This document shows, piece after piece, positions 1 through 64,000 of a stretch of DNA of 64,000 nucleotides. The notes below the pieces were generated by a model that worked only from the letters and a program-made list of their open reading frames with translations, made no database searches and was not told the DNA's origin. Both the position numbers and the translations under genes were made by a program. The DNA lies in NCBI RefSeq assembly GCF_018977255.1, contig NW_024704742.1, positions 8,062,001 to 8,126,000 of the forward strand, read 5' to 3'. The DNA comes from Callorhinchus milii (lineage: Eukaryota). Position 1 is the first letter of the stretch. Every line of letters starts with the position of its first letter.

Positions 1-1302
1 TACATAGACTGTACAACAGCAAAATGGTTCGTTCGACTCATCTAATCCCTACCGTTATTTATATTCCAAATGAGCCTGCACTCCCCCTAATTGACTATCC
101 TCAACTCCTCCCACACCCCTCTATTCACTTCTCCCTCATGTGTGTGTCCAGTTTGCTCTTAAATGTACTGATGCTCTCTTCTTCAACCACAGTCCAGTTC
201 ATTGAGTGGTTTAACACAGTAATAGGAATTAACGTTTGGAATTACATGTATTTTAAGATGTCTATAAACTTCCTTTGATTTAATTTAACATGAAATCAAT
301 TTCCTCTATTCAATGGCCTGCAACACCCCAATTTTTTCATATCTTTTATAAATAATGAAGGCACTTTGAGTTTGGTTAAAGTCTTTGTTGCAATGACGTG
401 ATCCATATTTCAGCAGCACAGTAATGACCATAATTGCAAAAGCTGTAATGTTAGCAAAGTGCTTTATTGCAGGCATGAAATAAAAAAGGATTCAACCTAT
501 TAAAAGAAGTAGTTACACCAGCAATGGTAGTTATAATACAGACAGCAATGGATCGAAAGTTTTGCTTGCAAAATATAACCTATAGTCATTAACAGAGAAT
601 GGGATGTGTACGATGTGCACAATCAGCATTAATTGGAAGCAATGAAATATGGCATTGAAATATCAATAGAATTTATATAGTCTTCGGTTCAACATTATGA
701 AGGATTTAATTTACAAACCATTGATCATGCCTGGATATGCACTCTCAAAAGAATTAGTAGCCCTGCACAGAAGTAATTTTTATTGGGACTGTAATATGTC
801 AGTTGTGGCATGGTCTAATAATGCACTTCCAACTACAGATCTCTCCCAATGTGGCAGAGGGTGATGGCACAGTACCACATTGCAGGTTTCATTCATTCCT
901 AGCAGCTCCCAGATCTCCTCCATCACATGTGATGGAATGTCAACCGTCAGTGATTTCAAGGGATCACAGTTTGCATTATGATACTCTTGCAGAGGCAGTA
1001 GAAAGCGATCTAAATACCTTTGAATGGTATAGAAACATTAATTAATTAATAGAAAATCCAAACAGGTTACACCTAAAGCTTTGGAGCTCCACCTAGATGT
1101 CAATATCACATATTCCCATGAAGTTGGACTTCGAGACAATCAGCTGAACAAATCTGGAATTGATTAGATACTATTCCTTTGGTGAATCTCACAGTTTAAA
1201 GCTTCATCGTCTCATTTTGGCCATCAGTTGCCCTGTTCAAATCCTCAAATAAGATGAAGTTGTCTAGTTGTCTACTTGGATGGGTCATTGAGATCAGTTG
1301 GT

Positions 1303-2690
1303 CAACAGCAACAAAATTACATTTGTATAACGCCTTTCACGTTGGGAGGATATTCCAAGGTGCTGGACAGTCAGTGTTTCAGACCTGAGCTGGGGCTCGG
1401 GATTGGAGAGAGTGGAGGGCAGGGGGGAAGGAGGGTGATCGAAAGCACGGTCGAAGAGGAGGGTCTTGAGATGAGTCTTGAAGGAGGCAAGAGAGGGGGC
1501 GAGGCGAGGGAGGAATGGAGTTCCAGAGGGTGTGGGCAGAGTTGCTGAAGGCCCACCTACCAATAGTGGGGTGGGCGAGGTGGAGGACGTGAAGCATACT
1601 GGAGTCTGCTGAGCAGAAGGAGCAGGCAGGATTGTAGGGGCTAGGAGATTGCAGAGGTAGGCCAAGTAAGGCCACAGAGGCCTTTGAAGGTGAGGACCAG
1701 GATCTTGAACTGTATCCTCTGTGATGGGAAGCCAGTGGAGTTGGGTGAGAATGGGGATGATAGGGTCACGGAGCCTGGTGTGGGAGAGGACACGGGCTGC
1801 AGAGTTCTGGATGATCTGCAGCCTATGGAGGGAGGAGTTGGGGAGCCGACAAGCAATGAATTTGCATAGTCAAGAATGGATGTTATGAATGTGTGTATGA
1901 GGGTTTCGGCAGCCTGTGGTGTGAAACAGTGACAGAGCCGGGCGATGTTGCAGAGGTGGGGGAAGGCAGAGCAGGTCATGGCGCAGATGTGGGGTACAAA
2001 GAATAGTTGAGGGTCAAACAAGACCCCAAGGTTCCAGACTGGCTTAGCAAGGTGGGGTGTGCAACCATGGAGAGTGATGCTGTCAGCGCCTGAGGTGAGG
2101 AGGTGGTGACGGGAGCCAATTAGGAGAACCTCAGTCTTGTTGATGTTCAACTAAAGAACGTTAGCTCTCATCCAGGACTTGATGTCTGACAGACATTCTG
2201 TGGTCCTGGAGTCAAGGGTGGAGGCAGAGAGATACAGTTGAGTGTCATCCGTATACATGTGGAAGTTGACCCATGTCTGCAGATGATGTCACCAAGAGGG
2301 ACCACATAGGTATTGAAGAGGAGGGGACCAAGGACAGAGCCCTGAGGAGAAACCGTTTGTGGAAATGAAGTAGAGGTGGTGTGAGAGGTATGATCTGAAC
2401 CAGTCAAGGAGACGGTGGATGAGGATACAGTAGACAACAATGGCGAAGGCAGTAGAGAGGTCAAGGAGGACGAGGAGGCAGAGGGAATCCTGGTTGCAGA
2501 TAGACAGAATGTCATTTGTCACTTTGACCAGGTCTGTTTCTGTGCTGTGGGTGGCACGGAAACCCGATTGGAGAGATTTGTGAAGGGAGTGGCGGGAGAG
2601 GAAGGAGCGAAGCTGGCAAACAACAACCCATTCCAAGAACTTGGAGAGGAAAGGGAGGATGGAGATGGGCCGGTAGTTTGAGAGCAAGAG
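1303..2690 (-). mobile_element. L2-clade LINE, 5'-truncated, frameshifted RT through 3' tail
   Basis: ORF pieces [81 protein letters not shown]-type tail at 1303. Confidence 0.92.
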
Positions 2691-2800
2691 CAATTGAGAG
2701 CAATCCCTCAAGAGAAAAAAACAACAATAAATTGGTCACATCAATCCATGACTGTTTGTGGGACACTGCTGTGCTGCCACGTTTCGCCCACAAATATATA

Positions 2801-3550
2801 TTAGAATACCATTAGAATATACAGCACAGAAACAGGCCATTCGGCCCAACCGGTCTATGCCGATGTTTATGCTCCACTTGAGCCTCCTCCCGCTCTTCCT
2901 CAACCAAGCCTTCAAGCATAACCTTCTATTCCTTTCTCTCTCATATACCTATCCAGCTTTCCTTTAAATACATCTATGTTATTTGTCTCAACAGCTCCTT
3001 GTGGTAGCATGTTCCACATTCCCACTACTCTCTGTGTGAAGAAATGTATTCTAACTTCCCTATTTGATCTATTTGTGATTATTTTATATTGATGGCCCCT
3101 GGTTTTGATCTCCCCCACAAGTGGAAACATCTTCCCTATGTCTACCCTATCAAAACCTTTCATTATTTTAAAGATCTCTATCCGGTCACGCCTTACCCTC
3201 CTCTTTTCAAGAGAAAAGAGTCCAAGTGTATTCAGCCTTTCCTGATAGGTATAACCTCTCAGTTCTGGGATCATCCTTGTGAATCTCCTTTGCCCCTTCT
3301 CCAGTGCCTCTACATCCCTTCTATAATGTGGGGACCAGAACTGCATACAGTATTCTAAGTGTGGTCTAACCCAGGTTCTATAGCAGTTTGCCATAACTTC
3401 CCTGCTTTTCATTTCTATTCCTCTAGAAATGAACCCTAATGCCTTTTTTTTATATGGCCTTATTAACCTGCATTGCTACTTTTAGTGAATTGAGTATGTG
3501 TACCCCTAGATCCCTTTGCTCCTCTACCCCATTTAGGTTTTCATTTTCTA
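2801..3550 (-). mobile_element. CR1-clade LINE 3' fragment nested in a SINE (SINE halves at 2701-2800 and 3551-3670)
   Basis: ORF 2912..3412 YRTWVRPHLEYCMQFWSPHY..RRFTRMIP..TRGHQYK..FFTQRVVGMWN; ATTCTAAT-type tail; SINE sequence resumes after the insert. Confidence 0.92.
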
Positions 3551-4356
3551 GTCAATACAGTCAATTCACTTTACAGTATATTCTGTGAAGAGCTTTGAGA
3601 CATTGAGAAGACGTGAAAAGCGCTATATCAAATGCAAGGATTATTATATTATTATTATATTATTATTATTTCCTAAGCTAAAAGAGAAAGAATACTGCAC
3701 TCTTCACCCCAGGCTGGATGAAGCAGGGAGAGCACTACACTGACAATGTATAAGTAAGGGTCAGTGCATTAGTCAGTAGCAATGGATCTATAATACACTG
3801 GTCTCTGAATTAGTGTTTTCTACTTCATTAAGCTCCCTCCAGGAGGGTACACATCACTGCTCTTTCTCATTGTGTATGTTTTCGGCTTTCATTCCTTGAG
3901 GCTAAGCGGTCTGATGGCAGAAATTGCTTGATACAAGACCAGCGCCGAAGCACTTACAGAAAGATCACAACACAGGACATTGAGACTTACTTTGGTGTGG
4001 TTTCGTGAGGCGGAAGCTCAGACTGAAAATGTCCCATTACCTTCACGGCCGTGAACACAGACAATGAACGCCACCAGCTGTCGACTGAAACTACACCTGT
4101 GTCTACGTCTGACCAGCTACACATTGATCAGATTGAACCACATTGATAATCGCTGCCCTGCAAACAGCTATCTACAGATCATAAGTGCAAGTTCAAAATA
4201 AAGTCTGATCTTCAAAATAAATAAAGGGGGGAAGGTGGGGAATGATAAAGTGCCCCTCAGGGTGCAACGCTATGGGAAAAGCTCCCCAGAATGTAATCTA
4301 GAACTACAGGTGTAAAAGTGCACTGGATCTAGATTTACTCTACAGTAAACTGATGG

Positions 4357-4898
4357 TAACTCTTCACTCCAAGGGAAAGGGGCTGAGCGACCAGTTATCC
4401 GGAGTGGCTAGTCCTCCCGGGCCACAAGGGGGCAATATGATCGGTGCGTGAGCTCAGCGGAGGTTAGACGCGCAAGCTCAGATGCATTGCATCGCAGAGA
4501 CCTCTGGTTTATTGGAGGGCGGTGCCGTGACACAGGATAGGGCGAGAGGCCTCTGAGATACAAAGCGTCATTTTAGGGGATATGAATTAACAAATCAATT
4601 TCACATCGTAAGCATTCACGCGTCTGTTTATCGAGCAGTAAGTAGGAATCCGGTTGTTAGTCGATTGGCGGATCGCTTTTTCGGGGGTAATAATTCCTTC
4701 AAAAAAAAAAAAAAAATTGGTCACTTCAATCCACGACTGTTTGTGGGACGCTGCTGTGTGTAATTTCCTGCCCGTTTCGCTCACAAGATATACAGTCAAC
4801 ACTTTACAGTATATTCTGTGAAACGCTTTGAGATGTCTCGAAGACGTGATAAGGCTCTTTATCAAATACAAGGATTATTAAGCAGTAGCGACAAGTAA
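4357..4898. mobile_element. Diverged copy of MITE family 1, interrupted by a SINE (4617-4880)
   Basis: TAACTCTTCACTCCAAGG..GCTGAGCGACCAGTTATCCGGAGTGGC..GCAGAGACCTCTGGTTTATTG..GAGGCCTCTG matches 60428-60780; GCGACAAGTA after the SINE resembles the right terminus. Confidence 0.6.
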
Positions 4899-6223
4899 AA
4901 TCAGGATTGAGTTATCGGAGTTTATTATATTTATCTGGTATTTCAGAGCTTACAGAATTTGGAAAATTCTTAAATACAACCTTAATGTTGAAGTCGGTAT
5001 TCTGTAAGTTTTTTTGAGAAACTGTGGAAAAACAGCTTCAAAGTTAAGACTGAATTCAACAGTTTGTCGTCTTCTGAAATGCAGCACAGGTAGAATGAAT
5101 CGAGTTCCAGGTGGAATTTAACCCGACTCAGGCAAGACACAAAACCTTGCGAAACCTCAGCCTCAAGACAATATCAGGTCAGAACCAAAGTCTCACAGAT
5201 CAATGTGGAATCTCGTAGCATAGTGGTTAGAATGCTCGCCTTGCAAGCGAGTGGACCCGGGTTCAATTCCCAGGCAGGGCAAACCTTAGGCAAGTTTCCT
5301 TTCGCCACACCCCTCTGTTTACCTAGAAGTAAGTAGGAACCCGGTTGTTAGTCAATTGGTGGATCGCTTTCCGGGGGTATCCCACTTGGAGCAGGAATTC
5401 TCCCTCCCTGGCTCCCGTTAACTTTATAAACCAAAGCTCTAATGGGTGGGCTGGTCCAAGTTGGACAAACAATAGGAAGATTGTCAGGAAGTGCACACAA
5501 TCGCAAACTCTGCAGTTTTAGCTGCTTACACTATAGCAATATCCCGACGTACATTTTGGGTGGACTCCAAAGAGATCCCATCCTAACTCTGATCTCCTGC
5601 GGTTCTACTGCCTCCCTCCCTTCCTCGCTCCCTCCCTCGTTCCCTCCCTCGCTCACTCCCTCCGCTCTGCCAGCCCTGACCTGCTTCAGGGTTTGGGACG
5701 TACCTCTATCTTGCATCCCCCTGCTCTGCTTTCAAAGTCCATTTAAATACCTACCTGTTTGACAGCACCTTCAGCTGTCTATCTCCCAACCCCTTTCACC
5801 CACCTCATTCAGACTCCCAGTGTATGCTTTCAGACATATGTAAGGTGCTACAGAAGTGCAAGTTATTCTGATGAATGTTTGTAATGAAGACTGACCTGCA
5901 CTCACTCAGGCTCTGATTCCTCCGACAGCCCTTCCTCCCGATCAGTCGGTGGCTTGCTCATAAAATAGGAAGTCAATATCTTGTTCTTTTTTCCAACTGG
6001 CAAGCGTCTTATTTAAGGAATCCTGGCATGAACTAATGGAAACAAATTTGTGGTGTTTCTTAACGTATTCCTTGTGCTATTTAACAGAAGGAATAGGTTA
6101 AGCAGGTACCACAGATTTTACTCCATGTTACGAATGTTTACTCTTCAAAGATGAATTGAGAGTCTTGTGTTATTTGTACATTGCATGCAAAATGGGTGGG
6201 AAACACATTGAATTGACCTTTAA

Positions 6224-6672
6224 TGGGCCTGATTCAGTTGATAGCACTCTTGGCTCTGAGTCAGAAGGTTGTAAGGTCAATCCCCACATCGGGACTTGGA
6301 GCTCGTATTGTCCAAGCTGACATTCCAGTGCAGTGCTGGGGGCATTGCTGCATTGTTGGAGGTGACGTCCTTCAGATGAGACATTAAACTGAGGCTCCAT
6401 TTGCTTGTTCAGATGGATGTTAAAGGTTCCATGGCACTATTCAAAAAGAGAAGGGAGTTTATCCCAGTGTCCTGGCCAACAATCCCCCCAAACTATAATT
6501 GGTCATTCACTCTATGGCTGTTTGTGGGACATCGCTGTGCGCAAATTGGCTGCCGCATTTGCCCAACAAAACTCAGTCACTCCACTTTACGGTATATCCA
6601 GTGAAGTGCTCTGGGACATTCTCCTGACATGAAAGGCCCTGAACCAATTTAAAGATTATTATTATTATTATT
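6224..6672 (+). mobile_element. Near full-length Deu-domain SINE (SacSINE1/AmnSINE1-like)
   Basis: Degenerate tRNA head, then CCAGTGCAGTGCTG..TTCAGATGAGACATTAAAC..CCATGGCACTATT..TCCTGGCCAAC..GCTGTTTGTGGGA..GCTGTGCGCAAATTGGCTGCCGC and an L2-like tail. Confidence 0.8.
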
Positions 6673-7754
6673 GCTAAAGTGAAATCTATGATTAAGTCCA
6701 ATCCTAAACATCTCACGTTACTGAAGCCAGGACTAAGCCCCATGCTTCAGAAGGTCAATTGGCCACAGATGACAATACAAAAATGCATAGAGCCCAAAGT
6801 GATCTTGGTACTTAATTCACTCACTCAAAACTGACTGTGTGTCATTACATCAATGAAGGATTTAGTCTGCGCTGGGCCCTCTAGCCCTCACTGGTCGATA
6901 ACCTTGGATAATACTATTAGGGCATCCTTGTTGTGTAGCACGATTTGCTGCATATTTGTTTCCGCTCATTTTAATAAAGATGATGTATGTCTGTTCATAC
7001 ACCAAATATTTCTGAGAGACAATGTAATTATGCCTGACTAATGGAAAACCCAGCTGATGCTCTCTTAAATCCGTGTTGTCTCTCTGTAGCAATCAGCTGT
7101 CAGGATGACGGATAGGCAGTGCATGCGTGTAATACAAACCAACACATTAGTCATGTGCAGTGATAATGACAGGTTTCTGAGTGCGCCACATCTCAACTAC
7201 TTCAGATGGCAACAGCGATAAAGGTCTGTATCCAGTTACTGGACATGCAATGGAAACTCAAAGAGATGCTTCTGAACTGCACTCCATGGCAAGACAAAGG
7301 TTGCAGTACTAAAGTCCTCTGCCACTGCTTCACTCTTCACTAAAACGTACACCAAACTCCTCACTCGATAATCCGACCAGGATTTTTTTTAACCCCACGA
7401 CTTAAAGATATCAGATGTCACTTAAAAGGAATTGCTGCCGGAGCCATCTGGAGCCCCGGATACGTGACCCAGAGACAAAGTGATGGAGTGACACACAAAC
7501 ACTTTCTATGGCTCCGGTAACACCCCAGTAAAAATAATGTGGGTTCCGTATTAGTGCTCTTTATCACTGCTACCTCACAGCGATTGTGTTACTACAGCTC
7601 GGGACGGTAAGTAGGAGGGCAGATCGCTTACAGACTGACCAGCATTTGGTTTCTCCCACGTATTTCCCTGCAGATCCCCTGCTGTAGCTTTTACTATCTA
7701 TGTGTATTTCAGAAAAAAGCAAGTAACCTGTTTAAATGCATTGAATAAATAAAT

Positions 7755-8118
7755 AGTCCTGTAGCTCAGTGGTTAGAGCACTCGCCTCGCAAGAGAGAAA
7801 CCTGGGTCTGATTCCCGGCAGGGCAAACCGTTGGACAAGTTTCCTTACTCCACACGTCTCTGTTTACCTAGCAGTAAGTAGGAATCCAGTTGTTTAGTTG
7901 GTTGGCAGATCGCTTTTAATGAGTCCTTCAAAAAAAATAGGTCACTCAATCCACGACTGCTTGTGGGACACTGCTGTGCGCAATTGGCTTCTGATTTGGC
8001 CCACAAAATAAACGGTCAATTCACTTTACAATATATTCTGCGAAGCGCTTTGAGACGTCTCAAAGGTGTGATAATGTGCTATGTCAAATGCAAGGATTAT
8101 TAAATTATTAAATTATTA
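7755..8118 (+). mobile_element. tRNA-headed SINE, long form, full length
   Basis: A box TAGCTCAGTGG, degenerate B box, family body, 3' Deu segment, tail ATGCAAGG(ATT)n. Confidence 0.9.
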
Positions 8119-8334
8119 GCATCATTAAATAATAATAAAGACTCAGAGTCTACCTCAACTTTACGCCAACATTATAACAGTGAACTCACTGCCTGACTCA
8201 CCACTGTTCAGATACTCACACAAGCTTCACATGTATCATTAAATATTCTTCTGGCCTCATCAATAGATTCAGGCTGACTCAAATGGTAGTCCCCTCGTTT
8301 CTAGGACAGGAGTTTAATCCCTACGTTGGCTCCT

Positions 8335-8655
8335 TAACCCCCTAACAACCTGTCCGCTCCCTCTGCTCAATGGGCTCCGGCCTGCTTCACGTACCCCGCC
8401 TTGCCCACCCCACCATTGCCCACTCCCTCTGGAACTCCATCCCACAGGCCCTCCGCCTCGCCCCTTCCCTTGCCTCCTTCAAGACCCATCTCAAGACCCT
8501 CCTCTTCGACCGTGCTTTCGGTCACCCTCCTACCCCTACCCTCCCCGCCCTCCACTGCTCATGATCCTAAACACCAGCTCAGGTCCAGATTCCTGACTGC
8601 CCAGCGCCTTGGGACGTCCTCCTGATGTGAAAGGTGCTATACAAATGTGATGTTT
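8335..8655 (+). mobile_element. L2 LINE 3' end
   Basis: LWNSIP..ASFKTHLKTLLF followed by the GCGCCTTGGGACGTCCTCCTGATGTGAAAGGTGCTAT tail. Confidence 0.88.
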
Positions 8656-8855
8656 GTAATATTTGTAAAGCTCTGACTGTTCTTCAGGAGGACGTTAAAG
8701 ATCCAATGACACTGTTTGAAATAGAGAGATCTCTCCTGGAATATTGGCCAACAGTGATCATCCAGATACGTTGAATGTTTACCTGATGGCCATTTGTAGG
8801 AACCTGCTCTGTGCAAAATGACGTCTGTGCTTGTTTACAAAAAGTTAGTACGCTT

Positions 8856-9146
8856 AATAATAATAATAATAATCCTTGCATTTGATACAGCGCCTTATCA
8901 AGTCTTCAAATCATCTCAAAGCGCTTCACAGAATATACTGTAAAGTGAATTGACTGTATATTTTGTGGGCAAAACGTGGCAGCCAATTGCACACAGCAGC
9001 GACCCCGCAAACAGTTGTGGATTGAAGTGACCAACTTATCATTGTTTTTGTTTTTCTCTTGAGGGATTATTATCAGGCGTGTGGAGTCAAACCCAGGGAA
9101 TCAAACCCAGGTTTCTCGCTTGCTCTAACCACTGAGCTACAGGACT
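8856..9146 (-). mobile_element. tRNA-headed SINE, short form, internally deleted
   Basis: (AAT)nCCTTGCATTTG tail through CCACTGAGCTACAGGAC head. Confidence 0.85.
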
Positions 9147-9272
9147 TGACAGAAAATATCATGACGTGATTTGAGACATTTCAAGGTGGTTATAATGCAA
9201 GTTTGCAATCTCACATCCACTTGTTCAAGGGACATTAACCATCACTGTTTGAAAAGAGAATTTGAAAAGAGA

Positions 9273-9820
9273 ACAACAACAACAGCAACGACAACTTGGA
9301 TTTATAGAGCGTCCTCCACGCCGGACGGCGTCTCAGAGCGCTTCACGGTATCAAATCCCGGGGCAGAGCAGGGGGGAGGGGGAGGAAGGTGACCAAAGGC
9401 GCAGTCGAAAAGAAAGGTCTTCAGTAGAGACCTGAAAATGGGAAGGGAGGGAATGAGACGAAGCGAGTGAGGAGGGAATTCCAGAGCCTCGTGGGATAGT
9501 GGCTGAAGGCACGGCCGCCGAGGGTGGAGCGGAGGACTCGGGGGACGAGGAGGCCAGACCCGGAGGAACAGAGGCAACGGGTACTGTTTTGAGGAGAGAG
9601 GAGGTCAGAGAGGTCGGGGGGTGCAGAGGAGGGGAGGAAGTTGAATACAAGGGTGAGGACCTTGAAATCGATCCTTTCTGGGACAGGCAGCCAGTGCAGT
9701 CTGGCAAGGACTGGGGTGATCAGGGAGCGGAGTTTGGTGCGGGTGAGAATGCGGGCGGCAGAGTTTTGAATGATTTGGATTTTATGGATGGTAGTGGATG
9801 GGAGACCGGGGTGGAGGAAG
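9273..9820 (-). mobile_element. L2 LINE 3' end (second tail subtype)
   Basis: LHWLP/FKVL/WNSL-type ORF2 end and (GTT)n tail with GCGCTCTGAGACGCCGTCCGGCGTGG. Confidence 0.85.
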
Positions 9821-10759
9821 TTTCTCCAGGTATCCCTGATATAAGATCAGTCGGTCACTTGGGCTGTTTGTGGTAGATTGCTGTGTGTAAATTGGCTATC
9901 AAGTTCACCTACAACTATCCTGTAACTATTCAGTAAATCCCGTGAAGTGCCATTAAAAATTATGACATGATAAGGTGCTATAACGAATGCAATGATTAAT
10001 CCACAATATTTTCTGTAGCTGTAGATACGGACTTTGAAAGCAATGTTTTTCAGGCTATTAGGGTATGCTGATAATACAATAAGGACATTTTATATAAGTG
10101 TTATGCTGATGAATCGAGTAAGTAATTTACACAAATCTACAAAGAAGGACGCATTGAATCTTTGGCCAAGGTCCTTGAGCTTTGCTACCAAGGCTGTGCA
10201 TTGCTTTGGCACAGCATCTGATGTGAAGACAGTACTCTGCAGGAAAGATTCAGTTTACTATCTCTAATCAATATGTCATTACTTAGAGGGCTGTCAATGA
10301 AGATTAAGTGTTGGACATAGGAGGAAAATTAAAAGACGTTGGTTCAGTTTGTCAGTGAGTTAAAAGTCTCGCTAGATGCAGAACAGGGCTCCAAACCTAT
10401 TAAAAGCCACAGCATTGACCCTGTTTTAATCCTTATTCTGCTTCATCCTAACAACAATCAGATGGGATCTGATAATAACCCATTTATTGAATAAGTAATG
10501 CACAATTATTGGAAATGGCCAAGCTCTTTCAAACACGGACGAAAGTCAAGTGTGCAGGTAAATGACACTTCAAGCTAAGGTTTGAGTCAAAAGAAATGTG
10601 ACATACATGTGTGTCTTCCCTGACTGGAGTCCTGCACTCACTTTGAACACTGAAGTTCCAGTCCAAATGAATCAATGTCAATTGATAGCTCTAACTTTAA
10701 AGTGATGCTCTAGCTTGTATAGCAATGATAAAACTTTGGAATCCTGTAGCTCAGTGGTC

Positions 10760-11341
10760 AGAACTCTGCAGCTCGTGTACTGTCCCGCACCAGGCTTCGG
10801 GACCACATCACTCCTACCCTCGCTCGCCTCCACTGGCTCCCCATCCCCCAGAGGATTGATTTCAAGATCCTCATCCTCACCTACAAGGCCATTCACGGCC
10901 TTGCTCCCTCCTACCTCTCCAACCTACTATCCCCCTACCTACCTGCCCGTACCCTCCGTTCCTCTGGCTCCGGTCTGCTCCACGTCCCCCGCCCCAACCG
11001 CCCTACTATCGGTGGTCGGGCCTTCAGCCTCTCAGCCCCGAGGCTCTGGAACTCCATCCCCCAGTGCCTTCGCCTTGCTTCCTCCCTTTCCTCCTTCAAG
11101 GCCGGTCTCAAAACCTTTCTCTTTGACCGAGCCTTCAGCTCCCCTCTCGACTCTCTTCCTCCTCCTCGCTCCCTCCCTTCCCTCCCTCACCCTGACCATT
11201 TCCCCCTCCTCTCTCCCTCCCTTCCCTCCCCTCACCCTGACCATTTCCCCCTGCTCGGGTCATGACCCAACTGTGCAGCGCCTTGGGACGTCCTCCTGAC
11301 GTGAAAGGCGCTCTATAAATGGAATCTTGTTGTTGTTGTTG
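10760..11341 (+). mobile_element. L2 LINE 3' fragment inserted in the head of a SINE
   Basis: QNSAAR..DHITP.L.SLHWLP..FKIL..LWNSIP and (GTT)n tail; flanked by SINE TAGCTCAGTGGT | TAGAGCACTCGCC. Confidence 0.9.
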
Positions 11342-11707
11342 TAGAGCACTCGCCTCACAAGCGAGAGACCTGGGTTTGATACCTGGCAGGGCGAAATGTT
11401 GGGCAAGTTTCCTTGCTCCACACGCCTCTGTTTATCCAGCAGTAAGTAGGAACCCGGATGTTAGTCAATTGGCGGGTCGCTTTTCCAGGGGTAATAAAAA
11501 AAAATGTTCAAAAGAAATAATAAGAATAGTTATTTGGTCACTCAATCCACAGCTGTTGGTGGGACACTGCTGTGCGCAATTGACTGCCGTGTATCCCCCA
11601 CAAAATATGCAGTCAATCCGCTTTACAGTAAATTCTATGAAGCGCTTTGAGACGTCTCAAAGAAGTGGTAAGGCACTATACCAAATGCAAGGATTATTAT
11701 TATTATA
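11342..11707 (+). mobile_element. tRNA-headed SINE, long form (first ~22 nt at 10738-10759)
   Basis: Family body and (ATT)n tail. Confidence 0.88.
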
Positions 11708-13260
11708 ACTTCGATGCATTACATCTCAATTGAGAGTCAGCCTGACTCATTCCCACCTCTGAGGCAGAAGGCTGTGGGTTAAAGTCCCACATTGTGACTT
11801 TGAACTCACATGGTCTGGATGGACTGACTGCATTGTTGGATGTGCCGTCCTTCGGAATGAGTCGTTAAACCGAGTTCCTGTCTGCCAGCTCAAGTGGATG
11901 TTAAGCATCCCACGGCACTATTCAAAATAAGAAGGGAGTTTCTCCTGGTTTCCTGGCCAACCTTTTTGATGTAGCACCTTATCATGTCATTGAGACGTCT
12001 CAAAGTACTTCACAACTTTGATTCCCACCCCAGGATCAGGGACCAAACCAGGACTTGTCAAGCTCCTTGTTGCGGACGTGAAAGACATTGTAAAAATGTA
12101 AATTTGCATTGTTTAAAAAAAAACTTTGTTCCCAAATTGCTTCTGAAATCTATCTTTATTCCTCCGTAAAACTGTCTTCTGAAACTATAATAATAATAAT
12201 CCTTGAATTTGATATAGCGCCTTATCACGTCTTTGAGATGTCTTAGAGCACTTCACAGAATATACTGTACAGTGAATTAACTGTTTATCTTTTGGGCGAA
12301 ACGCGACAGCCAATTGCGCACAGCAGTGTCCCACAAACAGTCGCGGATTGTCTCCAACAACAACAACCCGATTACATTTGTATAGCGCCTTTCACGTCGG
12401 GAGAACGTCCCAAGGCGCTGGACAGTGTACAGCATTTCAGACCCGAGCTGGAGTCAGGGGGGAGAAATGAGAAATGAGCGGACCAAGGAATGTGTTACTT
12501 GTTGTTGTTGTTGTTGTGGATTTAGTGACCAAATTATTATTATTATTGTTAAAAAACGCAATCGTTCACTTCACGACTGTTTTGGGGACACTGCTGTGGC
12601 AATTGAACATTTACTGCTGTTGGCAAACAGCTCGTGTTGGACTTTTCCCGCTCCTGGGAAACCAAAATACTCATATGCAGCATATTATATTTGGATGGGT
12701 ACATAAAAACACCAAATAAATGTGTAATAAAAGTCTCAATTGGAGCAGGACTTCTTAATTTAAAAAGAAACAGGATTTGCTGGATCACGATAATGGATGT
12801 TTAAACTCGCAATCTACTCATACGCTGATCACTTCGGTTCTTTGTGTTGGATGTCTATTAATCGAGTCTCGCCCACAAAAAAATGTGGTCGCTTAATCCA
12901 CGACTGATTGTGGGACACTGCTGTGCGCAATTGGTGCCGGATTTCGCCCACAAAACATACAGTCAGTTCACTTTACAGTATATAGCTGTAAGGCTCTTTG
13001 AGTCGTCTGGGAGACGTGATAACCCGCTATATCAAATGCAAGGATTATTATTATTATTAGAGTTCCAGAGAGCATCTCAACTGCTTGACTGTAGCTTCCC
13101 CGACTGTTACCCAGTCCTCTCTGCACAGAAATCTTCCCTGGCGACATGCTTGCAGGCGTTCAGCCTCCATCTAATTGTTGTTAATATCATTTGTTGAGTA
13201 TGATATTTTGTCTGCCTTTCTTCATGATCAAAATAATCCTAACCAACAATTAGCTGTTGT

Positions 13261-13400
13261 AAAAACAGAAGTCGCTGGGAACACTCAATAGGTCAGGCAG
13301 GATCTATGCAGAAAGGAAAGTGAGATGCCGAGATCAGATTTGTTGGTGGTGCAGGACAAAAGAAGGCAATAGCGGGAGATTATAGAAAGAAAAGATGTGT
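13261..13400 (-). mobile_element. Penelope terminal-repeat remnant
   Basis: AAAACAGAAGTCGCTGGGAACACTCAATAGGTCAGGCAGGATCTATG is the reverse complement of 52445-52492. Confidence 0.6.
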
Positions 13401-13465
13401 CTGAGAAAGGATTAGTGGTTGTGGTCTGGACTGGGCTGGAGACCCCCATCTACTGAAGAATTGTG

Positions 13466-13845
13466 TGGAGTCCTGTAGCTCAGTGGTTACAGCACTCGCC
13501 TTACAAGCGAGTGGACCTGGGTTCGATTCCCGGCAGGGCGAAACGTTAGGCAAGTTTCCTTACTCCACACACACACACCTCTGTTTACCAAGCAGTAAGT
13601 AGGAACCCGGTTGTTGGTTGATTTGGGGATCACTTTTCCGTGGATGACAATTCAAAAAAATACATTAAATAAATTGATCACTCAATTCACGACTGTTTGT
13701 GGGACACTGCTGTGCGCAATTAGCTGCCGGGTTTCGCCCACAAATACACAGTCAACTCACTTTACAGTGTATTCTGTGAAGCACTTTGAGACGTCGAGAA
13801 GAAGTGATAAGGCGCTGTATCAAACGCAAGGATTGTTATTATTTT
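13466..13845 (+). mobile_element. tRNA-headed SINE, long form, full length
   Basis: GGAGTCCTGTAGCTCAGTGG..GGTTCGATTCCC (intact A and B boxes), body and tail. Confidence 0.92.
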
Positions 13846-16744
13846 AAGAATGAGTTATGAGGAAAGCCACACAGCACCTTCACAGTGTTTGAGCAAACCA
13901 CTGAAGCCAACACTTCCATCTCCCGAGACGCAAAGCACTGACTCATTAATCAAATTTTAACGCTCTCTTACAAATGTACTCTGTGACTCCAGGTAGAGTT
14001 TGCCTTTGACAAATATAGTTTCATTACACGTCCACATCTACTTCTCTCTTGAAACCCACAATGAACTCTGTCTTTACCACCTTAATGGGCAGGGCATTCC
14101 GCAGCCCAACAACTCTCTTGAGTGAAACAAATTTATCTTAAGCCCATCCATTGGCTCTTGTTGTGCCTACCTTGTTATTTTAAGCAATTCCACATGATTC
14201 AATGTAAATGTCACTGAAGGAGATATTGATAAAAAGACTTTTACGAAGCAGGATTCAATCTGATGCAAAATTGTTGTTCAAAGACACCAGTGTCAGTTCC
14301 AACTTAAATGTGAAGCTCCATTTGACTGACATGGGATCTCACCCGGGTGTCCATTTGGACTGAGTGCCAGGGAGACGCTGACGCACAGACCCTAGTCATT
14401 GGATAAGATGACATTTCCTATAACAATTTGGTTTGTGGAGAAACATTTGACACACTGGCTATTTGCACAATAAAATGACAATTAATTGGCCTTTTTTTAG
14501 CCTCGTCCTGTGCACCAGATTATAATAATCCTTGCATTTGATATAGACCTTATCACGTCTTCGAGACGTCTCAGAGCGCTTCACAGAATATAGTGTATAC
14601 ACTGTCAAATGAATTGACGGTGTATTTTGTGGGCTTTATTGGGCAGAGACCACAGGTGGTTTATAACACCGGAACCTTCAAACTGAAATCTAAACACAAC
14701 ACTGGATAGCGGTGTCTTAGGTAATGCACCTACTGCAAAACACCACACAAATGAGAGCATTCACACACAAAGGGCATTAGGAGCCGAGCATTAAAAAGCT
14801 GCTGTGAAGGTCGCTGGAGGGAAGGGAGAGAGAGAGAGAGAGAGAGAGCAGCTGAACAGACCCTGTCGCCAAGCCGTGCTCATCAAGATGACTTCCCATT
14901 GCAAGTGTCTTAGTGACATGCTTTACAAACCGCTGGCATCATTTGCTGCGAACTGAGTCGTCACATCTCAAAGAGGTACAATTCCTTGTTTTCATCAGGA
15001 CAAATTGTGCCAAATCTCCCCGAGTCACTTGCAATGTGGGACGGCGTTCTTGGTGACAAAGCTGCACGACCGCAGACGGGAAAAAAAAGAAGTCGAACAA
15101 TTTTCTAAACGCTCCTACGAAGCAACGAGGTCTATTAAAAGCGCCGGAGGAAAAGGCACGGGGGAGGAGAGGGGCTCAAACCTGAAAACAATAGTGATGG
15201 ATATGCGTTGGGGAATCGATAATTATCTAATTCTACCAATTTAGAATTGTTCCATTCATAAATGTTGTGAAATGTTGCGCATTTCCCCTCATTGTACATG
15301 AAAATAAACACAAGTGCTGAATGTATTAGCCTCATTCACCTTTACAATACAGCACATCTATATTCTTTGTATATATATATACAGAAATTATTATTACCCA
15401 GGAGTAATAATGCCTTCAAAAAACAATAGTAATAATAAATCGGTCACTTCAATCCATGACTGTTTGTGGGACACTGCTGTGCGTAATTGGCTGTCATGTT
15501 TCGCCCCACAAAATAAATATACAGTCAATTCACTTTACAGTCTATTCTGTGAAGCACTTTGAGACGTCTTGAAGACGTGATAAGGCGCTATATCGAATGC
15601 AAGGATTATTATTATTATTGTAAGCAATTCACATCTGTTATGAAATCTGGGTTCTCCAAAGTATGACAACATAATAAAAAGTGGATTAAAGATTAAAACT
15701 CATTTTCTCATTGTGTAAGCAGCTGATATGTCAATTATCTATGGCTGCAACATATTGCCTTGTATTGTAACCTGGGTGTCATGTTAGAGACTGATTATCG
15801 GGCATCTTCAAGGACAAATGACATGCTCTGTGTTTGAGGATGAGTGTTACCTTGCACTGACCTCTCGTGGATGGAACTGTAAATGGCATGTGATATGACA
15901 ACCTGAAGGGTCAGGACCACCACAGGGAGATAGGAATTGCAGCATCGTAGGAGGTCGTTCAGCTCATCGAGCCTAAGATGGTGGTGGCTCACTTACTGGA
16001 GCTAACTACTTTCATCCCGAAAAGACGATAGAGAAAAGAGGAGCAGTAATGCACTGCAAATACAATAGCAATTTGCATTTATATTGGGCCTTTCAGGCCA
16101 GGAGGAATTCTCAATACGCTTTGCATAGTTTCTTCGGCACCAGAGCTGGAGACGGCAGAGGGCGTGGAGCTGAGTAAACGGGGTGGTGGGGAGAGGCACG
16201 GTAACGACTGAAAACTGAAAGCGCGGTCAAAAAAATAGGTCTTAAAGCTTTAAAGGTGGTCATGGATGGGGCGAGTCAGAGGGAAGATGGAATGGAGCTC
16301 CAAGGAGTGGGGGCTGAATGATTGAAAGCTCATCGGGTGAATTGGTTGGGAGATATGAAGTAGGCCAGTGATCTTAATAAATAAGACGCTGATACAAGAG
16401 TACAGCCCACAAATATACGGTCAATTCACTTTACAGTCTATTCTGTGAAGCGCTTTGAGATGTCTCGAAGACGCGAAAAGCGCTATATCAAATGCAAGGA
16501 TTATTATTTATTATTATTATTATTAGAGTGTGAATAGACTGTAGACTTGTGTGTAATTTGCTAATTGAAATGTTCACTCCTACGCAGATGCATTTGTTTT
16601 TCAGAGGATTTATTTTCCCTTCACAGAAGAAATGTTTTTTTTTATTCCATCATTTATTTGTTTCTTAATCTCCCTTTTATGTTTTTTTCTCTTGAAAACT
16701 GACACAGTATTAAAATAGTAACAGTGAACCTATTGTTCGATTTA

Positions 16745-17120
16745 GCTCCTTGTCACATCATTGAAATGTCTCAAAGTGCTTCACAGGATTTACTGTAAAG
16801 TGTATTTTATGGGCAAATGTGACAGCCAATTTTGCACAGAGCAATGTCCCACAACAGCTATGAAGTAATTAATCAATTTGTATCTGGGAAAATGTTGGCG
16901 AGGACACGGGGAAAAACCTGGTGCTACCGGATCTATAACATCAAACTGATGTTGGCCTCTGTCCAACACCTCTCCGAAGGACATCACCTCTGACAATTCA
17001 GACCTCCCCCGCACTACACTGCGATCACCATTGACTATAATCTGAAAATCCCAACGTGGAGTTTAATCCCCACGACCTTCAGACTCAGAGGCAAGAGTTC
17101 TACCAACTGAGCCAATCTGA
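16745..17120 (-). mobile_element. Old Deu-domain SINE
   Basis: Reverse-complement match to 6224-6672. Confidence 0.65.
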
Positions 17121-17741
17121 CATAAATTAGGATTTGCCTTTTACTTAAATGACAAATCATTGGAATAACATTCTACTGCTTTATTTAACTGTCCGACTGT
17201 TTGTGGGACACTGCTGGGTGCAATTGGCTGCCCTGTTTTGCCCGCAAAATATACGGTCAATTCACTTTACAGTATATTCTGTGAAAGCACTTTGAGACGT
17301 CTCGAAGACGTGATAAGGCGCTATATTAAATGCAAGGATCATCATTATTATTAGTACGTCAGTCAGTCGGTTATAATTTCTTGTTGAGTTTATGCTTCAC
17401 ACCAGTCAAATGAGAGGATGTGGTGGACGCGGGATTCATACTTGCTTTCAAGTGGGAGCTAGATAGATATCAGAAAAGGAATAATTTGCAGGCGTTATGG
17501 AGAAAAGGCAGATAAATGTGATTTAGTGGATTGCTCTTTGAAAGAGCCAACACAGACATGATGAGCCAAATAACCTTCTTCTACAGGTATGTTTCTAAGT
17601 ACACTCCTGTTCCCCAGTAAATTAGACAGGAAGATACAGGTCTGGAAAATGATCATTGTGGTGACTCTCATCTGGCCAACGTCACAGTAAAAACAAATTA
17701 AAACAAAATAATAATAATAATCCTTGAATTCGATTTATTGA

Positions 17742-18150
17742 GAGCACCTGGGATCGATTCTTGGACAGGGCGAAACGTTGGGTAAGTTTCCTTATTCCAC
17801 ATGCTTCTGTTTACATAGCAGTAAGTAGGAATCCGGTTGTTAGTCAATTTGGCAGATGGCTTTTCCGGGAGTAATAATCCCTTCAAACTAAAATAATGTT
17901 AATAATAATTTGGTCACTCAATCCATGACTGTTTGTGGGACGTTGCTATGCGCAATTGGCTGCCGAGTTTCGTCCACAAAATATACAGTATATTCTGTGA
18001 AGCTCTTTGAGACGTCTTGAAGACGAGATAAGGCACTATATTCAAAAGCAAGTATTATTATTATTCTTATATAGCGCATTATCACATTGTTGAGACATCT
18101 CAAAGCACTTCACAGGATATACTGTAAAGTGGAGTAACTGTGTATTTTGT
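17742..18150 (+). mobile_element. tRNA-headed SINE (long form) followed by an inverted SINE tail
   Basis: Family body at 17742-18070; reverse-strand tail at 18070-18155. Confidence 0.8.
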
Positions 18151-18756
18151 GGGAAAATCCTACACTACTTTATCTTCAACAAATATCTATCTATTTCCAT
18201 CTTGAAATATCTGACACAATAAATTATATTCTACATTCCTAACTTTTTTAGCTCTCTTTGCAGCTCGCCCTATGACTAAAAGGGCAACGAGGCATCTTTC
18301 CCTGAGGGATCTGCCAATGCCACTGTACCTGGCTGGGAAAACATTCTTTGAGAAAGTTCCTTCTATTACGTGGACCAGTCTGAATGTCACTTGCTTCACC
18401 CTCTGGTGGCGTGATGTGAGATTAACCGCACATCAACACGGTTCGACCCTGGGTAAGAAGGTTCAATTCATTCTACAATGCATTGAAAGAGCCAAAGACA
18501 CATAGCATTACGATGCTGCCCAATAAGCAAAGCATTCTCAATGCGCATAATAATTTGGTCACTCAACCCGCGACTCTTTGTGGGACACTGATGTGAGCAA
18601 TTGGCTGCCGCGTTTCGCCCACAAAACACACAGTCCATTCACTTTGTAGTATATTCTGTGAAGCGCTTTGAGATGTCTCGAAGACGTGATAAGGCGCTTG
18701 TCAAATGCGAGGATTATTATTGTTATTATTATTATTACTGCAGTTTGACTGGAAAT

Positions 18757-19800
18757 TACAACAGCAAAATTACATTTGTAAAGTGCCTTTCACATTGGGA
18801 GGACGTCCCAAGGCCCTGAACAAGAAAAGGACAGTAGAGGGTCGAACAAGACGCCCAGGTTCCTAACTGGTTTGGTGAGGTGGAGTGTGCAACCGTGGAT
18901 GCTGATACTGCCAGTGCCTGAGGTGCTGAGGCTCTGGCGCGAGCCAATCAAGATAGACTCGGTCTTGCTGACATACAGCTGTAGAAAGTTGACTCTCATC
19001 CAGGACTTGATGTCAGACAGACAGTCTGTCAGGACATCAGTTGTCCTGGAATCTAGGGTGGAGGCAGAGAGATAGAGTTGGGTGTCATCCTCGTACATGT
19101 GGAAGTTGACCCCATGTCCGCAGATGATGTCACTAAGGGGGAGCATGTAGAGGTTGAAGAGGAGGGGAACGAGGACATAGTCCTGAGGAACACCACACAA
19201 GACTGTGCGGAGGCTGGAAGAGAAACCGTTGACAGAGACAAATTGGAGGCAGTGTGAGAGATAAGACCTGAACCATTCAAGGACAGAACCTTGAAGATTG
19301 AGGTGAGAGGAGAGGCTGTGGAGGAGGATGGAGTGGTCCACAGTATCGAAAACTGCAGAGAGGTCAAGGAGGACGAGGAGGCAGAGGGAGCCCTGGTCAC
19401 AGATGGACAAAATGTTGTTTGTCATCTTGACCAGAGCAGTTTCCGTGCTGTGAGCAGGGATGAAGGTGGGGGAGGGCTTGGGGGGGCGGTAGATGAGGAG
19501 AATGCTGCTGTGAGCAGCACAGAAACCCAATTGGAGGGGCTCGTGAAGGGAGTGGTAGGAGAGGAATGAGCGAAGCTGGGAAGCAATGATTCTTTCAAGG
19601 AATTTCAAAAGAAAAGGGGGGGTTGAAGATGGGCCAGTAGTTAGAAGGCAGTGATGGGTCCAGGGAAGGTTTTTTCAGGATGGGGGTGATTGTAGCTGTT
19701 TTTAGGGGGATGGGAACGGTGCCAGATGAAAGGGAGAGATTGACGGTGTCGGAGAGTAGAGGGGGGAGGAGGTGGAGCTGGGAGGTAAGGAGAGGGGTGG
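18757..19800 (-). mobile_element. L2 LINE RT fragment with internal deletion
   Basis: ORF 18790..19608: HSTETALVKMTNNIL..LLDLSAVFDTVDH..GVPQ..YEDDTQLY..NLGVLFD joined directly to the 3' tail; upstream LKTATITPILKKPSLDP. Confidence 0.92.
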
Positions 19801-22048
19801 ATTTGCAAATGTGTTCATTTGCTACCAAATTTGAGAACAAATTTAATAAAAACAAAACTGTGGAAAAATCACAATTATGAAAAACAATCATGGCCGTTTC
19901 GCTTCTCTATCATTTTGTTTGAGTTTTTTGGGACGTTCTCTCAGCTGTGAAAGAATATGATTTCTCTCGGTTCAATTAGTTCTGGGAAGTACAACTTTAG
20001 CTCAAACCAAATTGAGCTTTGAGCTGCACTGGCAGTTTTCTTTTCCCTCTTCGCTTGGGCCTCTCGGTTGATCTGATTGACACTTTTCAGTGCAAGTGAA
20101 ACATAATTGGAAATTTCTGGCATTTGTTCAAACAGAAACGTAGAGTTAAATGTCGAGAATCAACCACCTTGGGCTGAATCGACAGAAAAAGCTCCCGGCC
20201 AGACCTGGGAATCAAGAACGGAGGAAGCGAGATTAAGAAAAGTCTAATTCCATCTTTCAGAAGCAAAGGAGCTCTCTCTTTGTTCCAGTATTAGGAACCC
20301 ATTTGTTAATCAATAGCACACTAATGGGGTTGGGAATGGGATTCTTAAACCTGTCTCCTCAATGGGACCAATTTGAAAGCTATGCAGCTCCAGTCAATAT
20401 TGATTATTGATAATGTCCATCACTCTCCCTTTAAACACAACACATCTTACACAGAACTTTACACATCGGCATATTACACAGTGCTAATGCGACTCTTAAA
20501 TGGTTGAGAACGAGAGGTCTCGTGTCACGGCAACAGAGGAAGAATCGGTAAGTAATGTTTTCTTTATAGATCCAGCAATGATTTTCATCTACTATCTGAG
20601 AGAAGAATTGAAACTCTGAGGTCGGGCCACAACACCACCCAACATGTCTAACCACTAATGCAGTGTTCCCAACACAGCAATAGCTCTTGAGCTTAAGGAT
20701 TGTTTAAATTGAGAAATTCAGTGACTCTGTATTTTTGTAAGCAAACGTGGCAGCCAATTTGAGTACAGGAACTCTCCACAAACCCCGTTGTTAAAGTCGA
20801 TTGGCAAATCGCTTTTCCGGGGGTAATATTCCCTTAAAAATAATTAGTCACTCAATCCACGACTGTATGTGGGACACTACCGTGCGCAAATAGCTGCCGC
20901 GGTATTCGCTTTACAGTATATTCTGTGAAGCCCTTTGAGACATCTCGAAGACGTGATAAGGTGCTATATCAAATGCAAGGATTATAATTATTATAAAGTG
21001 AGTTTTAATTGAGGGATTGTTGCCCAGGACCCCAGGAGAAACTCCTTTCTCTTTTCGAATACTGCTATAGGGTCTTTAACATCCATCTGGACAGACAGAC
21101 AGGAATCGGTTTAATATCTCATCTGAAGGACAGGTTCTAAAGCTATTGAAACATCCAGGCCCCAACTCATAGCTGCTGGGGGAACACAGTGTGGATGCCA
21201 ATGTGAAAGAGCAGAAGTCAAAACAGAGGACTACATTCCATGACAAGATATTTTGTCCTGAGGTGTCTGACTCACTTTGATATCTAAATTGATATCTCGC
21301 TGATGCCGAGCACTGGGATTGTGCTGAGTGAATAGTGACAAAGGTTTTTCCTCCACAGTAATCTGCTCACTGCCCACTTCCCTGTAGGATTTTGGCAGTT
21401 AGGCAGGGAGTGAAAAGAAGAGATTGTAATAGTTACTGTTTCCAAACGTTTTGTCCTAAAATTGCAATTAGATTTTTCCCTTTGGTTGACAAAGGCAACC
21501 AACACCCAATGATCTCTAATAACCCTTGCGCTGGATCTAGCGCCTTATCACATCTTTGCGACGTCTCAAAGCGCTTCACAGAATGTACTGTAAAATGTAG
21601 TGACTGTGGGTTTTATGGAAGAAACGATGCAAAATTAATGGCAGTTGCATTCTTATTATGAATGTTTGCAAATCATTGGAAAATAGAACGAACCACAACT
21701 TGCATTTATATAGCACGGGGTAGCGTCTCAGACAGTGGCGGAGATTGACACCAAGCCTGGGGGCCACGAGGGGTGGCAATGTCAAAGAGAATGTGTTAGA
21801 CCCCCACCCACCGATAGCTTTGAAAAATGACGCTGAATTGAGTCAGGTTGTTAGATTGCCTGTGCGGGGTGGATGTTTACCACAAGGGACTTTCACCCCA
21901 GCGACACGGCTTTGAATTTACCCCGGACCGATCAGAGAAACCCTCTCTCTTTCTCTCTCTCTGAGGGATAGATGAAACCACTTTGGGCAGTGAGTGAGCT
22001 TGAGGCAAAAATTACCCTTAATTTGTCACGAAATTAGCAATGAGCCCT

Positions 22049-22049
<1 letters not shown>

Positions 22050-22084
<35 letters not shown>
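22050..22084. repeat. (GA)n microsatellite
   Basis: Perfect GA run. Confidence 0.95.
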
Positions 22085-22085
<1 letters not shown>

Positions 22086-22248
22086 CCACGAGACAGCTGT
22101 TGTTGGAAAAACTGAAAGGTGCTCAGAGGTTTAGGCTGAGGCGTGGTTGCTGGGGCAGAACAGAGGAGCCAACAGCCCAAGTCATCGAACCTCATTCAGA
22201 CACAATGTGCGTTTCCTATCGTTGCTGCTGGTTGACTGAAAAGGAATG

Positions 22249-22563
22249 TAATAATAATAATCCTTGCATTTGATATAGCGCTTTTCATGTCTTCTCGACG
22301 TCTCAAAGCGCTTCACAGAATAGACTGTAAAGTGAATTATCTATATACTTGTGGGCAAAACATGGCAGCCAATTGCGCACAGCAGCGTTCCGCAAACAGT
22401 CGTGGATTGACTGACCCAATTTATTATTGTTTTTTTTTCTTGAGGGATTATTATCAGGCGTGTGGAGTAAGGAAACTTGCCCAAAGTTTCACCCTGCCGG
22501 GTATCGAAACCAGGTCTCCCGCTTGCGAGGCGAGTGCTCTAACCACCGAGCTACAGGGACTCC
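22249..22563 (-). mobile_element. tRNA-headed SINE, short form, full length
   Basis: Head, CCACACGCCTGATAATAATCCCTCAAG junction, and tail. Confidence 0.9.
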
Positions 22564-24589
22564 AAAGTGTTCCATTCCCCGGCACTAACGACCCTCCTTG
22601 AGAGGAGCATTGCATTCGCACGCACCATAAATAAAAATATCAACCTCCTCAGAGCACCAGATAAAAAACGAGTTCATTCCGTGTTGTGCGTTGTCTCATG
22701 AAACCGAGCCAGTCTAGTTAGTATGCACAGCCTGATTCCAGTCCAGCTGCAAAATTATACAGAGTAATCATCTTTCTCATGCTAACCGTGAGAAATCAGA
22801 TCCCATCCACTGCAGCTTGTTTCTCTTTGCACCTATTCAAACTCTATAATTAGCGCCTCTTCATAGATTATTTTTACATTTGTATTACTTAATTAATCCC
22901 GGACCTGATTTCGTTCAACTCCAAAAAGTGTGTCAGGTTGATTCAGTCGATGCACTTTTGCGAAATCCTGACTTCCTGAAGCCGCCTGACTCCAAGTGAT
23001 CCGTTTGTTGTGAGCGTCCTACAGCTACGACAGCACGTTCACCCACGGGATGTTGAGCACACACAGTCGAGGCTGACGCTCCAGTGTAGTGTTGGGGAGG
23101 TGCTGGGTTGTCAGTGCCGGCATCCTTCAGATGCGACATTAAGCCTCTGTTTTCCCAGCAGGAAGTTGGACAGAGTAGGTTGTTAGTGCTACCAGCTCAG
23201 CACGTTGACACACGATGAATTTATCAATGGGGTTTCCAGCTTCATGCCTCATTTCTTCATTAAATAGCAGAATAACATTTACCATCCTTGATTTCTCAGG
23301 TTGGGCTGCAGTATTTACGGAGCTCCTAAAATAGCATTAGATGGAATTAATAGAACGTTTATTGTGTCAGGAGATATTAAGGTGAGTGAGAAAGGGCCCA
23401 AGGGCCCAACTATAATGAAGCTCTTTCTCTCTATGTTCAGTTTTAAATATGTACACCCAGAAATAAATGGCACCGTCTGTCTAAACTGTGCTGAAACAAT
23501 CCCTGTTCAGATAAGTAAATAATTCAAATAACTGATTTCACATGAGATCCAGTGAAATGTTTTAATTCAGTGTCGGAACCGATATAAAGTGCAATAAAAT
23601 AATAGCGCACGAGACATGATGAGGAGTCCAGCGGATTCGATTAAACTGGTCAATTCAGATGAATGGGGTTCGGATGAATGGCTTGCAACCGGAGGGAAGT
23701 GATTTTAATCACACACTACAAACATCAACTGGAGCAGTAATGCTGGAGTGATAAGCTGCTGACATGAGTATGTCAAGAAATGTGTGTTACATCTGCCATT
23801 GTTGGACATTTGAGATCACTTCTGCAGTCTGAGGCGGTGAATTGTTTCGAGCTGTCCTTAAACCCTGCAGCCTGTGGGCAAAATTATATTCATTCAGCCC
23901 TGCTGACACTATGGAGCAGCACAAGAAGATCCCCATTTATTTTTCACTGATAAATAAAAATAATAATCCTAGCACTTGGTATAGCGCCTTATCACGTCTT
24001 CGAGACATCTCAAAGTGCTTCACGGGATATACTGTAAAGTTTTTCAGGGCGAACCACAGTAGCCAATCGCACACAGCAGTGTCCCACAAATTGGATTGAG
24101 TGATCAATTTATTATTATTAGAATACTAGTACAGGTTGCAAAGTACTGTACAAGGTTAACAGAGGTGAGGGTTAGCATTTTAGGCACTTGTTAAAAGCCA
24201 GTGTTTGGTTAGAAACATTTATCATGAATTAATATTTAATTGTTGAGAGGACAGTAAGGTGGGTATTCTGAAGGATGATATCAAATAGGTCAAAGAACCT
24301 TCGTCATCCAAACCAATCTGCTAACCTGCATCGAATACCTTTTAGTGATTAGATAAGATGGGTACTTCCTCCGAGAGAGAAAGTGCACTCCATTCTAGTT
24401 AAAGGGAAGTTTCTTTGCATGAGTGGATATCAGACTGGTTAGTTCCTCTTAAGCATAGTGATGGGTTTATTTGAGTGTCCCTGCTTACCCCCCTCCCCCA
24501 CCCCCCAATAAATTCCAGCCATTTTTGTAGTTTGTAATGGTATTTCCCAGCCTTTAACATGCTCCAGACCAGCTATTATCTATGCGCAA

Positions 24590-25085
24590 TGGCAACAATC
24601 AATTTGCACACAGCAATGTCCCACAGCCACGGAGTTAATAACCAATTTTATTTAGGGGATTCGCTGGGAACACTCAGCAGAAAGGTCATCGACCTGAAAC
24701 GTTAACTGACTTTCCTCTCTCTATAGATGCTGCCTGACTTGCTGAGTGTTCCCAGCGACTTCCGTTTTCAGTTCAGATTTCCAGCATCTGCAGTATTTTG
24801 CCTTTTATTTGGGGGGTTGTTGGCCAGGGCACTGGGAGAAACTCTCTTCTTCTCTTCACAAATAGTGCTTGAGATCTTTAACGTCCATCTGAACAGGCAA
24901 ACATTGCTTCATTTTAACAGTTAAACAGCCCATCTGAAGGACGGAACTGCCAACAATGCAGCAATACCCCCAGCGCTGCACTGGAGTGTCAGCCTAGACT
25001 ATATGGGTTCCATATCCTGATGTGGGGCTTCAAACCACAACCATCTGACTCAGAGGTGAGAGTGAGACCAATTGACCCAGACTCG
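24590..25085 (-). mobile_element. Old Deu-domain SINE interrupted by the Penelope remnant
   Basis: Reverse match to 6224-6672 on both sides of 24661-24810. Confidence 0.7.
24661..24810 (+). mobile_element. Penelope terminal-repeat remnant inserted in a DeuSINE
   Basis: TCGCTGGGAACACTCAGCA inverted against TGCTGAGTGTTCCCAGCGA; contains AGGTCATCGACCTGAAACGTTAACT. Confidence 0.7.
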
Positions 25086-28000
25086 ACTGTAAAACTAAGA
25101 TTTGTGTGTCAACACACACAAATCTTAGTTTTACAGTCGGTCTGTGTAATGATATATTCTATCGGACCGGACAAAATTATAACAAAAGAAAATAATAATA
25201 ATTTGGTCACTCAATCCACGACTGTGTATGGGACGCTGCTGTGCGCAATTGGCTGCCGCATTTTGCCCCCCCAAAATGTACAGTCAATTCACTTTACAGT
25301 ATATTCTGTGAAGCACTTTGAGACGTCTCGAAGACGTAATAAGGTGCTCTATCAAATGCAAGGATTATTATTATTATTACTATAACAATTGGGGAACTTC
25401 CCTTATCAACGGAACAAGCTTATAATTTCAAGGATAAGGATAAAACATTAAAAAAATCAGGTGTTAATATGTTTTTTTTAGTAATATCAGTTATTTTTGA
25501 CTGTTTTATCTTCCAAATTGAATCACAAAAATAACAGGCACCCTGGGTGCTTAAATACTGCACAGCAACATTGGACTATCGGTCTGCCCGTCAACCCATC
25601 CCGCGCTCTCATCTGCCTGACTCCATTCCGGATTTCAGATGCCGGATCGATGCTCTGGACTGATCCAGTAGCACTGTTAATAGGGACAGCAAATCTGCAT
25701 AACACTACGCTGATTAGAACATTGTGCAGCTATAACAATACGCACACTCCAGTCTGACACATGCGGAAACCCATCATCACGATTAAGAGTCCCCAAACCA
25801 AGCTGAGGTTTCCATGTATCCCACAAACACATGGAAATCCCAGAGATAGACGGTTGGAATGCAATGCGCACTCTCTCCCTGGAGGGACACATCCTGTTTA
25901 CCTGATTCGGGAAAGTATTAGGTGCAGGTGGCAAGAATCAAGGCTTGGGGGACCCCAGAGTGTGTGTTGGGGTAACTGCTGGAGTCTAACCAGCTAAAAC
26001 CGCATAGCTTGCCATTGATATTGCTGTCTGGCAAGCTTTCCCGCTGCTTGTCCAGATGGGACCACCCTACCTGTTAAGGCTTTGGCTGCAGGGTTAACAG
26101 GAGCTGAGTGGGATGACTCCCTGCCCTCAGTGACTGGTCTGCCCGTCCAGGTCCTGCCGATGAGCCAGGCTGGGCTGTGCTGTCGTCAGCAGTGCCCTGG
26201 GATACTGCGGACCGGCCCGGCTCAGGAACTGGACTAGAGACTGCCATAGAGGCGCAAACGCGACTGCAGTTGTTCAGCATTGATTTTACATCATTTTCCC
26301 TGTGTTTAATCGCGGTGATTTTTTAAAAATCTGCTGAACCAGCCAAAAAGTACTAACACACAGAAATCTACTATTCCCTGCAAGGTAATAAATTACCTTA
26401 TATCACGTCGTCTAAAATAACTTTGGAATACTAGCCACAGTCATTAAGGGATATAGGGAAGGAGCTGGGAGGAGCTGATTAATAGAAAAGGATGACTTTG
26501 AAAAAGTAAGTAGGAGTGGCACTTACATGATGGGGTAGAAATTCCATCTGGATCTAGATTTAATCTATTTATGTCGAATTTTCGCGCACAAAATATACAG
26601 TTAATTCACTTTACAGTATGTTCTGTGAAGCACTTTGAGACACCCACAAGACGTGATCAAATTCAAGGATTATTATTACTATAATTTCTGAATTTTGCTC
26701 GCTGGTCATGGGATTTTTTAAATACAAATTCTTAAATACAGCCTTAACTTTATCTTTTAAGGCAAATTCAAAGTAGAACTGAATTCAACAATTTACCAAT
26801 TTCTGGACGCTCTAAAGTATAAAAATATAAAAATTTTGCCCGCAAAATATACAGCCAAGTGGAACTTCTGCCCAGATAAACTGAATAGCCTCCCTCTATG
26901 CTGAAAATGTAGTTTAACCCGTTGTACATAATGGGTAATATTTGTGCTAGTTTCAACAAATTCCTTATGTTAATTAAGGAAGGTTTGATAACTGATAGCA
27001 GGTGACAAACACTTCTCCAGATAAGTGAAACTGCCCTCTGCCATTTCACGCAACACCATTTTTTTTAAAATCGATGAATTTTGCAAATGTAATTTTTAGG
27101 CATCTGTTTAACTGTTTCTGTTCAATACTATATCTATTTTCTGGCCTCGATCAGCTAAAGAGGGAGGAAATCCACACTCTCTGTAGCCTGAATATAACTT
27201 TCAAGGGACCGTGTTGCCAGTGAGTGAGAGACAGGGACGAGTGTGGTGGGGGGGCGGGGGAAATCAGACTTTATGTTATTTTATATGTTATTAGACCTAT
27301 ATTATTAGCACCGCCAATTGTCCAGGGGTCTTCTAAACCTGCTATTGTGTAACCGGCATCCAACTATTACCTCCTGAGGCAAGAGACCTCATTACAAGTG
27401 TGTAAACAATAGAGCATTCCCTCCAACTATCCAGTAGAACGTCCAACAAGGGCATTTCCTTACCAGAAACCTTATTAAACGAGAGCATCAGAATGCTAAT
27501 CACGGTCTCGATCATTGTATTTGTGATATTTGTGAAACAAATACAATCACCCCCACACCCCCGACCCTCTTTACCTTCCCACTCCCCCCAGCTCAGGTAC
27601 CCAGCCAGCTGCGTAAAACTCCCTTGAGAAATCCTCCCGTGAACGGCGCTATATAAATGCAAATTGTATTGTATAGTCATTTTTTTCCACGAGCCGACTG
27701 TCCTTTAATGCTGAATAGCCAAAAAAACACTGTGTCCGTTCTCCTGGGTAATGGAGCAGTCTGGAGCCTGCAGTTAAAGATGTTTAATTTGTGACTGATA
27801 CACACAATGGGTATAGAAATACAACACCAAGGAAACCCACTGACTGCACGTTTTACACAATAATGATAACTAATTACCCCCTCGGGTTACAGCGCTGACC
27901 TCAAGTCTGTAACAATACTTTGACTTTGGTCATTCTAACACATTTGCTGACACAGAATAAGGAAAGAGGCAAAGTCACATTTGCTTCAAGCTTTTCGAAA

Positions 28001-28282
28001 CAACCTGCCATATTTGACTTTGCCATAAAAAGCTTTACAGCCATGTTTTAAAAAAGACTTCTTTACTGATCAACATCCATTTGAAGGTCACTAGAAAATG
28101 CTTCGCTTATATGCAGGCAAACTGCACGGTGATTACTTTATTTTTCATGTGAGTTGTTGAATTGCACGACTGGAAACTCTTCAGTGTAACTGCACTTCCG
28201 GCAAAACAATTCGGATATCAGGAAGAGCCCTGAGACCAGAAGCCTCATCCTACTTGAGTTTCACACCAGCTCTCTTATAGTT

Positions 28283-28582
28283 GGCGAAACCCTCGGCTAG
28301 TTTCCTTACTCCACACACACACACGCCTGTTTACCTAGCAATAAGTAGAAAGCCCCTTGTTAGTCAATTGGCGGATCGCTTTCCAGTGGTAATAATCCCT
28401 CCAATAAAAAATGTGGTCACTCAATCCACAATTGTTTGTGGGACATTGCTCTCCGCAATTGTCTGCCGTGTTTTGCCCACAAAATACACAGTCACTACAC
28501 TTTACAGTATATTCTGTGAAGCTCTTTGAGAAATCTCGACGACGTGATAAGGTGCTATATCAAATGCAAGGATTATTATTAT
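28283..28582 (+). mobile_element. tRNA-headed SINE, long form, 5'-truncated
   Basis: Family body and tail. Confidence 0.85.
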
Positions 28583-29725
28583 AGTTGCAATCTTTACAAA
28601 AACATGTGGATTTAAAGAAGCATTGGACAAGTTCCACTGGCCAGAGCACAACTCCAACCAGTGCAGAACCAATATGTTGTTCAGGTACCAATGTTGAATT
28701 GACATAACTTGAGTGCTTATAACTGATGTGAAATCTGCCTGAAGCAAAGGGCTGAGCAAATAGTATTATAGTACGGTAAGACTCACATAAGTTATATCAG
28801 ACGGGGACATTAACAATTAATTTGACTTACGCGAAGTATGAGTTACAGGCAAACTTGTATAAGTCGTACAATATATATGCCTTAATCAATAATCTACACT
28901 GTGCGTGCATTCATCAATGCAGTTAATCAGTGTGTCAAGGTAAATATCCTATGGCTCTATTTGAAAAGAGAAGGGAGCTTCCCCAGTTCCCTGACTAACA
29001 CAGCTCCAGATAAATTGTTCATTCATTTCATGAATGATGCCTGTTGAAGGGAAATTGCTGAGCACAAAATGGCTTTTGCAATTTGCTTCAAAAATATACA
29101 GCCTGTACAGTACAGTACACAGCAATTACCTGTGAAAACGCTTTGATGTTATAGGTAAAATATCAAATGCAAAGGATTATTGTTATTTTTATTTCCAACC
29201 AGTGTTCATTATTAGCTATTTGTACACTGGGATTTCTTTACACAATGTACAGCTTGCTGGATCCAGCCTGAGGCAAATTCCCAAGTCTTACCTGACTTGT
29301 CACTCCTTTTTATCAGGTGGGTCAGGATCCGCCCAATACACTATGCACTTTTGATGTTAGTCCAGAGAGGAATAATTAATCTGATTTTACTCTCGGGGAG
29401 TCCGACAATGGAGCAATTATTACCCAACAAAAGTGGGACAGAATCCTAGGTTTTTGTAGTTCAATTTACACCAGTTACACAGTGGCTTGGATTTTCCCCG
29501 AAGAGAATAATGAAATGAGCTGAACCTGAGGATTTGTACCAAGGTGTCCCTTTGCAGCTCATATAGGCAACATAAATCATTGGCTGTCAGCTTTCTTCAA
29601 GGTGGCCTTAGTGGAGTTGTGTAAAACCTTATAATGAACACGTTTTTCTTCCTACCAGAGAAACAGTAACCTTGATGTTTGTCTCTTTCCCACCAACTCC
29701 CCTCCCCACACACACACACACGCAG

Positions 29726-30048
29726 ATAATAATAATAATAATCCTTGCATTTGATATAGCGCTTTTCACGTCGGGAGGACGTCCCAAAGCGCTTCACAGA
29801 ATATACTGTAAAGTGAATTGACTGTATATTTGTGGGCGAATGCGGCAGCCAATTGCGCACAGCAGTGTCCCACAAACAGTCGTAGATTGAAAATGACCAA
29901 TTTATTATTGTTTTTGGTTTTGGAGGGATTATTATTAGGCTCTGTGTGGAGTAAGGAAACTTGCCCAAGGTTTCGCCCTCTGCCTGGAATTGAACTCAGG
30001 TCTCTCGCTTGCAAAGCGAGTGCTCTAACCACTGAGCTACAGGACTCC
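29726..30048 (-). mobile_element. Young SINE subfamily, copy A
   Basis: Diagnostics CCAGGCAGAGGGCG, CACAGAGCCTAATAAT and tail GGGACGTCCTCCCGACGTGAAA; only a few mismatches to copies B and C. Confidence 0.93.
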
Positions 30049-30477
30049 AGATGCTGCCTGTATCCAAGCAGGATATTTGGATTTGGATTCAGCGGTGATC
30101 AGCTATTTACATAAGTTTGATGCAAAATCTCGTTCGTATATACTTTCCTGAATTCACAACACTTGCCTGGAGACTTTAGTGTGTGGGAGAGCCTTCCCAG
30201 TGTATAGCGGATGTAGCTTGAGGAAGATATCAAACAGCAATTCATTCCTGCTAAAGACTTACCTGACTATGGGGGTAAGGGTGGGCAGAGACGCAGCCTG
30301 ACAGATCCCTTCCTCTTTGTGCACTTTCCAGCAGGACTCACTGAACAGGGATCAGGAGAAGGAATTGTGGCTGATTCTTCTCTTGCCTGGTTATAGGAAA
30401 GCTGAGTAAAATTGCAGTGGCTGTCACACAACTCAGCTGAGAATAGTCAACAACAACAACAACAAATTACAGTTGTA

Positions 30478-30803
30478 TAATAATGATAATAATAATAATC
30501 CTTGCATTTGATATAGTGCTTTTCACGTCTTCCAGACGTCTCAAAGCGCTTCACAGAATATGCTGTAAAGTGAATTGACTGTATTTTATGTGGGCGAAAT
30601 GCGGCAGCCAATTGTCACTCCTTTTGACAAACAGTTGTGGTTTGAAGTGACCAATTTATTATTGTTTTTTTTTCTTGAGGGATTATTGTCAGGCTTGTGG
30701 AGTAAGGAAATTGGCCAAGGTTTCACCCTGACCTGCTGGGAATCGAACCCAGGTCTCTCGCATGCAAAGCGAGCACTCTAACCACTGAGCTATAGGACTC
30801 CAC
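30478..30803 (-). mobile_element. tRNA-headed SINE, short form
   Basis: Full head-to-tail match. Confidence 0.88.
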
Positions 30804-30811
30804 ACTCCACA

Positions 30812-31170
30812 GTATAGCGCCCTTCACGTCAGAAAGATGTCCCAGAGCACTAGACAGTCAGAGGTTCTTGGACCCGAGCTGGGAGTTGGGGTCAGGAGGG
30901 GTGGAGGGCAGGGGGTTGGGGGTGAGAGGGTGGCCAAAGGCGGGACTTGAAGGAGGCAAGGGAGGGTGTGAGGAGGAGGGATTGCGGGATAGATTTCCAG
31001 AGTGTGGGGGCAGAGATGCTGAATGCCTGACCACCAATAGTGGGGCGAGAGGTGCAGGGGGACTTGAAGCAGGCTGGTGTCCACCGAGCACAGGAAGCGG
31101 ACAGGCTGACATGCGGTTTGGAGGTCGGCGAGGTAGGGGGGAGCAAGACCATGGAGGGTCAATGCACAGG
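30812..31170 (-). mobile_element. L2 LINE 3' end
   Basis: LHGLAPPYL..IGGQAFS..TLWKSIP..ASFK plus tail. Confidence 0.82.
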
Positions 31171-34100
31171 TCAGCAATTTGCGCTGAGACCTTTCTGAGC
31201 GTTAGTCAATTCCACCCACCAGTGACTTTGTCAACTGAACCCAATTGAACACAACACATTCTGCCCCTGCATTCTGGAACCTGCTGTGATCAAACGATCA
31301 TAAGAGGGGTTCAGGTGAAGAAGGCCTTTTTGTCCATTTGATCTCATCATTCCAGAACACGCACCAGACCGTCTTTCCATTATACCATTAAGCTGTGGTC
31401 TGAATAAGTGCAGGACTGGCCTCAACTAGTACCTTCCTGGTAACCTGCGTTTCATCCGCAAAACATAGTCAATTCACTTCACAGTATATAAGGAGTCCTG
31501 TATCTCCAATGGATAGAGCACTCGTCTCGCAAGGTTAGATTCCCAGCAGGTCAGGGCAATACCTTGGGCAAGTTTCCTTACTCCACACGCCTGATAGTAA
31601 TCCTGCAAGAATAAGAGAGGTTCTACAGTATATCAATGGGTTTGGCTGTTGAATTCCTAATACATTGGAAAGTCATTGCAACTCATCAGAATGACGAACA
31701 TGTCAAAAAAGTAAAGGCTAAATTCTAATTTACGATGAAAGCTTTATTTTTATTCAGATTAAAAAAAAGAGAGTTTATCTGATGAAAGAGTTTTTACGGG
31801 ATGCATTGATCATCAGCACAGGCTTGCGTTCTACCCTTCTCCCTGGTATGAATGAATCTATGTGTGATTGTGAATGTGTGTGTCTGTTCCACTTCCTTTA
31901 AGTCAATATTGGACAGCACAGGAGGTGTGAGTTGGCCATTCAAATGCGCACAAATACAATGTTATGCATTGGCTTCGAGATAGCACAAAAAGCCCAGCAT
32001 TAGCAGACTTTTAATACCACATTGATGATTTGCACAGTGCTGGCCGGCTGTGGGAACTAGTGCTATGTAAATAGAAACCGAACATGATGATACATTATTG
32101 TACCAGTCTATAATTCTTTTTCGTGTGACATAATGTAGGATGAGAGTGCCAAAAGCTCCTACAGTTTTTGCAAACATGCATAAAAGAGCGCTCTGAAAGC
32201 CTGCTACATTTTGATTGACTTCTGTGTCCATAACATCATGGAAAATTGGATCCATTAGATGTGCAGCTTGAACACAACCCAATTAGAGCTAATAATGGTT
32301 TTGTTATAAGAGCTATTACTACATTTTTCTGCCTGACCTTAAACCGCGATCTTTGTGACACTAATCCCTTATTACCCAGAGCATTGAAATGTAATTTAGT
32401 CATTATCAGTACGACTGTGAATAGGAAAAAAATGGGTCGTTTGCGAGGAGTTAAGTGGAAACTGTCTGTCTGAGCCACTGAGCGGTGTCTACAAAGAGCT
32501 TCTCGTGTCCATTTACCTCAATGATCTGCCATCTTCTGGGGGTGACTCTGCAGTAACATACCTCTTCACACACCCCCCCCCACCCCCTCCCTCCCCCAGC
32601 TAGAACCCATCAAATACTGAAAGCAAGTTGAAGGAGGTTGATGAGCAACTCTGGTGGCAGATCACTGGATTCCCCATTCTCCTGGGTTACAAGTTCAATC
32701 CGTAGCCTTCAGTGGTATTCAGATACCCCGATCCTCGATAGATATATTGCAGCAGATGTCAGCTTGACTGCCCGCCAGAGAACTCCACGTCAGCCATTGA
32801 CATTGTAAAAGTTACCAGCCTACAAATCATCCGAGTAGGCTCTGATTGAATGCGTGCGCTTTGCAAACTGCATGTCCTGCGTGACATTTATGCATATTTA
32901 AAATCTATTACATTTTCTGAGCGTAGATTTGTACCAGAAAAGAATTTGTAGTCGCATTCCGAGGTGTGATATATAGTGTGGAATAGTTCAAGTGCATTCG
33001 AACATTGAAAACCACTGTCAGGATATCTTGTCTTATCACATGATAGATCACTGTATTAACTTAGGCAGATTGCCCCTCGCCTTCCTTCACCAGCCCCAAT
33101 AATGTTACTTACCGGCCTTGTCAGCATCAACGTTGATCTATCCAGCGCTCTGCTGTGATACAGGTATGCAAAGTACAACAACAATAACTTATATGCAGCG
33201 TCTTTCACGCCGGGAGGATGTCTCAAATTGCCGGACGTCCGAAAACCGAAATATATTTTGTCACAATATAGTGGCCATTTAGTGTTAATGTTCTGATGTT
33301 TAGCTTCACACTAAAGATCACAAGTGCAGTGAAAGGTAATGCCAGTCCAGGTCAATAAAAGTATAATGTAAGACAGAAAAACATCTTCATATTGTACTTT
33401 GTATACACTATTCTGTTTGTGGGATATTATTGTGCAAATCGTTTAAAGCTGCCGCGTTCACTTATAAACACACAGTGACTACACTTTACAGTAAAATCTT
33501 TAAGGTGTGAAGTGCTTCGAGATGTTTCGACAGTGTGATAAGACACCATTTCAAATGGGAGGATCACTATTGTGTAAGTGGTATGTGTCAGCCTGGCTCA
33601 GTTTGTAGTATTTCCGCTTCCAAGCAGACGGTTGTGGGTTCTGGCCAGGGTCGCAGTCTTCGAGTGAGATGTTAAAGCAACATCCTGTCCTGGCTGCCTG
33701 TTCAGGATCTCGTGGCTCGATTCAAAAAGAGAAAAGGGGAGAGGTTTCTCCTCATTTCATGGTCAACACATCCCCCAGCGGGAAAAAAATGGTTATTCAC
33801 TTCATGGCTGTGTTGTGGGACATTGTTGTACGCAACAATGGCTGCCTACAAACACACAGTCACTTAACTTTACAGTAAAAAAAATCCTGTCAAGCAGTTT
33901 GAAGTATTTTGGTCACATGATAAGGCACTCTATCAGCAAAAAATCACATCATATTAGCACCTTTCATATCAGGAGGACGTCTCAAAGACCTATCAAACGT
34001 AAGAATTATTATTGTATCAATCTGTTTGATGTATTTGAACAGGATATTGGCAATGTTTGTTATTGAGGGAAAGTAGACAAATGCATCCGTATTATGTGTA

Positions 34101-34424
34101 TACGCAATATTTGCATCAAGTGTAACAGATGTTTAACGCATCCTGCGCTTTCACTTTAAATTTCGAAGAGGGCTTGGAGACAAGAGGGAAGATATTGAAT
34201 ATTACAGAGAGACCATGGAAAGATCTTAAAGCACCTTAAGGATATTATTGTGACAAGCATGTACATGGCAAGGCTGAGTGAGGAGTTTTACTCAATCCTC
34301 CTGTCTAACGGAAGACCGCTCAACTTTAAGAGACTCATCCAATTAGTATTGATTCTGTGCTGATTGAGGCCTTCTGTTCATGGACATGTGAGTTTTGTCA
34401 GCACCCGATGAACATATAAATGAA

Positions 34425-34606
34425 ACGGAAACAGAAGTGGCTGGGAACGCTCAGCAGGTCAGGCAGCATCTATGGAGAAAGGAAAGTGAGTCAACATTTC
34501 GGTTCTGACGAAGGGTCGTGGATGCTGCCTGACCCACTGACTGCGCCCAGCGACTTCTGTTTCTGTTTCAGATTTCCAGCATCTGCAGTATGTTGCCTTT
34601 TGTTTT
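34425..34606. mobile_element. Penelope terminal-repeat remnant with inverted arms
   Basis: GAAACAGAAGTGGCTGGG..AGGTCAGGCAGCATC is inverted against GATGCTGCCTGACC..CCCAGCGACTTCTGTTTC; same sequence as 52430-52500. Confidence 0.7.
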
Positions 34607-34774
34607 AACATATAAATGAAATGATTTCACAAACTGCAATGGATGGGTTTAACCTGAAGGGAAGTGAAGACTTAATAAATAATCCATACCAATTTTTGCC
34701 GATTTGGACCAAGTGGAGGGAGCAGTTGTGTGACTAGCTGATGATTGGGGATTTCAGTCTTTTGATGATGATAA

Positions 34775-35178
34775 TAATAATAATAATAATAATAATCTTT
34801 AGCTATGGGTATATTTCACAACGTCGCAACGTCTCAAAGCGCTTCACAGGACAATACTGTAAATCGTAGTGACTGTGTATCTTGTAGGTGAACGGGGCAG
34901 GCAATTTCCAAACAGCAATGTCCCACAAACAGCCATGGTGTGAGTAACCAACTTTATCTAAGGGTTAATGGCCAGGACACCAGGAGAAACTCCCTTCTCT
35001 TTTTGATTATTACCATGGAATCTTTAACGTCCACCTGGACAGGCAGTACCTTGGTTTAACATCACACCTGAAGGTCGGCACCTCCAACAATACAGCACAC
35101 CCCAGCACTGCAATGGAGTGTCAGCCTCGACTGTGTGGGTTCCGAGTCTTGATGCGGGGCTTGAATCCACAACCTGTG
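34775..35178 (-). mobile_element. Deu-domain SINE
   Basis: Reverse match to 6224-6672, with (AAT)n tail. Confidence 0.75.
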
Positions 35179-36309
35179 AGTATTTTCCATGAAGAAATAA
35201 CAAAAGTTTGGCATCAGAGGCTTAAAGAGGGTTTTTTGATAAGACTGGCCTGAACAAATCACCCCCCCCACCCCCCACTCCCATACACAACACACACACA
35301 ATAAATTTATCCAGGACGGGCTGGCAGATTCTGCTCTTCAGGGAGAAATCCCAAACTGAAAGAAAACATTGGCTTTGACCCAAGTCTTCACTTGTGCTGT
35401 TGACTTTGTCTCCGCTTCCAGTGGATCTGACATGAGTTAATTATGACGGCACTGGATCAGGCAGAAGTGACCTGAAAACCCCGTTGCCAAAGCAGTCGTT
35501 CTACTAAGGTTGAATTTAAAGCCACACGAGATCTCCTCTAATGGCTTAATCAGCTGTTTTCATGTCTATAAATAATCCTACAGCAATTTTCAGTGGACGT
35601 CTTTCATCGAAATTCTGTCAAATTTATGAAAATGGAAAACAAACTCCCACCAGAGCAACACCTGGGGCAGAGAATACTCGCAAAATCATATGTCAGCCTC
35701 AGCCCAATAATATATGCTCCCCGTGTGGAGATGTAGGTTGACTGGGCTCCAATAAATGACTATTTCCTTAATATTGAAACCAGAAATGTGCTGTAACAAC
35801 GCATGGGACCTCTGCTCTCACACAATGTACTTTGGGACAAGAGTTCCCATGGGCTGGGCTAATGTACTTGGGATTACCAAAAGGAGCTCCGACTTTGATT
35901 GCTTATTAAGGAATTACATCAGAAGCTGCCGCATGTTAAAACCGATGGTTGCTTTTCCGTGTATTTATGGGGTGGGTGGGTGTTTCTTGTGGTCTTTGAT
36001 CCCTTGAAGTCTCTGGTGTGCTGACTTTCAGGACTTTACAGGCCTGTGTACAGCACAGAAACAGTCCACTGGGCTCAACCAGAGTCCATGTCAGTGTTCA
36101 TACTCCACATGAGTCTCCACCCACTCCTTACTCCCTCCCTCCCTCTCTCCCTCCCCATACCTGTCTATTCCCCTCTCCCTCATGAGATGTCCTGACATGA
36201 AAGGCGCTATACAATTGTAATCTGTTGTTGTTGCAATGTCAGAGGTGCCGTCCTTCAACTGAGACATTAAACCGAGTTCCCATCTGACCGTTCAGGTGGA
36301 CGTTAAAGA

Positions 36310-36625
36310 TAATAATAATAATAATAATAATAATAATCCTTGCATTTGATTCAGCGCTTTTCACATCTTCAAGACGTCTCAAAGCGCTTCACAGAACATA
36401 CTGTAAAGTGAATTGACTGTATATTTGTGGGCGAAATGCAGCAGCCAATTGCGCACAGCAGCGTCCCACAAACAGTCATGGATTGAAGTGACCAATTTAT
36501 TATTTTTTTTTGAGGGATTATTATCTGGTGTGTGGAGTAAAGAAACTTGCCCAAGGTTTCGCCTGACCTGCTGGGAATCAAACCCAGGTCTCTCGTTTGA
36601 GAGGCGAGTGCTCTAACCACTGAGA
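36310..36625 (-). mobile_element. tRNA-headed SINE (short form) nested in a plus-strand DeuSINE (36235-36850)
   Basis: The DeuSINE GTGGACGTTAAAGAT | CCCACAGCACTA junction is split by the insert. Confidence 0.85.
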
Positions 36626-37298
36626 TCCCACAGATCCCACAGCACTACTCGAAAAGAGAAGGGAGTTTCTCCTGGTGTCTTGGCCAACGATCCTTCAAAT
36701 AAAATTGTTCACTGTCTTCATGGCTATTGTGGGACATTGTTGTGTGCAAAAGGCTGCCGCATTTCAATACACCGTCACACCACTCTACAGTATTTCCTGT
36801 GAAGCGCTTTCAGACGTCTCAAGGCGTTATATCAAATGCGAGGATTATTATTAGTTGTATCATTATTTTGTGGATATCTAGCTTCCTCTCGAAGGCATCA
36901 ATACTATCTGCTTCAACTACCACTCGGGGCAGCAAGTTGCACACTCTCATTCTCCTCTGCATGAGGAAGTTTAAGTTGATACTTTATTAAGGAATCATAC
37001 AAATTAGACGCCCAAACCAGCTCAATCCAACCTCACAGTACTTCCTGGGCTGTTTGTGGGCACATTGTCGTGCGCAACTACGAAATACACAGTCACTCCA
37101 CTTTACAGCGTTGAGACATCTCGACAATGTGGCAATGTGTTTTATCAAATGCAAGGATTATTAATATTATTATTGATGTATAAAAGGCATCGCGCTCATC
37201 AAACTACCTCGGCGATTTTTTTTCTCTCCCCCTCTTCTTTACAAACACAAGTGGGCCTGACTTTTCATGAACGTTGGCTCTTGTGTCTTGTGGCTCTT

Positions 37299-37625
37299 GT
37301 GGAGTCCTGTAGCTCAGTGGTTAGAGCACTCGCTTTGCAAGCGAGAGACCTGAGTTCAATTCCAGGCAGAGGGCGAAACCTTGGGCAAGTTTCCTTACTC
37401 CACACAGAGCCTAATAATAATCCCTCCAAAAAACAAAAACAATAATAAATTGGTCATTTTCAATCTACGACTGTTTGTGGGACATTGCTGTGTGCAATTG
37501 GCTGCCGCGTTCGCCCACAAATATACAGTCAATTCACTTTACAGTGTGTTCTGTGAAGCGCTTTGGGACGTCCTCCCGACGTGAAAAGCGCTATATCAAA
37601 TGCAAGGATTATTATTATTATTATT
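37299..37625 (+). mobile_element. Young SINE subfamily, copy B
   Basis: Same diagnostics as 29726-30048. Confidence 0.93.
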
Positions 37626-38399
37626 GTGTCGCTTGAACCCCTTCCCTCAAATGAGTTGAGATTTTCTCTCGGTGTTCCATGGCAGACAAAGAGCCACAGA
37701 AAGTCCTCGGAGGGCAAAACACAAGACACCGCGCTCAGTAAATTCTTCTTATCTCACGGGTAATCATAGAAGGGACAGACAAGAGAGCACCAGGGGTCGG
37801 ATGCCTCAAGTGCAGACAGTATGCGGACTGACAGGTTTGAGAAAGCGGTCGATTTCCTTTCTGTGGTTTGGGATTGAATTGCTGGGGATTTGACTTGACA
37901 CTTTTGCAAACCAATCAAAAACCCCACTTTGAACTCTCCAGTTCAAATGACTTGTTAGGCGGCGAGTATTCCCTCAGTGAACACAATCTCCAGCCCAGCC
38001 AGACATCAGTCAGTACCTTGGGCTCCGTAAGAACAACAGGGGGGTGAAGGGGTTAATGAAAGGTTTTGCAGTTCGTCTGCGCTATTCCCAACACAAATAC
38101 CAATAAGGATTTCCTGACATCCATCATGTTCGCGACGTCTTATTGCATCCTCAAATGGATGATGCCGTAGGAGAAAGAGGGGAGATGTAAAAAGGCTAAA
38201 GGCAGTTGATGGGAGAAAGAGAACGAGACAGAGAGAGAGAGAGAGAGAGGGTGAAGAGAAGAGAAGCAGAAGGGCATAAGAAATAGAGGGGAGAGGAAGG
38301 GAGGTGTGTAAAGAGACACGGGGTAAATAAAATGAAGCACTAACAACAGAGTCAATGGAAGATAAATCAGATAATTGTTGATTAAAGAAAAAATGATAA

Positions 38400-38880
38400 T
38401 AAAAATAATCCTTGCATTTGATAGAGAGTCTTTCACACCGGTAAGACATTTCGAAGACCTTCACAGGATTTACTGTAGATTGTAGTGACTGTGTATTTGG
38501 AGGTCAATGCAGTGACCAATTTATGTGTCCCACAAACAGCCAATGAAGTGAGTGACCAATCCTATTTGGGTTTTTGTTGGCCAGGAAACCGGGAGAAACT
38601 TCCTTCTCTTTTCGAATAGTGCCGTGGGATCTTTAATGTCAACAACAACAACTTGCATTTACAGCTTCCATTTTGTTTTACATTGCGCCCTTCACTCAGG
38701 GTAGGGTCCCAGAGCACTTTGTCCAACTGAGGTGGGAGCTCAGTTCGATGTCTCATCTGAAGGACAGCACCTCCAATGCAGCGCACCCCCAGCCCTGCAC
38801 CGGAGTGTCAGCTGTGAGTTCAATGTCCTGGCGTAGGGCTTGAACCTACAACTTTCTGATTCGGAGGCAAGAGTGCCAAG
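38400..38880 (-). mobile_element. Deu-domain SINE with a short L2 tail inserted (38640-38725)
   Basis: Reverse match to 6224-6672; (CAA)nCTTGCATTTA insert. Confidence 0.7.
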
Positions 38881-39737
38881 GCTCTTTCTAGGGACTATGG
38901 AAAAACAACTCCCAAATCCAGACTGGATTTAAGAATTTTCCACAATTATAGGCGGTGATAAATTTGACGTCAAAACCATTTTGCAGGACAAGATTAGATG
39001 GAATTTCAGGCCTGAAAAATCCACAGCTTCTGAGCAGTATCAATTTTTATTGCCTCGTGCGTACATTCGAGAGCTGAGATTCAGTAGTTATGTGTAAGTG
39101 CATCACTTGAATAAGGAATCATCATAGAATTATTGAATTGTACAGCACAGAAGGAGGCCATTCGGCCCATTGTGTCTGTGTTAGCTCTTTTCCAATTCAA
39201 TCCCACTCCCCCCATAGCCCTGCAAACTTCTCCTCCCCAAATAATCGTCTACTCGGGGAAGATGATTAACATTTCCTGCACATCTGCATTACGTGTATAA
39301 AGTCAACGAAGAAGACTTCTTTTACACAGGTTTGAAACACACGGAAACACTTTCATTATTTCCCCAGTTTTTCTTTGTATCTGCACAGAGAAATGCAGAA
39401 GCGGATATCGCCATTTACACAGGAAACATTGGTTGAAATGAAAGCAATATGTTCAATATATTTAGGATGTTAACCATGCTAAAGTCTCTCTCAAGATCTT
39501 TTGTCATATTGAATCAGAGAAGAATCATTCATAATAATAATAATAATAACCCTTGCGTTTGATGTAGCACCTTTTCAAAGGGCTTTCATAACAATCAGTA
39601 ACTCAACAAATCTACAGATTAAGTGTGCTTTTTTGCATTGTTGTATTAAAATTAAGATTTTTTTAAAATTACAATATGAAATAAATACCGCAAAAGTATT
39701 GGACTTTTGCACACCAATGCACACTCTGGCTCTTACC

Positions 39738-40385
39738 ACAACAACAACAAATTACATTTGTATTGTGTCTTTCATATCATATCCCAAGATGCTGGACAGT
39801 CAGGGATTTGGACCCGAGCTGAGGGTTGGGATCAAGAGGGGTGGAGGGCAGGGAGGGTAAGGGTAGGAGGTTGGCGGAAGGAGGGTGGACAAAGAGGAGG
39901 GTCTTCAGATGCGCCTTGAAGGAGGCAAGGGAGGGAGCGAGGTGAAGGGAACGTGGGATGGAGTTCCAAAGAGTGATATGGTGCTAGCAGGTCACAGAGG
40001 TAGGAAGGAAGGTAGGCCATGGAGGGCTTTGAAAGTGAGGATGAGGATTTTGACCTCTGTCCTCTGGAGGATGGGGAGCCAATGGAGCCAAGAGAGCGTG
40101 GGGGTGATAGGGTCACAGAGCCTGGTGCGGGAGGGGACATGAGCTACAGTGTTCTCAATGATCTGCAGCTTGCAGGAGGAAGAGTTTTGGGAAGGCCAAC
40201 AAGCAGGGAGTTGGTGTAGTTGAGCCAAAATGCATGGATGAGGGTTTCAGTGGCCTAAGGGGAGAGGCAGTGGCAGAGCCGGGCGAAGTTGCGGAGATGG
40301 GGGAAGGCAGAGAGAGGAGGACAGAGCGGGAGTGAAGCAGGGTAGAGGACAGAGATGGGGCCATTTTGGGGTAAAGTAGCTCGGG
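39738..40385 (-). mobile_element. L2 LINE 3' fragment
   Basis: KLQIIEN..DPITPTLSWLHWLP..KILILTFKALHGL plus tail. Confidence 0.88.
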
Positions 40386-40608
40386 TCAGGGGCTGCGTTG
40401 TGTGCCACTCACACATTGAAATACCCTCCAGAATCTAGCCCCAAACCTACGAAATGAAAGCTTTCCGTCTCTGCTGGCTGTAAGAATCCTGTGTCCCAAT
40501 CCAATTCCTAGTGAATGTGTGGGCCCAAAGCATAAATCTGTCCTTAATTCAGCTTTACATTGGAAATCTAAGAGAACAGACAAGGACTGGTGGTGTGGAA
40601 CACATAAA

Positions 40609-40840
40609 GCCTGAAATTTCTCTTGGTCTTAGCCTGTAAGAAAGACTATCTTGCTTTAAAATTTGACACTGTTGAACTTGAGCATTTAATCTGAGATCGT
40701 GCAGTATTGTGTCAAATTCTTAATACACTCAGTTTGGTGGCTGAGGTTTCTGCAGTTGTTCAAAAGAACCGTTTCCTAACTAAGACTGAATTTAAGAATT
40801 TTACACAGCTCTGCACAATCTCACAGGTGGAATTTGGGCC
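40609..40840. mobile_element. Palindromic MITE-like element (family 2); related pieces at 4955-5125, 26690-26815 and 38895-39012
   Basis: Ends GCCTGAAATTTC..GGAATTTGGGCC; internal inverted core AAATTCTTAA(A)TACA.. / ..AGACTGAATTTAAGAATTT shared with the other loci. Confidence 0.5.
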
Positions 40841-41052
40841 TTTAATGTGTCGCACTGGTGTGGTGCCCAATTCTCTTGGGAGGTGGGGGTGGGTGGGGGT
40901 GGGTGGGGGGGGGGGTGGGATGAGGGGAGATACATCGATGGGACAGGCTATAAACTGTGCAGCTTTGGAATAAGGTTGCGTTGCATCTGACCTAGAATTG
41001 CTGAGTTGACGATTGAAAAAGTGTCAATTGTCCAGCGCTCACAATCTCACTT

Positions 41053-41378
41053 AATAATAATAATAATAATCCTTGCATTTGATATAGCGCTTTTCACGTC
41101 GGGAGGACGTCCCAAAGCGCTTCACAGAACACACTGTAAAGTGAATTGACTGTATATTTGTGGGCGAACGCGGCAGCCAATTGCGCACAGCAATGTCCCA
41201 CAAACAGTCGTAGATTGAAAATGACCAATTTATTATTGTTTTTGGTTTTTGGAGGGATTATTATTAGGCTCTGTGTGGAGTAAGGAAACTTGCCCAAGGT
41301 TTCGCCCTCTGCCTGGAATTGAACTCAGGTCTCTCACTTGCAAAGCGAGTGCTCTAACCACTGAGCTACAGGACTCCA
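41053..41378 (-). mobile_element. Young SINE subfamily, copy C
   Basis: Same diagnostics as copies A and B. Confidence 0.93.
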
Positions 41379-41914
41379 CTTCAATGAGAAAAACACTCAC
41401 CCCTCTGCAGAACACCCCGAATAGAATTTGTGCGCAAATTTTTATCGACAGTGAGCAAACCCGCTTAAAGCTTCCCGATAAGGCAAACGATAATTTGTTG
41501 GCAAGTTCAATAAGCAGCGAGGGGGAGAGGAAGGGAGCCATAGAGATAGACCCAGAGGATAAATACAATTAAAACATAAGCAGCAAAAAGAAACGGAATT
41601 GAATCAGAGAACTCTGATGATAAACAAAATAATTATAATAATAATTCTTGCATCTGATATATTGCCTTTCGCATTGGGAGAATGTCTCAAAAAACTTCGC
41701 TGGACACAGTGGGAAGTACGTGTGTGTTTGTAGGTGAATGTGGTGGGCAATTTGCACGCAGCAATGGAAGTGAGCGATCAATTTGGGGGATTGTTGGCCA
41801 GGATACCTCAGTACAGCAATTCCATGCCGAAGAGAGCAGAGCAAAGGGAACGATCGACTGTGTTTAACTTGCTAGAACTGGAGCAGCACTGTCCGAGAAT
41901 CCACTGAAGAACGA

Positions 41915-42305
41915 CGTGCGCCTCCTGCCCTCGCACCTCCCTATCTATCTGACCTGCTTACCCTCATCCCAACCCCCCCCCCCCCCCATTCCACCACCCG
42001 CTGCCTCCGCCCGGCTGGCTCCAGCCTCCTGTTCGTCCCTCGTGTCCTCCTCTCCACCCTCGGTTGCCGTGCCTTTAGCCACTACTCCCCGAAACTCTCT
42101 CCCTTAATCCCTCCGCCTCGCCCCCCCCCCCCACCCCCCCCACCCCCCCCCCCCCCCCCGCCTAAATATCTTCCACTCTTGATCGTGCTTACAGTCACCC
42201 ACCCCTCTCCCCTTGGACTCATAATCAGACTCCGCCATGGCCAAGCACTCCGAGACGCTACCTCACGTGAAGGGGCGCGATATAAATACAAGTTGTTGCT
42301 GTTGT
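41915..42305 (+). mobile_element. Degraded L2 3' end containing poly-C tracts (about 42119-42160)
   Basis: L2 ORF2-end remnants and tail CACGTGAAGGGGCGCGATATAAATACAAGTTGTTG. Confidence 0.65.
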
Positions 42306-42949
42306 TTTGGGGGTCGGGTGCAAAGCACTCGCTGGGAAGGTGCTCACTGGGAAATAAAAATAAACGGGCGCAGGTTCGGGGTCAAAACCTCCAAACCGGG
42401 CTTCTTCAGATGACGGAGATAAGAATGTTCACCGGCAGCAACTGGCAGAAGACCAAGGAACAGTCAACTCTCTATCGACTGAACTGAGAAATGGGTTATC
42501 TATGAGTGGAGGGATCATTAAATTCAATGAAAGATAATTTGTCAAGAGGCACAAGATATGTCGACTGAGATTACACGGGCTCTGTCTCACTTTCACTGGC
42601 AAGATGATGAAAAGCCTAACTGCTGTGAGAAAATAAAGCTGTAGCGGCGAAGAGCTGCCACATGAGTCGACAGACAGCAATGATTACTTCTATATCTGCT
42701 ACCTTCAGCCACCGGGGACACTTTACTGTTCCTTGCTTGTTCTAACATCAAAGGAAACCAAGAAAACCGGCTGACCTGGAAGCAGGGCTGGTTTCTAGCT
42801 TAAAGGGGAAAAAAAATTCCAGCTCCGTCCGCAGTGACCGGGAAATAAAATCGGGAATTGAAATTAAAAAATTGAGGTTGATGTGTTTTGGGCTGAATGT
42901 TTATGCAATGTAATATTTACAAACACAACTTTACAATCTCCAGTGCCTC

Positions 42950-44150
42950 TTAATAATAATAATAATAATAATAATTGCATTTGATCTAGCGCCTCATCAT
43001 GTCACTGAGACGTCTCAAAGCGCTTCACGGAATATACTGTAAAGTGGAGTGACTGTGGTTGAAACAGCAGTATCCCACAAACAGTTGTGGATTGAGTGAA
43101 CTTTACAGTATATTCTTTAAGACATCTCAACGACGTGATAAGGTGCTGTATCAAGTGCAAGGATTCATCTTATTATTATTACATAATAATATCCGTTAGA
43201 AGTCAAAGCAAAGTGCTTCGAAAATGTTTGGACACAATAAAGCACAGTGTTGAATAAGAATTATAATCTGTTATGTGTTATGTCCTCTCAGTTTTAATCC
43301 TGTCAATCCTGGTTTGATCTCTGAATGCTCTATTCACATTTTCCTTCTGAACAATTATTTTGTACTTCCAAAAATAATAATAACAATAATAATCCTTGCA
43401 TTTGATATAGCGCCTTATAACATCTTCGCGACATCTCAAATCCCTTCACAGAATATACTGTAAAGTGAATTGACTGTATATTTTGTGGGCGAAATGCGGC
43501 AGCCAATTGCGCACAGCAGCGTCCCCACAAACAGTCGTGGATTGAGTGATCAAATTATTATTTTTTTGAAGGCATTATTTCCTTCCTTCATTATTTTTTG
43601 AAGGATTATTCCTAATAGTCCTTAATAATCCTTGCATTTGATATAGTATTTTTTCATGTCTCAAAGCGCTTCACAGAATAGACCATAAAGTGAATTGACT
43701 ATATTTGTGGGTGAAACGCAGCAGCCATTTGTGCACAGCAGTGTCCCACAGACAACTGTGGATTGAGTGACCAATTTTTTTTTCTTTTTTGTCTTGAGGG
43801 ATTATTATCAGGCGTGTGGAGTAAGGAAACTTGCCCAAGGTTTTGCCCTGCCAGAAATCGAACCCAGGTCTCTCGCTTGCGAGGCAAGTGCTCTAATCAC
43901 TGAGCTACAGGACATCACTAATAATACTACTAATAATGCATGCCTTCATTAGATAGATCATGCACAGTATCCATTGAACTGGAAGCCATCGTTTTCTCCC
44001 ACTTTTGAATGAGGCATTTCAAGAATTGCGCACAGCAATGTCCCACAAACAGTCGTAGATTTAGTGAACAAATTCAAAAATACATCAATTTTGAAGAGGT
44101 TATTACCCCCGGAAAAGCGATCCGCTAATCGACTAACAGTCGGGTTCCTA
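42950..44150 (-). mobile_element. Cluster of at least five SINE pieces (full short form at 43623-43912)
   Basis: Repeated family tail, body and head motifs. Confidence 0.85.
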
Positions 44151-45374
44151 CTTGTCTCTTGTCCAACTCCAAACACTGAGCAGCAGTGGGGGAAGAAACA
44201 AGAGTTACACACCTAGAAAAGCACAAACAGAACAACACAGCTTCAGAAGAGATCAGGAATTGCATAAGAACATAAGAATTTGCTGGATGAAAGAAGACCA
44301 AGGTCCATCCCGTTCTCTTTCCGCTACCCTGGCAATTATACTGTGTCCCGAGATATTATTTCTTAACAGAAATCTATCTAATTTGTTCTTGAAAGATTTA
44401 GATAATAATAAAAAAATATATTTTTATTATAATGGCATCTGCATTTTTTGCCAGTTTTTTTCTTCCACTGTCTTGTCCTTCTCCTCTCCTAACGCTGTTT
44501 GACTGTTTCTCCCTTTTTTGTTGATTTGTCTTCCATGGCCTTAGTCACCCTTCATTATCTCAACCCAGAGTTTCAGAGCTGACTGTTTCTGTTTCGGGCT
44601 TGGTATTGTATTTTTTTGGTTCTGATTCCTGTTAGCCTGATAGAGAGTCCTGAGGGGATTGTATATACTGTACAAACTTTATATACACACACACACACAC
44701 TTGCTTTATATGTAAATTTCTTTTGAACTAAAAGTGGATCGACTATTTTAAGAACATATCCAGAATAAATATCTCTGTAGACCCAGGCAAGAGTATTTTG
44801 CTGTCCTGTGCAGAAATATTCTCAATTTTGTTGCTTTCAAGAAATACAACAAACACTGGCTGTTTCTGTTTCGGGTTGGGTATTTTTTGGGTTCTGATTC
44901 CTGTTAGCCTGATAGAGACTGTAGGTTTCTGACAGTCCCCTTCGGTGGTTATTCAGTGTTTACCCGATAGATAAACCTGTGTTTTTGTCAGATCTTTGAT
45001 GAGTTGGCTCTCTAGAATTAAAGGAGCTAGAAAACACTGACGGCTCGTTTCTGTCGATCGTGATATGTTAATGTCTCCTTCTGCCAGAAGGTTTTTTTGT
45101 CCGTTAGTTATGCCTTTGAGGTGTGGTTTCTGTCAGCTTTTCTCCTTTAATTTTCCCGCTTTCCTGAAGACGTTTGATTAAATTTTCCTTCCGTTGGGGT
45201 AGAATACAATGCAAATTTACGTCTGTCACATCAAGAAGATGCCCCAAAGATCTTAACGATCCTGGTTTGGCAACTGAGCTGGGCACACTTTAGGGGAATC
45301 ATCCACCATATCTAAACTAAGTAAAACCATTATTATAATACCAAGAAATGCATTGATGTAGCCCCTTGCAGATT

Positions 45375-46025
45375 GGAGTCCTGTAGCTCAGTGGTTAGAG
45401 CACTTGCCTGTCAAGCGAGAAGATCCGGGTTCGATTCCCCGGTCGGGCGAAACGTTGGTCAAGTTTCCTTACTCCACACGCCTCTGTTTACCTAGCAGTA
45501 AGTAGGAACTGTGAGTAGCTTAGTCGATTTGCGGCTTGATTTTTCGGGGGTAATAATCCCTTCAAAAAACACATTTTAAAAAATCTGGTCACTCAATCCG
45601 CGACTGTTTGTGGGATACTGTCAAGACAGAGTTCATTGTGGGTTTCAAGACAGAAGTAGACATGTATATATGAAGGATAGGGGTTTGAAGGGGGTGAGGG
45701 GATAATGCAGACTTGATGGGCTGAATGGTCTCCTTCTGTAAATTTCTATTTTTGCGTTTCACCCACAAAATCATAATAGTAATCCTTGCATTTGATATAG
45801 TGCCTTATCACGTCTTCGAGGCGTCTCAAAGCGCTTCACAGAATATACTGTAAAGTGAATTGACTGTATGTTTTGTGGGCGAAATGCAGCAACCAATTGC
45901 TCACAGCAGCGTCCCACAAACAGCCGTGGAATGAAGTGACTAATTTATTATTACTTTTTATTTATTTACCCCCGGAAAAGCAATCTGCCAATCGACTAAC
46001 AACCGGGTTCCTACTTACTGCTTAG
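45375..46025. mobile_element. Convergent SINE pair (+ 45375-45772 with CR1 tail insert 45625-45750; - 45773-46025)
   Basis: Family motifs on opposite strands; CR1 GATGGGCTGAATGGTCTCCTTCTG in the insert. Confidence 0.8.
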
Positions 46026-46744
46026 TAACGGTGCTACCTGTTCATCCCCACTATTTTGTGTGTATATACAGTATATATTTATGTGCATGTATGCCAGATT
46101 TCAATATGGCTGTTCTCGTGAATTCCACCCGTAATAAGCCTTGTTCATGCTGCCATCTGCTGTCCGTTCAGTAAAATAAACCCAATTATCCTGGCAGCAT
46201 GGCAGATGGTTAAAGAGGTCTTTGAAGTCGTTGACATCCTCTTGGAACGTTTCCTGTTGTCCTCAGAAACAAGCCCCATTTGTTATTACAGCAAATGCAT
46301 TTATACTCCGACAGAGTGAGGACTGGAGGTACTGGAACACATTGGGGTTGGGATGCTTTTACTGGATAGAGGAGTGAAGCCAGAACTATGCTTTCAGAAA
46401 CTCCAAGGCCAAGAAATATGTGCAGGCTTGTGAAATATGTCAGGAAATATTTCTTTACCCAGAGGGAAAATGTTACCAGGAAGGATGGTTGAGGTCAGGA
46501 ATCCGGGCACATTTAAGAACAGCTTGATGCTAAAATGGGAATAGAGTAAGTTTGGCAAACCGTTCTGAAAATATGAGATCGAATCAGCCAAAGTGCCTTC
46601 TTTGTTCAGTTCTGCTATCTATAATAATAATCCTTACATTTGGTATAGCGCCTTTAACATTGGGAGGATGTCCCGAAAAGCTTTATAAGAATGCTGTAAA
46701 GTTTTAGACTGTTTTGTGGATAAACGTGGCAGCCAATTTGCACA

Positions 46745-47200
46745 TGACCTTCACCCACTCCTCACGCCCCCCGACCCGACCCCCTCCCGAATACCCTTCT
46801 ATTCCCCTCTCCCACATGTGAAGGTCTAGCTTCCTCTTAAATGCATCTACACTGTCTGATTCAAACAGTTTCAGGCAGCAAGTCTCACAATCTCACTCCC
46901 CTCTGCGTGAAGTAGTTCCTCCTAAATTTTCTTTTAGATCTCCTGGTCGCTCTCGTATACTTGTGTCCCCGGTTATGGACTCCCCAAACCCTTGGAAACA
47001 GCCTATGTAAAACTTAGCAAAATCTTTTATAATTTTAAACACTTCTATTAGGTCCCCCCTTAAATGTCTCTTCTCTAGTGAAAAAAGACCTAACCTATCC
47101 AGTCTATTCTGATAAGACTAACTTGCCAGCCCTGATATCATCCTCATAGACCCGCACAGTACTCTTTCCATTGCTATTATATCCATCTTATAGGGTGGAG
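46745..47200 (-). mobile_element. Old CR1 LINE 3' fragment
   Basis: Reverse strand FSLEKRHLRGDLIEVFKIIK motif. Confidence 0.75.
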
Positions 47201-49819
47201 TTCATGAAGTCATTTAATACCTAATATGCCATTCATCACTTCTCTGCACAACTCAAGCATATTCCTCAGTTTCTTTGCAGAGTGAAATCCGTGCCAATAT
47301 TTTCCCATAAAACAAATTTGACATCATCACACCTTAACTTGTCCAAATGTTTCAAAGTGCTTCACTGAGATTTTGGAAAAGTGCACTGTATTTGTAGATG
47401 AATATAACTATTGAATTCTGTCTCACAAAAACTCATGAAGTGAAAGAGTTTTTTTTAATCTGGGGGAATTGTTATAACAACAACAATTTGCACTTTATAA
47501 GGCACCCTCCAGGCAGGATAGCATCTCAGAGCACTTAACAGTGGGGGAGGTGACCATAAGCACGGTCGAAGAAGAAGGGGAGAGAGGGATTGAGAGAGTG
47601 TTCCAGGGTTTCGGAGCGTAATAATGTTTGCAACCGGGAGAGCACGTCAAAGCGCTTCACAGGATTTACTATAAGATGTAGTGACTGTGTAAATGTAGGT
47701 GAATGCGGCAGTCCGAGCGCGCACAGCAACGTCCCACAAATAGCCATGAAAAAAATGAATTTCATTGGCCAGTTGGCCAGGACACTGGGGGGAAAAAAAG
47801 AGCTCCCTCCTCTTTTCGAATAGCGTCATGGGATCTTTTAATGTTAGCACGAATAGGGCACACGGGACCTCCGGTTAATGTCTCCATCCAAAGGATGGCA
47901 CCTTAGACAACTCCGCACACCTCCAGCTTTCCCCAACGTGGGGCAGGTCTCACACCAGTGCAGATGTGATGGACTGAGCAATGTATGTAACATCGTGACT
48001 CCCATCGTTCAGAGTGGTCCCTCCAGTGGGCAGAACTGGCAATGCTCGTCTGATCGGGTAAATGGCCTCAGGTCAAGGCTACTGTTCAAACCCACGCTCC
48101 TGCCTGATCCACTGGCACTCGGGCTCTGTGCCTGTATCCACACGTTTGCGTCATGTGAAGGCCCTGATTAATAAAACACCTTCAACATTCAGTGTCTTAT
48201 TTTTGCTTCTATTTGACGCTTATCTAATAATTATCCTAATAATAATTTGGTCACTTCAACCCCCGACTGTTTGTGGGACGCTGCTGTGCGCAATTGGCTG
48301 CCGCGTTTCACCCACAAAACATAGTCAATTTACTTTAGTTTATTCTGTGTAGCAATTTGAGACGTCTCGGAGACCTGATGAGGCGCTATATCAAATGCAA
48401 GGATTATTATTAGATTATTATAAATTCAAGATCCAGATTTATGAGTAAATTTGCAAGGCAATTTGACAATGGTGTGATCTTGTATACAATATTGTATACT
48501 ATATATATGTATATAGAGAGAGGACCTGAAAAGAGCTGTATCAAATTCAAGGATTATTATTATTATAAAAGCTGCAAAATGAGCAGATTACAACACTATG
48601 CCAATCAGTGTAGATTCATTTGAGAGAGGTGGGGAGATTACAACAAATCCAATACCTTACAAAACGTTTTCCAGAAATATTTAATTAACAAACATTGAAA
48701 TAACATTTCTATTTTACAACAATAGAGAAAAACTCAACTTACAACAATGTATTTTGTACAGGCATTCATTCCTCCAACTGAAATAAAAACACTCAATCCA
48801 TGATTGTTTGCGGGACATAGCTGTGCACAATTGGGTGCCGCGTTTCACCCACAAAATACAGTCAATCCATTTTAGAATATATGCTGTGAAGCGCGTGAAG
48901 ACACCTCAACAACGTGATACAAATGCAAAGATTATGATTATGATTATTATGAAGGATTGAGATTTTACTGACGAGTGGAATACCACTGAGCTATAGGACT
49001 CCACAATATTAACCATGCAATAATAGTGTAAACATCTTCCATTTCCCACACCAACCACTCTGTGGTTTCTCTGCCCCAGTGCCAGTTTATAAGGATGAAC
49101 ATAGCACAATCGCCTTTTTTAAAATCAAGCCCAAATTGCTGAAATTTAAATCAATATTATCTGTTGGTTATTAAGAATCGAACCTGAAATTCAAGTTTTG
49201 ATCATCTTAAACCTTTATTAAAATATATAGATGTGGATCCATTGAACAAAACTGCCTCCAGTTTATCATCAATTGCTAATCTGACTCGAAGAATACAAAT
49301 CACTGGAATGGGAACGGTTATGTTAATAATAATCCTTGCATTTGATTTAGCACCTCATCACATCGTTGAAACATCTCAAAGCGCTTCACAGAATATATTG
49401 CAAAGTGGATTGACTGTGTACTTTATGGGCGGAATGCGTTGTATATTGTAGAAGAGGGTGCTTTTCTGAGATTGAGACGAGGACACATCACTCAGGCAGC
49501 TTTACCCTTTTATCTGATTGTACGTGGCCAACGCAAATACTGGATACCTGAAATGAATGTGTTCCAATTATGAGCAACCCTTGCCTTGAGTGCAAAATTC
49601 ACTGGAGAGGAGAAAACGATTATCAATTTAGCTCTGGACTCAAAAGGAAAAGCCACGTATAAAACCCAGTCCCTTTGGGAAAAAAGGTGATATGCACTGT
49701 ATCAATATAACTATGGGAAGGCAGTAAAGATAGCGTGTCCCACTACCTACGTTTGACAAACACAACTAGTTGTTTCAGAAGAGCACAGTTGTTCTCATAT
49801 TTTTCCTTTCCTTTCTTTT

Positions 49820-49991
49820 ACCCCCGGAAAAGCGACCCGTCAATCAACTAACAAACGATTCCTATTTGCTGCGAGGTAAGCAGAGTTGCGTGGAGTAAGG
49901 AAACTTGTCCAACGTTTCTCCCTGCCAGGAATCGAACCCAGGTCCTCTCGCTTGCGAGGCGAATGCTCTAACCACTGAGCTACAGGACTCC
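49820..49991 (-). mobile_element. tRNA-headed SINE 5' half
   Basis: GGAGTCCTGTAGCTCAGTGGTTAGAG..GGTTCGATTCC head on the minus strand, just beyond the candidate CENP-C poly(A) signal. Confidence 0.88.
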
Positions 49992-50022
49992 GGTGTATTT
50001 ATGATATTTTTGAACAATAACA

Positions 50023-50028
50023 TTTATT
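50023..50028 (-). terminator. Candidate polyadenylation signal (AATAAA) of CENP-C
   Basis: TTTATT on the plus strand, about 250 nt downstream of the stop codon, in AT-rich UTR-like sequence. Confidence 0.5.
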
Positions 50029-50276
50029 CTTTAATTAACCAATAACAAACGAAAGACATTTATAATAAATGAGCAGGTCTATCAGGCTGTACATCAGCTC
50101 ACACTTCTTTAGAGCTTTGTTCATATAGCAAAAACACAGAATTACAGTAGTCCAAAATGTCTCAAAATAAAATTAATATTTTAATTCAGAAAAATAAGGC
50201 ACAAATATATAAACTATAGTAATGACACAATAACTGCTCCTCAAAAATGTTCCCCCACCCCCACCCAATAGTTTTG

Positions 50277-50362
50277 CTATTGATTCACATCCGGATGTTT
50301 CAACTGGGTGAAAAAAAGAATTGCTGGGAAGTTCAGAGAATTTGTAATATTGTAGGGATTAC
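50277..50362 (-). CDS. CENPC: CENP-C terminal coding exon
   Basis: Acceptor CTCCTTTTGCAG|GT; encodes GNPYNITNSLNFPAILFFTQLKHPDVNQ followed by TAG at 50279-50277. Confidence 0.92.
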
Positions 50363-53300
50363 CTGCAAAAGGAGAAAACAATTCAGATATACTGATTTTT
50401 TGTTAAAAAATAAAATATTTTCTAATGGTGTGTATTGAATGCAACAAAAAAAAAGTTTTGGTGGTGGTGGAGGAAGGCAGTCCTGGCCAGTGACCGGATG
50501 TAAGGTAGGAAGGATAACTTGTGGATCGAACCTGATCCTAAGGTTGCACACGTGCGATGTGTCTGAGGGATAGGCAGAGAAGGATAAGGAGTTCAGAACC
50601 ACAGGTGAGAAGACCTCGACAAAAGCCAAGGAGGATGGCTTCTGTCTTGTCCAAGTTCAGCTGCAAAACGTTGGAACTCATCCAGCCTTGATGTCTGATA
50701 AGCAGGCAGTTAGTACACCGGCAGCACAGGGCTTGCTACTCCAGGAGGAAACATAGTGTTGGCCAGACTTGTGGAAGTTGACCCAATGTCTATGGATGAC
50801 ATAACCAAAATGGAGCATTGAAATGAGAAATAGAAGAGTGTGGAAACCAGACTGAAGGGGCTCGAGAAGGAGAAGTCTCGATAAGACGTGATAAGATGCT
50901 GGGAGGAAAGGTGTCAGCAAAGTTGTGTGACTGGCATCAATGTGTTCTAGAAGGGAAGGACAGGTTTGAGATGGGCCAGTAAGTAGCAACGGTTGACTGA
51001 TCAAGTGTGGCGTTTTGGAGGGGTGATGCTCGGGGTTTTGAGGGGGAGCGGGACGGTGCAGGCGGGGGGGGGGAAGGAGGCAGAGAAATTTTCACTTACC
51101 GGGGGGCACACAGAAACAGTCCCCTTGACTGAGATTATACAAGTTGTTGTTGATGGAGACTTTAATATGTCCTTGAATAATGTAAAATAACTGTAACAAA
51201 AAAATTATGATTATTTAGGCATCCGCCTCGTTCAGTTTGTAAGCAGTCTCGCCCGAGTGAGAGGTTGTCAGGGACTTGGGACCCATATAGTCTATGCTGA
51301 CATGTCAATGGTGTGCTACATTGTTAGAGGTTTGCATTTGTATAGTATCTTCCACGTCGGCAGGACATCTCAAGGCACTGACAACCTTCAGATGAACTGT
51401 TAAATTGTGGTTGTGTCTGCCTGACATTAAAGATCCCAAGGCACAGAAGAAGATTCTGGCGGTGTCCTAGCCAGATACAATTTGTCATTCACTTCATGAC
51501 TGTCCTGTAGCTCAGTGGTTAAAGCACTCGCCTCGCAAGCGAGAGACCTGGGTTTGACTCCCGGCAGGTCAGGGTGAAACCTTGGGCAAGTTTCCTTACT
51601 CCACACGTCTGATAATAATCCCTCAAGAAAAAAAATAATAAAATTGGTCACTTTAATCCATGACTGTTTGTGGGACGTTGCTGTGTGCAATTGGCTGCCT
51701 CGTTTGGCCCACAAATACAGTCAATTCACTTTACAGTATATTCTGTAAAGAGCTTTGAGACATCTCGAAGACTGGAAAAGCGTTATATCAAATGCAAGGG
51801 TTATTATTATTATGGCTGTGAAACATTGCAGCGCGTAAATTGTTTGCCACCTTTGTCTACAAATACAGTATTTGCAAATCTTGGAAAGTGCTTTGTGAAT
51901 CATTGTGAAAAAGTACTTCATGGCGATGGTCTTTAGCCATTTCAACCCTCCCTCCCACTCGCACTCTGACCTCTCCATCCACGGTCTCCTGCGCTTACTG
52001 TTCCAATGAGCCACAGCGCAGCTCGAGGAACAATCTGCCAGGGCCCTTACAGCCCTCTGGCCTCAATATTGATTTCAACAATTTCAGACCATAACAGCTC
52101 ACCTTCCCCTCCCCCTTTTCTGTGACCATTCCCATATCATCCTGGTCCCAGACACGCCTTTTCTCTCCCTGATCTGCCTGTTTTGTTGCAAGTTTTTTTC
52201 CCCCCACTTTTGTTCTGCAGTATTAACACCTCTATTCCCCTGCTTTGTTACAATCCCCCTTTGTTTTTGCACCATTAATACCTATTTAGCTCATCATCCC
52301 CCGTCCTCTACCCCATTTTCTCCCTTGTCATCCTTGCCCTGCCTCTCCTCTTTCTGTTAGCCCTTAAAAGCCTCTCCCTCCCAACGTGCCCCAGTTCTGA
52401 CAAAGGATCGTGGACCTGAACCGTTGACTCACTTTCCTTTCTCCATAGATGCTGCCTGACCTGCTGAGTGTTCCCAGCGACTTCTGTTTTTGTTTTCAGG
52501 AATAATAAGGGAATGGTTACTCTATTGGGCGCTAATTATAGACCACCAAAGAGTAGAAATCAGACAGCAGGTGAGATTCGTAAGCAAATCTGAGCAATGT
52601 GCAGGAATAATAGTACCATAATAATCCAATAAGATGTTAAAAAAAGGATTTTTTTTCTGCAATGTGACCATAATTACTTTCTATATCAGTATGTTTCTAT
52701 TCCAAGGAAGAGGCAGTGCTTCATCTAGCTCTAGGAAATGAAGAGGGGCAAGTAAGAAAAATAAAATAATAATAATAATCATCCTTGCATATGATATAGC
52801 GCCTTATCCCGTCGTGAAACCCACAAAATAATGGAAATGAAGTAATGGAAAAGAGAAACATTTAGGAAACAGTAATCGTATCATAATTTGGATCAATATA
52901 AAGATCAAAGAGGGGAGAACTGTAAAGATAAAGGAAACGGACTGGAAAAAGGGATGTGTTTAATGTATATAAAAGGAACTAGTCTAAATAAATTAGTGAC
53001 AAAAATTGGCAGATAAATTCAAAATATCAGACGGATGAAACATATTTCAACAAAAAGCTTGGTTGAATAGATCAGTGGCCTTCATAATATATTGTCAATG
53101 AGTAAAACCAAGGAAACACTTTTTTTAAACAAATATCCATAGATACCTGCAATATTTTAAATTGCAAGTGGGAGATTAAACTGATGTAATGGAATTTTAA
53201 ACAGCGCATCACACTTGGAAAACAGGACGCAGAACATAATGCAGAGGAACGATTCATTTACTCACCATGGTGTCTCCACACTCTCGCTGAATGCCTTTCT

Positions 53301-56300
53301 CTCTGAAAGGTCCCAGAAACAGTTTGCCGCAAGCAAACGTGTCGAGATCCAAATCCTTGCAAATACCAAGCGACGTATCGTTCTCATTGTAATCCAACTT
53401 TAAGGGATATTCGAAATCATTCGTTCCTGAAATTCCAACACAGTCTGGAAGTTCACAACAAAACAAAGTGGAAAAATTAGGACTCGTTACAGTACCTTTT
53501 GGTATCAAAATGCCGATTGCTGGGGATGACACAACTCTGTTCACTTTACACTCTCACCATCAACTACGACAACAATTTACACTTAGGGTATTTCATATAG
53601 AATCAGTCTCAAGCGGCTTTACAATAGGAACCTAAGCTGGGAGGCAGTTGGTATTTCTTTGGCGGGGGTGGGGGGCAAAAAAGATGTCCAAAACAACAAA
53701 AAACGAGAAAGGTCTTTCGGTGTGATTTGAAATTTTAAGCAAGAATGGGCAAGGCAGGAGGATATCAGTACAGCTCCACAGGGAAGTGGCAAAGTTGCTG
53801 ATGGCTTGCATGCCAATAGTGGGGTGGAAGGCATGAAGCAGGCTGACATCAGAGTTGTGCTCTTCATGAACACAGCGCTACATAAAAGCAGCTCAGCAAT
53901 TCTCTTTTGAGTATTTACTGGGGACACTGCTGATGTCAGGAAACGCCATGTACCCATGCTCTATGCGCGGGAGACAGACAGTGAACACAGAAGTACTTGA
54001 ATACTGCTTATACATGTTATACTGGACTCCGCTGTATACTGAAGTGCAATATAATTGGGTCGTGCTTCACAAAGATAAGATGATAGACAAAAATAAGAAT
54101 TTATTGACAAAAATTATTAGGAGGAACTCTGACTTTGAAGTATTTCGCAGTTTTCTTCTGTGCTCCATACAGAAGTAGGCTTTTGCTGTTGGAACGTATT
54201 TTCATAACTTTCAGATGTTTGCTCCGTGTAGGTTCCCCCTAGCCAGACAATAAAACAAATTGAAGGTTTTGAAAACGTGTAGTTATTCTGAATGTCATGT
54301 CTGGTACTTTCTAGAAATTAAATCAAAGTGAAATAGAGTGACTAAAAAAAAAAAACGATTCTGAAGTTAAAAATCAATTCAGCGACAAAAAGAAGGCAAT
54401 TTATTTGGGGATTAGGCAGGAGTGTTAGGCAGGATACCAAGAGAAGCTCCCTTTTCTTTTCAAATAATGCCATGTGATTTTAATATGCACCTGAACAGGC
54501 AGGCAAGGCCTTGGTTTGACATCTCATCTGAAAGACAGAACACCAAAAAAAAAACAGCCAACACGCTGCCGAGAGGTATTTGACCTAATCCCAGAGTGCT
54601 GAGGCGCACATTGGTTAAGGCTTCAGGACCTGAGATTCTACGACTGAAATTTCACTAGATTGATCATCGCAAATACTGGTAAGATTCCTGCTATTTAACC
54701 AGTCACTTGAATGAGAAGAATCCTTGCTTTCAGAGACAAGTCTACTCTTCCAAGTTAATGAGCTGGACTGGTTAGTTCTCATAGAAAGTGCCTATGAGTA
54801 TTGCAGACAGAAACAGGACAACCGAGACCAACACACACCATTGCCATCCGTTTCAGTACTGTTTGTGGTACATTTCAGTATTTGAAGACCGTGGTCAAAT
54901 TTGAAAGCGTGGTCAAAGAGGAAAATCCTAAGACAGACCTTGAAGAAGGCAAAGGAAGTGGCGAGGTGAAGAGACTCCAGGATGGACTTCCAGAGAATGG
55001 GGGCAGAAAGGATGAACACCTGACCGCCGATGGTGGGGCAGGGGACAGGAAGCAGGCCAGTGCCTGCTGAGTGTAGGGTGTGGGCATGGTGGTAGTTTTT
55101 TAGTAGGTAGAAGTAGGGTGGGGCAAGACTGTAGGGCGAGGATGAGGATCTTGAACTCAATCTCTGAGTAATGAGGAGCCACTGAAGCCAGGCAAGGATG
55201 GGGTGATAGGGTCTTGTAGGGTGGTGTGGGACAGGACACGAGGTGCAGAGTTCTGAATGGTCTGCATCTTGTGGAGGGAAGAAGTGGGAAATACAACAAG
55301 CAAAGAGTTTCTGTAATCAAGCCTGTACGCAATAAAAGCATGGATAAGATTCTCAGGGGCCTGAGGGGAGAGGTACTGGTGGAGGCAGGTAATGTTTCAC
55401 CCACAAAATACAGTCAATTCACTTTACATTATATCCTGTGAAGCGCTTATGTTGCGGAGGTAGGGGAAAGCTGAACAGGTCAAGGCATAGATGTGGGATT
55501 TAAAGAACAGTTGAGAGTTAAACAAGACACAGAGATTCCGCAATGGCTCAGTGAGTGAACATCCGTATCAGTATCGTTCACCAGAACACCAGGGCTTAAA
55601 GGGTTAAATTATGAGGACAGTTTTCATAAACTTGGTCTCCATTCCCTTACGTTTAGGGGGTGATCAATTTGAGGTGTTTAAAATAAAAAAGGGATTTGAT
55701 AGGGTAGATACAGAGAAACTATTTCTTTGGTGGGGGATTCCAGAACATGGGGGCATAATCTTAAAATTAGAACCAGGATATTTAGGAGTGAAATCAGGAG
55801 ACAGTTTTTCACCCAAATGGTAGTGGAAATCTGGAACTCTCTCCCCAAAAAGGCTGTGGTTCTAGGATCCATTCAAATTTTCAAGACTGAAGTGGATAGA
55901 TTTTTGTTAGGTCGGGGTATCAAGCGATACGGGGCAAGGGCGGGTAATTGGAATTGAGGTACAAATCAGCCAATGATCTTGTACAATGGCAGAAGAAGCT
56001 CGAGGGGCTGAATGGTCTACTCTTGTTCCTATGTTCCCTGTAGATTCACACTGTGAGCACCTGAGGAGAGAAGGCGCTGACAGGAGCCAAGCGGGAAAGC
56101 CTCAGTTTTGTAAACATTCAACTGGAGAAACTTAGCTCTCATACAGGTCTTGGTGTCAAACAGGTTAGAGCAGCCGTAGTCCGAATTGAGGGTGGAGGGC
56201 AAGTTAGAGTTGGGTGTCATCTGCATATATGGAATTTATCTCATGTCTGTGGATGACATTACTAAACAGGCACACGTAAAGAGTAAAGAGAAGTGGACTA

Positions 56301-59300
56301 AGGATAGAGCCCTGAGCAATGCCACGGAGGGGTAGCAGTAGCACGGGCAGAGACAGTACAGCAGAGCTTCTCCATTTTGGACTCGAGATCTCCTTACATT
56401 TGGAACTGAAAGAGAGGTTGGGTGAGGCACGGGAAGGGTGGAGCAGCTGGTTTGTGGTGAAGAGGAGCCTGGAATTATCCTTGGCCTTCAGGATGACCGT
56501 GGAGTAGATGCACAATTTGGCTGAGATAAAGGCCGAGTGGTGGCACGCACCTGTGCCTTCAGCTCCCCTCTCGACTCTCTACCCCCTCCTCGCTCCCTCC
56601 CATCCCTCCCCTTGCCCTGACCATTTCCCCCCTGCTCGGGTCCCGACCCAATTGTCCAGTGCCTTGGGAAGTCCTCCCGACATGAAAGGCGCTCTATAAA
56701 TGAAATCTTGTGGTTGTTGTTGAGGGAAGAGGGGTGGGTGTACCAGGGGCACTTGTGGAAGTGGGAGACAGTGTGTGAGTTGTTGGGGGAAAGGTAACAA
56801 GGATATTAGAGGAGTTGTGAATGAGAGTGACTCTCCTGGTGCACCAGAGAGGGGCCCAAAAAATGCAAGTTGTTGTTGTTGTCGTCAAGCCTCAGCGCTT
56901 GCCAACCTGCGCCTAATACTCTCTGGAATTAGGTTAGCCCTTGCTACTGCCACCCCCTCTTCACCTGACCTCCAACTTCCTCTCCCTCCAACCCCATCTC
57001 CCTCTTCTCTCACCTCCATTACTTCCCATATAAAGCCCATCACCCCCTTCCTTGACCCCATCCCTACCCCACTCCTTATCTCCCAGCTCCATCTCCTTGC
57101 CCCGTTAACAGACATCGTCAACCTCTCTTTGTCCATCAACACAGTTCCCTGTCTTAAAAAATAGCCGTCATCACCCCATCCTCAAAGAACTTTCCCTCTT
57201 CCACGTACTCTAGGAATGCTATTCCATTCCAAATACAGAAATTTCTTTGGAGGCAGATCTTCTGTGCTAAATATTCACTCATACCTGACAGAAGTATGTG
57301 ATGGTCACTGTTGGGATATGAAGCCTGGTTCGCTGGCCCAGGTCCACTTGCATTCAACAAGAACCTTAAAAATAAAATTCCTCGTTACTGCAAAGTCACT
57401 CAAAGATTGCATTTTTCAACTGAACAAAATTAAAAGCAATTCTATACATATATTTTGACACAACTCATCAAGAGTTAGACAATGCAGACTTATCGAATGG
57501 TATGTGTGCATAACGTCAGTCGATTTTATTATGCTGATCAGTATTCCTAAAGTCTATTAGCCTAAATGAATGCAGTGTGCACAATACATAAAATATATAT
57601 TTTTTAAAAAGTATGAAAATCTAAATATACAAACTGCATTTGGGTGAGTTGAACAGATCCTGAGATGTTTGAATCAAAACATTGTCGGACTTTAGAAATA
57701 CTGCAGATCAAAAAAACACGAACAACCTGACTCCAAATGGATTGCTAGCCAAGGAAAAGTTACTTAAGTAATTGGTTAAAAGTCTCAACGTAGAACCAAA
57801 TTATTTTGATTAAACTTAAATTTAAACTTACAAATTCATTCTTTGCTGCTTAACTTCCTCGTCTCGTGAACCAGGATTAAGTCCTGATTCACCACTATCT
57901 TCTATCGTTTCCCTCAAATTCTGCCAGGGTTCTGTCTGACTCGCAGAATCTTTCTGTCCACTTTCAGTGGTTTTTAAAAACCATCTCTTTGATGTACTGT
58001 CGTACACTGCGTCATGTGCAGGGATACTCGTATATCTTGGATTGGGATTACTGGAAGCTGCTGGATATGTTTCAAAGATTTCGTTCGACATTGTTTTGGA
58101 TGCTGAAGACAAGAGGAGATTCCTAGCTTGCCTAGAAATTGCAATAGGTTTTTCAAATGCGCTGAACCTCTTCAATTGCTTGATACGGTTTTCATTCAGT
58201 TTGTCAAGACTCTGAGGACACCGTTTTGGCCTTTTTGTGGCTGGGTACAAAGCAGAGGGGTTTTCCTGGTCCTTCGCAAGCTCAGGAAATGCACGCTTTC
58301 GTGGCACTGATGACTTGAATAGATGCTTTCCGCTCTGCGCTGTGAGTGCCCCACTTATTGTATCATTTTCATATTGTACCGCCGGTTGGGACTGGATATC
58401 GTAAAAAACAGATATAGAATCGTCATCATAATCAAGCTCATCCCCTGCGAAATCAGCATCCTCATCTGAACTAAGCGGTTGTGGTACCACTGATTTAATT
58501 TGAGCACTCGATGAATCTCTTTTAGACAGGTTATATATCTTCGTCTTCTGTGCTGAGGATTTTCCTGCCCTGTGCTTTATTTTGTTTTGTGATGGAGGAA
58601 GCCAAGAGGAATGACGTGAAGACTTTGCTTCTCTTCGGGAGGAGACAGGGGGACTGTAGTCTTGCTGAGCTACCTTCCACCACTGGTTTGGGGGTCTGAT
58701 ATGACGTCCAGATATTGTATAGGTCTCATCGCTGTCAGGGTGGAGATCACTTATGCTGTGGAAATCGTCTTCGTGAAAGACAGAAGGGTTTATCTGTTTC
58801 GTCAAATAGCCCGACTGTGTTCGTTCAGTTTTCTTTGTGTCCGTTTGTTTCATTTTGGCTGGAATAGAAGGCAAAATTCAGTTAATTTAGATTAGTTCAA
58901 CAAAACCTCAGTTGTCAAATTAAAAATACTACTCGATCAAGATAGCTAGGACTGTTGTAGCTCGTTTCATTTCCAGCACCAGGCTCCATGAGAGAACCTA
59001 TTCCGCCATTTCTGCCCAGCTCCAATGGCTCCCTCATTCCCCAGCAGATCAAGTCCAAGATCCTCATTCTCACTTTCAAATCCCTCCGCGGTCTCACCCC
59101 ATCTACGATTGCGATCTCCTTCAATGCCACCAACCTCTTGCTCCCATCACTCAACAAGCACCAGCCTGTTTCATGCCACCCACCCTGTCTTCCCCACAAT
59201 CAGCATGCAGGTTTTCAGACATTCTGTCGCACTCTCTGGAACTCTACCATCATACTCCTTCCCTCACCTCGTTCAAGGTCGATCTCAAGACGTACCTCAT

Positions 59301-62300
59301 CTGACAATGCTTTCAGTCATCCTTCCCCTTCTCACTCTCTACCCCTGGGGCTCCCAGCTCGGCTCAGGTGCAGCCAGGAGTATCAAATGTTTTGAGACAT
59401 TCTCCTTATGCGAAGTTTAGATCGTATTACTGTATTGTATTCTGTTGTTATAGCTACATAATGGTAGCATAACCAGCCTCCCCCAAAGTCATGATATTCA
59501 TGAAAGTGGACAAATAGAAGGGAGCATTGTTTCAATTTCCCCACATTCTTTTCTGCATCTTTTTGAAAAATAGATTAATTCCTTGATCGTTACAGATTCA
59601 CATTAACATGACCATCATTTTACACAGTCAATTCACTTTACAGTATATCCTGCAAAGCACTTTGAGACGTCTTGAAGACACGATAAGGCACAATATCAAA
59701 TGCAAGGTTTATTATTATCAATCGTGAACAAATGAACCAAAAGTGCAGTGGTGTCCGGTGAAATGTCACCCACCCAATAATGGGTCAAATTATTTTTAAC
59801 GTTTAATGTAAAAAGCAAAATGTAATTTTTATTTTAAAAGCTCATTTAAGTGAAAAGTAAAAATCTATTACCTGATGTCTTTGTATTTTGCGTTCTGGTT
59901 TCTGCACTTGGAGCTCTACCAGACCTTTTTTTAGACCTATCTGTGGGACAATTTACAGACCCTCGAGATGCCAACTGTCTCTTAGAATTTTCAATTGTCT
60001 CTTTCAATTTTTTAGCTTGGTTTGCTTTCTTGACATAGACACGAGGCTCTTCCTGCAATTTCTCCTGATCCTGTACTTCGGGCATAGCCACAGCTGTTTT
60101 TTCGGGATGCTTTCGGGGTCTTCCACGCTTCTTAGGCACGCTGGAATTCTTTCCTTGCTTAACCGGCTTCCTGCTTATCACCTTGCCTTTTCTGACGTGC
60201 GATTCAGAGCAGGAGCTCTTGGGGTCCTCCCACATCTCACACTCAGATTCGTTCGATATTGGTGTTGAAGTCCTGAAAACCGTGTGTTTTGATGGTGGAG
60301 GCGTAACAGCAGGTCTGTGAAAGCCATGATTTATTTTTTAAATGAAAATAATTTAAAAGCTTTATTATTAGCCATAATAATAATATGCTAATTAAGCTCA
60401 ACTTTTCTTAACACAGTAAAACACCAATAACTCGTCACTCCAAGGAAAAAAGTGCTGAGTGACTAGTTATCCGGGGTGGCCTATCTTGTGACTGGTGCGA
60501 GCAATCAGTGGCGGTTGGGCGCACATACACTGCAGAGACCACTGGTCTATTGAAGGCCCACGGTATGGCCTCCTGCCCTATCCTGTCACACGTGGGATGC
60601 AAGTCAGGAGAGGGAAGCCTCAGAGACCAAGGTCTCTGCAATGGATCTGACCATGTGGGCCCAACTTCCTCCGAGCACCTGCACCAGTCACAGGGTAGGG
60701 TGGGAGGCCTCTGTCATGCAAGATGGCATCTTATAGGACAAGTTATCTCATCAATTTTACATTGTAAGTACTTACAAGAGTTTCTGGAATGTGACAAGTT
60801 ACGTGTTAAGTGGATTGACAAATAAGTAACTAATTAAGATCGCTGCCTTCCTTGCGACTTAACCCTACCCTCCCCATCCCCATCCCTCCCGATCCCAACC
60901 ACCAGCTCAGGTGTGGGTCCCTGACTGTCCAGCATTTTGGGACGTCCTCCTGACACGAAAGGCGCTAAACATATGTAATTTGTTGTTGTTGCTGTAAAGC
61001 AAAGTACCTTATTAACGTTGTATGGGAAGCTGCCAGGGTATTGGCAGTATGGCAGGATAACTACTGACAAGTTATGCCAGGGTGTTGTGATCAGGAGTTA
61101 ACTGGGACAAGCTTTTCCTTGTTTTCCAGTAAACTATTTGCTCACCACCGATACTTGCCAAGGAAGATACAAGTTAGTGTTAGTTGACAGCCGATGTGCA
61201 GCTATAGACTATGAATAGCAATAACAGCAAATCAAGCTCCTCTCTCCTCAGTAAAGATTAATTTGCAAGGGACAGTTTTTTTGTATTCTAGTCTGAACTT
61301 GACAAGATATGACAACAGAGGTTAAAAGCACATACAAGGAACATATGCATATTGGATGCAGCTCAATTATTTTTTGCAAAAAGCAACAAGGAGCCTGAAA
61401 TTTATAAATCCAGGGAGTCATAATGTGCATATGACTCCTCCTCAAACTCAAAACGATCGACGATCTTCCTCGACCCGCTGCAAATTTCTAACGTGTTATA
61501 CTTTTATTCCATGTTACCCACTCACATACCTGGACCATCACTGACATCATTCTCTCTATGAAATGGTATATTTTTAAAATTAGTTGTAATAATAATAATA
61601 AACCTTGCATTTGATAAAGCGCCTTATCACGTCTGAGCTTTGAAATGAAGTTCAGCGACTTTATCTTTTGTAGGTGAACCAGCAGTCAATTTCCACACAG
61701 CAATGTCCTGCAAAATGACCAATTTTAACAACCCCCAAAACCACTGCATAACAACAGAATTGAACCGTAATTACAGACCCATAAAATCCAAACCCGCACT
61801 ATGATTAGAAAAAATGACCTCACCTTCCCCTGAAGTCCCAAATTGAAAGCAAATTTCTCAAGGGCATAAACTTTCATACCTTTTTGATTTGATCGTTACT
61901 GGATGTCTTGAAAGGGCTGAAGATGATTTTCCAGAAATTACGTATTTTTTCCGATTCTCCAGCTCAACGACTTGGTCGTTTTCATCATCATTCCCGCCTT
62001 CTGAGGCTTCAGATTCAGCTAATGGAATAGACTTTGACTGTGCACGGTTACTGGGACCGTAATCACCTGCAAAGAGCAGGACAAATGAGGGATTGCATCG
62101 TCTCAATCATATTTTAGAAATATACAGTGAAAATAATAATAATAATCCTTGCATTTGATATAGAGTCTTATCAAGTCTTCGAGACGTCTGAAAGCACTTC
62201 ACAGAATACACTGTGGAGTGAATTGACTATATTTTGTGGGCAAAACACAGCAGTCAATTGCGCACAGCAGTGTCCCACAAACAATCGTGGATTGAGTGAC

Positions 62301-63367
62301 CACATTTTTTTTGCAAGGAAGGAATTATTACCCCCGGAAAAGCGATCTGCCAATCGACTAACAAGCGGGTTCCAACTTACTGCTGGGAAACAGAGGCGTG
62401 TGGTGTAAGGAAACTTGCCCAGTGTTTTGCCCTGCCAGGAATAGAACCCAACTTTGCCTGATATGCTACTTATTTCAACCTCAATACAAAAATGAAATAA
62501 TGAACTAAATGAAGTACATTTGTTAAGAGAACAGCTTGCAAATATAAAGCACTGGTAAGACCTGACAGAGCTTGTACAACTACAGTAGTTCTATCCTATC
62601 CACTGGAGCTTTGGTTAGAGTGGATATCTACACCAGGCAGACAGGCTGGTCAACCATCAACTATTAATGTGACCAGCCAACAAAATAAACCTATTACACA
62701 TTACAATATATTTTGTGAAGCACTTTGAGATGTCTTGAAGACATGATAAGGGGCTGTATCAAATGCAAGGATTATTATTATCAATAGTAAATAAATGAAC
62801 CAAAAGTGCAGTGGTGTCCGGTGAAATGTCACCCACCAAATAATGGATCAAAATGTCTTTAACTTTTAATATAAAAAGCTCATTTAAGTGAAAAATAAAA
62901 ATCAATTACCTGATGGTTTTGTATTTTGCGTTCTGGTTTCTGCACTTGGATCCGGACTACCAGGTCTACCAGACCTTTTTTTATACCTTTCTGTGGGGCA
63001 ATTTATAGACCCTCGAGATGCAGACGGTCTCTTAAGAGACGCTTTGGAGTTTTTAGCTTGGCTACCATTCTCGACATAGACAGGAGGCTCTTCCTGCAAA
63101 TTCTCCTGATCTTCCTCCTGATCCTCTACTTCGGGCATAGCCACAGGTGTTTTTTGGGGATGCTTTCGGGGTCTTCCACGCTTCTTAGGCACGCTGGAAT
63201 TCTTTCCTTGCTTAACCGGCTTCCTGCTTATCACCTTGCCTTTTCTGACGTGCAACTCAGAGCAGGAGCTCTTGGGGTCCTCCCACATCTCACGCTCAGA
63301 TTCGTTCAACATTGGTGTTGAAGTCCTGAAAACAGTGTGTTTTGATGGTGGAGGCGTAACAGCAGGT
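50277..63367 (-). CDS. CENPC: Centromere protein C (CENP-C), 3' portion; 9 exons: 63367-62910, 62066-61880, 60314-59872, 58858-57832, 57364-57285, 54238-54134, 53444-53266, 51190-51100, 50362-50277; 5' exons outside window
   Basis: All exons have AG/GT boundaries and join in compatible phases (2|1|2|1|2|1|1|0|1) into one open frame of 2656 nt. The C-terminus reads KPTSVW..CGKLFLGPFREKG..LFYIIQGHIKVSI..GDCFCVPPGNPYNITN..ILFFTQLK, matching the Mif2/CENP-C cupin (human TGKLILGPQEEKG..VFYV..GDSFYVPSGNYYNIKN..LLFTQIK). The large exon contains SGRHIRPPNQWW. Confidence 0.9.
51100..51190 (-). CDS. CENPC: CENP-C cupin exon 2 (91 bp)
   Basis: Acceptor TTTTTTGTTACAG|TTA, donor CCCG|GTAAGT, phase 0 to 1; encodes LFYIIQGHIKVSINNNLYNLSQGDCFCVPP. 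Confidence 0.92.
51503..51812 (+). mobile_element. tRNA-headed SINE, short form, in CENP-C intron
   Basis: Full head-to-tail match. Confidence 0.9.
51935..52500 (+). mobile_element. Penelope-like element 3' fragment (GIY-YIG C-terminus, pyrimidine-rich UTR, degenerate hammerhead)
   Basis: Frameshifted HFNPPSHSHSDLSIHGLL..LEEQ..LQPSGLNIDFNNFRP* typical of PLE GIY-YIG ends, followed by AGTT-CTGACAA-AGGATC..GACCT-GAACC-GTT-GACT and GATGCTGCCTGACCTGCTGAG. Confidence 0.75.
52500..53010 (+). mobile_element. Degraded CR1 ORF2 endonuclease-region fragment
   Basis: VTLLGANYRPPKS and later remnants resembling LDLVLGNE..HLGNSDH. Confidence 0.55.
53266..53444 (-). CDS. CENPC: CENP-C cupin exon 1 (179 bp)
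   Basis: Acceptor CTTCCAG|AC, donor ATG|GTGAGT, phase 1 to 0; encodes LGICKDLDLDTFACGKLFLGPFREKGIQRECGDTM. Confidence 0.9.
54134..54238 (-). CDS. CENPC: CENP-C exon (105 bp), pre-cupin segment
   Basis: Acceptor TTGTCTGGCTAG|GG, weak donor CAAA|GTCAGA, phase 1 to 1; KPTSVWSTEENCEILQ aligns with human QPTRVKDPETREIILM. Confidence 0.7.
54890..56540 (-). mobile_element. Fragmented L2 LINE with nested SINE piece and CR1
   Basis: GIAQGSILSPLLF..YADDTQL (56204..56515) and ORF2-end motifs at 54900-55380. Confidence 0.8.
55580..56040 (+). mobile_element. CR1 LINE 3' fragment nested in L2
   Basis: FEVFKIKKGFDRVD..RTWGHNLKI..FFTQMVVEIWNSLP and tail GGGCTGAATGG..TTCCTATGTTCC. Confidence 0.88.
56545..57215 (+). 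mobile_element. L2 tail(s) and L2 ORF2 fragment
   Basis: 56555-56722 closely matches 11133-11340; LDPIPTPLL..DIVNLSL at 57050-57130. Confidence 0.75.
57285..57364 (-). CDS. CENPC: CENP-C exon (80 bp)
   Basis: Acceptor TTTTATTTTTAAG|G, donor TCAG|GTATGA, phase 2 to 1; encodes FLLNASGPGPANQASYPNSDHHILLS. Confidence 0.7.
57832..58858 (-). CDS. CENPC: CENP-C large central exon (1027 bp) with RxxxxPxxWW motif
   Basis: Longest ORF in the window (57828..58874). Acceptor CCTTCTATTCCAG|CC, donor AATTT|GTAAGT, phase 1 to 2; YTISGRHIRPPNQWWKV at about 58670-58720. Confidence 0.88.
58960..59430 (+). mobile_element. Old L2 3' end
   Basis: QQIKSKILILTFKSLRGLTP..TLWNS. Confidence 0.75.
59872..60314 (-). 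CDS. CENPC: CENP-C exon B copy 2 (443 bp, AT-hook KKRGRPRK)
   Basis: Same splice sites as copy 1 (TTTCACAG|A, TCAG|GTAATA), phase 2 to 1; open frame overlapping ORF 59846..60235. Confidence 0.8.
60428..60801. mobile_element. Fold-back MITE-like element (family 1) in CENP-C intron
   Basis: Imperfect terminal inverted repeats TAACTCGTCAC-TCCA / TGGAATGTGACAAGTTA, plus internal inverted arms GTGACTGGTGC/GCACCAGTCAC, GTTGGGCGCACAT/ATGTGGGCCCAAC and TGCAGAGACC/GGTCTCTGCA. Confidence 0.65.
61880..62066 (-). CDS. CENPC: CENP-C exon A (187 bp, acidic/Ser-rich)
   Basis: Acceptor CTCTTTGCAG|GT, donor AAAAG|GTATGA, phase 1 to 2; encodes GDYGPSNRAQSK..ENDQVVELENRKK..IKSK and bridges the two exon-B copies in frame. 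Confidence 0.8.
62132..62450 (-). mobile_element. tRNA-headed SINE, long form, in CENP-C intron
   Basis: Family body and tail. Confidence 0.85.
62910..63367 (-). CDS. CENPC: CENP-C exon B copy 1 (458 bp, AT-hook KKRGRPRK)
   Basis: Acceptor TTTCACAG|A, donor TCAG|GTAATT, phase 2 to 1; open frame overlapping ORF 62902..63492. An in-frame alternative acceptor (GTTTTCAG|G) lies 42 nt further in. Confidence 0.8.
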
Positions 63368-63481
63368 CTGTGAAAGCCATGATTTATTTTTTTTAATGAA
63401 AATAATTTAAAAGCTTTATTATTAGCCATAATAATAATATGCTCATTAATCTCAACTTTTCTTAACACAGTAAAACACCAA

Positions 63482-63855
63482 TAACTCGTCACTCCAAGGA
63501 AAAAAGTGCTGAGTGACTAGTTATCCGGGGTGGCCTATCTTGTGACTGGTGCGAGCAATCAGTGGCGGTTGGGCGCACATACACTGTAGAGGCCACTGGT
63601 CTATTGAAGGCCCACGGTATGGCCTCCTGCCCTATCTGGTCACATGTGGGATGCAAGTCAGGAGAGGGAAGCCTCAGAGACGAAGGTCTCTGCAATGGAT
63701 CTGACCATGTGGGCCCAACTTCCTCCGAGCACCTGCACCAGTCACAGGGTAGGGTGGGAGGCCTCTGGAATACAAGATGGCATCTTATAGGACAAGTTAT
63801 CTCATCAATTTTACATTGTAAGTACTTACAAGAGTTTCTGGAATGCGACAAGTTA
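63482..63855. mobile_element. Fold-back MITE-like element (family 1), duplicated copy
   Basis: Near-identical to 60428-60801. Confidence 0.65.
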
Positions 63856-64000
63856 CATGTTAAGTGGATTGACAAATAAGTAACTAATTAAGATCGCTGC
63901 CTCCCTTGCGACTTAACTCTACCCTCCCCATCCCCATCCCTCCCGATCCCAACCACCAGCTCAGGTGTGGGTCCCTGACTGTCCAGCATTTTGGGACGTC

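Follow-up and report, generated by a model that had tools for sequence, protein, structure and literature searches.

The CENPC locus and its duplicated exons

The window, i.e. the whole 64,000-nt stretch of Callorhinchus milii DNA that was analysed, carries on its minus strand exons whose translation, starting at residue 471, agrees at every position with the RefSeq models XP_042192647 (884/884 residues) and XP_042192650 (849/849), exon C matching Callorhinchus milii proteins at 100%. The product displays a CENP-C_C cupin (Pfam PF11699, 60.6 bits for a cut-off of 29), its five PDB matches are all cupins of CENP-C, Cnp3 or Mif2 (7x85, 7by0, 7xhn, 6o2d and 2vpv), and a central RxxxxPxxWW motif, RHIRPPNQWW, is found in exon C at residue 884 of the C. 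milii model P0002. Neither C. milii nor the elasmobranch records checked (Mustelus, Narcine, skates) show the C-terminal CENP-C motif (RxxxxPxxYW, ~100 aa before the cupin), whose lack in the elephant shark had already been noted by Kral (PMC4830207). Given that another nucleosome-binding motif is present, CENP-C orthology stands despite the missing one and, judged by these sequence matches, the gene is Callorhinchus milii CENPC, as the initial annotation had proposed.

CENP-C is a single-copy inner-kinetochore scaffold, and its fast evolution is one of the chief arguments for centromere drive. Among the chondrichthyan CENP-C records that are long enough, all show one RxxxxPxxWW of the central type and none shows the C-terminal motif, so that the loss looks class-wide in chondrichthyans, a mirror image of birds.

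Self-blastn gives as the top repeat of the window a match of 59634-60946 with 62697-64000, at 90.1% over 1338 columns, which continues up to the end of the window. The period is 3053-3063 nt and the repeat holds exon B twice, as B1 and B2 (Table 1). B1, A2 and B2 are all bounded by AG and GT on the minus strand, and the conceptual translation of B1, A, B2 and exon C is free of stops. The two open copies with intact splice sites, first described at a ~3054 bp period, were thereby reproduced by blastn, alignment and translation, and the phases (exon B from 2 to 1, exon A from 1 to 2) make A+B a phase-symmetric pair, again as described. All three indels between B1 and B2 (12, 9 and 12 nt) keep the frame whereas those between the flanking introns of the two units measure 1 and 25 nt, which suggests that selection holds both copies in frame. 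With 10 K/R and 10 D/E, exon A is neutral overall and has an acidic run; exon B is basic. A1 and A2 differ at four residues, near the exon A end.

Table 1. Features of the CENPC duplication in the window (positions in the window)
Feature	Position	Strand	Details and evidence
Unit 1, visible 3' part	62697..64000	-	contains exon B1, extends past the window; blastn 90% to 59634-60946, alignment
AT-hook-like KKRGRPRK of B1	63163..63186 (approximate)	-	
Exon B1	62910..63367	-	458 nt, phase 2 to 1, 152 codons; basic, 30 K/R, 19 D/E
SINE 3' fragment, junction between units	62676..62790	+	where copy-to-copy homology stops; 84.8% to counterpart, up to 89% to other SINE copies
Unit 2, whole	59634..62696	-	~3.06 kb: intron, exon A2, intron, exon B2, intron stub; placed from period and end of homology
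Exon A2	61880..62066	-	187 nt, phase 1 to 2, acidic run; spliced A-to-B contigs in runs X5, X9
Exon B2	59872..60314	-	443 nt, phase 2 to 1, 147 codons; basic, 34 K/R, 16 D/E; B2-specific contigs in runs X1, X4, X5, X9
AT-hook-like KKRGRPRK of B2	near 60110-60133	-	
SINE 3' fragment, distal end of unit 2	59621..59726	+	
Exon C	57832..58858	-	1027 nt; carries the sole RxxxxPxxWW (central-type CENP-A nucleosome) motif
Exon D	57285..57364	-	80 nt
Alternative exon	54134..54238	-	105 nt, in-frame, before cupin; in RefSeq isoform X1, absent from isoform X2
Three cupin-domain exons	50278..53444	-	53266-53444, 51100-51190, about 50278-50362 (stop); Pfam, PDB, RefSeq match

In the two-unit RefSeq models the doubling is in frame, with the exon order A1-B1-A2-B2 and no third recent unit. 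A1, lying before B1 and outside the window, is the second, upstream exon A that had been predicted; the idea of more than two units finds no counterpart in these models, and a weak hint against it comes from sequencing run X5, in which the depth of shared segments is ~2x that of unique ones. In the UniProt entry A0A4W3HF62, from a different model set, the order is B1-A-B2 and its A is A1-type. Single-unit models (A1+B2) are found as well, namely XP_007897159/A0A4W3HGS4 and A0A4W3HF60; exon B of XP_007897159 and A0A4W3HF60 begins B2-type and is not hybrid. The species has a 68x PacBio assembly (excerpt of PMC8302630), from which the RefSeq models probably come.

The models XP_042192647 and XP_042192650 are named 'serine/arginine repetitive matrix protein 1', a label which hides CENPC in the annotation, and the elasmobranch orthologues go under 'uncharacterized' or 'mst101(2)-like'. 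Furthermore, the C. milii models are without ~85 N-terminal residues found in the elasmobranch, frog and echidna orthologues, which we take to be the Mis12-binding end. Since a spliced contig of run X9 has 1598 nt 5' of exon A, about 375 beyond what the codons of the model need, the models may be 5'-truncated. A 26-nt segment bounded by AG and GT (61530-61555, minus strand, phase 2 to 1, ENDVSDGP) lies inside the A2-B2 intron; it is in no model, no RNA support for it was seen, and it could be a chance segment or a vestigial exon. A tblastn search of the A-B2 intron with the elasmobranch inter-block segment gave no sign of a vestigial exon, the best E outside the exon A end being 0.28.

Divergence between the two copies

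The exon B copies differ at 33 of 434 sites, against 16 of 632 for the upstream intron copies (p = 1.5e-4), a contrast that initially suggested positive selection. This was rejected, synonymous and downstream intronic sites being equally raised. Indeed, the downstream intron differs at 10 of 120 sites (p = 0.004 against the upstream intron) and the synonymous sites of the exon B 3' half at 5 of 43 (p = 0.008), and the excess is thus not protein-specific. Between B1 and B2 there are 26 nonsynonymous and 7 synonymous differences (dN 0.083, dS 0.074), corresponding to a dN/dS of 1.12 with a Fisher p of 1.0 for 144 codons of one paralogue pair, a comparison of little power; in the exon B 3' half the ratio is 1.22, not significant.

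Along the repeat, differences per 100 nt number 2-4 in nine windows and 19, 6, 10 and 20 in the next four. One 100-nt window concentrates 19 substitutions beside an indel, and a run of 97 nt (63157-63253), which contains the B1 KKRGRPRK motif, is identical between the copies. This patchwork is best fitted by an older duplication whose copies gene conversion has made alike in part. Given the low power of the comparison, these figures are also compatible with a burst of selection on the diverged 100-nt patch.

Both copies in sequencing runs and a single-unit transcript

Four of the 24 listed runs (X1, X4, X5 and X9) were compared with the window as Logan contigs, which are graph products whose depth measures neither copy number nor expression and is taken as a hint only. 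X1 and X4, whose kind is not on record, were counted as DNA-like since they cover introns; X5 and X9 are RNA-like, being spliced.

Both the B1-specific and the B2-specific 3' halves are found in the two DNA-like runs (2/2). The B1-specific half displays a bin depth of 18.7 in X1 and a contig with 0 differences in X4, and it is observed in X5 as well, a B1-specific contig at 62921-63144 being shared by X4 and X5. The contig ends at 62921, 63144, 63115 and 59883 coincide with the k=31 forks predicted from the identical runs between the copies. In X4 the depth of shared segments (11.6-11.7) is not twice that of unique ones (7.4-11.8). In X5 the depths are 38.5 for B1-only, 33.2 for B2-only, 61.6 for the shared A and 5' part of B and 37.9 for exon C, compared to 4.8-11.7 for the three intronic contigs listed; this is the pattern expected if nearly all transcripts had both units. 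B1 and B2 are thus about 1:1 in the spliced RNA of X5. The B1-to-A2 splice joint is not among the joints listed, where SINE matches dominate at 85% likeness; the shared X5 contig begins 4 letters before exon A, as would fit two different upstream exons.

The X9 profile is that of a single unit. One spliced contig of 3401 nt at depth 83 joins the 5' exons to A, B and C with no fork, and the depth in B1-specific bins is 0.26-0.97. Its exon A has A1 letters and its exon B is hybrid: it agrees with B1 at offsets 34, 58 and 60 and reads as B2 from offset 112 onward. Since one unequal crossover between units would give both the unit loss and the hybrid exon, and splicing alone would not suffice, we infer an unequal-crossover deletion allele, the single-unit form being known from one contig of one run. 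Assemblers of this kind could prune a minority form, here the two-unit one, from the graph. Of the proposal that copy number is polymorphic there hence stands a lead, the single-unit hybrid-exon transcript of X9 (one of the two RNA-like runs), with this single contig as its basis. Allelic differences from the window are seen at 60073 (Q/E in B2; X4, X5 and X9), 63294 (R/C in B1; X1 and X4) and 58197 (exon C; X4 and X5).

A regulated splicing module, in which all animals would have two units and some tissues would skip B1+A2 by joining A1 to B2 into a short isoform beside the long one, is permitted by phase symmetry. It would agree with the single-unit A1+B2 models (P0001, P0003) and with a single-unit form that is seen in RNA only, both DNA-like runs having both copies. 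However, the three B1-type letters at the start of the X9 exon B would also need a converted B2 allele, and X5 shows no sign of skipping, its B1-only depth being about equal to that of exon C. We regard such a module as quite improbable.

The same data bear on a false duplication, i.e. two haplotypes of one locus assembled in tandem. The upstream intron copies differ by only 2.5%, single-unit protein models exist and X9 shows one unit, all of which such an artefact could produce. Yet between the 3' halves of B1 and B2 there are three indels and, within a single 100-nt window, 19 substitutions, while exon C, over 1027 nt, is 0-1 letters off in the listed RNA contigs. Both 3' halves are present in X1, X4 and X5, which come from two studies; the tandem order B1-A-B2 recurs in a second model set (P0005), there are two versions of exon A, and the 68x PacBio assembly (excerpt of PMC8302630) speaks against an artefact too. 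A false duplication is therefore highly improbable.

SINE fragments at the unit ends

A SINE 3' fragment is found at either end of unit 2. The two fragments are 84.8% identical, no closer to each other than to other members of the family (up to 89%), which fits a crossover joining two SINEs. As the family makes up 18% of the window, a breakpoint would lie in one of its copies 18% of the time by chance, and the fragment at 62676..62790 is a possible crossover site with modest support. This evidence consists of the two fragments within the window, the far end of unit 1 lying beyond it. Elsewhere in the window, three SINE copies of ~325 nt (29726-30049, 37299-37625 and 41053-41379) are 98-99% identical and represent a recently active subfamily.

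Origin and content of the duplicated module

Exon B aligns with residues ~190-407 of the same protein with a score of 119 (0/1000 local shuffles; 0/2000 for the 3' part). This upstream block, which lies outside the window, has FEFEINDDESFCFESWF and aligns with elasmobranch blocks that appear to resemble the human FIIDE and W317 motifs. In human CENP-C the FIIDE motif binds CENP-LN (excerpt of PMC9235857) and W317 binds CENP-HIKM (excerpt of PMC4494010). The shark upstream block is comparable with this human PEST/CCAN-binding region; B1 and B2 have lost its Phe and Trp. With a tetrapod motif profile built from 13 sequences no C. milii block reaches at least 5 bits, and the upstream block is assigned through the elasmobranch alignment. 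On the strength of these alignments, exon B is a degenerate paralogue of the upstream putative CCAN-binding (FIIDE/W) block.

In Mustelus, Narcine and skates the protein has two such blocks, separated by an A-like segment (shuffles of A1 against it: Narcine 0/200, Amblyraja 8, Mustelus 15), and two frogs also have two blocks. Given these elasmobranch blocks with their A-like segment, and the upstream alignment of exon B, the recent doubling sits on an older duplication. B may be either the orthologue of elasmobranch block 2 or a chimaera-specific copy of block X, two placements that a tree of 11 motif blocks, where long branches meet, does not separate (22% of bootstrap trees).

The KKRGRPRK motif, an RGRP core with basic flanks, occurs at residues 531 and 746. 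Pfam AT_hook (PF02178) gives 12.8 bits for the whole protein, under its cut-off of 17.4, and hence we call the motif AT-hook-like. RGRP is absent from all the elasmobranch orthologue records checked. Based on motif and charge, the module may bind DNA. Neither this motif nor the descent of exon B, through an earlier duplication, from the putative CCAN-binding block figured in the initial annotation.

Comparison with other CENP-Cs and interpretation

A precedent in grasses had been invoked for this locus, and it holds as invoked: an excerpt of Talbert 2004 (PMC549713) describes repeated gain and loss of CENP-C exon pairs, acidic plus basic (exons 9-10 and 11-12), some of them positively selected, and an excerpt of Du 2010 (PMC2816676) places the duplicated exons in a DNA/RNA-binding region. 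As in grasses, the tandem duplication of the shark exon pair lies in a middle region of low conservation, in a CENPC gene that is single-copy. In both, an exon with an acidic run (in the shark neutral overall) is paired with a basic one, an older duplication lies beneath, and there are gains, with a possible loss in the shark. In contrast, the shark unit is 215 aa and not about 60, positive selection was not detected, and the unit derives from a putative CCAN-binding block; the likeness to the grass exons that we draw is one of layout. Yeast Mif2 offers another comparison, since its AT hook aids the binding of A/T-rich CEN DNA, human CENP-C having none (excerpt of PMC5710141). Mif2 and the shark protein share an RGRP core with basic flanks near RK clusters, but the Mif2 hook follows the CENP-C motif whereas the shark copies precede the central motif by 138 and 353 residues, are doubled, and fall under the Pfam cut-off.

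These parallels make an adaptive expansion conceivable, in which the extra AT-hook/basic module would be favoured for tracking a changing A/T-rich centromeric satellite, as in the suppression of centromere drive, perhaps making up for the C-terminal CENP-C motif lost by cartilaginous fishes, whose proteins have a single RxxxxPxxWW (PMC4830207). The positively selected and DNA/RNA-binding grass exons (PMC549713, PMC2816676, both as excerpted), the support that the AT hook gives Mif2 on A/T-rich CEN DNA and that human CENP-C does without (PMC5710141, likewise), and the KKRGRPRK that is identical in both copies with no RGRP in the elasmobranch orthologue records checked all point that way. However, neither the overall dN/dS of 1.12 nor the 1.22 of the 3' half is significant and synonymous and intronic sites are as diverged, the motif identity falls in the 97-nt identical run as conversion would give, and one RNA run (X9) shows the single-unit form at high depth. 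An adaptive expansion seems to us rather unlikely, and the tie to satellite turnover that had been suggested for this locus draws no support from the dN/dS of 1.12 (Fisher p = 1.0).

We favour, with a probability of about 0.68, a tandem duplication of a ~3.06-kb A+B segment in the single CENPC gene that is tolerated and drifts nearly neutrally. The duplication would have arisen by unequal crossing-over, possibly between SINE copies, and would have survived as a phase-symmetric addition of 215 low-complexity residues to the linker that joins the putative CCAN-binding block to the CENP-A-binding motif; it would be tolerated because A+B is phase-symmetric and because that block, that motif and the cupin are left single. 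Both copies would then be translated and drift nearly neutrally, gene conversion holding most of the unit ~97% alike, and this same ~97% identity would let an unequal crossover collapse the array to one hybrid unit. A side effect would be two AT-hook-like basic modules (four per dimer) instead of one (two per dimer), and the extra module should tune the affinity for A/T-rich DNA with kinetochore architecture unchanged.

The elephant-shark case shows that the CENP-C linker of a vertebrate accepts in-frame insertions of 215 residues and that plant-style exon-pair amplification recurs in animals; as the evidence stands, it points more to tolerance than to an arms race. Should the single-unit allele prove real, module number could be tested directly within one species against centromere binding or transmission. 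A bolder reading, which we consider distinctly unlikely, is that elephant sharks segregate CENP-C alleles with one or two AT-hook modules, 215 aa apart, each a CCAN exon turned to binding A/T-rich DNA in a lineage without the C-terminal CENP-C motif, whose copy number tunes centromere binding. If this is true, a DNA-binding module of a vertebrate kinetochore would vary naturally in dosage among the animals of one species, and the case would form one layer in a tendency, shared across vertebrates, of CENP-C to grow by internal duplication.

Repeats in other vertebrate CENP-Cs were sought by split comparisons, since full-length self-blastp gave no off-diagonal matches even for the known duplicate, an artefact of the method. 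Internal repeats were found in 13 of 41 other CENP-C-like proteins of at least 700 aa, a count read without a control set of long disordered proteins, and three of these 13 have recent repeats (at least 75% identity over at least 45 aa), namely Bombina (114 aa at 88%), budgerigar (62-aa period, 79-84%) and the caecilian Geotrypetes (45-aa period, 83-86%). Further linker repeats are those of the hagfish Myxine (405 aa at 61%), Spea (46 aa at 65%) and coelacanth (68 aa at 49%). Like the shark repeat these lie in linkers, but they are known at the protein level alone and none has RGRP. In bobwhite, an excerpt of PMC5592930 reports a putative segmental CENP-C duplication of 3 of 13 exons. Of the proposed convergent vertebrate case, the in-frame modular duplication is hence upheld and its special standing among vertebrates is not. 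No other holocephalan is among the 20 named of 94 non-self HMMER matches, word-index protein searches returned C. milii matches only, and no description of the elephant-shark duplication was found in the literature searched, mostly non-subscription papers. As for the frogs and the hagfish, Bombina (P0009) and Discoglossus (P0011) have two putative CCAN-binding blocks of the FIIDE/W type and the internal duplication of Myxine (P0053) spans 405 aa; these doubled blocks and the hagfish duplication may raise CCAN valency.
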